Shown: positions 1 to 64,000 of the stretch, piece after piece
How positions within the stretch are numbered: position 1 is the stretch's first letter
Layout of the letters: every line of letters begins with the position of its first letter
NCBI RefSeq assembly: GCF_009914755.1
Contig: NC_060931.1
Strand: one strand, 5' to 3'
Length of the DNA: 64,000 nucleotides
DNA from: the human T2T-CHM13v2.0 reference genome, Homo sapiens
Program-made: the position numbers and the translations under genes
Notes under the pieces: model-generated
Seen by the model: the letters and a program-made list of their open reading frames with translations, nothing else
What the model was told of the DNA's origin: nothing
Databases searched by the model: none

Positions 1-581
1 CCTTAATGCCGACACAATCAAGAATGAAGGACTTTCCCATCATTATTCCTCCACGCTGTCATCTCACTCACTGATGCTGTCAGGCCTTTTTCTTGATGCA
101 GTTTTCTTCTGAACTGGACTTGCTTTGGGTTTAGACCTGATGTAGTACAGGGGAAAAATCTAGTAACACCAATGTTAGAAATAAAATTTTGACATATGAA
201 TTTTTTTCCCTAAAGATAGAACCAAATGTTTTCTGCTTTTTTTTTAAAAACAAAAAACTTTCTTTTTTATTGACAAGTACTGTGATCTACCAAAGTGCAT
301 ACTCCCCCTGCCTCCAAATTCACTCTCTTTGGAATACTTTGAACTTCTTCTAAAATAATACAGATCCCCGCAAGTATGCACCTAGAACATATTTAGACAT
401 TTCCAAGGTGAGGTCATAAGCGCTTGGGTAAGGGCTGTTGAGACCAAGCTGTTATGGAGTTCAGAGCCAAGGGGAGCAGGTGAGGTGAGCTGGAGAGGGC
501 CACCAGAGAACAGTACATATGCCAAGACATAAGATGAGGCAAAAGTAGAATGAGGAAAGTAAATGGGAAATTAAACAGTGA

Positions 582-1369
<788 letters not shown>

Positions 1370-2278
1370 TAACATCTCACTTGAAAAGGTATATTCCCTT
1401 AATTAGTAGAGTTGGAATACTATGTGGTATTGTTCATTGTTTTAGAAAAAAAGAACTGATAGCATCGTGTGTTACAACATGTGTTCTGCCATCCTCCTCT
1501 AGCCTATGACAGCTGGAACCCAAGATCCCATTACTCATTGATCTCAGGTGGTGGTGGTAGTGAGAGTGTGGATCCAAACTGAGACACAATTGTTATGCGG
1601 AGGTACTGGCTTTTGTAACACCAACCTTACTCATCCAAACACAGAGCAAATGTCACACCTCCATAGGAGTTGCTACCTACAGCAGCCCCATATTAAGTCT
1701 GCTCTGTGACTCAGAGGTCAGGCCCCACAAGTTTTGGGGTGTAACCAGGGTTATCCAGGAAAAGGAGCAGGTGCATAATGCTGGAGCTATAGTGAGGATT
1801 TAAAGACATGCTTCACATTTTGCTCACCTGGTTAAACTGTAACTGAGAAATAATGCTGATAAAGGCAGGTTATACTTTGCTCCAGATAAGCCATGTCTCC
1901 TACTGGCGTGTGGCCTGTCCAACCAAGCACTGAGAGGCTTGGACGTAGATTTCTGACCTTGATTCTGCTTTCCATTGGAAAAAATGTGGATGATGCAATC
2001 TCAGACAGCCTCAATTTTAATATGACTATGCTGAATGATATTACCTAATTATTTACTTGTTGTCAGTCTTTTAATAGAAATGACAGCTATCACATATGGA
2101 GTACTTCCTGTGCCCTGAGCACCGGCTTCAGAGTTTTATGGATGCTACGCCCACCACAATCCCATGGGGCTTGTTATCCCTCTCACTTTACACAGGAGGA
2201 AATGAGACAGGAAGCACAAGAGGGGCAAAGGCCAGATTCCAACCCAGATAGTTCATATCAATGGCTGGGCTTCTAATC

Positions 2279-2448
2279 CAGTGAGTCACGGAGTGTGATC
2301 CCAGCATCAGCTGGGAACAGGTGAGAAATGCAGGTTCTGTGGCCCATCCCACACCTGAATTACAAACCCTGGAGATGGGGCCCAGCAATCTGTGTTTTAG
2401 CGAGCTCTTCAGGGGATTCTGATGCCGCCTTGGGTGTGAGAACTACTG
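2279..2448. mobile_element. MER5A-like hAT-Charlie DNA transposon relic
   Basis: cagcatcagctggga...agaaatgcag...gggcccagcaatctgtgtttta...gattctgatgc...tgagaactactg matches the recalled MER5A consensus. Confidence 0.7.
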
Positions 2449-2864
2449 TTCTAAGGACTGTTCTTGCTTCTCTCTGCTTTCTATTTCATCCTTCCTCCCT
2501 AATCCCTTAGGATAGAAGACTCAAGATGCTTTTGCCTCCTGGTAATGCTTGCTATTTGCTCAGCACTTGTGCTAGACTATTCACGGATTTCAGTGTAGGC
2601 ACCCATAGCCTTCCTTATTTTTCCCAGATGTACTTCCTCCTAGATGTTATTTTCCACCCTTTAAAAATATTTTGTCTTTCTTCTTTGCTATTTCTAACTT
2701 TCCTATACTCTTTTATGTTGCAGAGACCAAATGTGAATCCTGCTTGTAAGGGTGGGGTCAGTACTTGATTAAGCCTGATCTCCTCCCTCTACCCTCCATT
2801 TTCTGGTATTATACTTCTAATGTTATGTTTGTGTTACTAATTAACAAAGCTATTTCAAATTCAG

Positions 2865-3184
2865 GTTTTTTTGTTTGCTTGTTTGTTTTATTTTGTTTGT
2901 TTATTTGAGACAGAGTCTCACTCTGTTGCCCAGGCTGGAGTGTAGTAGCATGATCTCGGCTCACTGCAACTTCCGCCTCCCAGTTTCAAGCCCCCTGCCT
3001 CAGCCTCCCTAGTAGCTGGGATTACAGGCATCTGCCACCATGCCTGGCTAATTTTTGTATTTTTAGTAGAGACGGGGTTTCACCATGTTGGCCAGGCTGG
3101 TCTCAAACTCCTTACATCAGGTGATCCATCTGCCTCAGCCTCCCAGAATGCTGGGATCACAGGCGTGAGCGACCACGCCCCGCC
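2865..3184 (-). mobile_element. AluS
   Basis: Dimeric Alu with a TTTG-type tail; TSD tcaaattcag at 2855-2864 and 3185-3194. Confidence 0.9.
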
Positions 3185-4302
3185 TCAAATTCAGTCTTAA
3201 TATGATGATTCATGTTCATTCATATTCAGCATATACTATTATGAATTCCAGCTCTTTTGGGATCTTTTAGGTGTTTTCCTTATCTGTGGCTATGCATGAA
3301 TCCTTGCTAGATTTCCTTCTGGTTTTAATGTCCTCTTGCCTTAATGAAAATACTAAATTCATTATCGTATGTCAGAAATGCTTTAATTGCATTTGTTTTC
3401 CAAGATGCTAGTTTCTTCACTCAGTCCATCCTCTGTGTGCTTAATGAGCATTTCTCAATTCAGGATTTTAGATAACGAATTTGCTAATAAAAGCCAGTCC
3501 AGAGCAGGTGGTTTCCCAGGCCCACCTCCTTGCCTCAGTCTACCACTCGCCTGGCATCTGGCTGATGCTGACTGAGCCATTGGTAATAATCTTCTTTGGC
3601 TATGTCCTTTAGCAAATCACAGTCTCACTTGACATTAGTTCTAAGTACACCATGTCTCTGTCTTGTTGGACGGAAAAGCAAGCTCTGCTTCAACGATAGT
3701 ATCTTTTTCTTTCTCCTTATTTACATGGCCAGTGTCATTTCCTCATCTTCTGTGGAAAGAAATTAAATAGCCTTGGCACAGCCCAACAAAGGCATATTTG
3801 GTTGCCATCCAGCACCTTGCGTCCTTCTAGGTAATTACACATCGATTGTTTGATGAATGTTCTTGGATCTCCCTGGGTATTTCTACCAAGTCTGTAATTA
3901 CACTACTCTGGTTGTCCTTTTGCTCTGTCATGGTTCTCAGGGTTCCATGGCTTCTCAAAGACCAGGCTTAATGATGTTTCATCAACACCTTTCAAGTCAA
4001 GGATGCAGCTCAGACTCCTTAGTGTTTCATTAGTCTCAGTTGCTTAAAAATGTAATTCAGCCATTTTCTACCTCAGTTCATTGTGATTTCTTAAGTTGGC
4101 ATCAGTATGCCGTAGCTTAAAAATTAATGATTCTCTCCTCCCAGTGCATTAAAAGATGAAAGAGCATGAACAAGGAATGATTTGACCCACCATTAAATAA
4201 AAAGGCCTTTGAGGCATTGGCAAGCTCTGTGTTTTGAGCTAAGAATAAGAGGTCCTGAAACTGGTTTTTGGAGAATGGACTCTCATGCTTTTTCGTCTAG
4301 CA

Positions 4303-4507
4303 TAGGCGTTGGTCAGCTATATCCTGGAGACTGTTTTGGTAAATAAAGTTTTATTAGAACGCAGCAGTACTCATTCTGTTATATATTATCTGTGGCTGCT
4401 TTCATGCTACCATGGCAGAGCTGAGTACTTGAGACAGAAACTATATGATCCCAAACCTAAGATATTTACTTTATAGCCCTTGCTAGAAAAAAGTTTGCCG
4501 ACCCCTG
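4303..4507. mobile_element. MER58A-like DNA transposon
   Basis: gtaaataaagttttatt...tggctgctttc...aaaaagtttgccgacccctg terminus typical of MER58. Confidence 0.75.
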
Positions 4508-4542
4508 GTCTTACACTAAAAGTAACTTTAAAGAGTGAGTTA

Positions 4543-4890
<348 letters not shown>

Positions 4891-6629
4891 TTATCAGAAG
4901 CATTGGTCTTTAATTTCTACCATCTCCCAAGTACTACATAAATGTTAGTGGAAAAAAAAGGAGTTTCAGCCTTGGAATTTAGGATGAATTTGATCCCAAG
5001 CCATGTTGAGAGATGACTTGGCCTTCATGTTTAACATGCATAAATTAATGAAAGAGGCCAAAGCAGTTACAAGACGCAGGTGTTCTTTGACCTTCTTTCT
5101 GATGGTCACTTTCTCCACTTCAAGAGATGGAAGCCTGTTAGCAAAGGTGGCACAGCACTCCATCAGCAGGAAGTTAAAGGGGTGCGTGGGATCTGTTTAT
5201 TTGGTAGCAACATCTGAACATGGAAGCTAAACTGACTTAAATTTCAGGAACAAAGCTGGTGTTAGCCTCCTATATGTTCTTGAATTCTGATTAATAATTT
5301 GTATGCCAATGCCTTTGAGGAAAGAGTGCTACATCTGCAGTTAACTCTGAAGTCTATTTTTTAAAAGTTGGATTGATGGATGGATAGAGGAATGAAAAAA
5401 TATATATGCTGTAAAGCAAGAATAGTAAAAATGCTGTAGAACCTAGATGATGTGTATATGGGTGTTTACTGTAAAAGTCTTTCAACTTTTCTGTATGTAT
5501 GAAAATTTTCATTATAAAACGTCAAGAAGAAAAAATGAAGACTGTGTGAGAAGAGTGGCAGGATGTGCTCTGGCCCATGGAACAAAGACATTCTCTTGGG
5601 TGCACAGCCCTGACAGGTGGGAGGATGACTTGGCATGAGAGCTGTCGAAAACACTATAAGCCATGCTCAAGAATTTTTAATGTGGAATAGAGAACTTTTC
5701 TGAAAAAGCATAGTTGAAAGCAAGGACAAGCATTAATAAGGCACTTCTACTCTTTTATTTATTACCATGTTGGGAATTATTTTGGGAGGAGTGCTTGCTT
5801 CAGAAATGCTAAAGTAGGTAATTTGTAAAAAAAAAATTAATAGAGAACAGGCTTCTGGATTTTATGTAATCATTACAATATAGAGCAATGAGTGCTGGCC
5901 CTGATATCAGGAATTGGGTTTTAACTCTGAATCTGCTGCTATCCCTGGGCAGGACTGTGGGCAAATTAGTTAATCACTCTGAACTGCAGCTTCCTTGTCT
6001 ATAAGAAGAAGGCAAAGATACAATTCCATCCTCCTGGTGGGAGAATATATGTAAAAGCATTCTGAAGGTCATGACGTTATCAGTGAACAATGAGTTCTCA
6101 AAGGGGGCAATATCACCCCTAAAGTGGAGAAATTTGGTTCTTACCAAAAAAAAAACCCTTACTATTTATATGTATAAAGCACAAATACCTATATAGAACA
6201 TAAACAGATATACAGTCTATATGTAATATTAAAATTCCTTTGTGGGGAGGTGCTTGAGAGAAAACCTGTCTAAAAAGGCTCCTTAGGGAGCTACAATGCA
6301 AAAACAGACAAGCCTTGAATTTCTACCATCTCCCAGATTCTGTTCTCCTTTCTTTTTCTTTAGGTAGATTAATTTTATCCATCACTTTGAATACTTAATA
6401 CTCTTACATTTCTAGGAGAGAGAGAAAAAAGTAACTTCTGGGAGAAAACTAAGAATGATAGACACTTTGCCTTTTCCAAAGTACGTATAGTACCACTTAA
6501 CCCAAATACCATTAAGCTTTGATGGAAGGAATTTACTAACAAGAGTGAGGAATTAAATGAGTATACTCACCCAATCTTTTTTCCTCTAGAAATTTAACAG
6601 CAGCATGAGTTTTCCCTTGATTTGATTCA

Positions 6630-6960
6630 GTTCTGTTGGGTACTTCAAGCTCTTTGGGCTTAAAAGGTATGTGGAGAATTTAAAGAGAGTTTGGAGGAGA
6701 ATAATGAAGATGAATTAAGGATTGGAAATTGGGACCTATTAGAAAAGGTCAAAGGCACAAGGATTATTTAGTTTGAGGAAGAACAGGCGATCTAGTGGCA
6801 CAGAGATGGCTTTTAATAATGGAAGCCTTATTCTGTAGAGAATATTCTCAGATTCTCATTTGCTCTGAAGACCAAAAGAAAGGAAGATGCATAATTGGAA
6901 GCTGGAGGAACATAAGATTAGATGTGAAGATAACATTTATCTTCATGATTAAATCCTGGA
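6630..6960 (+). mobile_element. L3/CR1 LINE relic
   Basis: ggattatttagtttgaggaagaacagg and gattagatgtgaagataacattt resemble CR1/L3 3' ORF2 sequence; highly decayed. Confidence 0.45.
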
Positions 6961-7665
6961 TTTTGAGTCTCCTTTACAGTATTTCTTATTTTAAAGTAAA
7001 ATCCCTGTTTGGTCGATCAGAAGTGTGGACAAGTCAGCCCATCATGTTTGATTCTCTGGCCCTGGTTGGGAGGTCAGCCAGCCAGCCCAGCCAACATGGC
7101 CTCCTGGGGATCTGGCTTGATGGGAGAAAACATTCATTTCACCTGGACCTGTGGCTCCAGGATGCCAAAGATGAGTACAAAAAACTCTAGCCAACAGAGT
7201 GCCAGGCTCGTGCCAGAAAAGTATGCCTAATTGGGTTGTCCAAACAAGGAGGGCCTAAGGCAGATTTTGAGAGCCAACATATGGAGCCAAGGAATCACGG
7301 TGCCAAAGAAGATGTAGCAAAGAAGAGTGGGTGAAAGTGAGCTGCTGGGAAGAAGGGCTGGATAGAGGAGTGCCACTCATGGCTGGGCTTTTGGGTGTTC
7401 CTGGAAGCCCACTGTGAGAATGGATCAAAATCAATGGGAAGGTGCTGCCAAGGTGTCCTAAGCTTCTAGGATAATATTTATTCTCTCAGGGTTTTGGAAC
7501 TGCTGCCCAAAGTCATAGTTCTCAGTCCTGGGTGTGAGTCAGAATCACCTGTGGAGCCTGGCAAACCTTACAGACACCCTGGCTCCAGCCCTGGAGATTT
7601 TGATTTAATGGAAATATCACTTAGAATTCTATTGTAAGCAATAAAAGTCTATTCTCACTAAACTA

Positions 7666-7696
<31 letters not shown>

Positions 7697-8899
7697 GCAG
7701 GGCCTAGGAGGGCGGACCAATTGTGGTTAGAAGGATATGAGGAAATTCCCTGGATGGAAAGAAAAGCTGGTCAGAGGGCTTGAGAAAGGATTTGAAGCAA
7801 GACTGACAGACCTTGGGCAATAAGAGGTGATGGTTAGCGTCAGAGTTCCAGGGTAGTCCAACCTGCCCTTTGCACCTTGCTTCTCTGTGCCTCAGTTAGT
7901 CCTCTGGAAATGGATATAACTGATCTTACCTCTTGGGTAATCATGAGGATCGACAGGGTTGATATATGTAAAGAAAGTGCTTAGAACAATGCCTGGTACA
8001 TAAGTTCTCAATAACTATTAATGATTATTATTGTTATTAGGCTCTGCCATGCATGTGAATCAACTCTTAACAGTTTCATTTAATGGTTTCTACTCAAGTC
8101 TCAAATTCCAGGGGCAGAGCATCTGGGTGGCTTATGTTGGTTCACATGTTCACCCTCTAAAGAATGTGAGGGACTTCGATTAGCAGAATCACTGGCTCGA
8201 AGTCACAGTTGTTGCCTGTGGTCTTCAGTCTTCACTCTGGAGATTCAGAAAGCAGACAGGGGAACAAGTTTTGTCCCGTAGCTTGGAAGCATAAAGCATC
8301 AAGGTGTGAGCTACCACCAATGCCAGTCTTTCCATGGATACCCCTTTTGAAATTTCAGTGAGCCCCAGAAAGGGATCTGGGAGCATAAGCAAACCTGCCT
8401 TTCACTTATTGTGTTATGCCATGAGGCTGAGCTCTGTGAACACCGTGAGCAATATGCTGGGACAGCAGAGGTGAAGAAACAGGAGCCCTTCCCTCAAGGA
8501 GCTCACATTGAGAGCTCATAAAAGCCAACAATCCCAATCCCAGTAAGATCGCCACGGCCCTAACTCAGGCCTTTTATAAAGTTCAGAGGCAGGAGACTTC
8601 CCCAGGATGGCAGCATTTCAGCTCTTACTTTTAAATTAAATCAGTGAGATTTTGCCAGGCTAAGGCATAGAGAGACTGAAGAACAAATATTAGAATTCCA
8701 GGCAGAGGACATAACCCCACCAAATAATATCCTAGAAGTATGAGCAGCCGAGGGTGTGCTTCAGAAACTACAGAAGCTATGTATGAGGAACATGAAGAAC
8801 TGAGGGGTGAGGATGTCGTGGGGCAAGAGCATGTGTGTCAGTAAGAACATATTCTGGACACACAAGCAAGGACCATCCAGGGAAGATCCTAGATGCTAT

Positions 8900-9990
8900 T
8901 CATGTGTTCATCCAGTAAATACGTATTGAGCCCTTGGGAAGGGCCAGGACTGTTTTAGACTCTAGAGATATAGCAGTAAGCAAAGCACAGTAATCTTTGC
9001 CCTTATATAGTTTCCATTTGAATGGAAGATATTGGCAAAAAAATGTATTCATCAGAGTTCTTCAGAGAAATAGAACCAATTGTATGTGTGTGTATGTGTG
9101 TGTGTGCGTATGTGTGTGTTGCAGGTGGTGTAGTTGGAAGGCCTGAGAGCTCTCGAGCTGATGGTGTTGATTCCAGTCTGGGTCTGAAGGTCTAAGAACC
9201 AAGAATACCAAGGGCAGGAGAAGATCGGTGTTCCTGCTCTAGCAGTCAGGAAGAGGGAGCATGAATACAACCTTCCTCTGCCTCTTTGTTTTATTCAGGC
9301 CCTCAATGGACAGGATAGTACTGACACACACTGGGGAGGGCCATCTTCTTTACTCAGTCATTGAGTCAAAGGCTAATCTCTTGGAGAAACACCGTCCCAG
9401 ACACAACCAGAAATAATGTTTGTCAGATATCTGGGAATCCCGTGGCCCCCACAAGTTGACACATAAAATTGATCATCATAACACATAAGTAAAATATATA
9501 GTATATCAGATGATGATAAATGTCATGGGGAAAAAATATTCCAGAAAAGAAGGATGGAGTATGCCAAGGAGGGGAGTTACCACTTTTAAGGAGGGTGGTC
9601 TGGGAAGGTCCGACTGAGTTGTGTATGTTTGACCATGCAGCAGTGGGGAAACAGTGAAGAATTCTAAGCTGAGAGCAATGTGACAAGACTTGCATTTTCT
9701 GACTTAAGTGTGAATGACAGATTGGAAGGTGATAAAAGGATATAGGGAGACCAGTAAAGAGACTACTTTCGTAGTCTAGATGAGTAGATAGCCCAGTGGA
9801 CTTGGAGAGAAAGGGACCGTTTTAAGAGCAATTAAGGAATTGCATACAATGAAGAAGACTTCGTGGCAGATTGCAAGTGGGGTTGGGAAGAGGGAGGAGT
9901 CAGAGATTATGATTTCTAGCTTGGGCATTGAGTGGGTGATACGCTGGATGGTAGCATTCACAGGGGTGAAGAGCAAAGGAGGCTGAGCCA
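8900..9990. mobile_element. L2 LINE relic, interrupted by an MLT2 LTR
   Basis: ttcatccagtaaatacgtattgagc...gactgttttagactctagagatatagcagt and gaggagtcagagattatgatttctagcttggg are L2 3' motifs. Confidence 0.7.
9044..9480 (-). mobile_element. MLT2 (ERVL) solo LTR with internal (TG)n
   Basis: Begins tgtattcatcagagttcttcagagaaatagaaccaat and ends caagttgacacataaaattgatcatca, matching MLT2 termini. Confidence 0.85.
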
Positions 9991-11202
9991 TTAGGTGTGA
10001 TGAGTGTGATGAGTACCAATCAGTCTACCCAGGTCTCCAGAATGGCCATGTTTTAGGGTTTTAACAATTTTCATATCAACCCATCTGTAACAGCAGAGTC
10101 AGTGTTCTCTATAAGTACATTATATCTGTTATCCTTGAGCAATTTCCCTTCCTTTTGGTGTAGGAAAAGATTATGGGCTTTGGAGTCAATTAGACCTTGG
10201 TTTGGATCTCATCTCCCTGCCTCTGCATGATCTTCAAGTAATGTTAACCATACAGGCCTTCTTTTTCCCGACTGCAAAATGGGAATGACAGTCTCCATGT
10301 GACTTGCTTGTTGGGAGACCTGAAATACCCACACTGAAGGCACTTGTTAAATGTTGGCTCCTCCTCTGCTCCTCCTGGCCCTCCCCTTAGTGGAGTTCTG
10401 GGTCAAGGTCAATAGGACTGAACTGGGTGAAGATCAGAACCAGTAGCAAAAGGGCTCAATGCACGAGTCATGGGTATTTGTATGAGTGTGTCTGGGTGTA
10501 GTTGCCCTTGCATTACTTTTAAAATATAAATATAAATAATTTTGTCAATTTGCCTTCCTCTGTTATGATATTAATACTTATTGTGTGTAGTGCTTATGTA
10601 ATGAACCCTGAGAAAACATGACTTCTCTGAGCCCCGTACTGGACAGCCATTAGACAGTGCTTTAGCCACTCCTTCCTGAGAAATCTTCTGTGACCTGGGA
10701 AAGCTGTGAGTGGTGGAAGTTTTGTTTCCAACCCAGCAATCAGGGCAAAATTTCAAAGCTACATGCTGTGAGGTGTGGAGTCCCATAGCAGTAAGGAATT
10801 CAAACATTAATTCACATGTATGCATAGCATGGCTGATCACTCCCAAGAAATAAATTTCTTCTTTAGTGTTTTTTGTAGTTTAACCTCATTTAAAATTTTT
10901 CCAGGGAGGGAGGAGGTTCCCTTATTAATCTTACTGACATTTTAGTCTGTTCCATTTTGTATTCATCTGATATATTTCCTTAAGTAGTTGGAGGTCTCTC
11001 ACCAGTACTGTTTTTTCTTAAAAGCTACCTTTATAAATTATCAGCATTATCAAAAGCAAATATTTCCTTCTGCCTTCCTTTTACTCCATTTTACTTAATG
11101 TATTTAAAGTTTTTGTTGCTTATTTGCATTTTTGGTTAAAAAAAATGTTTCTAATATTCTTCCTTGGGAATACTTAACAATTCAAAGTTCTTCCAGTCTA
11201 AA

Positions 11203-11593
11203 GCAGGGTTTATTGACCTTGGCACTATTGACCTTTTAGGGGGATAATTGTTTGTTGTAGGGGGTTGTCACATGTACTGTGTGATGTTTATTAACATCCT
11301 GGATTCTACCCACTAGAGGCCAGGAATACCCTCCCCCGAGTCCTGACAGTCAAAACTGTCATGAGGCAAAAAATAAGCCAAAGAAGAGGGACCTGGTATG
11401 CTAAGGACAGGAGGTCCCACTTTTAAGTAGGGTGATCTGGGAAGGTCCTGCTGAGTTGTGTAGGTTTGACCACGTGGCACTGGGGAACCAGTGGGGAATT
11501 TTGAGCAGAGAACAATGTGACGAGATTTCCTCAGACTTTGACAAATGTCCCTTGAGGAGCAGAATCACCTCCCCTCCCAGTTGAGAACCACTG
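11203..11593. mobile_element. MER20 DNA transposon containing a ~170-bp insert (11357-11528)
   Basis: ccttggcactattgac...gataatt...ctacccactaga...tgacagtcaaaactgtc / cagactttgacaaatgtccc...gttgagaaccactg matches MER20. Confidence 0.8.
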
Positions 11594-14500
11594 GCCTAAA
11601 GAAAATATTTTATGTTTGTTTGCTCTAATATTATCACTGATAATCATAATTTCTGGAAAATTTTGGGGGCAGAAGTGAAGCCAGAAAATAAACCAAATGA
11701 TTGGGAACTGCTTTTGTCTCGAGCACCCCTAAGCTGATCTACTTGTTTGCATCTGTAAGTTCACAGAATGTTTTGATCAGGTTGCTAAAGTATCCAACTT
11801 GTGTGTATGTACAGAACTTAGCAAAGCGATTGGTCACCTTTTAAGGAGATTTATTACAGAAAGACTGACCAGTGGACATTTATAGTACATTCTAATCAAT
11901 ACAGGAAGGAATTCACCTCATCAGTGCCCTATTCGATTTCCAGAAGTGTTAAAGAAATGCCATGAGGAAAAAATTAGGCCTTAGATTCTAAATGGAAAGA
12001 AATGGGAGATTTTAGAGTCTGCTCAATTTTCATTCTATGCTCTGCACTTTGACTACAAGAGTGTAAATTTCAGTACTTGAATTTTCTTTCTCTCCTTTTC
12101 AGTGGGGGAATCTTTGATTTCTAATTAAAAAGGAATTATCTGTATTTATTTTTTGTGGATGAAATTGCCCCAGTATCACCAGCACAAATCCCCCCATCAA
12201 AAGCCTTTTCTCCCCTACTTGATCCATCTCTCAGAAAATCCGGCAATCTAGCTGCCCTGTGTAGGAGGCTGCTAAGTCGGGTTTTTAAATTATTTCTATT
12301 AAGTAAAAACTTAACATATACCAGCTGCGGAGGGATTACAAAAGCTTTGTTCTTTCAATAATTGGAAACCTTGTTTACAGAGGACTCACAATATTCTGTA
12401 AATGTCTTTGTGTTGAACATAAAGGAACTTGTGTTTATCTAGGCAATGATAATCTGACTATAAAGCAAACTCATTTAAGGATTATGCTTTCTGTCTCTCA
12501 CTGTGCAGCTGTCACCCTACTGTTCTTTGGAGCTTGGCAAAATACTGAGAAGTCTTCCTTAAAATTGAAAAATACATTGGGAAATAAACCAGGTAGTTTG
12601 GGAATACACGTGAATCCAAATCACAGGGAAATATTTGAGAGACCCCAAATGTCACTCCATCCTAGGCAAATTTTTCCGAAGTTCACATTTGCCAATTCAT
12701 TGATGGAATTCAGTTCATTCAAGAGAGATTTTAAGGTCTCGAGTCCTAGCAAAGAAAACTGAAGACCATTCAGATAATCTAATGTATTTAGTCAAACTGT
12801 AAATTTTGAGAGCCAACAAAGGCATTAGCGCTGATTAGTATCTACTGGAGAAGGAGTGAAGCACAGTACTTAGGGGTGGTCCCCATCTAGGCTCAGCCAC
12901 TTAACTAGCTCTGTGACCTCATGCTATTTAGTGGTTCTCTTTAAAATAACAGCACTCACTTACCTTGGAGCATTGTTTAGAGACTTAAATGAGACAAAAG
13001 GAGAGAAACCCTCAGGACTCTGCCTGGCACAGAGTAGCCACTCAATAAATGAGAACCTATTGCCACGATGGTCCAAGTCTCACATGTGGTATCTCATCTA
13101 ATCTGTGAAACAGCCTTATTAAAATAGCTCATTTTTATAACCCCAGTTTTACTGAAAATTGAGAAAAATGAGATGCAAAGGAGTGTAATAACCTACTCAG
13201 AGTCCCACAGTAACTGGATTGATGAGCAAGGGTCCACATGCATATTCTGTGTCTCATTCTGCAAACATGCAATGAGGACAGGCACTCTTGTTTTCCGAAT
13301 ACTCACTATTTGAATATTTGCTATTGGGACTTGCTAAAAGCCATTCCCAATTAGAAACCAGCTATGACACGTTCTCTCATGTGTGGCAGCTTCTCAAACT
13401 TTAATGTATCTATGAATCCCCTTAGAATTGCAGATCCCACATTTCTAGCAAATTCCAAGATGATGCCAATACTGCTGGCCCCGTGATCACACTCTGAGTA
13501 GCAGGGTGCTGAAAGACAAAGGGTGGGCTTCTCTCATATCTGTGTTCTCCTGATCCTGTTTAAACATATAGCACATTATATCTGTAATTTCCCTACCTTT
13601 TCCCTGAGGGTTTAGCCCTTCAGTATTTGTTTAGGCCAGGACCCTAGGAGCACTACCAACTCAGGTCCAATTAGATAGTAACTTTCGAATCTTTGGTAAT
13701 ATCACTGCATTATTTATTTTTATTATAATACATGCTCAGTGTAGAAGGCTAATGAAATTCCTATTTATTCAGCTGTAGACTGCACACAAATATACCTACT
13801 CATTACTGCATTAAGTGTTAAACAATTAGGTAATTGTTTTTTAAGTGTTTTATATTGTGAAACGATTGCTATTAGATTGTCAGGTAATTATTTAGGAGCA
13901 TTTTAGTAATATTTGGAAAATGGATATTTTTGCATTCTCTAAAAATGAATTTTGTTTTCTGTGTAAAGTAATGGAATATAGACTCTTGCTGTTTGAAGCT
14001 TTGCTGCGCTATACATTTTTTAGGAATGGGTGAGACTCAGATAACAAGGGGTAGCTGCATTTACTCTGTGACAGATATTGGGAGAAATCCTGGAAATAGG
14101 TGAATGATGAAGACAAAATTGCTGCTCCACAGAACAGTTAGGAAAAAAATGGCAAATAAATATTTAAAATATGGTGAGATAAGTTTTCTAATGGAGACAT
14201 GTAAAAGGAGCTCTAAGAACACAGCAAGGGATGGGCCTAACCCTTCCTTCTATACAGAGGAGACCTTCTCAGGATCCCGGTGATAGCTCATAGCAACTGA
14301 CTGGCTGTCTGCGCCAGGCACTGTTGCAAGCATATTACACATATTTATTCATTTAGCTCTTACAACAACCCCATGAGACAGGTACTTTTATTATCATTCT
14401 CATTTTAAAGATAAGAAAACTGAGGAGTATAGAAATAGGTAACTTGCTTAAATTCCCACAGATCTGGCCTCAAACCTAGGCAGTTTGAGTCCAGAGCCTG

Positions 14501-14789
14501 CCGTCTTAACCCACATGTGATCTGGCTCATTTGAAAGATAATTCAGGATCTTAAAATAAGACCACGTAAAAATGATAGACATATTAGAGGGCACACACTT
14601 ATGGCCTCATCTGGTTTGATGAGTGCAGAGGATGAACATAGGATGATGAGACCATTGGGCTGAAAACATAACATTCGCATGGCCTCATATATATAGGAGC
14701 ACGGTGTGTGGACTGTGGATAGTAGGGACAGGACTGAGCCCATCTCCAGTAGTCACAGTGCTAACAATTTAATTATACTTGAGATGTAA

Positions 14790-15220
14790 CTATAAAGTCA
14801 TAACATGGATGTTATTTTAACACATCTGTTACATGGGCCTGGTCCCTTCCCTTCAGTCACCTTGGGAAGCTCTGCTTTCATTTCTGCCAAGTTCCCATTG
14901 CTCAGAGCGTGTTGGGAACGTCTCTTCTAAAATTCCCATTGCTCAGAGCATGTTGGGAACGTCTCTTCTAAAATTCCCATAGCTCAGAGAGTGTTGGGAA
15001 TGTTTCTTCTAATATTCCCATTGCTCAGAGCGTGTTGGGAACGTCTCTTCTAAAATTCCTTCAGAGCAAGTCACAGTGAAAATCTTATTCTCTTATGATC
15101 ATGCCTCGTTTTTGTCTCGAATGTTTTTCCTAGTTTGGTCACTCACCCCGTTTACTTACTGGTCTTGGCTCCAAGTAACTTATGCCGGTTTGCTGAAATA
15201 ACATGCACTCTCAAATCCAT
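14790..15220. mobile_element. MARNA/mariner-like ancient DNA transposon relic
   Basis: About 15143-15200 reads H-P-V-Y-L-L-V-L-A-P-S-N, a decayed mariner HPPYSPDLAPSD motif. The flank agtcaccttgggaagct...ccattgctca...ccttcagagc resembles MARNA. Confidence 0.55.
14892..15060. repeat. 41-bp minisatellite, 4 copies (ttcccattgctcagagcgtgttgggaacgtctcttctaaaa)
   Basis: Units start at 14892, 14933, 14974 and 15015; copies 1 and 4 are identical. Confidence 0.95.
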
Positions 15221-15631
15221 TCTCAAAAAAGTAAATGTATGTATATTTCTACATACAGTGATTCTGACTTTAGTATATGCTTTAAAATCATCTAGGGGGC
15301 TTGATTAAATTACACGTCATACCTCTACCCTCAGTAATTTTGGTTCAGCTGGTTCGAGATGGGGATGCTGTCTGCAGTCTTCAACAAGCATCTTGAAGTT
15401 TCTGTTTTGAATGACCAGTCCACACTGGTCATTTTGAGAAGTGTACCTTTAAGGATATTCACAAGAAAGGGTGGTATATATTAAGGTAGTTCCAAAAGAG
15501 AAATTCCAAAAATGTTCTGGTCAACAGGGATATAAGTGGCATGTATTGTGCCTCCTTGGGGTGACTATTCTCTTGTAGATGATGCTTATTTAGAATAAAA
15601 TGTTCAGTTTTATTTTTAAAAAGAATCAGCC

Positions 15632-16002
<371 letters not shown>

Positions 16003-17112
16003 TCATGTGTTTTCTCACTCAATGACCTCCTACTTGGTGCTCTCCCTCTGTAAAGAGAGGTGTTCCTTTTTGAGCCAGCTGGATCATCTAAGGACCCAGT
16101 ATTAGAAGAACTAGTAATCCGTCTAACACGACTACATATTTTCTTTCTCTTAAAAAGAATGAGCTGCTTTCACTTCTTGGAGTCAGAGCACTAAATCCCA
16201 AGAGCAGACATGGCCGATCCGACAGCCGTCAGTCCTACTCACAAAGGCCAGGTTCACCAGGTGATGGATTGACCAGCTGCAGCTGCTGTCCTAGGATAGT
16301 CACAGTGGCAGGGAAGCTCCAGAACCAGTCTTCATTCTTGTCATGATATATTGCATTTTCCATTCCTTTCTGAATCCATGTGACTGCCTAAATTTTTTTA
16401 TTAAGTTGCCTGATTTTAACAAACATAGTTTTCAATGAGAATGCAAGAAGAATTTCTGAGTTGCCTTACTTTTTATTTATCAACTATCCTGTCGCCTTCA
16501 CACCTACTGAAGAGAATCTCATACAATTGGAAACAGAAATTGAGTTACAGTTTCTTTAATTAAATTCAGTTTCACAGGTGGGTCCTGGTTTCCACTGATG
16601 GCCAACACGGAGCCTTGCCCAGGGAGTGAGTCAGGCTTCTCTAAGGCACTGCTGGGGGCACAGCACGGAGGTTCTTAGTCTCTTGGCAGACCTTTGTCCC
16701 TGGGAGCCCTAGCCCCCAGCCACCTATTCTTTCTGGATCTGAGGATCCAGTATTATCCACCTTGAAGAAATGTAGACGTTGTATGATTTGTATAGCACCA
16801 TTTAACTTAAACATTAAGCTCTTTACTGGTTTAAAGCTTAGTGAAGTATAGAAATAGAGACTGTGTTTAGACTCCTGTGAGTAAAAAGTTTACAAAAAGA
16901 AGAGGATTTTGTTTTTTTGATCCCAGCCTCTCTCTCTCTCTTTGACATTAACAAGGACACATATATTTTCTTTACGAGCTTCAGAGACAAAAAAGGAAGG
17001 AGAGATTGGATTGCTATCAAAATGGCCCTCAACCAGTAGAAGCAGTTATCAGATGGCCAACCACATCCTCTATCTTTACTCTCTCTTACTTCTGTCTTTC
17101 CTATCCCCTACA

Positions 17113-17373
17113 TAGGGTTGCCAGATTTAGGAAAGAAAGAGAGAGTGGGGAAGAGAGGGAGAAAAGGAGAGAGGGAGGGAGGTAGGAAGGGAAGGGAAGA
17201 GGAAGGGAGGGGAGGGGAGGGGAGGGGAAGGGAGGATAGAAGGGAGGAAGGGAGGGGAGAAGAGAGGAAGGGAGAGAGGGAAGGAGGGACCAGGATGCCT
17301 AGTTAAATTTAAATTTCAGATATACAAGGAATCATGTATTAGTATATATCTCATGCAATATTTGGGACGTATT
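17113..17373. mobile_element. MER53-like hAT element split by a ~160-bp polypurine tract (17129-17290)
   Basis: agggttgccagatttag ... caggatgcctagttaaatttaaatttcagata ... catgcaatatttgggac follows the recalled MER53 consensus. Confidence 0.7.
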
Positions 17374-19540
17374 CCATGGCCCTCTTCCATGCCTGTCCCA
17401 CACAATTCAGGGCTCTTCTTTTATTTTCTAGTGGTTTTCATTTTCAGAAGATTTGTCCCTCAATTGGATCAAACTCTCTTCTGGGCAGAATCTTATCTGG
17501 CATCTTTCAAGGCACCCTAAATATCAGCTTCCCTCTTTGGGGGTCTATGTTAGATTTCTCCTTAAGCGTTTCCCTCTGCTGCAAGTGCAGAACACCCCTG
17601 AGCGCCTCATACCTTTCCTCTCTGCACCTGCAAGGTCATTACTTCATGCACATGGCTGGCCTGAGCCTAGAGCCCAGAACATAAGGGTGCTGTGTATTTT
17701 TATGATTGGTTGATGAACTGAAAGCAATTTGTTGTCTTGTTAAGAATCAATTAAATTCAGCATCTATTAACTGTTTACCTGCATGCCAAGAGTTAGTGGT
17801 ATTACCATGTGGCTCATCTGGGAAGTTAGATTAGTAACTCTTTCTCTTTTAGGGAAATAAGAAGATACAGGAAGGGAATAGGGTTGAGAGCTACACCCAG
17901 ATTTTGCAAACTTGTGCTACGGTTCAGCCAAAAAGATGGAAATTTAAAAATCGTCCTCATATGTAGAGAATCACTTCAAATTTTGGAATATCGCCTCTCA
18001 AAGAATGGAGATTTTGCCATTATATATCCTCAACTTTCATTGGCTTTTCTAGTTCTAAATTTCTTCTCTGGCATGTTGGTTTTACAGTCACATGTCTATA
18101 ATATTATAAAACTAAAAAAGAACTTTGAAAGCCGAAAGACTGATATAAATGACAACATATTCAATTCTCATTAAAAAGCTTACCAGCCTGTAGAATAATG
18201 GCACACATCATTTATAGAAAGGATATCAGATAACCAGGTGCCTTTTTACACACTTTCTGCTTCTATTAATGATATTATTTAAATCTTCCTTCACAAATGA
18301 CACCGAGCAGGCTTTGAACCTTGAAGATTAAGTTATGGATGTCCTGCTTGGTTGAGTAATTCTCAGGTGTAAAATGCACAGGAGAGTGAACACATATTTA
18401 GAAGTGTCTAGATGATAAGTTTTGTACCAGCGAGGCTTGTCCTAGGCAGCATTGTGAGTGTGGTCCCCAAAGCCCCAGCTCCGCCTTTCTGAGCCTCTTC
18501 CCCTAGCTCCTAGTGTCCTGTTACCTATTCAGATCTGCATCCCTTGGAGGATGGAGCTAGGCCAGGAAACTGCCCCATATCATGAAATCCTGCTACTGTG
18601 CCTGTCTCTGAGCCCTGCTGTGAAAACTGTCCATTTGACTCTAGGAAGAAATGACTGTGAATAAAACAGCTGCCAAGCTCGTATCCTACAACAGTGAATA
18701 AACATAAACTTGCTGTCATACATATAACCATTCATAAAAACCCATAACTTAATGTGGCTCTACAATGTTTTGAGTGTCCCTGGAGTTAGGAGAGAAGAAC
18801 AAAGGCCGAGCATGAGAAATCATGTCACTTTCTCACCAACTCCAACATCATAAACATGTGAAAACAAAGCTCTTATGAAAGCAGATGATCATGTATGTGA
18901 GAAAAATCAGATGTGATAACCTCAAGGCTAAAGCTGTGATTGAAAGATCCTTTCTGGAATGTTTGTGTTTTAGTCAAGTCATAAATCTTGTCCCCTGTAG
19001 CCTGCACCTCTGGTGTCAAATGAATTTCAGCCCATTAGCCACATGTTGAAAAAATAAGAATGTTAAAATATTGATTTTATTTAGAACATGATCAAGTTAA
19101 GTCTGCTTTATTTTTTAATCCAGGTAGACTTCTTGTTTTAATTATAAATACATAATAAAAACAATTAGGCACAGAGTAAAATAAATGCTTATGTTTTATT
19201 CATGACAGAGTAGTTGTTTTATCCTTCAGGATGAAGCCTTATAATATCCTTACAAATTCCTTAATATTAAAATAAGCATCGCTTTGTTTTTGTTGAAAAT
19301 TCTCTTATTGGATGATTGGGTTTGGGTGGGAAATGAGCCTAATGATTGATTCTAGGTCATTCCTACCTGATACTGGAATGTGCTGATTATAACTCCATAG
19401 CTTCATGGATCTCTGATTTGGAGGATACAATCTGTAATAAAATTACTACCAGGACCCTAGTTCTGTTTATTTGAATAGCATTTTTATCTAGCTGATTTGA
19501 ATTCAAATGCATTATTAATTTTTTTTTCTTTTTAATATAG

Positions 19541-19572
19541 GTGGAAAACAGACCAAAATATTATGGAAGAGA
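19541..19572 (+). CDS. CHN2: beta-chimaerin internal coding exon (32 nt, probably exon 4 of the beta2 isoform): VENRPKYYGR(E)
   Basis: Long U-rich tract ending ...tttaatatag acceptor, donor GA|gtatgt. Starts phase 0, ends phase 2, and joins in frame to the 24232 exon. Peptide matches the recalled beta2-chimaerin sequence just before the SH2 domain. Confidence 0.95.
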
Positions 19573-21102
19573 GTATGTATTATACTATTCTTTGTTTTAA
19601 TAATTTAATAAGTAGTCATTTCATGTGTCATTTAAATATTACAAATTTTCTAATATATGGTCATCATCATATGTCTATTGTGCAAGAGTTTAATGATAAT
19701 AAATGCAATCAGACTCCTTTGAATTAATATTTTTTATAGTAGTCAAGTGCTTGGTTTCCATTAATGTGGGAGGTAGAGCATTTTGCGCTACTTTTCCCTC
19801 CACAAAAGAGCTACTGAGTGCCTGGCAAGTACTTGAAACGGAAGGCAGCATTTTTCATAATGGAGGCTCTCTGTTAGTGTTTCATTTCACTTTCTACCTC
19901 AACACAATAGAAACGTTTGGTGTGTCCAAGATGGTACACTGTATGTGAGTTCCTGACTTTCGTGTACCTCGGTGCGGTGGTCAGGATAGGCATCCCACTT
20001 CTCTGCAGTCTCATAAAACCCAAATGATGATATCTCTTGGCTCGGGTGTAGTAGCCAAATTGCCTTAATACTCCCCTTTCCATTTTTCTCTTAATTTCAA
20101 CTCTTGTTTTGTTTCACTTTTTCCAAAACCTACTGCCCAGCAAATACGCATGACCATAAAAATAACTCGCAGTCTAAGCCAATGGTGTGTACAGCACAAC
20201 ACAGAGGGCAGGCAGAACGGGCCAGGGGAGAGGAGATGCATCAATCACTTTTCTTCCCAAGTCCAACCTGGAGGCGTTGTGAGGCAACGTCTCTTTTGAG
20301 TCTACCTTCCAAGCTCTCACAGCCAATCTCAAACCTTCCTCTTATTCCCTTACCCGTCAGAGCCTCATCTTCATGATTAATGACCCTCTTAGGGGTCCCA
20401 GCCCCGTGCACCTTCCTAATTGCCACAGCTGCATTTCAGAACCTTCCTCGCAGCACCCTGGGAATTTGACCAGCACCTCTGGAATGCCTGCCTGGGGGCA
20501 CTGGCCTCCGCTCCTCTCTACCCCATGCCCCTACTGTCTAATCTATGTTGTAGTATGGCTTTTTTTCCTCAGTATGCTTATTTGTTTTTTCCTTGAAGAT
20601 AGCACAATTAATTTAAAAAAATAGAAGAAAATGAAAACCTACCATATACACTTTTGCATGTGAATTCTAAAAGGAGCTGTTTATTATGCATTTTCTTTTT
20701 GCAGAAAAGTTTTGTCAAATAACTTTTTAATTCTCATCTTCTTACCCCCAATTCATGTAAAACATATGAGAGTCTTGAGACTAAAGAAGTGTTTTCTTAA
20801 CTACCAAAAGGAACATCTTTTATTAGATGGTAATTAGCCTAAAACCTTCAGATTCTGTGTTTCCCTTTATTTTTTTAAAAAATGAAGGGTGTTTTTTTCT
20901 TCCACTTAAAAAGTAATACATGCTTCATTCAGGAAACGCACATACACATTTATTCCTAGAAGGAATCACAAGAAACTATTGACAATGGATACCTTTAGGG
21001 AGAGAGGAATTTTGCATTTTTAGTTCTTTTATACCTTCAACTTTTGAAATTGGAATTTTCTGCTGTGCACAGGTATTACTTCTGTTTCTAAAAATAAATT
21101 AT

Positions 21103-21380
21103 GGCTGGGCACAGTGGCTCACGCCTGTAGTCCCAGCACTTTGGGAGGCCAGGGAAGGCAGATCACTTGTGCTCAGGAGATTAAGACCAGCCTGAGCAAC
21201 ATGGGAAGACCTCATCTCTACAAGAAATACAAATATTACCTAGGCATGGTGGCACATGCCTATGGTCCCAGCTACTCAGGACCACAGGTGGGAGGTGGGA
21301 GGATCACTTGAGCCCAGAAGGTCAACTGAACCATTGCACTCCAGCCTGGGCAACAGAGTGAGACCTTGTACAAAAAAAAA
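21103..21380 (+). mobile_element. AluJ
   Basis: Diverged dimeric Alu with J-type ggaggatcacttgagccca. Confidence 0.85.
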
Positions 21381-21747
21381 TTAATAAATTAATACCAATT
21401 AACTTGGAAAATTAGAAAATAAAGGAAAATAGAAGAGGGAAAATACCCATAGTTCTACCATGAAAGAGAATCATTGCTAACCTTTTCTCTTCATCTCTTT
21501 CTGGTCTTTGTGCATGCTTGCTTTTTTCTTACCAAGTTGCAGTCATACAAATATATTAGATATTATAGGTTGGAGATATTTGGACTTTTAAAAATGATGC
21601 ATAAAGGGGATGACAAGCCACAGACTGGTCTTCAGGTGCACAAAATTGTCATTTTCTTCTTTTGAATGATTGAATTTAATTTAGTTATTGACACTGTTTG
21701 ACGCTGTCAATCACTTAAACTTGCCAATTCAAGTGAATTAAAACTTA

Positions 21748-21965
21748 AGTTCTAGGTGACTATAGTTAAAACAATTTATTATATATTCCAAAATAGCTAA
21801 GAGAGGCTTTCGAATGTTCCTAACATAAACAATAAATGCTTGAGGTGACAGGCATCCTGATTACCCTGATTTGATCATTATACATTGTACTTATGTATCA
21901 AAATATCACATGTTCTCCATAAATATGTACAATAATTATATATCAATTAAAAATAAAAATAGAAA
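21748..21965 (+). mobile_element. L1M (L1MA-type) 3' end fragment
   Basis: gtgactatagtt...aaatagctaagagagg...ttaccctgatttgatcattatacattg...ataaatatgtacaat...aattaaaaataaaa. Confidence 0.75.
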
Positions 21966-22022
21966 AAGTATGCATACTCAAAATCAAGAATTAAAAAAGA
22001 AACATAAGACTTAGCTGCTTTT

Positions 22023-22347
22023 GACTGGGCACAGTGGCTCACACCTGTAATCCCAGCACTTTGGGAGACCGAGGCGGGTTGATCGCCTGAGTTCAGGAGT
22101 TCGAGACCACTCCGGGCAACATGGTGAGACCCGCCCCCACTCCCCGCATCTCTACTGAAATACAAAAAATTTGCCGGGCATGGTGGGGTGTGCCTGTAGT
22201 CCCAGCTACTCGAGAGGCTGAGGCAGGAGCATTGCTTGAGCCTGGGAGGCGGAGGTTGCAGTGAGCGAGCTGAGATCGCGCCATTGCACTCCAGCTTAGG
22301 CTACAGAGTGAGACTCTCTCCAAAAAAAAAAAAAAAAAAAAAAAAAA
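22023..22347 (+). mobile_element. Alu (J/S)
   Basis: Full Alu with long A-tail; TSD tagctgctttt. Confidence 0.9.
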
Positions 22348-24231
22348 TCTAGCTGCTTTTGGGTTAACTGTCTTGTTTAGAGACTACCCCTTTTCCTGTC
22401 CCTTCTCCTGGAGTGACCTGGGGCAGGTCCCTCTGCGTGCCCTGTCCTGCTATTGTTACTCTGGCCCACGGGCTGTGTCTTCGACATCCCAGCTTTTGTC
22501 TTTTCTACTTATGTGTGGGAATATTGGCAATGCTGTCTGCCCCTCCCACTCTCCTGCTGCATGTCCCTCCCCCCACACCCACCCCCACACTCACTGCCAA
22601 CCCACCCGCCAACCCATCCGCAAGGCTGCCCCCAGGGCTCTTTGCCCAGGCCATCTGTCCCATCCTCTCCAACCTGGCTCAGGCTGCACAGGAGGCTCCT
22701 CCGCAAAGTTCCTAGGTCCAGTGACCTCACTATCAAAGCTCCAACACCTCTGCTCCAGGCCCCAATAAACTGGCCTCCCGGTTCCAATCCACACCTGCTA
22801 TGCAGGGCCAGTTAGACCCCCTGAGACTGGGCTCTGCCTCAGTCCCTCCCACCAGAACCGGGGATTCACAGAACGTTCATCCTCACTCAGAAGAGCATTG
22901 CTCCAAGACCTCCAGACATCAGCTGTTGAGATTTAAAATCAAAATTTGGGAAGCCAGAAAGCCTTTTTCTTCCAGGCCATCACTGCCGTACACCTTTAAG
23001 AAGCGATTTTGAAACACAAAGCCACAGGCTGCTTCTGACCTCACTTTCCTTGGACAGAAGCTTCAGCTTGGAAGGTCTACTTTTTAAGGATAGAGGGAAT
23101 TAGGAAATAAATATTGTGATAGGCACTTTTAAAAATGTTATCCTTCTGCATTTGTACTCTAACTTAATCTTTGCATTCCTGAGGAAAATACAAAACAAAA
23201 GAAAATTTGTCTAGCTGACTTCCCTTTCCTCCTCTTCAAGAAAGTAAAGGTGTTTTTCTCTGTCCAGAAAATTTATTCTCTGATTTATTATCCAAAGTTC
23301 TCCAAGGTTGGATAATCCTAGAAAGGGGTGTTACTCCTTTCCCAGAAGCTTGAAGTCCCTTGGGACTGCCTCATTTCCCCAACCCAGCTTGCCCCACTTT
23401 CCATGAAATACTGGTTGATCAAATCTCCAGTCCTGTGGGAGTAGCAGCTGTATTTACTTAAAGGCAACAGGGAACGTGGGCTGGTTCCTGACCCAACTCC
23501 TACCTCTCCCTATTCCTCTGTGGAGTCACTGTCCACTCTCTGGGCCTCAGACAACTGCCTCCACATCAGAGTGATCATGGGCCAGCACACAACCCTCCCG
23601 GATATGCCACATTTTCCACATGCATGTGTATGGGTTTTAAAATGGTAGAGAAGATAAATTTATCTTTAAAAAAGAAAAATAGGTACATTTTCTAAAATAC
23701 CCATAAGCTATTGCTCTCCAAGTGTAAATAACTGGAAGAATGTTGATGATAGCTACCTCTTTCCAGAAAATGAGCCTCTAAAATTAACACCACCCTGCAC
23801 CTGAAGCAAGCAGGTTGCTAATCAATAAATGTCCACTTGCAATTAGGATAACACATAGTTCTCTGAGCTGAGAGCTAAATTGGTAATTGCTCTTCTGTTA
23901 TTTCCCATGGTTAAAAAAAAGGGGGGGGGGCGGTGGTTGAGTAACCTGGCTTTTTGTTTCAACTTTCATTTTCAACTTGAAAGCAAAGACAATAGCAGAA
24001 AGCCAGGTGGACTGGGCATCCTTCCTTTTGTTTGCCTGCTTGAATACTTGTGTTTGGAGCATGTGAGGGGTGGTTCCAAGTCACTTAAGATGGGCAGTAG
24101 TCACCCCCCCTCTTCACTCAGTTGTGGGGCTGTCGATTCTGGGTGCCCCCACCATCCTTTTAAGGCTAGTTCTTTGTGGTCCTTATTCTGTATGTGGTCT
24201 GTTCAGAGCATTGATGGTCTTGTACCTTCAG

Positions 24232-24345
24232 GTTTCATGGGATCATCTCTCGGGAGCAGGCGGATGAGCTTCTTGGAGGCGTGGAGGGTGCCTACATCCT
24301 TAGAGAAAGCCAGCGGCAACCAGGATGCTACACGCTGGCTCTCAG
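24232..24345 (+). CDS. CHN2: beta-chimaerin coding exon (114 nt, probably exon 5): N-terminal half of SH2, [37 protein letters not shown](R)
   Basis: Acceptor ...gtaccttcag, donor CAG|gtgagg, phase 2 at both ends. Contains the SH2 signatures FHG-ISR and YILRES (FLVRES-like, Arg betaB5). Confidence 0.96.
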
Positions 24346-24475
24346 GTGAGGCGCATTTCATTCCTTGTTTTCATTGCTGTACAAGTGGCTTCACTGATGT
24401 TTGCCCATTTTTAAGAATTGTAGCAGAGTATACATAACACAAAATTCATCATTTTTCCCATGTTTATGTTATGAG

Positions 24476-24758
24476 GGGGGGGTCCCACTCTCTCACCCAG
24501 GCTGGAGTGCAGTGGCACAATCATGGCTCACTGCAGCCTCTGCCTCCCAGGCTCAAGTGCCTCCCACCTTAGCCTCCTGAGTAGCTGGGACCACAGGCAC
24601 ACACCACCATGACTGGCTAATTTTTTTTTTTTTTTTTTGAAGAGAATGGGGTCTCACCATGTTGCCCGGGCTGGTCTTGAACTCCTGGGCTCAAGCCATC
24701 CGCCTGTCTCAGCCTCCCAAAGTTCTGGGATTACAGTCAGGAGCCACTGCACCTGGCC
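24476..24758 (-). mobile_element. AluJ, inserted in an antisense L1M fragment (about 24424-24890)
   Basis: Dimeric Alu with ctcctgggctcaagc; the flanks read as L1MB 3' sequence (cagtggcattaagtacatt...ttccagaactttctcatc). Confidence 0.85.
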
Positions 24759-26109
24759 TCCTTTTAAAATTTTTAAGTAAAATTCAGTGGCATTAAGTAC
24801 ATTATTAATGTTGTACAAACATCTCCATATTCATTTCCAGAACTTTCTCATCATCCCACACAGAAACCCACTACCATAAACAATTACCCCTCCCTACTCC
24901 TTACTTGATATCTTCACTTGTTTCTGAAGCACCAGCAGTATATCAGAGTTTGTTTACATTTCCTCAGCCGCAGATGCTATCGGTAGGTGTGGACACTGGG
25001 ACTCTGATCATGGACACACAGTAAACTGGAGAACCATCTGGAAAGTTAGTGTTTCTACAGCCACCTCTGCCTGCACCATCTAGCTGGCCGAGGCTGCAGC
25101 GTCTTTGCCTCAGCTCCCAGCAGCCCATGTTGAAGGAAGGGCTCCTTCACCTGGCCTTGCACGTGCAGACCTCACAAGACCTGCATTTGCTCATGGGGTT
25201 CTCTCAGGGTTCACCTTGTTGACCCCAGGAACCTGTCGTGAGGGCAGTCATGACCCTTCAGGCCAATGAGCCAGTAGAACAGGCTCTACTGAGCCTTTAC
25301 CACAAAATCACAAGTATTAAACATCACAACATAAGAAAGACAGCACATTTATGGCACTTTTCAAACCTTGATCAAATATTTTCTGTCATTTGATCCTCGC
25401 CGTAGCCCTATACATTTCGGGGAAGGTATCCAATTTCAGAACTGAATTGTCTTCCAAAAGTTCATTTGTGAACTCTTCGGAATTGGAAAGCCCTCTCTCC
25501 ATAGGGGGAATGGTGTCCATGGAAGCCCTTCCCAGGCCCACAATGGTGTGTTCCATGCACCATCTCCCTATTATGGCTGTGCAATGACACTTTCCAAGTT
25601 GCAACATGTCTACAGCATATCTTAAATAATGTAATTATGAGGACGAACTTAAAAAGCTATTATATCATGCGCTCTAGGTGTGCAAAATAATTTCCTATCT
25701 TCCCAGCACTTCAGTAGCAGAAGCTGGCAGTTGTAGTGGGGAGTCAAGCAGGGGCTGTAGATGGAAGGTCAGGGCCCAGAGAGGAGGGAACCTCTAGGTT
25801 AGATTGTGGGGACACTGGCAACAGCTCCAGCAGGGAGTTTAGCACACCTTATTGCTTCCCTTCTGCTGCACCAACTAGGGCAGAAGGCATGGGGTGCTCT
25901 GCTGGAGGTGGTAAAGATGCGTTAACAAGGGGGCATCAGGACCAGGACAGGGCATCCCTTGCAGAGGTAATTGCCAGGTATAGAGGAGAGCTGGTTCCCG
26001 TTAAGTAAGTTTACAGGTAACATAGTTGTAAATCAGGCATTACCCTCTGACCCTTACAAATGAGAAGGATACTGACAATGACCTTAGTGATTTCTAGGAT
26101 CAAACGACT

Positions 26110-26340
26110 CCATGTGATGTCCTGGGGTTAAGCCCCACCTCTGCCTCGTTCCAGTCATATAAACTCAAGCAGGAACCGCCATCTCTTCAAGCATCAGTTA
26201 CCTTTGCGGTAAGACAGGCATAACCATTATACCGTCTCAAAGGGTCTCTGTGAGCGTTAGGGGAAAAAAAATCACATCAAGTGCTTAGCCCTGTGCCTGG
26301 GATACACTAAGTATTCAAAAAACGTTAGCTGCTATTGTTA
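26110..26340 (+). mobile_element. MIR
   Basis: ctcaaagggtctctgtgag...aagtgcttagccctgtgcctggga...taagtattcaaaaaacgttagctgctatt is the MIR 3' core. Similar MIRs lie at about 2085-2280, 5900-6060, 7870-8040, 10170-10355, 12850-13050, 14290-14510, 29830-29960 and 53960-54160. Confidence 0.7.
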
Positions 26341-26360
26341 TCATTCCACACTGTGCTTAT

Positions 26361-26399
26361 TTCTAACGTGGTTGTAATCCCTCATTCTCTCACGGGCAG
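26361..26399 (+). promoter_or_regulatory. branch point (TTCTAAC, branch A about 26366) and 3' splice site of the 286-nt exon
   Basis: Near-consensus CTAAC about 34 nt upstream of the exon, followed by a pyrimidine tract and CAG. Confidence 0.6.
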
Positions 26400-26685
26400 G
26401 TTTGGAAACCAGACCTTAAACTACAGGCTCTTCCACGACGGGAAACACTTTGTGGGTGAGAAGAGGTTTGAGTCGATTCATGATCTGGTGACAGATGGCT
26501 TGATAACACTGTACATAGAAACAAAAGCTGCCGAGTACATTTCAAAAATGACAACTAACCCCATCTATGAACACATTGGATATGCCACCCTACTCAGAGA
26601 AAAAGTATCCAGAAGGCTGAGCAGGTCTAAAAATGAACCAAGAAAAACAAACGTCACACATGAAGAACACACAGCGGTGGAAAAG
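26400..26685 (+). CDS. CHN2: beta-chimaerin coding exon (286 nt, probably exon 6): C-terminal half of SH2 plus linker, [61 protein letters not shown]...HTAVEK
   Basis: Acceptor ...ctctcacgggcag, donor AAG|gtgagc. Starts phase 2, ends phase 0. Lies within ORF 26335..26700 of the track and matches the recalled CHN2 protein. Confidence 0.97.
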
Positions 26686-26848
26686 GTGAGCTGTGTGTGA
26701 TGGAAGCAGCCTTTCGTTTTAATCCATGCCGCATCAACAGGCGGGTTAACTATAGGTGCGATTTGCTGAAATGTTGGAGGAGACCCACCCCCACCCGAAG
26801 AACTCTAGAATGTTAGGGCCAAAGGGACCTTAGAAATCTTCTAGCTCA

Positions 26849-27147
<299 letters not shown>

Positions 27148-30100
27148 TCAGCCCCCTCATTTTACAGATGAAGCCCAGAAATGTTTGATGATTTGTTCAA
27201 ATTCATACAGTCAGACCCAGGACTTCTACCAAGTCATTTGTGGGTTTATTTGGAGTTTGAAAGAAAAAAAAAACAAACCTCCATTAATGTATTATGATGA
27301 AACATGTTTTCAGTCACCATTTGAGGTGTCACTGGCTCCATCTTTAGTTCCACCCAGCCGGCCAAATACGTGGTATTTGTATTTGCTTCTCTTAGGACTG
27401 GGTGACTGCCCATGATCCACAGGTCAGGTCTCTTGAAGGTGGTCTTACTTAGATAACAGGTTTCACTGACAGATATGGGAGCATTTCACTGACAGATATG
27501 GGAACGTGGCTATCTCTGGGAAGTAGAAAGACAAGCTGTCCTTTGCCCCAAAGTTATTATGCCTCACCAAGGATTAAAAAACTCCTAAGTGGGCAAGTAT
27601 GCAGGCGGGGGGTAGATTGTGGCAGGAGGCGGCCAGGGAGATCTGATTTTCCTCTCCAGTAAGTTGCTGTTTGTTTGAAAGGCACCACCAGAGTTTGCTA
27701 GCAGATTTTTGGGATGTGCCCCTTGAGGGACCATCTGCTTTGCCTGGTCCTATCTGTTTCCCACTGAAAGAAAGTGACAGCCAGCCACGCCAATCAGCCC
27801 CTGCAGAGTCTGTGCTGAGCCCGGCTTGTCAGGCACACTAGGGCTGGGACAGATAGAAATAAGCGGATAGGAGCTACAGCCCCGCCACACTGCTCCTTCC
27901 AGTGGTCACTAATCCTAGTTAAACCGGAACGGGCCTCCCGTCGTCCAGTGTCAATGGGAAGCAAAGGAGCCTCGGGCTGATGGATTCGGGACTGGCATTG
28001 GCAGAGGGGCTTCATCAGAAAGCCCTGAGAGGGAGGAGGGCGGGGTGGCACCGTGGTCCCGTTGGTGGAGACAGGGATCATGTCAACTGATTTGCTGATT
28101 GAGCTTCAGATCCTAGGAGAACCTTCCACAGAATCACATCAGTGCAGCAGCTGGGCCCATGAAAATATAATTTGCCATTTTCTTTTTATAACTCCAGTGT
28201 CTCCAAAGCACCTGTTTATTCTTTTCCAAATAATTGCTTTGGGAAATTGTGGGGTTTCTGACTGTTTACATTTTAACAAAAGAGAGAGGACTTGAGTCCC
28301 AACTTTCAGAGTTTGTTCCGGTCCAGACAAAAGCCATTCCTTAGTCTGTTTGCAAAATCTGTTCCAAAGTAATTTAGAATAGAAAATATGAAAGCCGACC
28401 TTCCCAGCCATGACAAATCAGAAGATGAATTGTAAAATAAATCTCTGAAGCAGTGTTTATATTTCTGAATCAGAGAGCAAAGTCACTGAAAAGGCAATCT
28501 GTTACAAACTGCAGGATGCACACTAGAACAGCTCAAGGAAAAGAGGAGAGCAGGAGGAGTGTCTCTTCTGTGTTAGGGCCGACTTGAGATCCTGGGTATT
28601 GAAACTGATATTTCTAGATTCTTGTCCTTCCCTGAGAGGGAAGTTTGGTCAACAGAAACTGATATTTCTGGACAATATTCCTATCAGGAAACTTGTACCT
28701 CAAAATATGCCCCCTTGTGCAGATATTTTTGTATTTATTTGTCAAAAATAAATTGTGGAGGAAATTAATAATCCAATTAATAATCACTGAATGAGCCACC
28801 CAATATACATTTACCTTTTTGGGAAACGGTAAATCAAGAAAATATTGCAGGAAGACACCCCAACTCTCTGAGCAGTTTGATGGACGGGTGTCGGTGGTGT
28901 GGATTTTCTTGGACACTAATGATGTGATGTTTGGTTGTCCCAAGGGACACTGGGCCTGGTCACTTGCTGGGGCTACTCATTTTGTTAGTAGTTTGTTAAG
29001 TTACTTGGTACGAATCCATCCGTTTCTCTCTGACCTATATTGACAAGTGGAATTATTAAAGGTCTCAGCCTTGCCAGAGATTCTGTTTCCCTTAAAGGCA
29101 GTCAGTGGTCCATTGCGATGGAGTCAGTGACTAGAAAAGAGGGACCGGAAACGTGAATGGCTTCACTGAGAAGAGTGGGTGGGGGGAGGGTACCTGTTTG
29201 CTTTGCTAAGGGCGTGTCTTGAAGGTTTTAATGAGTGAAATGAGCAGGTTTCCTAATATTTCTCAATTCCAGACACACCAGCATTTCCGTTTCCAGGTAC
29301 TTAAATTTCATTTTCTCATTTGTTTTATTGATCGTTTCCAAATGAATCCAGAGAGACGATGTTACCTGTGTATCCAAGAATACTAACGCAGTAATAATTG
29401 GCAAAAAGAGATTACCTACTCCATCAGATTTGAGTGGCTCCCAGATTTCTCTCCAGTCATGATTGTTAGCAGTAAACTTGATTTTAATAACCGTAGATGA
29501 GATGGAGAGGCAGGGAGGAAGGCAGAAAAAAAAAAAAAGTTGTGATGGTTAGCCAATAGTGATCCGTCTCCCCACTGATTCTTTATTTAGTTGGATTTAA
29601 AAACATTATGATGTATGTGGGCCACCATTCGGTGCATCTAATTAAAATGGTCACATCCAGTGTCATTTCTTCTATGAAACGCATTTCAGAACTTATTCCA
29701 TAGATGGATTATCTACTGACCTTCACATCACTGTAAGCAACAAAGGAATAACAGGAGATTTAACATGAGCTCAGACATTTAGTGTTAAACACATTTCACA
29801 TATGTGAACTAATTTCCCATTTTATCCTCAGAACCACTTTGCCAGGTCCGTAGGGCAGGAATCACCATCCCCATCTTATTGAAAGGCTCACGGTGGCAGG
29901 GTGAGGAATCAGACCCAGGCTTCCTGATTCCACGCTCAAAGCTTCTTAAATCAACTGAGCAGTTGTGCCTCATTCTGTGCTCACTGCCCTTAGTGCTTTG
30001 AGCGAACACCCTTGGTTTTGGGCCATCCTGAGGCAAGTGATGCTAAAAGTACTCAGTATTTACATGATCTGTTTCTGAAAACAGATCATGTAAGCAGAAA

Positions 30101-30596
30101 ACTGCTATTACGAGCTATAATAACTAGTATTTTCTTAAAAAGTATACCCTACGAATCCAATGCATATGACAACAGTGTTTTTGACAGCACATTTTTATTC
30201 AATAAATATGGTTTGTCATATTAAATTGCATCTGTGTTTTAGTGGGGAAAAAATGATCCATGCCCTTAAATAATAAAAGCACATTTAAGAATATATTATA
30301 CCAGTTTATCCGTTTCACTGTTCATTATAGCAGCAAAAATTAGAAAATGACCTTAATGTCCATCAATTTGAGACTGCTTAAATGGATTATGGTACATCCA
30401 TGTTAAGGAATATCACACAACCCCAGGAAAGGAATGAATGAGAACCCTCATATGGGCTGATGTGGAATGGGCACTTGGAATCGTTATATGGAAAAGTACC
30501 TAGCAGTGTGGTGTGTGGAGTATGGTATTATTTGAGTAAACTAGTAGAAAAAAATATTTTTATTGATTTTTATTTTAAAATTGTATGTATTTATTA

Positions 30597-30719
30597 TTTT
30601 TTAAAGACAGGATCTCACTTTATTGCCCAGGCTGGTCTCAAACTCGTGGGCTCAAGCGATCCTCCCATCTCAGCCTCCCAAGTAGCTGGGATTACAGGTA
30701 CGAGCCACCGCATCCAGCC
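30597..30719 (-). mobile_element. FLAM / Alu monomer within decayed L1ME sequence (about 30320-30930)
   Basis: Single Alu arm of about 120 bp ending ...ccaccgcatccagcc. Confidence 0.8.
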
Positions 30720-31016
30720 AAAAAAAGCTTTAGCATATATTTTTTTCATGCAAAGTCATAAATATCCCTTGAAGGATGCAAGAGCCAGTATCACTGATTG
30801 CCTTTGAAGAAGGGAAGTGGGTGTCTGAGGGGTACAGTGTGGAAGGAGATTTTTCCCTGCTACTCTTTCAGACTCTTGGAATTTTAAACCGTGATCGATG
30901 CAGTGCCCTATTTAAAAATTTAAATAAGAGAAAATAATGCGCTGTGTATTAAATTCACATACATTAAAGCATACCCTGAATAAAGAAACATTCTCTGTAT
31001 GGAGTGCTTATGTCAC

Positions 31017-31020
<4 letters not shown>

Positions 31021-31088
<68 letters not shown>
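31021..31088. repeat. (CA)34 perfect microsatellite
   Basis: 68 bp of uninterrupted CA. Confidence 0.98.
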
Positions 31089-31091
<3 letters not shown>

Positions 31092-33759
31092 CAGTTCCAA
31101 CACTCTGCACCCAGGCTGTTTCTTCTCAGCTCAACCCGATGCTGATAGGACACTTTCATTTCTCCATGGGGTCTTTAACGAAGAGTCTGTGTTTAGCAGA
31201 GTTTTACTAAAGGTTGGAGCTGGGAGAGCGTAATGATAGCACAGGGCGCACATCATTAACTACAGTGCAGTGTGTCTGCCCCTGGCAGTGGATTGGCTGC
31301 TGCTTTCTTCCTTCCTGGCATTGCCTCCCCTGACACACAGACCCCTCAGCTGTGCCCTCTGGGACCCTCCCCAGCTCTCCTCCCATTAACCACCCCACCA
31401 TCACCACGCCTTTCTCAAACTGCTGCCAAACCAACTCCCAGAGTCCTCTTGCTTTCTTAGGGCAGGCACCGAAGCCCTCTTTGGTTTCTACTTTCTTCCT
31501 GCAAAACCAAAGAGAGTTACCTTTTCTGGACTGAAGGCCTTCCAACCTTACTGGGTTGTCCTTTACAGATGAACTGTTTCATCAGAGAACAACCTCTCCC
31601 CTCTTGTCTCCCACTCAGCGTTTTGTTTGTTTGTTTGTTTTTTCTTTCTAAATTATTTTCTTCCTTCCCAGCTGCCCGCCTTTATATCCAAGGTGGTCCT
31701 TTCATTGGTTGTTTCACTGTTTCCATCATGTGATCTGCTGGCCTGTCCCGGTATCTTTGCCTAGGAATGATTCCCTACAATGTGCTTGAACAGAGGCCGT
31801 GGCCAGGCCAAGGAGTGAATGTCCAGCCCTCGCTTACTGGCAGAAGTCTTCATACAAGGTTGAGCCTGTCCCGAGTGGTTCTCCCCAGTGCCATGCTCGC
31901 ATCTCATGGCTGGTGTCCCCGTGGTGACTCTGTGCTCATCAGAGTGTTATTGTTGTTGCTGTAATTCTGCAACAGCTCTTATTTGCTTTTTCTCCAGGAC
32001 AGAGTTCAAATTCCTTACAGGAAATTTGCAGCCTGTTTAAGCCTGGGCCCCTTGGAGAAGCAAAGCCTGAGACTGGGGTTTGGTACAGATGGGGAATTTG
32101 GAAAGGCATCCCAGGGAGAGGAGGAGAAGCTGGGCAGGTAAATAGAGGAGGAGAGAGGCTGGTATATGCACGTTGTGGAGCTGATCACCTTCTCAGGAGC
32201 CGGGTAGAACTGCTTCTAAGAGGAATTGAAGTGGGAGTGTTTAACGCATCACCTCCTGTCCCCTCTTGGTTGAGGGGTACCTGTGAGCTGTTAACATTCT
32301 CCCCAGTTCCAGGCCAGGCATGCTGGAGAGCTAGGTGGGTGCCATGGGCATCCCTGGCAGCCTGTGGAGTCCAGTGCAGCTGTCCTTTTCTACTATTGAA
32401 TAGAACCTGCCACACTCAGCCTCCCCTCCCCTCCCCGCCCTGGCATGCTGCACACCACCTTTATGAGAGTTCATCACCCTGTGTCCAGCGTCATTGTTTT
32501 GATCAGTGGTTCTCAAAGCATGGCCCTCGGGAACCAGCAGCATCAACATCAGCTGGGAGGCTGGTTAGAAATGCACGTTCCCAGGAGCCACTGTGTGGGG
32601 GACTCTGGGGTGCCCTCCGCCAATGTGTGTTTTAAGCTTTAGGCAGTTCTGATTCCCACCTGCATTTAAAAATCTGTGGTTTCTATGTCTGTCTCTTTCC
32701 CCAGAGGTGGATCAGTGGGAGGCAGAGGCTACTCCTCAGCCTACTTCCTAATTCTAACGCCCTCCACCTCACTCGGTGAAGCAAGCACTGATTGAATGAA
32801 AAATGGATGGGTGACTTTTAAAATGTAACACATTGCCCCACATTCACCCTAAGGAACAGCGTATCTCAAATTCACCAAGAGGGTGCCTCAGCATCTCCCG
32901 CACCGTCTCTCAGCACGTGCTCCTTCCTTCACTGGGCTAAGATCTGGCCACCAACTCCTTGTAGCATCAGGAGCAGCAGGAGTCTGGAGAAGCAGGGGAA
33001 TCGTGGAGACCATCTCATGCAACCCTTCTGTTTTGCAGGACAGGAAACTGAGGCACCCGGCTCAATAGCTTAGAAAGTATTTCAGTGACACCAAGGAGGC
33101 TTGGATAGAAAAGGATGCTTTTCAGCAGCTATCTTAGAGTTAAGATTGTTGAGGCCTTTTTTTTGGATGGGATCCACAACTGTGCCACTGTGGAGGGGGT
33201 CTTGGTCCTAGGGGGTGGAGAGGCTTGGTGACTTCATTCAGGACAGTAGATTCAAACATAGTGTTACCCATTGTCCTTCACCAAGCAGAGGCGTGCATTC
33301 ATTTGCCAAAGAAAGAACCTGAATTGTTAATGCAGAAAGCATTATGGAGCTGGAAAAGATCACTTGCATTACAGGGTCTAAAGAACCTATAGATTTTCTC
33401 TGCAGGAGGTTCTTTGGAAATAACATGTAACTGACATACCCAGTCTTTTCTCAGGATTCAAGGGTAAATGAAGATGAGCATAACTTAGCTATTATAGTAG
33501 GTGACAGGTACCCTGATGATGCTGACCAGCCGACTTGCTGCCCTTGCACGCAGTCATAAAATGGGGTGGGATAGGATGCAGTGAGAATGGATTTAACTTA
33601 GATTACATCCGCTCATGAGACTGGGTTTTGCCAAGCATTGTTTTAAACCAGAATTCCCTAATGATTTGGGATTTATCACTCAGTCTGAGCAATTGCTGAT
33701 TTGGTTGGCTTGGTGGTTCTCAAACTGACTGAAGGTTGGACTCACTCTGGGAGCTTTTA

Positions 33760-34093
<334 letters not shown>

Positions 34094-34808
34094 AAAAATG
34101 CCCATGTTTGACCCCACCTGCCTATGGAATCAAAGTCTTCACTGGTGAAAGGCACCTGTCGGTCTTTTTTGGCTCCTCAGGTGATTGTCAAGTGCAGGGC
34201 TTGAGAACCTGGGTTAGATGGAAGGGGAGACGAGAGTAAAGGTGATCAGACATTTTGGAGCATTTTCTTTCAAGGACACCTGTCTCACTTCTTCCCATGC
34301 CTCTTATATTCCTGAGGCTCTTTTATGTTGTAAATTAGACCCTAGCCTTCTTTCTCTACTTTTACACAACACGTGAGAAGTCCTCTGGGGAAACATTCTT
34401 CACACAGTTAACTCTGGTGGCTACAGTTACCTGTGCTGGTTCAGGGTTTGGCTTTGCTCCCTTTCCATGACTCCTTTCCCGAGATTATTGCCTGAAATAT
34501 AAATGATGGGAAACAATTAACTGAAGTGGGATTAAAGAATTTAATGAAGGGGCAAGGAAAAGTTAGTCCCTCTCTCAGGGGTCAGCTAGTGGTTTCTTTG
34601 GGTGGATATTAGAAAGAATCTCTTTTTACCAGTTCCTCAATATCGGTGTTTTCAAAGAGGAACGGAAGAGGAAAGTCATCCTAATACATTCAGCGTATGG
34701 AGGGATATGATGGGCCAAACGCCAAACCCTCCTTGTCCCCATCCAAAATCTCTCTAGGAAACAGCTAATTTAGAGACACGGCTCCCGAGAAAGTATTTTC
34801 TATGCAAA

Positions 34809-34828
34809 TAGTGCCATCTTGTGGCTGA
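34809..34828 (-). promoter_or_regulatory. candidate CTCF site
   Basis: The minus strand reads tcagCCACAAGATGGCACTA, close to the CTCF core CCASYAGRKGGCRS, in apparently unique sequence. Confidence 0.5.
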
Positions 34829-35074
34829 AAGGAGAGTTACATGCTGATGACACAAAGGACCAAACCTAACGGATGTGAAAATGTGCAAGAACAAATTTTT
34901 CAGCAATGAATCCATTGAGTCATCCCACTTTCCTCAAGTTTTATAGCACAGATCAGGCTACACAGTGGCTTGGGGTGTCTGTTCTGTAGCCTGTGCTCCT
35001 TCTCTGCATAAGCACGTGGGCAGCTCTGCGGGCCTAGGACTTGTAAAAATCATCCCAGGAATCTAATTCTAGTC

Positions 35075-35690
35075 CAAAAGTGCTCAAACTTCTCGGCCTC
35101 AGGACCCCTCTATACTCTTTAAAGTTACTGAGGACCCCAAAGAGCTTCTGTTAATGTGGGTTAAATCTTGATATTTATGGTATTAGAAAGTAAAATAGAA
35201 AAATCTAAAATATTTATTAATTCTTTCAACATAATAGTAATAAACCTATTATGTGTTAGTATGAATAACATATTTTTGTGAAAAATAACACTGTTTTCCA
35301 AATAAAAAAGTGATGAGAATATTGGCATTGTTTTTACATTTTTGTAAATCTCTTTAGTGTCTGGCTTAAAAGAAGACAGCTGGCTTCTCACATCTGCTCC
35401 TGTATTCAACCTGGGATATATTGTTTTATTTGAAGTATAGGAAGAAGTCTGGCCTCACACAGATGTGTAGTTGGAAAAAAGAGGAGTGTTCTTATAGCCT
35501 TTTCAGGTAAATGTGGGCTTTAAAATATATACTAGACCACAATTCAACAAGTGGTAGTTTCTTAAAGGTTAGTTGCAATGTCAATCACAGAAGGCAATTA
35601 CTGTAATAAAATCAGTTTTGACATCATGGACTCTCTAAAGGGATCTTGGGGATCCCCAAACATTGGTGGGCCACAGTTTGATGAAGAGCC
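35075..35690. mobile_element. Charlie1-type hAT DNA transposon relic
   Basis: ggcctcaggacccc...actgaggaccccaaagagctt...ggcattgttttacatttttgtaaatctcttta...gaagacagctgg. A related, oppositely oriented copy lies at about 54326-54770. Confidence 0.7.
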
Positions 35691-35941
35691 CAGCTTTTCA
35701 AGATGTTTATATTTTGACATCTCCAGAGTGGTGTTTGAGAGGAATTGTCCCACCACTTTTATCACCTTTGACTGCAGGAGGTAAATGATGCTGTCACCTG
35801 GGACTGCTGTACACCTATGGGGACTGGGCAGGCTATGATGAGGAGGCATTCTTCTGGACCTGACCCACCAAGCGCCTGCCCTGAGCACGACCTCAGAGCT
35901 CTTCCCAGTGGCTCTCACTAGGCGGTGGGGGGACAACAGGC

Positions 35942-36718
35942 TGAGTCTATATGAGTTTTAATTTTAGGGATCCCTCTGGGGTTGTTGAATGTTTTTAATT
36001 TCATCGAGGCTTTTTAATCATGGGACTTTTAAATAATTTATTCTGGAAGAAAATTTTTATAATGTTTAAAACAGGGTAGTGTCTTGTTTATATTTTAGTT
36101 GGGCTTAATCGTAGGAACAGTGTTGGTAGATTTAGGGTGATTACTTTCATTTTTAAGGTGAAATTGAGCTGTTTTTGTCTTTTTAGTAATTATATGGTGG
36201 TTTTTGGCTGTGAGTAAAATATTAATGTTTGTTTATTAGTCTAGGTGGGATGATATGTTAAAAAGATAAAAGACAATAATTTGGATAAGTATTTAGGGTT
36301 CTCTTGATTAAAGGTTTTTTTTTAATTAAATAGGTTTGAGGTGAGAAATGGAGAGTATATTTGCATTATGTCTGTGGGTCATCTATTGGCACTTAGTTTT
36401 TTAATTGGTAAGCGTTGAAATAGAGACTCTTGTTTGAGGAGTCTTAGCCCCTCACCTAAATTGGGTATTTTGTTGAGTATGGGATGTGAGATTATACTTG
36501 ACTTTTTTGATTTGTTTTTCTAATTAGGGGAGTTTGTCTTTTTTTGTATTTTTGTTTTTGAAGAAACTGGAGGGAAAAAGTTATAGGAGTTGATGAAAAA
36601 GTTGAAGGAGAGTGTTATTATTTTAGACCTTTGTAAGGGGAGAAAAAGTTGAAAGTAGTGAGACATAGTAAAAGTTGAACTTTTGATTTATAAATTTGAG
36701 AAGTTTTTAAAGAATGAC
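35942..36718 (-). mobile_element. ERV1 (gammaretrovirus-like, MER4-group) internal fragment, including a G-to-A hypermutated gag capsid pseudogene (about 35983-36420)
   Basis: Minus-strand translation YSPFLTSNLFN*K...QENPKYLSKLLSFIFLTYHPT*TNKQT...NILLTAKN...TVPTIKPN*NIN aligns with Gag p30 motifs (PFSSSDLYNWK, SEDP, HQPTWDDCQ, LLTGEE, PxWD). Strong C depletion on the + strand. Confidence 0.8.
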
Positions 36719-36996
36719 TGTTACATATAATGCTCTAGTTATTTAAAATATTATCTAAAACTTTAAAAACACAGACTTTCCTCCTCAAATCCCTAAACTC
36801 TCCTCCCTTACTCCCTAGCCACATTAAAAATTCCCCATTTCTACTTTTTATTAAAACAAATTTTTAAAATCTTGCCTTCCCCACCTTCTTACTTTAATCA
36901 GATCAAATAAACATTTCTCTATCTCCAAACACCTGTGTATCACTATTTAACATCAACTACACACCAAGTACACAAACCTAAATTTAGACTTCAACA
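36719..36996 (+). mobile_element. ERV1-type LTR 3' portion, G-depleted
   Basis: AATAAA at 36906-36911, U5-like tail and terminal ...cttcaaCA; only 1 G per 60 bp in 36781-36900. Confidence 0.6.
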
Positions 36997-38181
36997 CAAG
37001 CCTAGGGCCTGTGTCATCAGGAAACAGTTCTGCAGGTGCAATTCTGATATATATGGCCAATGAGGAGCCACCGACTGGGTCTCATTCTCTTCTCCGTACA
37101 GAGGAAATACCAAGACTCAAAGCTCAAAGTGACATTGAACAAGGAGGGTTGGAAGGAGGAAACACAATTTTAGCAGAGCCTATTATTTTCCTTCTTTGGC
37201 CTCGTACTGGGTATCACCCTCTTTGTTACCTCTCCTGGGCTTCTCCAGCTACCATCTTTGTGTCTATTTCATCAGGATGTGGCAGTCTCCCCACCCCACC
37301 CCCAGAGTGAGTAGCTGTCATTTTTGCCACCCAGAGCCACCTCAGTGTAGGAGCTTCTGGTGGAGTCATATCTGCCCACTAATCCCAGAGGTGGATTTGT
37401 GATTCAAGGCCAAGCCGAAGGACCCCGTGTCCCTGGCTAGGGTGGTTGGTTCAAGGGTGACCATGTGGTCAAGTCAGAGCCAGGGGAAGACAACAGACTT
37501 TTACCGTGAGTTCCAGGAGCCAGGCCTTTCACCCTCTTTCTGCTTGGCTCAATTAGGCAGGAAGTAGAGCCTGGGCTGCTGAAGGCTTCCCGCCACCCGA
37601 TAGAGCCTGAGAATGGAGCCTGGAGAAAGTAGAGCCTGGAGATGGGGAGAGAGAAGCTGAGTCCTGAGGCCTGATCTGAGCTTCTCGCGGAGCTGCCCTT
37701 CAGCCCGCCCCCGTCTCTGGATGTTCCAGTACTGCTGGCAGTTCATTGCTGCCTTGCCTTTGAGCTGGGTAAGCAGATGTTGGTGCTGCATTTAAGTCGG
37801 CAGCTGCTATCATCCCCACAAGAACTGGAACCCACCTGTCAGCTCCCTGCCACCTCTGCTGTCCTTCATTCCCACTCACCTTACTTGTCACCATTACTGA
37901 GGAAGCTTAGCTATTCAAGTTCAGGTTCATTTTAATTTTAATCCAATAATCCACACTACCCTTCTTTAAAATGGTGGTGTTAAATCAGAAAAAGGGGACC
38001 TCTAGTGTTTACTGAAATGGGTAGGAATGTAGCATCTTGTTTACCAGGCAGACATGGGAAATAACCCAGAAGCCACTGCTGGAATGCAGCCGTCATCCTT
38101 TACCTCCTGGCTCCACAACATATATATATGTAGACCTCTTACAGTTAAATGCATTTCAGTAAGATTAAGGCGCTCTGCTAA

Positions 38182-38495
<314 letters not shown>

Positions 38496-41400
38496 ACTAA
38501 AGAGTCTTAATGAACCTGGTAAACCAGATTCTCAGCAACTTGTGATATTTCCGGGAAACTTTTTTAACAGAATGGGATGAAACATGGCCCCTTTTGCAGC
38601 ATTGGATGTGGCCACGAGAGCCCTCTGTTGGAAGGGGTATCTCTCAGATCATTGGTACAACAGATGAGCAGTTGGGAACCTGTAGACTCTGAAGAAGGAA
38701 AGGTCAAAGTTCCATTTGTAGTCTTTCAGAATTAAAGGCTTGGCCTATAAGAATTTGTAGGGGTGGGTGGGTGGGGTCCTGGATCAACTGTGGGAAGAAG
38801 AAGGATTTTGTTCCCTGAATAATTCCCATTGCCGTTAATGGAAATGAAACTGTCAGGGCTACATTGGTTTGTTTTCATGGCCTCTGGACCAGGTTGCAGA
38901 ACTGGCATTACTCATTTTGCAATAAAAAAATGTCTGGCCGGGTCTTATGATGATAGTTTATAAATGCCCCTGTTGGTTTTCTCTCTCCTTATACACAATC
39001 ACTTTGAAGTTCCCGCAAAGTTAATATTTCACTTTGTTCCTAAGTCCCCATTTATGAACTTAATGAAGTCCAAGTATCAGAAGAGAAAGTTAAAGTTTAC
39101 ACATGCAACTTTGATTGTTCTCAAGTGACTCATTGGTTTAAAAAATTATTTAAAAAGTCAAAGCACTGTCATTTGCAAGAGACACTTTAATACCCAAGTT
39201 GAGGATTAGAAGTAAGACACAGAACTGTGGGCTATGCGTGTCCCAACACACCTTTAACAGAGTAAAAGCAGTTATATTTTACCACAGTACATATAAATTC
39301 CATGAAAATAATTCATGATATAAGGGACTTTTATTATGTTAATCTCAAATGATTTTAGGAAAGTTACAATTACTCCCCCTAGAAAGAACATTACATGTAT
39401 TAAGCATATCATTGTTTTTAATCTATCATAAACTACATTATTTCATTCTGCTTCATGACAACCCTTAACTTCATTGTTCCTCCTCTTCCAACAAAGAAAC
39501 AAGAAACCCGGGGCTTGGGAAAGCCAGGCGATTTGCCCAGGGTCGTAGAACTTGTGACTTGCGGGTCATTTCACGAACAGCCAGTTGCTAGAAGGTGGCT
39601 CGTCTGACTTCGAACAGGCTGTACTTTCCACTGGACCACATTGACACAGTGAGCAGATTTGCTGTGTGTCTCATTTTAAAGCTTCTAAACAAAGCGTTAT
39701 ATTAGGAATTATTTTCCTCTTCCCAATATCGGTACTCAGTGTCCTTGTGGCTTGATTCTAATCGTCTTCTGCTCTGGACTGATTTGTTCTTATGAAGAAA
39801 TAGGTGTGGCTGAGGGAATTCCTCGAGAAGAGATGTGTTCATTACACACATGCCTGCCTCTGTGATTTCTAAGAGAACAATCTCTGTGTGCATTTTTAGC
39901 CTTGAGCTATATGAATTTGAAAAGGATTGGGCAATACTATAAAGCTCTGTATACCTTTACTATATCGCAAGGTGATGAGTCTGAAATGTGAGTCTTCAGA
40001 CACAAGCATGTGTCTCACTTCTTCCAGTCATGATGGAGTCAGTTCAGATGAGAGGAAACTGAAATTGATGTTACCCTCCTGAAGGTTAGGAAGTGATGCC
40101 TGACCCAGCTCTCTCTCAGTGTAGCTTTGAAACACCCCCGAACTCTGGGATTGTAAAATGATATACATGGAGATTTTAATGCATTGGATTTTCTTTCCCC
40201 TCCAGTAAGTTCGGTGTAAAAATCAACCTACTCACAAGGAAAGGAAGAAGTGCTAGCACGCACGGGGTATTGACCACATACCACGTGCTATAGGGGTGGC
40301 TTTCAGTTTGTCACCTTCTTCCGTCCTCACAACGGCTCTGAGAGTTGGGAATTGGAGCGGTGGAAGTAACTTCTTCATGACCACCCAGTGGGCAGGGGAG
40401 CTGAAACCCTGCCGCCAGCTGTCCTGGCTTGAAGGAAAGCCTCTTCAAGAGCTCCTGGTCACCTGAGATTGACCACCGCCTGACCCCAGTGTGGCATGCA
40501 AGGCCTTTTCTGACCCTTTTCTTGTCACCCTGTCCCCCAACACACGCATGCACACGTCGCTTCACCTCAGCTGCTCCCTCTCCCTAGCTGTGTCCAAGAG
40601 GCCGGCAAAACAGAGCAATTCAAGTTTTCTGAGCCCAACAGCCAGTGTAATGCCTCTCAGCCTTTACACAGCATCTTCCAGTTCTTTGCAATGTCCCTCC
40701 CCATTGCCTTCCCCAGGCTCCTGTCCTGACTTGGGGAACTCCTGCCATGCTTTGTGGACCAATCCTGGGCATATCCTTCCCTGCAGTCTTCCCTGACCTA
40801 CACAAGCCTGCCTTGGTTATACCTTCAGTTGGCTGCCTCTCTGTAGCTTAGATACAGTTCTCATTGCACTGAGCACACCCCACCGGCGTGTTCTTTCATT
40901 AATTCATTCATGCTTAACTATTAATAATTAATAATAATTAAATATTCATTGAGCCCCTAATCTGTGTGAAACACGGTGCTGCCAATTGCACTTACAACGA
41001 CTAGCTCGGGATGGGCCAGTGACATAGGTTCAGTAAGGCAGCTCCTGGGTCTTTGCTGGAAGAATTAAGAAAGAAGTGGACTCTTTCTGCCTGGACTTGC
41101 TAAGGCACAGAACATAAACACGGAGCGACAGGGGCCACCTGGCTGGCACTTGGGGAGTCAGACATCAAAGAATGAAGCCATGGAAGAAAGCTGATGCTAG
41201 AGATGGAGAATGTGTTAAACCAAGAGCTTCATTCTGGAGAGGCTCAAGTGGGGAGTTCCCACCTTGGTTTTCTGTGCTGGTACATTTCTCTTTCTTTTTG
41301 TTCTATGCTATTTTGGGTGGAGTTTCTGTTTCCTATAGCCAGAAGAGCCCGAATGGAGTCCTAAAAACAAAAACAAAAACAAAACAGGCCATGCCTGGCA

Positions 41401-42360
41401 GAGAAGGCCCTTCTAAGGAAGGGAGTAGTTGGGCCAGCCTCGGGACACAGTTGGTGGAGGGGAAGGCTGCGAGGAGGGAGATGGCCAGGTTGGAGAGGGG
41501 GGAGGCTGGAGATGGGCGGGCTTGGGAAGGGCCACATAAAGTAGTCTCCAAAGTGTGGATCTTATGCCCAAATGGCTTAAGGAGCTGCCTGCAGTGTGAT
41601 TTTTAGAAGGATACATTGGTGGCAGGGTAGAGGATGGGCTGGAGACAGAGCCTGGGGCTCTGGGACATCAATGCAGTAACATTGAGGCATCTGCATTTTT
41701 GCTTTCAAAACCCAGTTGCTGTAGGCAAAATTTTAAAAGCCCGCCTTTTCCATTTTTAAATGATGACACTATTACCAAAGCTAATTGTCATCTTAGACTT
41801 GTAAGTGTTGAAGGCCTAAGTTGGTTAAATTGTTTTTTGTAAGTTTTACTGGGTTTGGGGAGAAGAGTGGGAGGAAGCAGGAAACCCATTATTCCACGGG
41901 GTTGGATAAATGCGGCCCCACAGAGCTGCGTTAACCTACAGGGCTTCTGTGTTCAAGACATAACCTTCTATTCTGCAAAGCCCTCTGCCATTTTCCTTAA
42001 ACATACACTTGGAATAAGTGATGAATGAATTAGCGTGTTTGCATTCTTTCTTCATTCTGCCTGCTACCTGCAAAGACAGAACTGTAGTATATGCCTTTCT
42101 CAGAAAAGCTGTGGACTTCAAATATTATCTCTGTTGAATTTTATCATAAAATAAAAAATACTCATTAACCTGAACTTCACAGTCTTAACCTTTAGAAGCT
42201 ATGAAAAAGTTATCTACTAATGAAATAGTTTAAAGGATATTGAAATGGAAATGTTGTTACTTAAGAGAGCAAAGGTTTTCTTCCAACTCAGAGTATACAC
42301 TTTAAAATGGGGTGAAAAAGGGCAGCAGTGTTGAGGCTGCTAATCATGTTGGCTCAAGTC

Positions 42361-42530
42361 CAGTAGTTCTCAAATTTTAGCGTACATGAGAATCCTGTAG
42401 AAGGTTTGTTAGTACACAGAGTTCCAGGCCCTCTCCCATCGTTTCTAGTACAGTAGGTGTGACCAGCGGCCCAGCTTCCCAGGAGACAGCCGATGTTGCT
42501 GGTCCGGGAACCACAGTTTGAAACCGCTGG
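42361..42530. mobile_element. MER5-type DNA transposon
   Basis: cagtagttctcaaatttt...gatgttgctggtccgggaaccacagtttgaaaccgctg. Similar relics at about 13387-13505, 32505-32680 and 61120-61640. Confidence 0.7.
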
Positions 42531-43197
42531 CCCGGGCAGTAGAGTAGCACAGTTAAGTATATAAGGCAACTGGAGAAGTAAGGCTAAATGACAGTGATTA
42601 ATTAGATGTAATCTGTAATCATATGCATATGTATGTATGCGTGTATATGTGTATGTATATGTATATGTATATTTCCAGCATTTTTATACTGACTCTCATA
42701 GAATATAAGCAAACTGCACCTTAGGCGTTCTCTAAGTAGTGATTGCTTTGATGCGACATTTCCTCCCATTGTGGAGCTCCTTGCTGGCCCCTGCAGGCAT
42801 CTCCCCTGCAGAGGAGGTGCTGCACAGTGGTTAGAGCGTGGGCTTCAGGGCCAGTGGCTGTGTGGCTGAGCCCTCCTAAGCCTCCTTCCCTTCCTTTGCA
42901 TGCCGCCGGGTAGCATCTCACCTGCACCTTCTTCGAAATACCAGCTACCTCTGCAGCGCGTCCTCTCCTTCTGGCTCCCCTGCCAGGGCCCCAGCTGCTC
43001 GCAGTCCTGAGCTGCGCCTCACTCAGTTCTGTGACCCCGCAGGACTTGCTGCAGCAAATGGGCTTTTGTATTTCCAAGGTACTTCATCAACATTTGTTGA
43101 GAAAAGGAAGGAAGAAAAAAGGAAAAGGAAGAGAGAGGGAGGAAGGAAGGAATTTTCCCAGGTTGCTCATTGTCTTTGTGACATTTTTTTACTGTAA

Positions 43198-43413
<216 letters not shown>

Positions 43414-43456
43414 AAAGTAGAGAAAGATCCATTAGGCAGAAAACCTAGAAGTTATT

Positions 43457-43538
43457 TAGGTTGAACCGTAATGCCACTGTTGATACCTGATAAGTTTTTG
43501 ATTTGCAAAAATCAGGCAATTTCATGTGGTTCAAACTA
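43457..43538. mobile_element. MADE2-like mariner MITE (palindromic)
   Basis: taggttgaacc ... ggcaatttcatgtggttcaaacta, about 80 bp with inverted termini. Confidence 0.7.
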
Positions 43539-45659
43539 ATATCTATTTAATACGAAGGTATATGAATCCTGGTAAGAATAACACAGTTTGCAAGTTTTAG
43601 AATACAGTCCACTAGGAGTGGATACTAAGCTTGCAGTTTATATGCTCTGGAAGGCCCTCTTTAAAAAAAATTAAGGCAAAAATACTAGTAAGGTATTGTA
43701 GATGGTGCCACGGAGAGGCCCCTGCCTGAGAGAACCTTGGAACTTGAGCATGTGCTTCAGAGCTTCATAGTAAAGACACGTGCTAGGGGCCTGGCTTGAA
43801 GATGGCAGCTCCTAGGACAAGCACATGTGAGGCTGGAGAGTCGCTTCTGAAGAATCTGTAGAATAGCACACCCACTTGGCAGGTAACTCAGGTGCCAGAA
43901 ATCCATACAGTCTGCTGAGTCAAGTGGAGAGATGAAGGATTGCTGGAGCGCCTTGTTGGTTTTGAACGGTGCTATTTCCAAGACAAAATGAGCCTCCACG
44001 TCGGACAGACTTCAGAGGCAGACAGTTTGTCCTTTCGTGGAAGTTCTCACGTTCGTATGTTTCATGCATTTTCCCTCAGATGGGATGTTTTGGAGTGGAA
44101 GTGGAGCTAACTAAGTAAATGTAAGCCACACCAGGCAGACACCCAAGTAGGGAGCAGGAACAGAAGCTGCGGAAACTTCTCGCGGAAGCGCGGGGAGGAG
44201 GCATGATGCCAAACATGGAGTCCTTGGCATTTTCAGAAAAGTTGCTGAGGGGCTTGCAGGAGAGTTGTGAGATCCAGAAATTACTATTTGACTGGGGAGT
44301 GGTAGGTGCCTTTATTGGGATGCTTTAAAGAAATCCTAATTCCATAGTTAGCTGAGCCCAGCAAACACAAGCTCATATGTTAGGAGTGGATGTCCAGAAA
44401 ATGAATTCTTTTTTTGTTTTGTTTTTAAATCTGGAAGCATGGCTTATCTGATTGCCCTCTGGGCTTAGCGAAAGCATACACCCCGTTGAGTATTGTGTTC
44501 TGGGCCACAGCCTAGCTGCTACTTCCCTCAGTTTCCCTCTGTCCAGGGGCTAAGCTCACTAAGATTCATTGGTGGGAGGTGGAAAGACCAGGACTCGTGG
44601 TCTCCTCCCTCGATTTTGGAACATGGAACTACCAGACCTGCCAGGATGGTGCTTTTTTCCTTGGCGTGCCTAATTTAAGTGTTTAAAATGCAAGTATTTT
44701 TAAACAAATTTGACAACCACAGGATGTGTCAATTAGCACTCTATGTATCTGGTAGCTCTGCCAGTCTAGCCTCGTGCTTGGCGAAACTCAGCAACATGAA
44801 TATTCATTAATAAGCCCATAAGAGGGATTCTGATGAACTGAAATTCTGGATTTTGAAGGGCCAGTCAGGATGACTTCTCAGCGTACCAGTATGCAGTGGG
44901 CACATGGTGGCAGTTCTTTTTTTAAATTTTCCAAGAACTGACAACTGTTAGGCCAGTCTTGGGTGTGCCTGTGTATAAAGTTTCTAGCAAACTTAGAGTC
45001 AACTTTCTGGGGTAGACACCTCAAGGCTTTGTTTAATTGTTAGTTAGATAGTTAGAAATAATCACCACCAATTTACACCTAGCACAGTGTTCTGAATCTA
45101 CTACCAGATTAAAACTCAGTCTAGAGGTATTGGGAATACTGGATATTCACATGCAGAAGAATGAATTTGGACTCTTACTTTTCACCAAATACACTAACAT
45201 TAAATTTATTAACTACCTACACATAAGACCTAAAATTATAGAACTCCTAGAAGAAAATATAGGGGAAAGCTCCATGATATTGGGGCTGGCAGTGATTTCT
45301 TGGATGTGACACCAAGAGCACAGGCAACAAAAGCACATATAGACAAAAAGGATAATATCAAACTTAAAATTTTCTATGTGTCAAAGGATGCAATCAACAA
45401 AGTGAAAAGGCAACTTATGGAATGGGACAAAATATTGCAAATCATATATCTAATAAGGGTTTAATATCCATAATGTATTTTTAAAAACTCCTACAACTCA
45501 ACAACAACAACAACAAAAGTAAATAACCCAATTTAAAAATGGGCAAAGGACTTGACATTTGTCCAAAGATGATACTCAGATGGCCAACAAGCATATGAAA
45601 AGATGCTCTACATCATTAATCATTAAGGAAATGCAAATGAAAACCACAAGGAAATATTA

Positions 45660-46060
<401 letters not shown>

Positions 46061-46663
46061 CTATGGAAAACAATATGGCAGTTCTTCAAAGAAACAAAAA
46101 TAGAATCACCATATGATCTAACAATTCCACTTCTGGGTATATAGCCAAAAGAATTGAAAGCAGGATCTCAAAGAGAAATTTGTATACCCATGTTCATAAC
46201 AGTATTATTCTCAATAGCCAAGAGGTAGAAGCAACTCAAGTGTCTATGGATGGATGAATGAATAAAGAAAATGTAGTATAGACATGCAGTGGAACATACT
46301 TTAGCTTTAGCTTCAAAAGGAAGGAAACCCTGTCCTGTGCTGTAACATGGATGAACTTTGAGGACATTATGCTAAGTGAAATATGTCAGACATATTCTGT
46401 CTAAGAATCTTTGTTTATACTAAGACAAATACTGTCTTAATATGAGGTATCTAAAGCAGTCATATTCACAGCAACAGAATGTGAAATGCAGAATGGTTGT
46501 CAAGGGCTGAGGGGAGAAGGAAATGGGGAATTGTTCAACAAGTTTTAGTTTTGCAAGATGAAAAAGTTCTGGAAATCAATTGTACAACAATGTGAGTATG
46601 CTTAACATTACTGAACTGTACACTTGAAACAGTTAAGATGATAAATTTTAGATTATATGGGTT

Positions 46664-46959
46664 GTTTTTTCTTCTTTTCTTTCTTTTTTTTTTTTGAGAT
46701 GGAGTTTTGCTCTTTTGCCCAGGCTGGGGTACAGTGGTGCCATCTTGGCTCACTGCAACCCCTGCCCCCGAGGTTCAAGCGATTCTTCTGCCTCAGCCTC
46801 CTGAGTAGTTAGGATTATAGGCACCCACCACCTAATTTTGGTATTTTTGGTAGAGACGGGGTTTCGCCATGTTGGCCAGGCTGATCTTGAGCTCAGGTGA
46901 TCCACCCGGCTCAGCCTTCCAAAGTGCTAGGATTACAGGCGTGAGCCACCATGTCCGGC
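46664..46959 (-). mobile_element. AluS
   Basis: TSD tatatgggtt at 46654-46663 and 46960-46969. Confidence 0.9.
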
Positions 46960-49089
46960 TATATGGGTTTTTAAACCACAACTAAATTTAGAAAGAAAAA
47001 CTCAATCTAGAGAAGCAGATAGTACCAACACCTTTCTTGTACTTTCAATGAAGGTCAACTCAAGTTCATTTCTCTTGCCCAGCACCAGAGGTTGATCTGA
47101 AGCCAGCCTGTCTGAGAGTCAGCAACAGAGTCAGCCGCACTGGGACTGTTCAGATCTTCAGCCTACCCAAGGGCAGACTCCCCAAATTAAAAATTACCCC
47201 CCATTTCCTGCCTTTGGGCTACTTTAGTGCCTCTCAGAAGTGTCCTCAGGGAAACGGCTCTGGAAGGAAGTAAAACTGAAGGCAGAGCTGGTAAAAAGTT
47301 CTGTGCACAGAGGAATGTGAGGCTACTGGCTAAAAACGACTGGGTTTCAAGTAGTCTTGCACCTGCCGCCCTAACCACACATAAGAGAAGTGACTATTGG
47401 GACAACCAAAGCTCCTTGATGCCTGCACTTCCTCCTGCTTTATTTCTTCATCTCCAAAGGGATTCATCCAATGACTTCTTTTGGCAGGAACATTCTAGCT
47501 CAGAGAAGGTGAGCTGAAAATTAAGAATAGCTGTTTGAGGAGAAAGTGAGAGAAGGGCTCATAAACGTCTGAGATAGAATGTACGTGAATGTCCATGAAG
47601 GCAACCACATGCCTGTGAGTGTAAGTCACACAGGAAGGTGCTGGCCGATGGTTTGTATGAGAGCACCCCCATCCTTGCCATGGCCACATTAAGAAGCTAT
47701 TTGAACACCGGCCCATATATATTGTGATTTTCTCAGAGGGGAAGATTTAAGGGACTTGAAGAAAGCAGACAGCGTTTCCTACTGAAATGCTGTCAGGCAA
47801 GCTATGCACAGAACTTCCAGTCACATATTTGGTGACTATTAACATGGGAATCACCGAATATGGGTATATTTTTATGCCACATAGGGACATAAAATTCCCT
47901 GCTATAATAGAAAAATGTGTAACATTCTCCTTTGAAATATCTGTACTCTGTTTAAATTAACAAGTATACATGGTCAGAATTCATGTATTTGTGTTAGTTT
48001 TCCAAGTGAGGATTTTTTTAATGACTTTCTCTTCCGGGTCAAGTGTGTTAATTTTAAGGATGACTTTAGCACTTTTTATTATAATGGATCTTTTTTAAAA
48101 GAATGATGGAAGGTTGGGCGTGGAACCTCTTTCAGCCTGAGCTTTAAGCAGCCCTTTGAGTGACCTGATAGATGTCAAATACACACAGGTGCAGCAGCCG
48201 GCACCCGCCAGGTGTGCTATCAATTCCAGCCACTGGTATACTACTAGTTTTTAAGGTAGTTCCAGAGTCATGGTTAAAAAATGAAGTCTCTGACTGTGAT
48301 GTTTCCTGCATGATCAAGGTCAAATTTTAAAGTCATTTTCCAGATCTAATAGACGGCCTCTCTCCCTGGCCACTCTCTGAGCAAAGTAGCCATAGCTGAG
48401 ATTTTCCTTCACAAATTAAATATATGTATATACTTAGAAAAGCAGTTGCTGATGTTTTGAAAAAGGAGTATTTACTTAGAAAAGCAAAACAAATTAGTAA
48501 ACTGCTTGCTTTACATAAATAAACTCTTTGGAATCATGTGGTATTTCTACGAGATGTCAGGGCTATTACCTGTGGTCAGATAAATTTGCATCTTACAAAG
48601 CTAACCAGGTTTCTTTTTCATAGGACTTCTCGGTGGGCTAGCTTACCCCAGAAATCTCCCAGAGGGGCTGGAAGCTGAGTGGTTCCCACTTTTATCTGCC
48701 CATGGAAAGCTTTCAGTGCTGGACATCTCTCAAACTAATGTTCTGAGAAACACACTTTGGGAGAAGTGGGGCAAATGCAAATGAAAAATAGAGAAAAAGC
48801 TTCCATGTTTAGGGGTGTGCTTCGTAACTTACACTGTTACAGCTCTTTTTACATACTTGACTTGTTAATTCTACTTCCTTCTTCAGGCTGCTTTTGACTT
48901 TGGCCTGTTCGTACCAAACCTTGCCTATCAAAGCATTATATAAATTGCTATAGAAAAGATTTCAACTGAATTAGGAACACCAAGGAAATGCTTTCAATTC
49001 CCAGATTCATAGAATGTTAGCACCCAGGGTGGAGAAAAGAAGGAAATGACGGGGACGTTTATTTCATGCTTATGTCCCAGCCCAGTGAT

Positions 49090-49445
49090 GGCCAGACTTG
49101 TCTCCCCTGACAATCAGTGGGTGCTGGAATGCACTGCCCCTGCACCCCGCAGGACTGAAGACTCATTCCCCCAGCAGCTGGGCAGGCTGCAGGCAGACGC
49201 CCCCAGGTGAAGGAAGCTGTGTTGTCCAAAGCCCACATCCAGTGACTGTGTAACCTGAGGGTATAAAAGCTCAGCTTCTTTGCTGCAATTTGGGACAAGT
49301 CTGAAGGACCAGCCACACTTCAGAATTCCCTGGGGTCAGCTGGGGTTTTTGTTGAGACTGCCTTGCCATACCTCCCCCTGCCCAATCTTGCATCCTGTGC
49401 ATGCCACTGGCCTTGGAATCTGCTTCCCAGAAAACCTGGCCAGCA
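49090..49445 (+). mobile_element. LTR16-like (ERVL) solo LTR
   Basis: gggtataaaagc...caatttgggacaagtctgaaggaccagcc...ctgcccaatcttgcatcc...aatctgcttcccagaaaacc follows the recalled LTR16 consensus. Confidence 0.65.
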
Positions 49446-51009
49446 ATGGTTCTCCAGGAAGGACGAAATCTCAGGCTAAAACTGGAAGTGGAAAGTAGCC
49501 ACTTTATTTTCTTTTTAATTCATTTTAATTTCCATCTCAAGCTTCCATTCTGCCTAATGGCAATATCATAGTCTTTGTCAATTTAGAGTAAATTCAGCCA
49601 GTTCAGGGATTCCCTCTCCCCACTTCCCCCTGGGCTTACGTCTCCTTTCCATGGGACTTCAGGAGTTGTCATCTCTCTGTGCCAGAATCCATTGAAACAT
49701 CCCATATCCTGGTCGCAGGCTGGTTTGTAGTCCATGCCCCATTTGTAGCTGCATCCTTTTTGGCTCAAATGCCAGGTCTTACCTGGCAGCTACCTCTCAG
49801 TGCCACGTCCTTGCCACTCATAGCTGCAAGGGAAGGACCATTCTTCTGCCTCCCACTCATGGTGGGCTACTTGGGGACAACATGAGGTTGCCTAATTTGC
49901 CACTATAGAAATTGTTTGTTTATAGGGCGGAAAACCCACTATAGTAGAGTTCCATTGTTTAGCACTGAAGTATTATTCAAAGTAAGTGATTTAGAGTTGT
50001 CCAGAAAGTCCTAAAGAAGAAGTTATTTTTTGGTGTCCCTGGGTGAAATAGAGGCCGTCAGACATGTTCTACAGAAATAGTTTTTAAATTAGTTCCATGC
50101 AACCTCCCACATTGCTTTAACATATCTTTATTGAGTACCTTCCATTTATGGGTTTGTTCAAGATGCCGGGGACATAGTAGAGAAACACATAGGGAAGACC
50201 CTTGATCTCCCCAGTTTTTTTTTAAATAGGAATTTGGTCCCTATTAAACCAGGACATCTTCAGCAGTGATTTCAATATGAGGACCACAAACAAGATGGCA
50301 TTTGCTTTCACTTCCCCTGTCGGAGTTAGGTGAGATCCCACTTTCGGTGGCCTCCCCCAAGGGAACATCAGCACTACCTTCTGCTCAGTCAATTGTCACA
50401 ACTGTTGACTCTCTAAATAGTCAGCAACTTAGACTTTCTCCATGAATTGGCAGTGCACAGGCCACATCTGGCTGACAGACATGTTTTGACTGGTTCGTAC
50501 ATTGTTTTTAAAAATATTTTTAATTTTGGAGATTTTACAAACATTTGGATTTCTAGTTTCTCTTTTTTAAAAAAAATCTGTTAGGCCAAAGTTCACAGCC
50601 TCATATGGCAACCAATTTAGCCAGAGTTTAAGTACTGCCTCGTCCACCGCGCTGCCTTCAGATGGGGCAGGTGCTTTGCAGTTCAGCACAGTCTGGTCAG
50701 ACAGCCACCCTCCCTCACCTCCTTTACCCTCTGGCCCCTGGAGGCCTATTCCTGGAGGATTTTGTCTTTACATTAATCAAGGCTGACAAAGCTGCATCCT
50801 GGGGCTTGTGATTCTGGCCCCACCTACTATAGTATTTACCTGACCAAGCTTCGGCTTGGTGCTTTGCACCTGCATCAAGAGATTTGACAAGCAGTGGATG
50901 TTGGTGACTCACACACTGTTGATTGTGATGTGGACTGTTTCACACCCTTAACAACCATCTCTATGACAGCCATTGGTGTTGATTGAGAGATCTCACTCGT
51001 TCGCTGTCC

Positions 51010-51361
51010 CTCTAGCAATGATAGGATGAAAGACCCAGCCCCCCTGCGGTTGGGTGAGGCCATATGGCACTTCAGACCAGTAAAGTATGAAAGGAGATGA
51101 TGTAGATTTCCAGATGAGCGCATTGTCTGCCTGTGCAAGATGCCCAGAGCTGTCTTCTCCTCCCACTACTGCAATCAGCAGCATCCAAGATGGTGGGTGC
51201 TGCCAGCTGAGTCCCGGAGGGAGGAGACACGGAGCAGACCCCCAGCTGAGGAACAGAGGACATGGAGCATGATTGAGATGTAGATCTTGGTAGATACAAG
51301 AAACTCAGGTTTTGGGATCTTTTGACCCTGCAGCATGACCTAGCCTGTACTGAGTAATACA
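51010..51361 (+). mobile_element. MLT1 (MaLR) LTR relic
   Basis: gtgaggccatatggc...ccaagatggtgg...ggagcagaccc...gcagcatgacctagcc...gagtaataca terminus. Confidence 0.6.
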
Positions 51362-51798
51362 GTCCATAAAAGAGACTTCTCCAAGAGTCCTGAGAAAAAT
51401 TCTTCTTAGAAGCTGGTTTCCACTTATCTTATGGATCCTAAGAATCTTCTTTAGCTTCTAGGAACTTTAGACCTAACTGTAGCAGAAGTGGGGTATTCGG
51501 GTAGGTGTTCTGACTTTTCCCCTGGTTTAATCTTATTTTTTCTACTTCTTATCATATTGTAAGTAGGCTATGATTTTTTTAAGGGAAGATCAATACTGTA
51601 TATAAAAATAAATTATTATATTGATATAATTTACTTTCAAATACATGTATATGTCTCCCTTGAAATAAATTAATTTGTACTGATATAAAACAATTAAAAC
51701 CCTGAGAATTTGCTGTACATATCTTACAGGGTGTGTGCATGAATGTGGTATTTAACTCTTGGGACTTATCCAGAACTTCTTTTTAAGAGTGGACTGTG

Positions 51799-52177
<379 letters not shown>

Positions 52178-52465
52178 TTACCTTTTATATGGTTAATAAT
52201 AATAAACAATTATGGACTAGTAGTTTAAAGTTGCCAGTGGTAAAGTGGAAATATTTATAAGGAAATGTGTGATTTGAGTTTCTTTTACGTATTTATTTTT
52301 GTTTGTATAGGAGAACTTGCTGGCATTTAGGGTTATTTGCCATTAGTTGCTTGAAGTAGTGACAACTGCCCCTAGATTCCTTCCATGACCTTTAACCCTA
52401 GCAAAGTCATTCTTGCTTAAAAAATGACATGAGACATATCCAGTCTCTCTGGAGTTACCTTCACT

Positions 52466-53383
52466 ACTAGTTTTCTATTGCTGTGTAACAAATTACCATA
52501 AACTTAACAGGTTAAAACAGCACTCAGATGTTCACTCAGTTCTGTAGGTCAGAAGTCCAGCAGACTCAGCCAGGTTCTCCACTCAGAGTATCACAAGGCC
52601 CAATTAGGCATGGACCAGGCGGACTCTTATCTGAGTGCTCTGGGGAGGAATGCACTTCCAATCTCATGCAAGTTATTGGCTGGATTCATTTCCTTGAGTT
52701 TGTAGATATGAGCTCCTTACTTCCTTGCTGGCTGTCCGCTGGGGACTGGCCATTGCTCCCGGTGGCTCCCATCTTCCTTCTCACATGGTCCCTCCGTCAT
52801 CACGTCCATCTGCCAGTGTCAAGTCTTTTTCACACTCTTAATCTCTCTGACTTCTCCTTCTGCCCACAGCTGGAGAAAACTCTCTGCTTATAAAGGATTC
52901 ATGATTATCTGGCTGGGTGCAGTGGCTCATGCCTATAATCCCAGCACTTTGGGAAGCCAAGGTGGGTGGATCACTTGAGGTCGGGAGTTCGAGACCAGCC
53001 TGGCCAACATGGGGAAGCTGTTTCTCTACTAAAAATACAAATATTAGTTGGGTATGGTGCACATGCAGTAATCCCAGTTACGTGGGAGGCTGAGGCACAA
53101 GAATCTCTTCAACCTGGGAGGCAGAGGTTGCAGTGAACTGAGATTGTGCCACTGCACTGCTAGCCTGGGTGATAGAGTAAGACTGTCTCAAAATAAATAA
53201 ATAATAAAGGATTCATGATTATCCACCTAGATCACATCCCTGTCTTTAGGTCGACTAATTACATCTGCAGAATCCCTTTTACCGTATAACATAATCATGT
53301 AACATGATGTCACATGGCATAATCAGGGGAGTAACTTTAGGTGTCAAAGGTCATAGGGGGCATCTGAAATTCTGCCTACCACA
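52466..53383 (-). mobile_element. MLT1D-like MaLR LTR, interrupted by an Alu
   Basis: tagttttctattgctgtgtaacaaattaccataaactta...ttctgtaggtcagaagtcc...attctgcctaccaca. Confidence 0.75.
52911..53203 (+). mobile_element. AluS
   Basis: 20-bp TSD ataaaggattcatgattatc at 52890-52909 and 53204-53223. Confidence 0.92.
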
Positions 53384-53531
53384 TCCTCTGTCCACTCTGC
53401 TACCTCGCTTCCATAGTCTTTGGTAACTGCATTTCTCCTGTTTATCCGCTACCAACTCCCATCCAAACTGGTTGCTACTCATATATCTGTTGACCAAGCA
53501 AGCTATTAGTTCAAGTGTATATTTTTTATTC

Positions 53532-53829
<298 letters not shown>

Positions 53830-56210
53830 ATTTTTTATTCATGTTTATGTGACATGTTTGGAATAGGTGGTGCAAGATGGTGATGAGAAATACTTGGGTA
53901 AGGTTATAGGCAGCATGGCAAAGTAATTGGGAGCACTTGGAAGCACAAACTCTGGAGCTAGCTAAACTCGTTTACTAGTTGTGTGACTTTGGATATTCAC
54001 TTAATCTCTCTCTGCCTCAGTTTCCTCATCTCTAAAATGGGGACTATGATAGCAACAACTTGGCAGGATTGTTGAGAGGAGTGAATGAGTTAGTAGAGTG
54101 CTTAAACAGACCTGGCACAGGGTTACCACCACATGAGTAAGCATTTTAATTAGAATAATGCCAGATGCTATAACACATACATTCCCACATCTTAGTGGCT
54201 TAATGCAGTCAAAGGTCATTTCCCACTTGCATCATGGTCCAATGGGGATGTTTCTGGTTGGGTTGCATTGTTTGTGGTCATTTAAGAACCCAGACTCCTA
54301 ACATCCTATGGCTCTCTCTCTAAATCACTGGCTCTCAAAGTAGATCCAAGAACCCTGGGTTCCCTGGGACCATTTCAAATTCAGACCATTTCCACAAGGC
54401 CCTCCTTTTCCAACTGTGTCTCTGCAAAAGCCTGGATTTTTTTTCATATTCTTCAACCAACACAACAAGTGAAATATAGGACCAGATGTGAGAATCCAAC
54501 TGTCTTCTATCAAGTTAGATAACAAAGAGATTTGCAAAAACGTGACATAATGCTACTTTTGTCATTTTTTTGTTTGAGCCAATATGGTTAATTTTTATGT
54601 AAAAACTACTTATATTAGCACGTAGGGCCTATAAAATTTATATTTTTGTATTTTTAATGTATTAATATTCTGAAGTTTTCTTTGTAAGTATAAACTGATG
54701 CAACCCACAGAAGCAAAAGCTTTTTGGGGTCCTAAATAAAGAATATAAAGAGGTTCTGAGACCAGAGTTGAAGATGCAATGATGTAAATCCTGAGAGGCT
54801 TTTCTGGTCAGCTGGAAAATGAGTCTCTTTGGGCCGCACTGGGGAGGTTTCTATGGGCCAGTCCTGGAAGTAGCACATCATTTCCACTCGCATTTTCATT
54901 GAGTGGGGACTGTAACTGGCTACTGCTCAAGAGAAAGCAGAAATGGATGGGTCACCACCTCCCAATCTTTACAGTAGTTGACTGTTTTCAAGGGTTTATT
55001 GCCTCTTGCCCTATGCATATCACAAGTATCTTGTTTAGTGTTCTCCAAGAGCAATAACATTTGGTTTCATATACTCAGACCACTTCAGAAAATTCCAGAA
55101 TGAGCCTAGTTTTTGCCCTAGTCATTTGGAAGTTGGCAGACACTTATCTGAAATAGCTATGCATTTAACCAAGTAAGTAAAAGAAGAGATATCAGTCTTT
55201 TTAGAATCAGGTGGTATTGCAGTAAGAGTGAAATAGTCTATAAACATTTCTGATCTCCTTTGAAACTAACAGTAAGAGATGGTGGGAACTAAATTTAGAG
55301 ACTCTTTTGTTTGTTTTGTTTTTGGTTCGCTTTGATATCTGATACCAATTATATAAAATCTACTTTATAAGTTGAGAAATTGATGACCTTTGACAAGAAA
55401 CACACAGGTTGCCCATCTTACACTTTTTGGAACAAAGCATGAGTTACACACACACAGACACACACACACACCCATACTTCAAGGTTCAGTTCCCTGGAAT
55501 ATGTGTTCAAGGTTCAGTTCCCTGGAAAATGTGATTGAGTTTTATACTAAAGCTTTGAGAGCAGGACTTGAGTGGGTCCTAGTACAGACTTAGATAAAAT
55601 TATAAGGTAGAAATTTGATTTTTATATTTGTTGTGACTAGATTAATTTTAGATGTTTATATTACATATAAATTTGGAAATGTATCTAACAATATGGTGTA
55701 CTTTTGTGCTTTATATGGACTTTATTATATATAGGAACCTTGCGTAATTAGCGTATAGCTATTTAAGCTTCGTAGCTATATCTTCGATTTCATATGCTGT
55801 TTGTGTTATAATTAATTGGCAGTATAAGACCTCTGTAAAGAATAGAAGCACGCTGTTCCAAGGAGAAAAGGTAAATCCACTTTAGGATGCTCCCCTTTAG
55901 GAGGCCATTTCTACTGTACTTAGAAAGAAACACGCTTTGCATAGGATATATTGCTTAATATTTTCTTAGAGTTTAAAGGTAGCAAATCTTTGTTGAGTAA
56001 CAGAGTCCAGCTAAAAGATTTAAACTGTGCAGGGCATTTGTTGTTTCCTGAACAGAAAGGCCAAGATATGGTGGTTTCAGGATGCGTTGGAGCTGATGGT
56101 TTTGTCATGGACCCAGGCTCTTTTCATTGCCCCTCTGCCAGCCCCACTACATGGCCTACCCCCTTGATTTGGTCAACAAGTGCACAGGAAGATTGCTGTT
56201 CCATCACAGG

Positions 56211-56615
56211 TGTTAAAAGCTTTAGACAAATTAAATTTAACGCAGTTTAGTTGAGCAAAGAATGATTCTAGAATCAGGCAGTCCCTAGAACCAGAATAGG
56301 TTCTGAGTGACTTGGGGCTGCCACGTGGTCAGATAACATTTATGGACAGCAAAAAGAAAGTGTTGCACAGAAAATGAAAGTGAGGTGCAGAAACAGCTGG
56401 ATTGGTTACAGCTGGGCCGTGGCCTTTTTTGAGTCTGCTCTAAACAACTGGCCACATTTGGTTGGCTAAAGCTCAGCTACGAGAGTAGTTTACACATCAA
56501 AAAGTCTGTTTACGCATCAGAGTAGGTTACCATTCACTATGTATGGAGATGAGACACCTTTAGGCCAAACTTAAAATATGTACGAAGGCAGTTTTAGGCC
56601 AAGCTTAACTTAACA
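56211..56615 (-). mobile_element. MER57-like ERV1 solo LTR, nested in an older MLT1 relic (about 55980-56940)
   Basis: TG...CA termini (tgttaaaag ... cttaaca), 4-bp flanks cagg/gagg, internal cagctggattggttacagct and ctttaggccaaacttaa. Confidence 0.75.
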
Positions 56616-59320
56616 GAGGCATCACGTGACAATGTCCTAAGCAGAGGGTAAGAAAGATGATAGCAAAAAAAAAAAAAAAAAAAAAAGGGGACTTCTCCAC
56701 TTCTCCATCCCTCCCTTTACAGGAGAAAGCCTCTCCCCAGCGGACTTTCCCTCACTGACCCCTGCTCTGTCCCATGCCCTCCTGTAAGCCAGTCATTGAC
56801 AAAGTGAACAAGGAGCCATAATTGGCTTGGACTGTTCTTAGTCAATTCCTGGGATCCTTGCATGTTGCTGCCTAAGCCTAGTCAGGGTCCTGCTGGCGAG
56901 TAAGAAAGAGAGAGTAACTGGGGGGCAGAGAATCTGCCCCCAAGCCTAACCAGTAAGCGTACCTGGTATAGGGAACACCCACAACTCATAGAATATGATC
57001 AAAGTGCAACTGTCCAATTAAAACGCTTACATTTAGGGAAGTTTTGCCCCTGCTCCTGGGATAAATGCTCTGTTATGCCCCCTGACTTTTCTAGCCACTT
57101 GTAGCTAATAGAAGGCCCTACCATCACTTTCAATCTCAAAACACAGGCTTATTTTGACAATCAGAATTCCTAGTCCTGAATAATACTAGAAAATCCAAAC
57201 TGGATTATAGAGTTAAATCTCTCCTCCCTTAGCCACGGCTAACTTCGGGAGGGTGCCTGCTGCCTGGCAAGGGATGAGATCAGCTTCTTCCCTCATATTT
57301 CACCCTTGTTCCCTAGCTCACTGCCCATAGGGTAGGGATGCAAAGAGTGGGGAGAGTTCTTCCTTGACTGAGACCATCCTAAGAAGGCTTCACACTTACT
57401 GGGCATGGTGGGCACGTTTGTGGGTTCTTAGAAGGTTGGTTGGTCCACTAGACCCCTCTGACTACAGTTCTTGCAACAGAAGAAATACATAAGTGGCGAT
57501 ATAACTTCTTCTAAACTGTCTGCTAAACCGGACAGTGAAAGTGGGAGTGAATGGGGCAGGGGTAGTCATGATTTCACCAGGCCAACAGTCATGAACCGAG
57601 ACCATCTAACACCTGTATTGGGCAATCAGGGAGGAGGGCCACAGGGCCACCTTAGCAATGCACAGATTCTCCAGTGGCCACACTCCCATCAGCCCCTGCT
57701 TTTCCAACAAAGAACTCTCTTTTCAAGTCCCTTAACCTTCCAGATGGTCCTGATGGCCTGATTTTGAGAAATGCTCAGTTAGGTGGAAATGCTATTGCTT
57801 TCCAGACAGGGCCCTCTCATCTCACCCTGCGGGCTGACAGCCTTGGGATCTCACCCTAAGATGGCTCAGGTAGCTTCAACTTCGGTTAAGTGCCCTCCAT
57901 TTCTGCAGGATTTAGGGGTTTGGGACTCACAGCTGAGTGGATCAAAAGAATCTCCTTATGAATCCTTTCCTAGTGTTCAACCACCTTCCCTGTTTTTTTT
58001 CACTGCCAGTGTGAGTGTGGGATCTAAGAGTTGTGAACCGGTTTTCCCTGGTTCCTTTGATACACTGCCTTTTGACGGTGTGCCTCACTGTGAAATTCCG
58101 TAGCTATTCCTACGGTGAAACATTCAGTCATAACATCCTGACCCAGAAGCATGAATGATATGTCTTGCTATAATACAGTGATGTCCCAATAGGCTATTGG
58201 CATTCTTCAGGGGTCCAAGTTCCCACAAGGGATAGCCCAAGGCTAATACCTTTTCTAGTCTAGTATTGTTTGCTATTCTCTTCCTGCTGTCAGCTATGAA
58301 CTCTACCCACTTCCCTCTCCCCATAATTTGTCTCCAAGTTTGCTGATCAGGGCAACCCAGAAAGCAATGGAGCTTTTCAAGGTTGGCCAATTAAAGGATC
58401 CTAACTCAGGAATCTATACTATACTCGCCTACTAAGCCATAAGTACAATGGAAGTGTGGGTATGTGCTGGAAGGAATCAACATCATTAGTAAATACATAT
58501 GGAAATGTGATCCATTTCGCTGTACCTGGCAGACCTGTATTTAATAGTTTTAGACTGAAGAACAGAGGACAACAGATGTAAAATCATTTTATAATGATCC
58601 CTGGATTATTTTGGACTAGCTATGCGTCACGGGTAATCCTGGTTTATCTCTCGTTGTTGTTTTGTTCATCGTTAGGGTATTTTCAGCAGCTGTCCCTGGC
58701 CTTTTGGAATATAATTATGTTTTTCTCTGGAGCTATAATTTGTCTGCTGCAACCAGAAGAAAAAGGTTTGTGTGGAACCAGAGCTGACAACTGGGAGGCT
58801 GTAGCTCCGGCATTCTTCTGTTGGCGACAGCTCTGTAACTCCTAGTGTATAAAAAGACATTCCAGAAAATGGTTACCAAAAAGAATTCTTGCACGGATAT
58901 AGTTTTTCCATCAGAGGGATCAGCTCTTACTGGCAGGAGTGCTTTATTTAGGGCTATTTCTTTCATTCAGTGTTTAAGTCAGCAGACACTTATCATGACC
59001 CTATAATGCCAAATGCACAGTGCTACATGCCGTGGGGGGAGATTTTTTTTTGTTACACTTTGGCAAAAAGTGATGTGTACACAAAGAAATAGAATACAAA
59101 GTCATAGTTGCTTTATGTTCTATTGTGATAAGGTCCGGAAACCCAAAAAGGACCTTTGGGGTCAAGGAAAATCTTGTGAGTGAAATGGGATTTGAAAGAT
59201 GTGTAGAACTGGGAAGGACTGGGCTGAAGGGAGTTGGCAAGAGCCAAGGTCACGGAGTAGGAAGTACCAGTGTATTTTCCTTGTCTTGACCATAAGTGAT
59301 TATTTATATTACAGTGACTA

Positions 59321-59829
<509 letters not shown>

Positions 59830-60189
59830 TTACAGTTCTCTGTTAACCACAACTGAAAGAGATAAACCGGTAGTGTGTCCTGGATGTGCACCAACCTCTG
59901 AGGATCTTCCCTCTTGGCCATCTTTTCTTCCTCTCCTAATTTGTACTCTTTTCCTTGGTAAAATGAAAAGTGCACTAAGATAGATTAGGTGGTGGGGGTT
60001 TTGAACCTCACCAGGAAAGCCTATGCAGTTTCACTTTCTTTTGTAAGTATCTGCATTCTTTGCCCCGCATCACCACACTAGTCAACTAGATGCTGCTAAT
60101 GTGGTTCTGATTATAACTCGTCTGCATCCCAGAGAGCTAGGAGTGTCTGTAACCCACCATGTTCTCTGCCATGAGAAATGTAAAGGCCC

Positions 60190-60620
60190 CTTGTCAGTTT
60201 CATCAGGCTGCTATAGCAGATACCATGAACTGCATGCCTTAGAACAACAGACCTTTTTTTTTTTTCTTCTCAATTCTGGAGGTGGTAAGTCAGAAGTCAA
60301 GGTATTTTCTGGGCCATGCTCTCTCTGAAGGCTCTAGGGGAGGATCTTCTCTGGCCTCTTCCTAGTTTCCGGTGGTTGCCAGCAGTCCTTGACTACCTCA
60401 TTCCAATCTCTGCCTCCATTGTCACATGGCATTTTCTGTGTGGGTCTCTGTGTACAAATTCCTCTTTCCTTATAAGGAATCCTGTCATTGGATTAGGGCC
60501 TATCTTAATCCAATATGACCTCATCTTAACTTTATTACATCTGCCAAGATCCTATTTCCAAATAAGGCCATAGTCGCAGGTACTGGGGTTGAATATATCT
60601 TTTGGAGAAGGTCACCACAG
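60190..60620 (-). mobile_element. MLT1A/B-like MaLR LTR
   Basis: ggctgctatagcagatacca...ttctggagg...cattggattagggcc...atccaatatgacctcatcttaac...ctatttccaaataagg. Confidence 0.75.
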
Positions 60621-60685
60621 GTCTAAAGACATAGTTCTTTCCTTCAGAAACTTGTCATGTACAGTATTTGGAAAAGATATTAACA

Positions 60686-61005
60686 GGCCAGCACAGTGTC
60701 TCATGCCTGTAATCCTAGCAATTTGGAAGGCCAGGGCAGGCAGATAGCTTGAGGACAGGAGTTTGAGACCAGCCTGGGCAACATGGCAAAACCCCATCTC
60801 TACAAGAAATACAAAAAATTAGCCAGACATGGTGGCATGCACCTGTAGTTCCAGCTACTCAGGAGCTGAGTTAGGAGGATAGCTTAAGCCCGGAAAGTCA
60901 AGGCTTCAGTGAGCCAAGATTGCACCACTGCACTCCAGCCTGGGCAACAGAGCGAGACCCTGTCTCAAAAAAGAAACAAAAACAAGCAAACAAACAAAAA
61001 AACCA
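60686..61005 (+). mobile_element. AluJ
   Basis: Diverged dimeric Alu with an AAAC-type tail. Confidence 0.85.
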
Positions 61006-61242
61006 ACCAGATCATAATGAGAGAATGAAAAATAGAAGCCAGTAAACATATCCATCTGTTCATCAATTATTTTTTAAGAGCCAAATGAGAGAAACCAAAA
61101 GTGAATGGTTTAGGAGAGGAGAGTGATTTCCAAAGCTTGGGCTCTGGACCAGAGACCAACAGCTTCTGCATCACCTGGGGGAACTGTTAGAAATGCAAAT
61201 ACTTGGGTCCCAGCTCAGACTTTCTGAGTCAGATACTGTGGG

Positions 61243-61583
61243 GGTCACATGTCACTTAATGACAGGGATTCATTCTGAGAAGTGTGTCATTAGGTGATTT
61301 TGTCATCATGCAAACACCATAGAGTGTACTTACACAAAGTAAGTGGTAGAGCCCACTACATACCTTGGCTGTATGGTGTGGCCTATTGCTCCTAGGCTAC
61401 AAACCTGTGCAGCATGGTACTGTACTGAATTCTGGGGGCAACTATAACACAATGGTGAGTATTGTGTATCTAAATATATCTAGACACAGACAAGGTACAG
61501 TTAAAATTATAATATTATAATCTTATGGACCACCATGGTATATGTGGTCTGTCATTGACCAGTCATTATGCGGTACATGACTA
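61243..61583. mobile_element. Tigger3a/MER7-like Tc1-mariner element nested in MER5A
   Basis: cacttaatgacaggga...ttctgagaagtgtgtcattaggtgatttt...gcctattgctcctaggctacaaacctgt...gtcattatgcggtacatgact. Confidence 0.8.
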
Positions 61584-63191
61584 AATTTTAATAAGCCCTC
61601 CAGGTAACTCTGATACAGGCTGTAGGTTAAGAACCACCAGTCTAGGAATTCAGAAAAAGCACTTTTCTTCAAGCTGGAGTGGATAAAACTGCCAGCAGCA
61701 GCCAAATAAATCATTAAGCTGAGAAAAAAAATTATGCACACTTCTCTAAATCCTATCAGAAGCGCCTCCTTTTTTTTTTTTTTTCTTTTTTCATGTTTTG
61801 GATCATGAGAAGGGGTGAAAGTTGGATTCTAGGAGATAATCGGCCCAGAATTTTAACTAAGGTGTGGAATGAAGCAGTCTTCTCTCACTAGATTTTGCTT
61901 GCCCTAAAGATGCAACATCTGCCCTGTAAACACAAATGCAGCATGCATGGCAAGCCCTGGAGTGACGCCTCAAGTTGGAGACCATAGAATACTAGAGAGG
62001 CACACCCAAACCTTTGAATTCCCTCCAGCCCTGGGGATCTCCTGAAAGGGCATATTCTGATTGGGGACTGGGCTGGGGTTCAAGATTCTGCATCTCTCAG
62101 CAGCTCCCAGGGATGCTGGGCTGCTGATCCAGAGACCACGCTTTGACCAGTAAGACTAGGGAGCATGTCAAGGACTCCAGTACCTATCCACATTTTTTAA
62201 AGTAGGTAAATTGGCTTTTATATACCTATGCTTATAGTTGAATATTTTGTTTGAATATTGACTATTATGCTTGAATATTGATTATTTGAATATTACGCTT
62301 GAATATTGATGGGAAAAAAGCTGCCAACTTATAGGTGCTCAACAAGCATTTGTTAAGGTATAGTTTTGACCTTGGAGTTTCATTTCAGTCCCCGTTGTCC
62401 CCAGCTTGGCTATGTGAAGGGCACCCTGACCCTGGACTAAAGAGAGACAGCCCTGCCTTCTGATTCTTAATGGCATTTGGTCTCATGCACTTCCAAGGAT
62501 TGTGCCTGGTGACACCCCCCAAAAAAGTATTTGAATTCTCCAAAGACAGACTATAGACCACACCGTTTGTCCCCTAAGTTATTAACCAATCATGTGAATA
62601 TAAACCAACAAATTTCTGATACTTCTGATTCTCTCTTAATTGGGATGATATTTGAATAAATAACTTCCAGTGTACATTCAGTGAAATAGGTTCCTAAGTA
62701 TTGGGCTTACAATACACATTCACAGAATTCCCCGGGTCTTAAACTTTTATATTCCAATCAATCCTAACCTTTTTTTTTAAGCTACACTTTAATATCAGTT
62801 TATTGCTTCTTATTAAAATTAATAATAATAATAATAATAAAATTTACTCTTTGATCTTACTGTTACATAATATGCTCACTGAATAATAAGTAGAGGATAC
62901 AGATAAGCAACAAAGATAATAAAGGTTTTTGAAATCCACCAGAGATACTATTTCCTGCCAATGTCTACATCTATGTAAATATATATTTGTTGTATCTTTA
63001 AATTTTAAATTTTTCAGTATTTTATTGCCATATTCTTACAAAAGTCATTTAAATATTACATCTTCATTGTACACAAATTAGACAATAAAGATTTAAGAAA
63101 ACATTTGTTGAGCATCTGTACCTGACCTAGTAGAGATTTCCAAGGCCATATGCTGGTGCATATCTTCTCAGCATTTAAGATATCTAAAACC

Positions 63192-63546
<355 letters not shown>

Positions 63547-64000
63547 CTAAGAGGCTTAGCATAATTTCTCTCCTGGGTAGATAGCTCTTTGCTTAGGGAA
63601 AAAAAAAATACCTATATAGATTATTTCGAAAGAAAAAGCCTTCAGAGCATAGTCTGAAAAAGACAGGAATAAAATAAAAAGCTATTATATCATTTATATT
63701 TAAGTTAAATATACAAATATATATACATGGAGCCCAGAGGGGTCAGAGCAAGAGGCTAGAGCTTCATTGGGGTGTCAAGGTCAGTAAGAATGGCTGAAGA
63801 GCTTTAAGAACCCAGGTGTCTAACATATAATTTTGAGTGGATTTCTAGATGATACTTTAACGAAGCTGTCCCTCCTGGTCTTACCTCACCCTTATCTCTT
63901 AGTGTAGTAAAATCTGCAACACATGTAGATTTGAGAGTGGAACATATGGGGATAATGGTGATGTCTGTCATGGATACTGGTGGGCAGAAAAAGGACAGTC

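What the first reader, a model, noticed from the sequence alone, without database searches (positions are those of the whole stretch)
35942..36996. APOBEC3-type G-to-A hypermutated endogenous retrovirus fossil in the CHN2 intron
Seen: 35942-36718 is nearly C-free on + (1 C in 36181-36240, 2 C in 36601-36660), and 36719-36996 is nearly G-free (1 G each in 36781-36840 and 36841-36900), unlike the flanks. The minus strand of the first part translates to a gammaretroviral capsid whose departures from conserved motifs are mostly G-to-A. SDLxNWK reads SNLFN*K (GAC>AAC, TGG>TAA; about 36319-36339). HxPTWxD reads HPT*TN (TGG>TAG, GAT>AAT; 36235-36252). PxWD reads PN*N (TGG GAT>TAA AAT; 36086-36121). 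LLTxEE reads LLTAKN. Established: APOBEC3 deaminases edit the retroviral minus-strand cDNA, which gives sense-strand G-to-A changes and Trp-to-stop codons. Inference: this copy was massively edited during one replication round before germline integration. The inferred edits fall in GG, GA and apparently GC contexts, suggesting more than one deaminase or an ancestral one with relaxed specificity. Edited ERVs are a known class; whether this locus is catalogued is unknown to me.
Basis: partly seen in the sequence, partly recalled or inferred. Interest (0 to 1): 0.8.

Follow-up and report, generated by a model that had tools for sequence, protein, structure and literature searches.

The report
Heavily deaminase-edited retrovirus fragment, rearranged
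A 1-kb scrap of an ancient retrovirus in a CHN2 intron had roughly five in six of its G bases turned into A by a host DNA-editing defence before it settled in the genome; this kind of fossil is known, but this one is unusually extreme and rearranged.

Summary
35942-36718 has 52 C in 777 bases and 36719-36996 has 11 G in 278, the lowest values in the 64-kb window.

The stretch 35942-36998 comes from a gammaretrovirus-like ERV and has three pieces:
- An antisense gag piece, covering the region upstream of capsid and the N-terminal half of capsid.
- An antisense 150-nt internal piece.
- The last ~280 nt of the LTR, in the opposite (sense) orientation, ending at the family's own ...ACA terminus.

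On the viral sense strand, unedited relatives elsewhere in the genome have G where this copy has A. For gag against the closest copy the counts are G>A 98, A>G 10, C>T 20, T>C 30. For the LTR they are G>A 24-41 against A>G 2-5. Copy-to-copy controls are mostly symmetric. CpG sites contribute almost nothing.

All four contexts are edited: GG 37/42, GA 23/26, GC 12/14, GT 11/12. The unique flanks show no ERV homology, and editing stops where ERV homology stops.

Best reading: cytidine deamination of minus-strand cDNA, APOBEC3-type, before insertion. The class is known, so novelty is low. The extreme density, the lack of context preference and the head-to-head structure are the points of interest.

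The parts
35942..36560 (-). Piece (a): gag fragment, covering the region upstream of capsid plus the N-terminal half of capsid (Gag_p30-type). It is cut off near the FLERL-like motif and riddled with stops. About 85% of ancestral G now read A.
   Evidence: Translations and motif coordinates. Protein match to genomic gag copies: L015 E 8.8e-6. L015 and L010 carry Pfam Gag_p30 (65.2 and 34.6 bits). Alignment z-scores against shuffles: 46.9 (L012), 27.5 (L015), 17.9 (L010), 13.9 (L020). Spectrum. Left border alignments.
36563..36715 (-). Piece (b): 150-nt segment of an abundant, AT-rich internal ERV1 sequence, probably the matrix/p12 region, also G-to-A on the viral sense strand.
   Evidence: 30 of the 39 non-self matches fall here. 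Alignment z 25.4 against L007. Sense orientation follows from an MLVIN_C hit on L003 (27.2 bits, below the 29.2 cut-off) and from leader collinearity of L062/L007 with L012. G>A 10-16 against A>G 0-2 in 5 of 5 siblings. No sibling in hand carries (a) and (b) side by side.
36716..36727 (.). Junction where the editing polarity flips. About 12 bases of unclear origin lie between the last clear internal homology and the first clear LTR homology.
   Evidence: Alignments. The last clear C>T site on + is near 36694 and the first clear G>A site on + is near 36739.
36728..36998 (+). Piece (c): 3' ~270-280 nt of the LTR (part of U3, R, U5) in sense orientation, ending at the family's ...ACA terminus. 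About 80-90% of ancestral G now read A.
   Evidence: 9 of the 39 non-self matches fall here. z 41.2 (L006), 39.2 (L055) and 17.5 (the LTR of provirus L026, which lies upstream of and in the same orientation as its gag). In the terminus alignment all 9 siblings diverge from one another just after ...ACA. Spectrum.
36906..36911 (+). AATAAA polyadenylation-type signal of the LTR, conserved in most siblings. It fixes the LTR's sense strand as +.
   Evidence: Sequence. Alignment rows.
35583..35941 (.). Left flank: unique DNA of ordinary composition with no ERV homology.
   Evidence: only query bases 1-93, window 35500-35592, hit a common short repeat; 0 hits to 23 ERV-type loci; z -0.7 and 0.6 against the continuation of gag in L015 and L010.
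36999..37450 (.). Right flank: unique DNA of ordinary composition, starting right after the LTR terminus.
   Evidence: only the locus itself matched, 1 candidate; 0 hits; z 0.2 against the sequence after the L026 LTR.

Best explanation
35942-36998 is a 1,057-bp rearranged remnant of one old gammaretrovirus-like (class I/ERV1) element. A host single-strand-DNA cytidine deaminase of the AID/APOBEC family, most likely APOBEC3-type, deaminated its minus-strand cDNA almost to saturation during reverse transcription. That left roughly 150 G-to-A changes on the viral sense strand, about 80-90% of all G, in every dinucleotide context. Shown: the composition; the ERV identity of all three pieces; the direction and size of the G-to-A excess; its presence in both pieces on their own sense strands; and the fact that editing stops where ERV homology stops. 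Inferred: the enzyme, the timing (before insertion), and how gag came to lie head-to-head with the LTR. Two routes fit the structure equally well. In the first, the growing minus strand switched template onto the 5' end of minus-strand DNA and ran off at the U5 end. This would explain both the inversion and the exact LTR terminus. The product was then joined to the chromosome at that end. In the second, a normally integrated, edited provirus in + orientation later suffered an inversion, with breaks in gag and in U3 of the 3' LTR, plus a deletion of the rest. The fragment has no open frame and no sign of present function.
For: Composition extremes. Gag identity. LTR identity, orientation and terminus. 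Spectra on the sense strand, sibling to window: gag against L012, G>A 98, A>G 10, C>T 20, T>C 30, transversions 51 (binomial G>A against A>G, p = 3e-19). Against L015, L010 and L020, G>A 83-99 and A>G 12-16. LTR against 6 siblings, G>A 24-41 and A>G 2-5. Piece (b) against 5 siblings, G>A 10-16 and A>G 0-2. Sibling-to-sibling controls are near symmetric in gag (for example 25/32, 30/24, 33/32, 46/41, 40/46) and in 10 LTR pairs that do not involve L004. Only 2 of the 98 edited G against L012 follow a C. Plain blastn finds no gag homology at all, while merging G with A gives 75% identity over 610 columns to L012. Flanks: unique, with no ERV homology. Non-G>A divergence of the LTR piece from siblings is 18-24%, inside the sibling-sibling range of 17-31%, so the editing is an extra layer on an insertion as old as the family. 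The class is documented: positive-strand G-to-A bias and hypermutated copies in human ERVs (10.1101/707190, passages) and 'ultra-edited' ERVs, 44 of them in human (PMC4866542, section 8).
Against: No direct Gag_p30 hit on the window's own frames. The second gag piece alone finds nothing significant in the genome (best E 0.48). The closest gag sibling, L012, is not a parent: other mismatches are 111 of 209, so G>A is 47% of mismatches, not a majority. The GG/GA preference expected of human APOBEC3G and 3F is absent; GC and GT are edited as heavily in gag. No sibling shows pieces (a) and (b) adjacent, so their natural contiguity is inferred. The LTR family (L004/L006 type) is tied to the gag family only through one provirus, L026, whose LTR is a distant relative (66-69% identity). 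No such LTR was found within 8.6 kb upstream of two internal-family copies. The C>T-left, G>A-right polarity is also what editing around a resected chromosome break would give. No orthologues were available to date the insertion or to show that the edits are shared.
Confidence: 0.85

Rival explanations
1. In-place editing. An already inserted, already rearranged ERV remnant was deaminated in the germline on single-stranded DNA exposed by 5'-3' resection on both sides of a chromosome break at about 36718. This would be a kataegis-like cluster.
For: The polarity is exactly what resection predicts: C>T on + to the left of about 36718 and G>A on + to the right. The flip sits at a junction of two unrelated pieces, as a repaired break might.
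Against: Editing stops within about 10 bases of where ERV homology stops, on both sides: left about 35942-35960, right 36998. The flanks have ordinary C and G content and no ERV homology. Resection tracts have no reason to respect those borders. In both pieces the change is G>A on the viral sense strand, a further 1-in-4 coincidence under this model. Conversion of 80-90% of G in all contexts is far denser than the break-associated clusters I recall from the literature (recalled, no call).
Confidence: 0.05
2. The editing happened on cDNA before insertion, but the enzyme was not an APOBEC3 with the known GG or GA preference. Candidates are AID or APOBEC1-type deaminases, an ancestral APOBEC3 of relaxed specificity, several enzymes acting together, or several trans-complemented replication rounds that each added edits.
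For: All four +1 contexts are edited. In gag against L012: GG 37/42, GA 23/26, GC 12/14, GT 11/12. In the LTR, GA is 7/8 to 11/12 and GT is 2/6 to 6/7, varying by sibling. The context was required to agree between sibling and window. Published human ERV footprints are mainly GG or GA (PMC4866542 section 7; 10.1101/707190).
Against: At 85% conversion any preference is largely masked by saturation. A weak GA over GT ranking survives in the LTR and in piece (b). Contexts are read from relatives that differ by 20-40%, so they are noisy. No second genomic copy shares the edits (nothing closer than 82% over 150 bases), which argues against further replication of the edited genome.
Confidence: 0.2
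3. There was no enzyme editing. The skew would be the native composition of the repeat family, or ordinary decay (CpG loss, AT drift).
For: The internal family is AT-rich (67-70% A+T in L002, L003 and L007).
Against: Siblings have normal G: 0.21-0.24 in gag and 0.13-0.20 in the LTR, with no G/C skew. G>A exceeds A>G 6- to 18-fold, while sibling pairs are symmetric. CpG sites account for 2 of 98 events. The skew flips strand with the orientation of the ERV piece.
Confidence: 0.01

Closest known systems
APOBEC-hyperedited ('ultra-edited') endogenous retroviruses (Knisbacher and Levanon 2016, PMC4866542; Ito et al. preprint 10.1101/707190)
   Same: Clustered G-to-A on the positive strand of an LTR element relative to unedited relatives, confined to the element, with far more than 25 G>A events. 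ERV1 is the family with the most edited sites in that survey.
   Different: It is denser than the densest case quoted there. That case has 392 G>A in 4,304 aligned bases, about 9 per 100. This one has about 150 in 1,057 bases, about 14 per 100, or 80-90% of all G. It shows no GG or GA preference. It is so edited that plain blastn no longer finds the gag relatives. It is rearranged head-to-head. The 'majority of mismatches' criterion is not met, because only old, diverged relatives are available (47% against L012).
Hypermutated HERV-K(HML-2) and chimpanzee or mouse gammaretroviral proviruses attributed to APOBEC3G or mouse APOBEC3 (recalled; Jern et al. 2007, PMC2041998, seen only in the listing)
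   Same: Germline proviruses carrying G-to-A hypermutation and Trp-to-stop codons, interpreted as editing in the replication cycle that preceded integration.
   Different: Those are young, near full-length proviruses with a clear enzyme-specific context. This one is a tens-of-millions-of-years-old 1-kb fragment with no context signature.
Break-associated strand-coordinated APOBEC clusters (kataegis)
   Same: The switch from C>T to G>A along one strand at a single point.
   Different: The borders coincide with the ERV borders, the density is near saturation, and the change is sense-strand G>A in both pieces. See rival 1.

Membership tests
APOBEC-hyperedited ERV | Excess of G>A over A>G and over C>T on the element's positive strand, measured against unedited relatives | tested here: met
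   Gag: 98 against 10 and 20 (L012), and 83-99 against 12-16 and 39-52 (L015, L010, L020). LTR: 24-41 against 2-5 and 9-18. Piece (b): 10-16 against 0-2 and 4-6.
APOBEC-hyperedited ERV | The family itself is not G-poor, and the excess is not due to CpG decay | tested here: met
   (G fractions; symmetric sibling pairs). (CpG-context G: 2 of 98 edits against L012a).
APOBEC-hyperedited ERV | 'Ultra-edited' as defined in PMC4866542 section 8: at least 25 G>A, forming the majority of mismatches to a tentative unedited parent | tested here: inconclusive
   The count criterion is met (98 against L012a). The majority criterion is not met with the nearest copy (98 of 209 mismatches, 47%), but that copy is a diverged relative, not a parent.
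APOBEC-hyperedited ERV | Dinucleotide preference of a known enzyme (GG for APOBEC3G; GA for APOBEC3F, D and H) | tested here: not met
   GG 37/42, GA 23/26, GC 12/14, GT 11/12 in gag. Only a weak deficit of GT in the LTR and in piece (b). Saturation may hide a preference.
APOBEC-hyperedited ERV | Editing confined to the retroelement (made on cDNA, not on the chromosome) | tested here: met
Gammaretrovirus-like (class I) ERV gag, Pfam Gag_p30 | Direct match of the translated sequence to PF02093 | tested here: not met
   0 of 6 frames, stops read as X. Searching a back-corrected sequence was not done (referred).
Gammaretrovirus-like (class I) ERV gag, Pfam Gag_p30 | Homology to copies that do match PF02093 above the curated cut-off | tested here: met
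   (L015, E 8.8e-6, 43% over 56 residues; 3 non-self hits at E<0.001 among 69 matches). (L015 65.2 bits, L010 34.6 bits, cut-off 27.4; L012 none). (z 27.5 and 17.9).
Retroviral LTR | Repeat family with a polyadenylation signal and a conserved ...CA terminus after which copies diverge | tested here: met
   (9 siblings plus the window). The 5' half of the LTR, its TG start and any target-site duplication are absent here.
Break-associated APOBEC cluster (kataegis) | Cluster position set by the break, independent of repeat borders and of repeat orientation | tested here: not met
   Both borders coincide with the ERV borders and both pieces are G>A on the viral sense strand.

The most novel reading that the evidence does not exclude
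The fragment is a fossil of an aberrant reverse-transcription product rather than of a provirus. A minus strand edited to near saturation by a deaminase activity without the GG/GA signature switched template onto the 5' end of minus-strand DNA and ran off at the U5 end. The dead-end product was then joined to germline DNA. As a corollary, copies edited this heavily escape ordinary homology searches (plain blastn found none of the gag relatives), so a hidden population of saturated ERV fossils may exist that only reduced-alphabet searches reveal.
Probability: 0.25. Interest if true: 0.55.

Novelty: new member of a known kind. Interest (0 to 1): 0.3.

Why it matters
Edited ERVs are direct fossils of host deaminases hitting retroviruses, and this locus adds one more. 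Its value lies in how extreme it is. About 80-90% of G are converted in all four contexts, more edits per base than the record case quoted in the main survey. That shows how far the process can go. It also shows that such copies drop below the reach of standard similarity searches and of divergence-based dating. The head-to-head gag/LTR join ending at an exact U5 terminus may preserve an abnormal reverse-transcription or integration product. None of this bears on CHN2 function as far as the sequence shows.

Tried and rejected
Direct Pfam scan of the window's frames with X at stops: no gag family.

Genome search with the 97-residue second gag piece: nothing significant, best E 0.48. One of those weak hits, L012, then proved by DNA alignment to be the closest relative.

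Genome search with L012:1100-1800 was swamped by a young repeat inserted in L012. The repeat-free part, 1100-1660, found only itself, so no closer gag sibling was obtained.

I first suspected that the 150-nt piece was LINE-1, because its siblings are long, A-rich and collinear over 3 kb. I rejected this on the MLVIN_C hit and on leader collinearity with the L012/L026 provirus.

I first suspected that the LTR and internal homologies overlap over 36598-36760, which would have meant a polarity flip inside one continuous element. I rejected this because the two sibling families share no homology, and reduced-alphabet blastn over-extends in purine-rich DNA. Background AT-rich alignments of 57-61% identity reach E 1e-36, so reduced-alphabet E-values were not used. 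Shuffle z-scores were used instead.

Search for more pieces of the same provirus in the 64 kb: only Alu-like and low-complexity hits.

LTR of this type upstream of two internal-family copies: none within 8.6 kb.

Supplementary tables of PMC4866542, to see whether the locus is catalogued: not readable.

Earlier findings of this scan: not open.

No repeat-family name could be assigned because no Dfam or RepeatMasker library is on hand.

Full report
**Observation.** The window's + strand is nearly free of C from 35942 to 36718 (52 C of 777, 6.7%). It is nearly free of G from 36719 to 36996 (11 G of 278, 4.0%). The flanks are ordinary: C is 18.9% in 35000-35941 and G is 24.7% in 36997-38000. Among all 300-base windows of the 64 kb, the 12 poorest in C and the 3 poorest in G lie in this stretch, and the skew profile shows the same picture. 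The minus-strand translations contain the capsid-like strings with stop codons at the coordinates given.

**What the pieces are.** The window's own assembly could be searched. The edited 1,055 bases gave 39 non-self matches among the 40 scored of 144 candidates.
- 30 matches fell on bases 36561-36715 and 9 on 36734-36996. None fell on 35942-36560.
- The 30 belong to a long, AT-rich repeat whose copies are collinear with each other over the whole 3.1 kb fetched.
- One copy, L003, has a sub-threshold match to the MLV integrase C-terminal domain (27.2 bits against a cut-off of 29.2, E 3e-6; the other 11 frames scanned gave nothing).
- The upstream part of these copies is collinear with the leader of a gag-bearing provirus, L012/L026.

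These copies are therefore an internal ERV1 sequence, and its sense strand is the window's minus strand.

The 9 LTR-type matches, of which I fetched all 9 (L004, L006, L055-L061), belong to a repeat of about 535 bp. It has AATAAA on the + strand and a conserved ...ACA end, after which all nine copies diverge from one another. A distant relative of this LTR sits 1.8 kb upstream of gag in provirus L026, in the same orientation as gag.

The window's LTR piece ends at that same terminus, at 36998.

**The gag part.**
- Plain blastn of 35700-36800 against 15 gag-type loci gave no hit at E<1e-8.
- The 63-residue translation of 36396-36208, with X at stops, found 68 other places in the genome. Three have E<0.001, the best being L015 at E 8.8e-6 with 43% identity.
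- The 97-residue second piece found nothing significant.
- L015 and L010 match Pfam Gag_p30 above the curated cut-off (65.2 and 34.6 bits against 27.4). L012 does not, in any of 3 frames.
- The window's own six frames give no gag family.
- With G and A merged, the window aligns to L012 over 610 columns at 75% identity.
- Reduced-alphabet E-values proved inflated. AT-rich background reaches 57-61% identity and E 1e-36. I therefore used alignments with symmetric transition scoring and 100 shuffles each. The z-scores were 46.9 (L012), 27.5 (L015), 17.9 (L010) and 13.9 (L020) for gag, and 41.2, 39.2 and 17.5 for the LTR.
- Gag homology runs to about 35945-35960, near the FLERL-like motif in the middle of capsid.

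**The flanks.**
- The right flank, 36988-37450, matches only itself in the genome.
- In the left flank only 35500-35592 hits a common short repeat.
- Neither flank hits any of 23 ERV-type loci.
- Neither flank aligns to what follows in the siblings (z -0.7, 0.6, 0.2).

**Substitution spectrum.** Counts are sibling to window on the viral sense strand.

| Piece and sibling | G>A | A>G | C>T | T>C | Transversions |
|---|---|---|---|---|---|
| gag vs L012 (509 columns) | 98 | 10 | 20 | 30 | 51 |
| gag vs L015 | 94 | 16 | 52 | 34 | 99 |
| gag vs L010 | 99 | 13 | 50 | 26 | 124 |
| gag vs L020 | 83 | 12 | 39 | 33 | 113 |
| LTR vs six siblings | 24-41 | 2-5 | 9-18 | – | – |
| piece (b) vs five siblings | 10-16 | 0-2 | – | – | – |

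- Sibling G kept as G: 15 against L012, so 98 of 113 (87%) read A.
- G fraction is 0.066-0.076 in the window's gag against 0.21-0.24 in the siblings, and 0.036 against 0.13-0.20 in the LTR.
- Controls: the six gag sibling pairs give G>A/A>G of 25/32, 30/24, 33/32, 45/20, 46/41 and 40/46. The ten LTR pairs without L004 give 8-23 against 6-18. The five pairs with L004 give 21-31 against 5-9, so L004 is itself mildly edited.
- Only 2 of the 98 edited G against L012 follow a C.

The family is not G-poor, and G>A dominates once CpG sites are set aside. The Gag_p30 test is negative directly but positive through relatives.

**Context and density.** The +1 base was required to agree between sibling and window.
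- In gag against L012, edited over edited-plus-kept is GG 37/42, GA 23/26, GC 12/14 and GT 11/12.
- In the LTR and in piece (b), GA stays near 90% while GT falls to roughly 50-70%.
- Editing is even along the element, at 70-96% per 100 bases, with a mild dip at 36400-36499 (18/25 against L012).
- In total there are roughly 150 G>A changes in 1,057 bases.
- The survey of edited LTR elements quotes 392 G>A in 4,304 aligned bases as its record and 44 'ultra-edited' elements in human (PMC4866542, section 8 read in full).
- That survey reports GG or GA as the usual primate contexts (passages), as does the Ito et al. preprint (passages).

**Age.** Leaving G>A columns out, the LTR piece differs from its siblings by 18-24%. 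Siblings differ from each other by 17-31% (computed). The copy is therefore as old as the family. At the 2.2e-9 per site per year used in 10.1101/707190 this means tens of millions of years. This is an inference, because no orthologues could be examined.

**Structure.** On the + strand the order is:
- unique DNA;
- antisense gag, from mid-capsid back to the region upstream of capsid (35942 to about 36560);
- the antisense 150-nt internal piece (about 36563-36715);
- about 12 bases of unclear origin;
- the sense LTR 3' part (about 36728-36998);
- unique DNA.

In the only provirus in hand that has both an LTR and gag, L026, the two lie in the same orientation. The window's arrangement is therefore inverted.

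Pieces (a) and (b) are adjacent in no sibling. L012, L015 and L010 lack (b) (z 0.3, -0.1, 0.6), and the L007-type copies lack (a) (z -0.4, -0.7). In L007-type copies (b) lies about 740 bases after the shared leader. That is where matrix/p12 would be, so natural contiguity in a complete ancestor is plausible but not shown.

**Mechanism.** In all three pieces the change is G>A on the piece's own sense strand, and the editing ends where ERV homology ends. That is what deamination of minus-strand cDNA before insertion predicts. It follows from established knowledge of APOBEC3 action, as summarised in the papers.

Editing in place around a resected break would give the same left/right polarity. It would not explain why both tract ends coincide with the ERV ends, nor why the changes are sense-strand in both pieces. 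I give it 5%.

How gag came to face the LTR is open. Read along the + strand, the fragment has minus-strand polarity through gag and then plus-strand polarity through U3-R-U5, up to the exact U5 end. One explanation is that a growing minus strand switched onto the 5' end of minus-strand DNA and ran off its end. An inversion with breaks in gag and in the 3' LTR of an integrated + provirus, followed by deletion of the rest, fits equally well. Both are inferences.

The enzyme is also inferred. The lack of a GG/GA signature may reflect saturation, several enzymes, or an older deaminase with relaxed preference.

**Comparison and verdict.** This is a member of the known class of deaminase-hyperedited ERVs. 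It is not catalogued as far as I could check, because the supplementary tables that might list it could not be read. It stands out by density, by the absence of a context signature, by being invisible to plain similarity search, and by its inverted structure. Interest is modest.

**Limits.** No repeat library was on hand, so the family is unnamed. No other primate genomes were available. The back-corrected HMM search was not done. The closest gag relative is a diverged sibling, so the counts mix its own changes with the window's.

Noticed in passing
L004 (G000:C8:55314533-55317775), LTR at about 1217-1752: This solo-type LTR copy of the same family is itself mildly G-to-A biased. Against five other copies it shows G>A 21-31 and A>G 5-9, with G fraction 0.14 against 0.19-0.22. 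It may be a second, lighter edited copy.
   Followed up: partly
L015 (G000:C23:36868752-36871925) gag: Against L010 it shows G>A 45 and A>G 20, possibly a light editing footprint. It also keeps a Gag_p30 match of 65 bits with several stops.
   Followed up: no
window 36364-36456: This is a patch where sense-strand G survived. 10 of the 15 G kept against L012 lie here, including a run at 36448-36450, and the 36400-36499 bin is 18/25 edited against 15/18 to 22/23 in the other five bins. It could be a stretch of minus-strand DNA that was shielded, but this was not tested.
   Followed up: partly
L012 1664-2750 (G000:C2, about 116.9006-116.9017 Mb): The closest gag relative is interrupted in capsid by about 1.1 kb of inserted DNA. 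The first 137 bases of the insert match a very abundant young repeat at 92-95% identity (1,667 candidates). Gag resumes at about 2753.
   Followed up: partly
window 35500-35592: A short repeat with at least 39 other copies in the genome at 77-98% identity sits 350 bases left of the insert. Its family was not identified.
   Followed up: no
window 62500-63100: This AT-rich stretch has only 7-15 G per 100 bases, the next-lowest G content in the window. It lies next to an Alu-like repeat at 63173-63499. No convincing ERV homology was seen in the filtered reduced-alphabet search.
   Followed up: partly
method: blastn on three-letter (purine-merged) sequence gives strongly inflated E-values in AT-rich DNA. 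Unrelated alignments at 57-61% identity reached E 1e-36. Shuffle controls are needed for this kind of search.
   Followed up: yes
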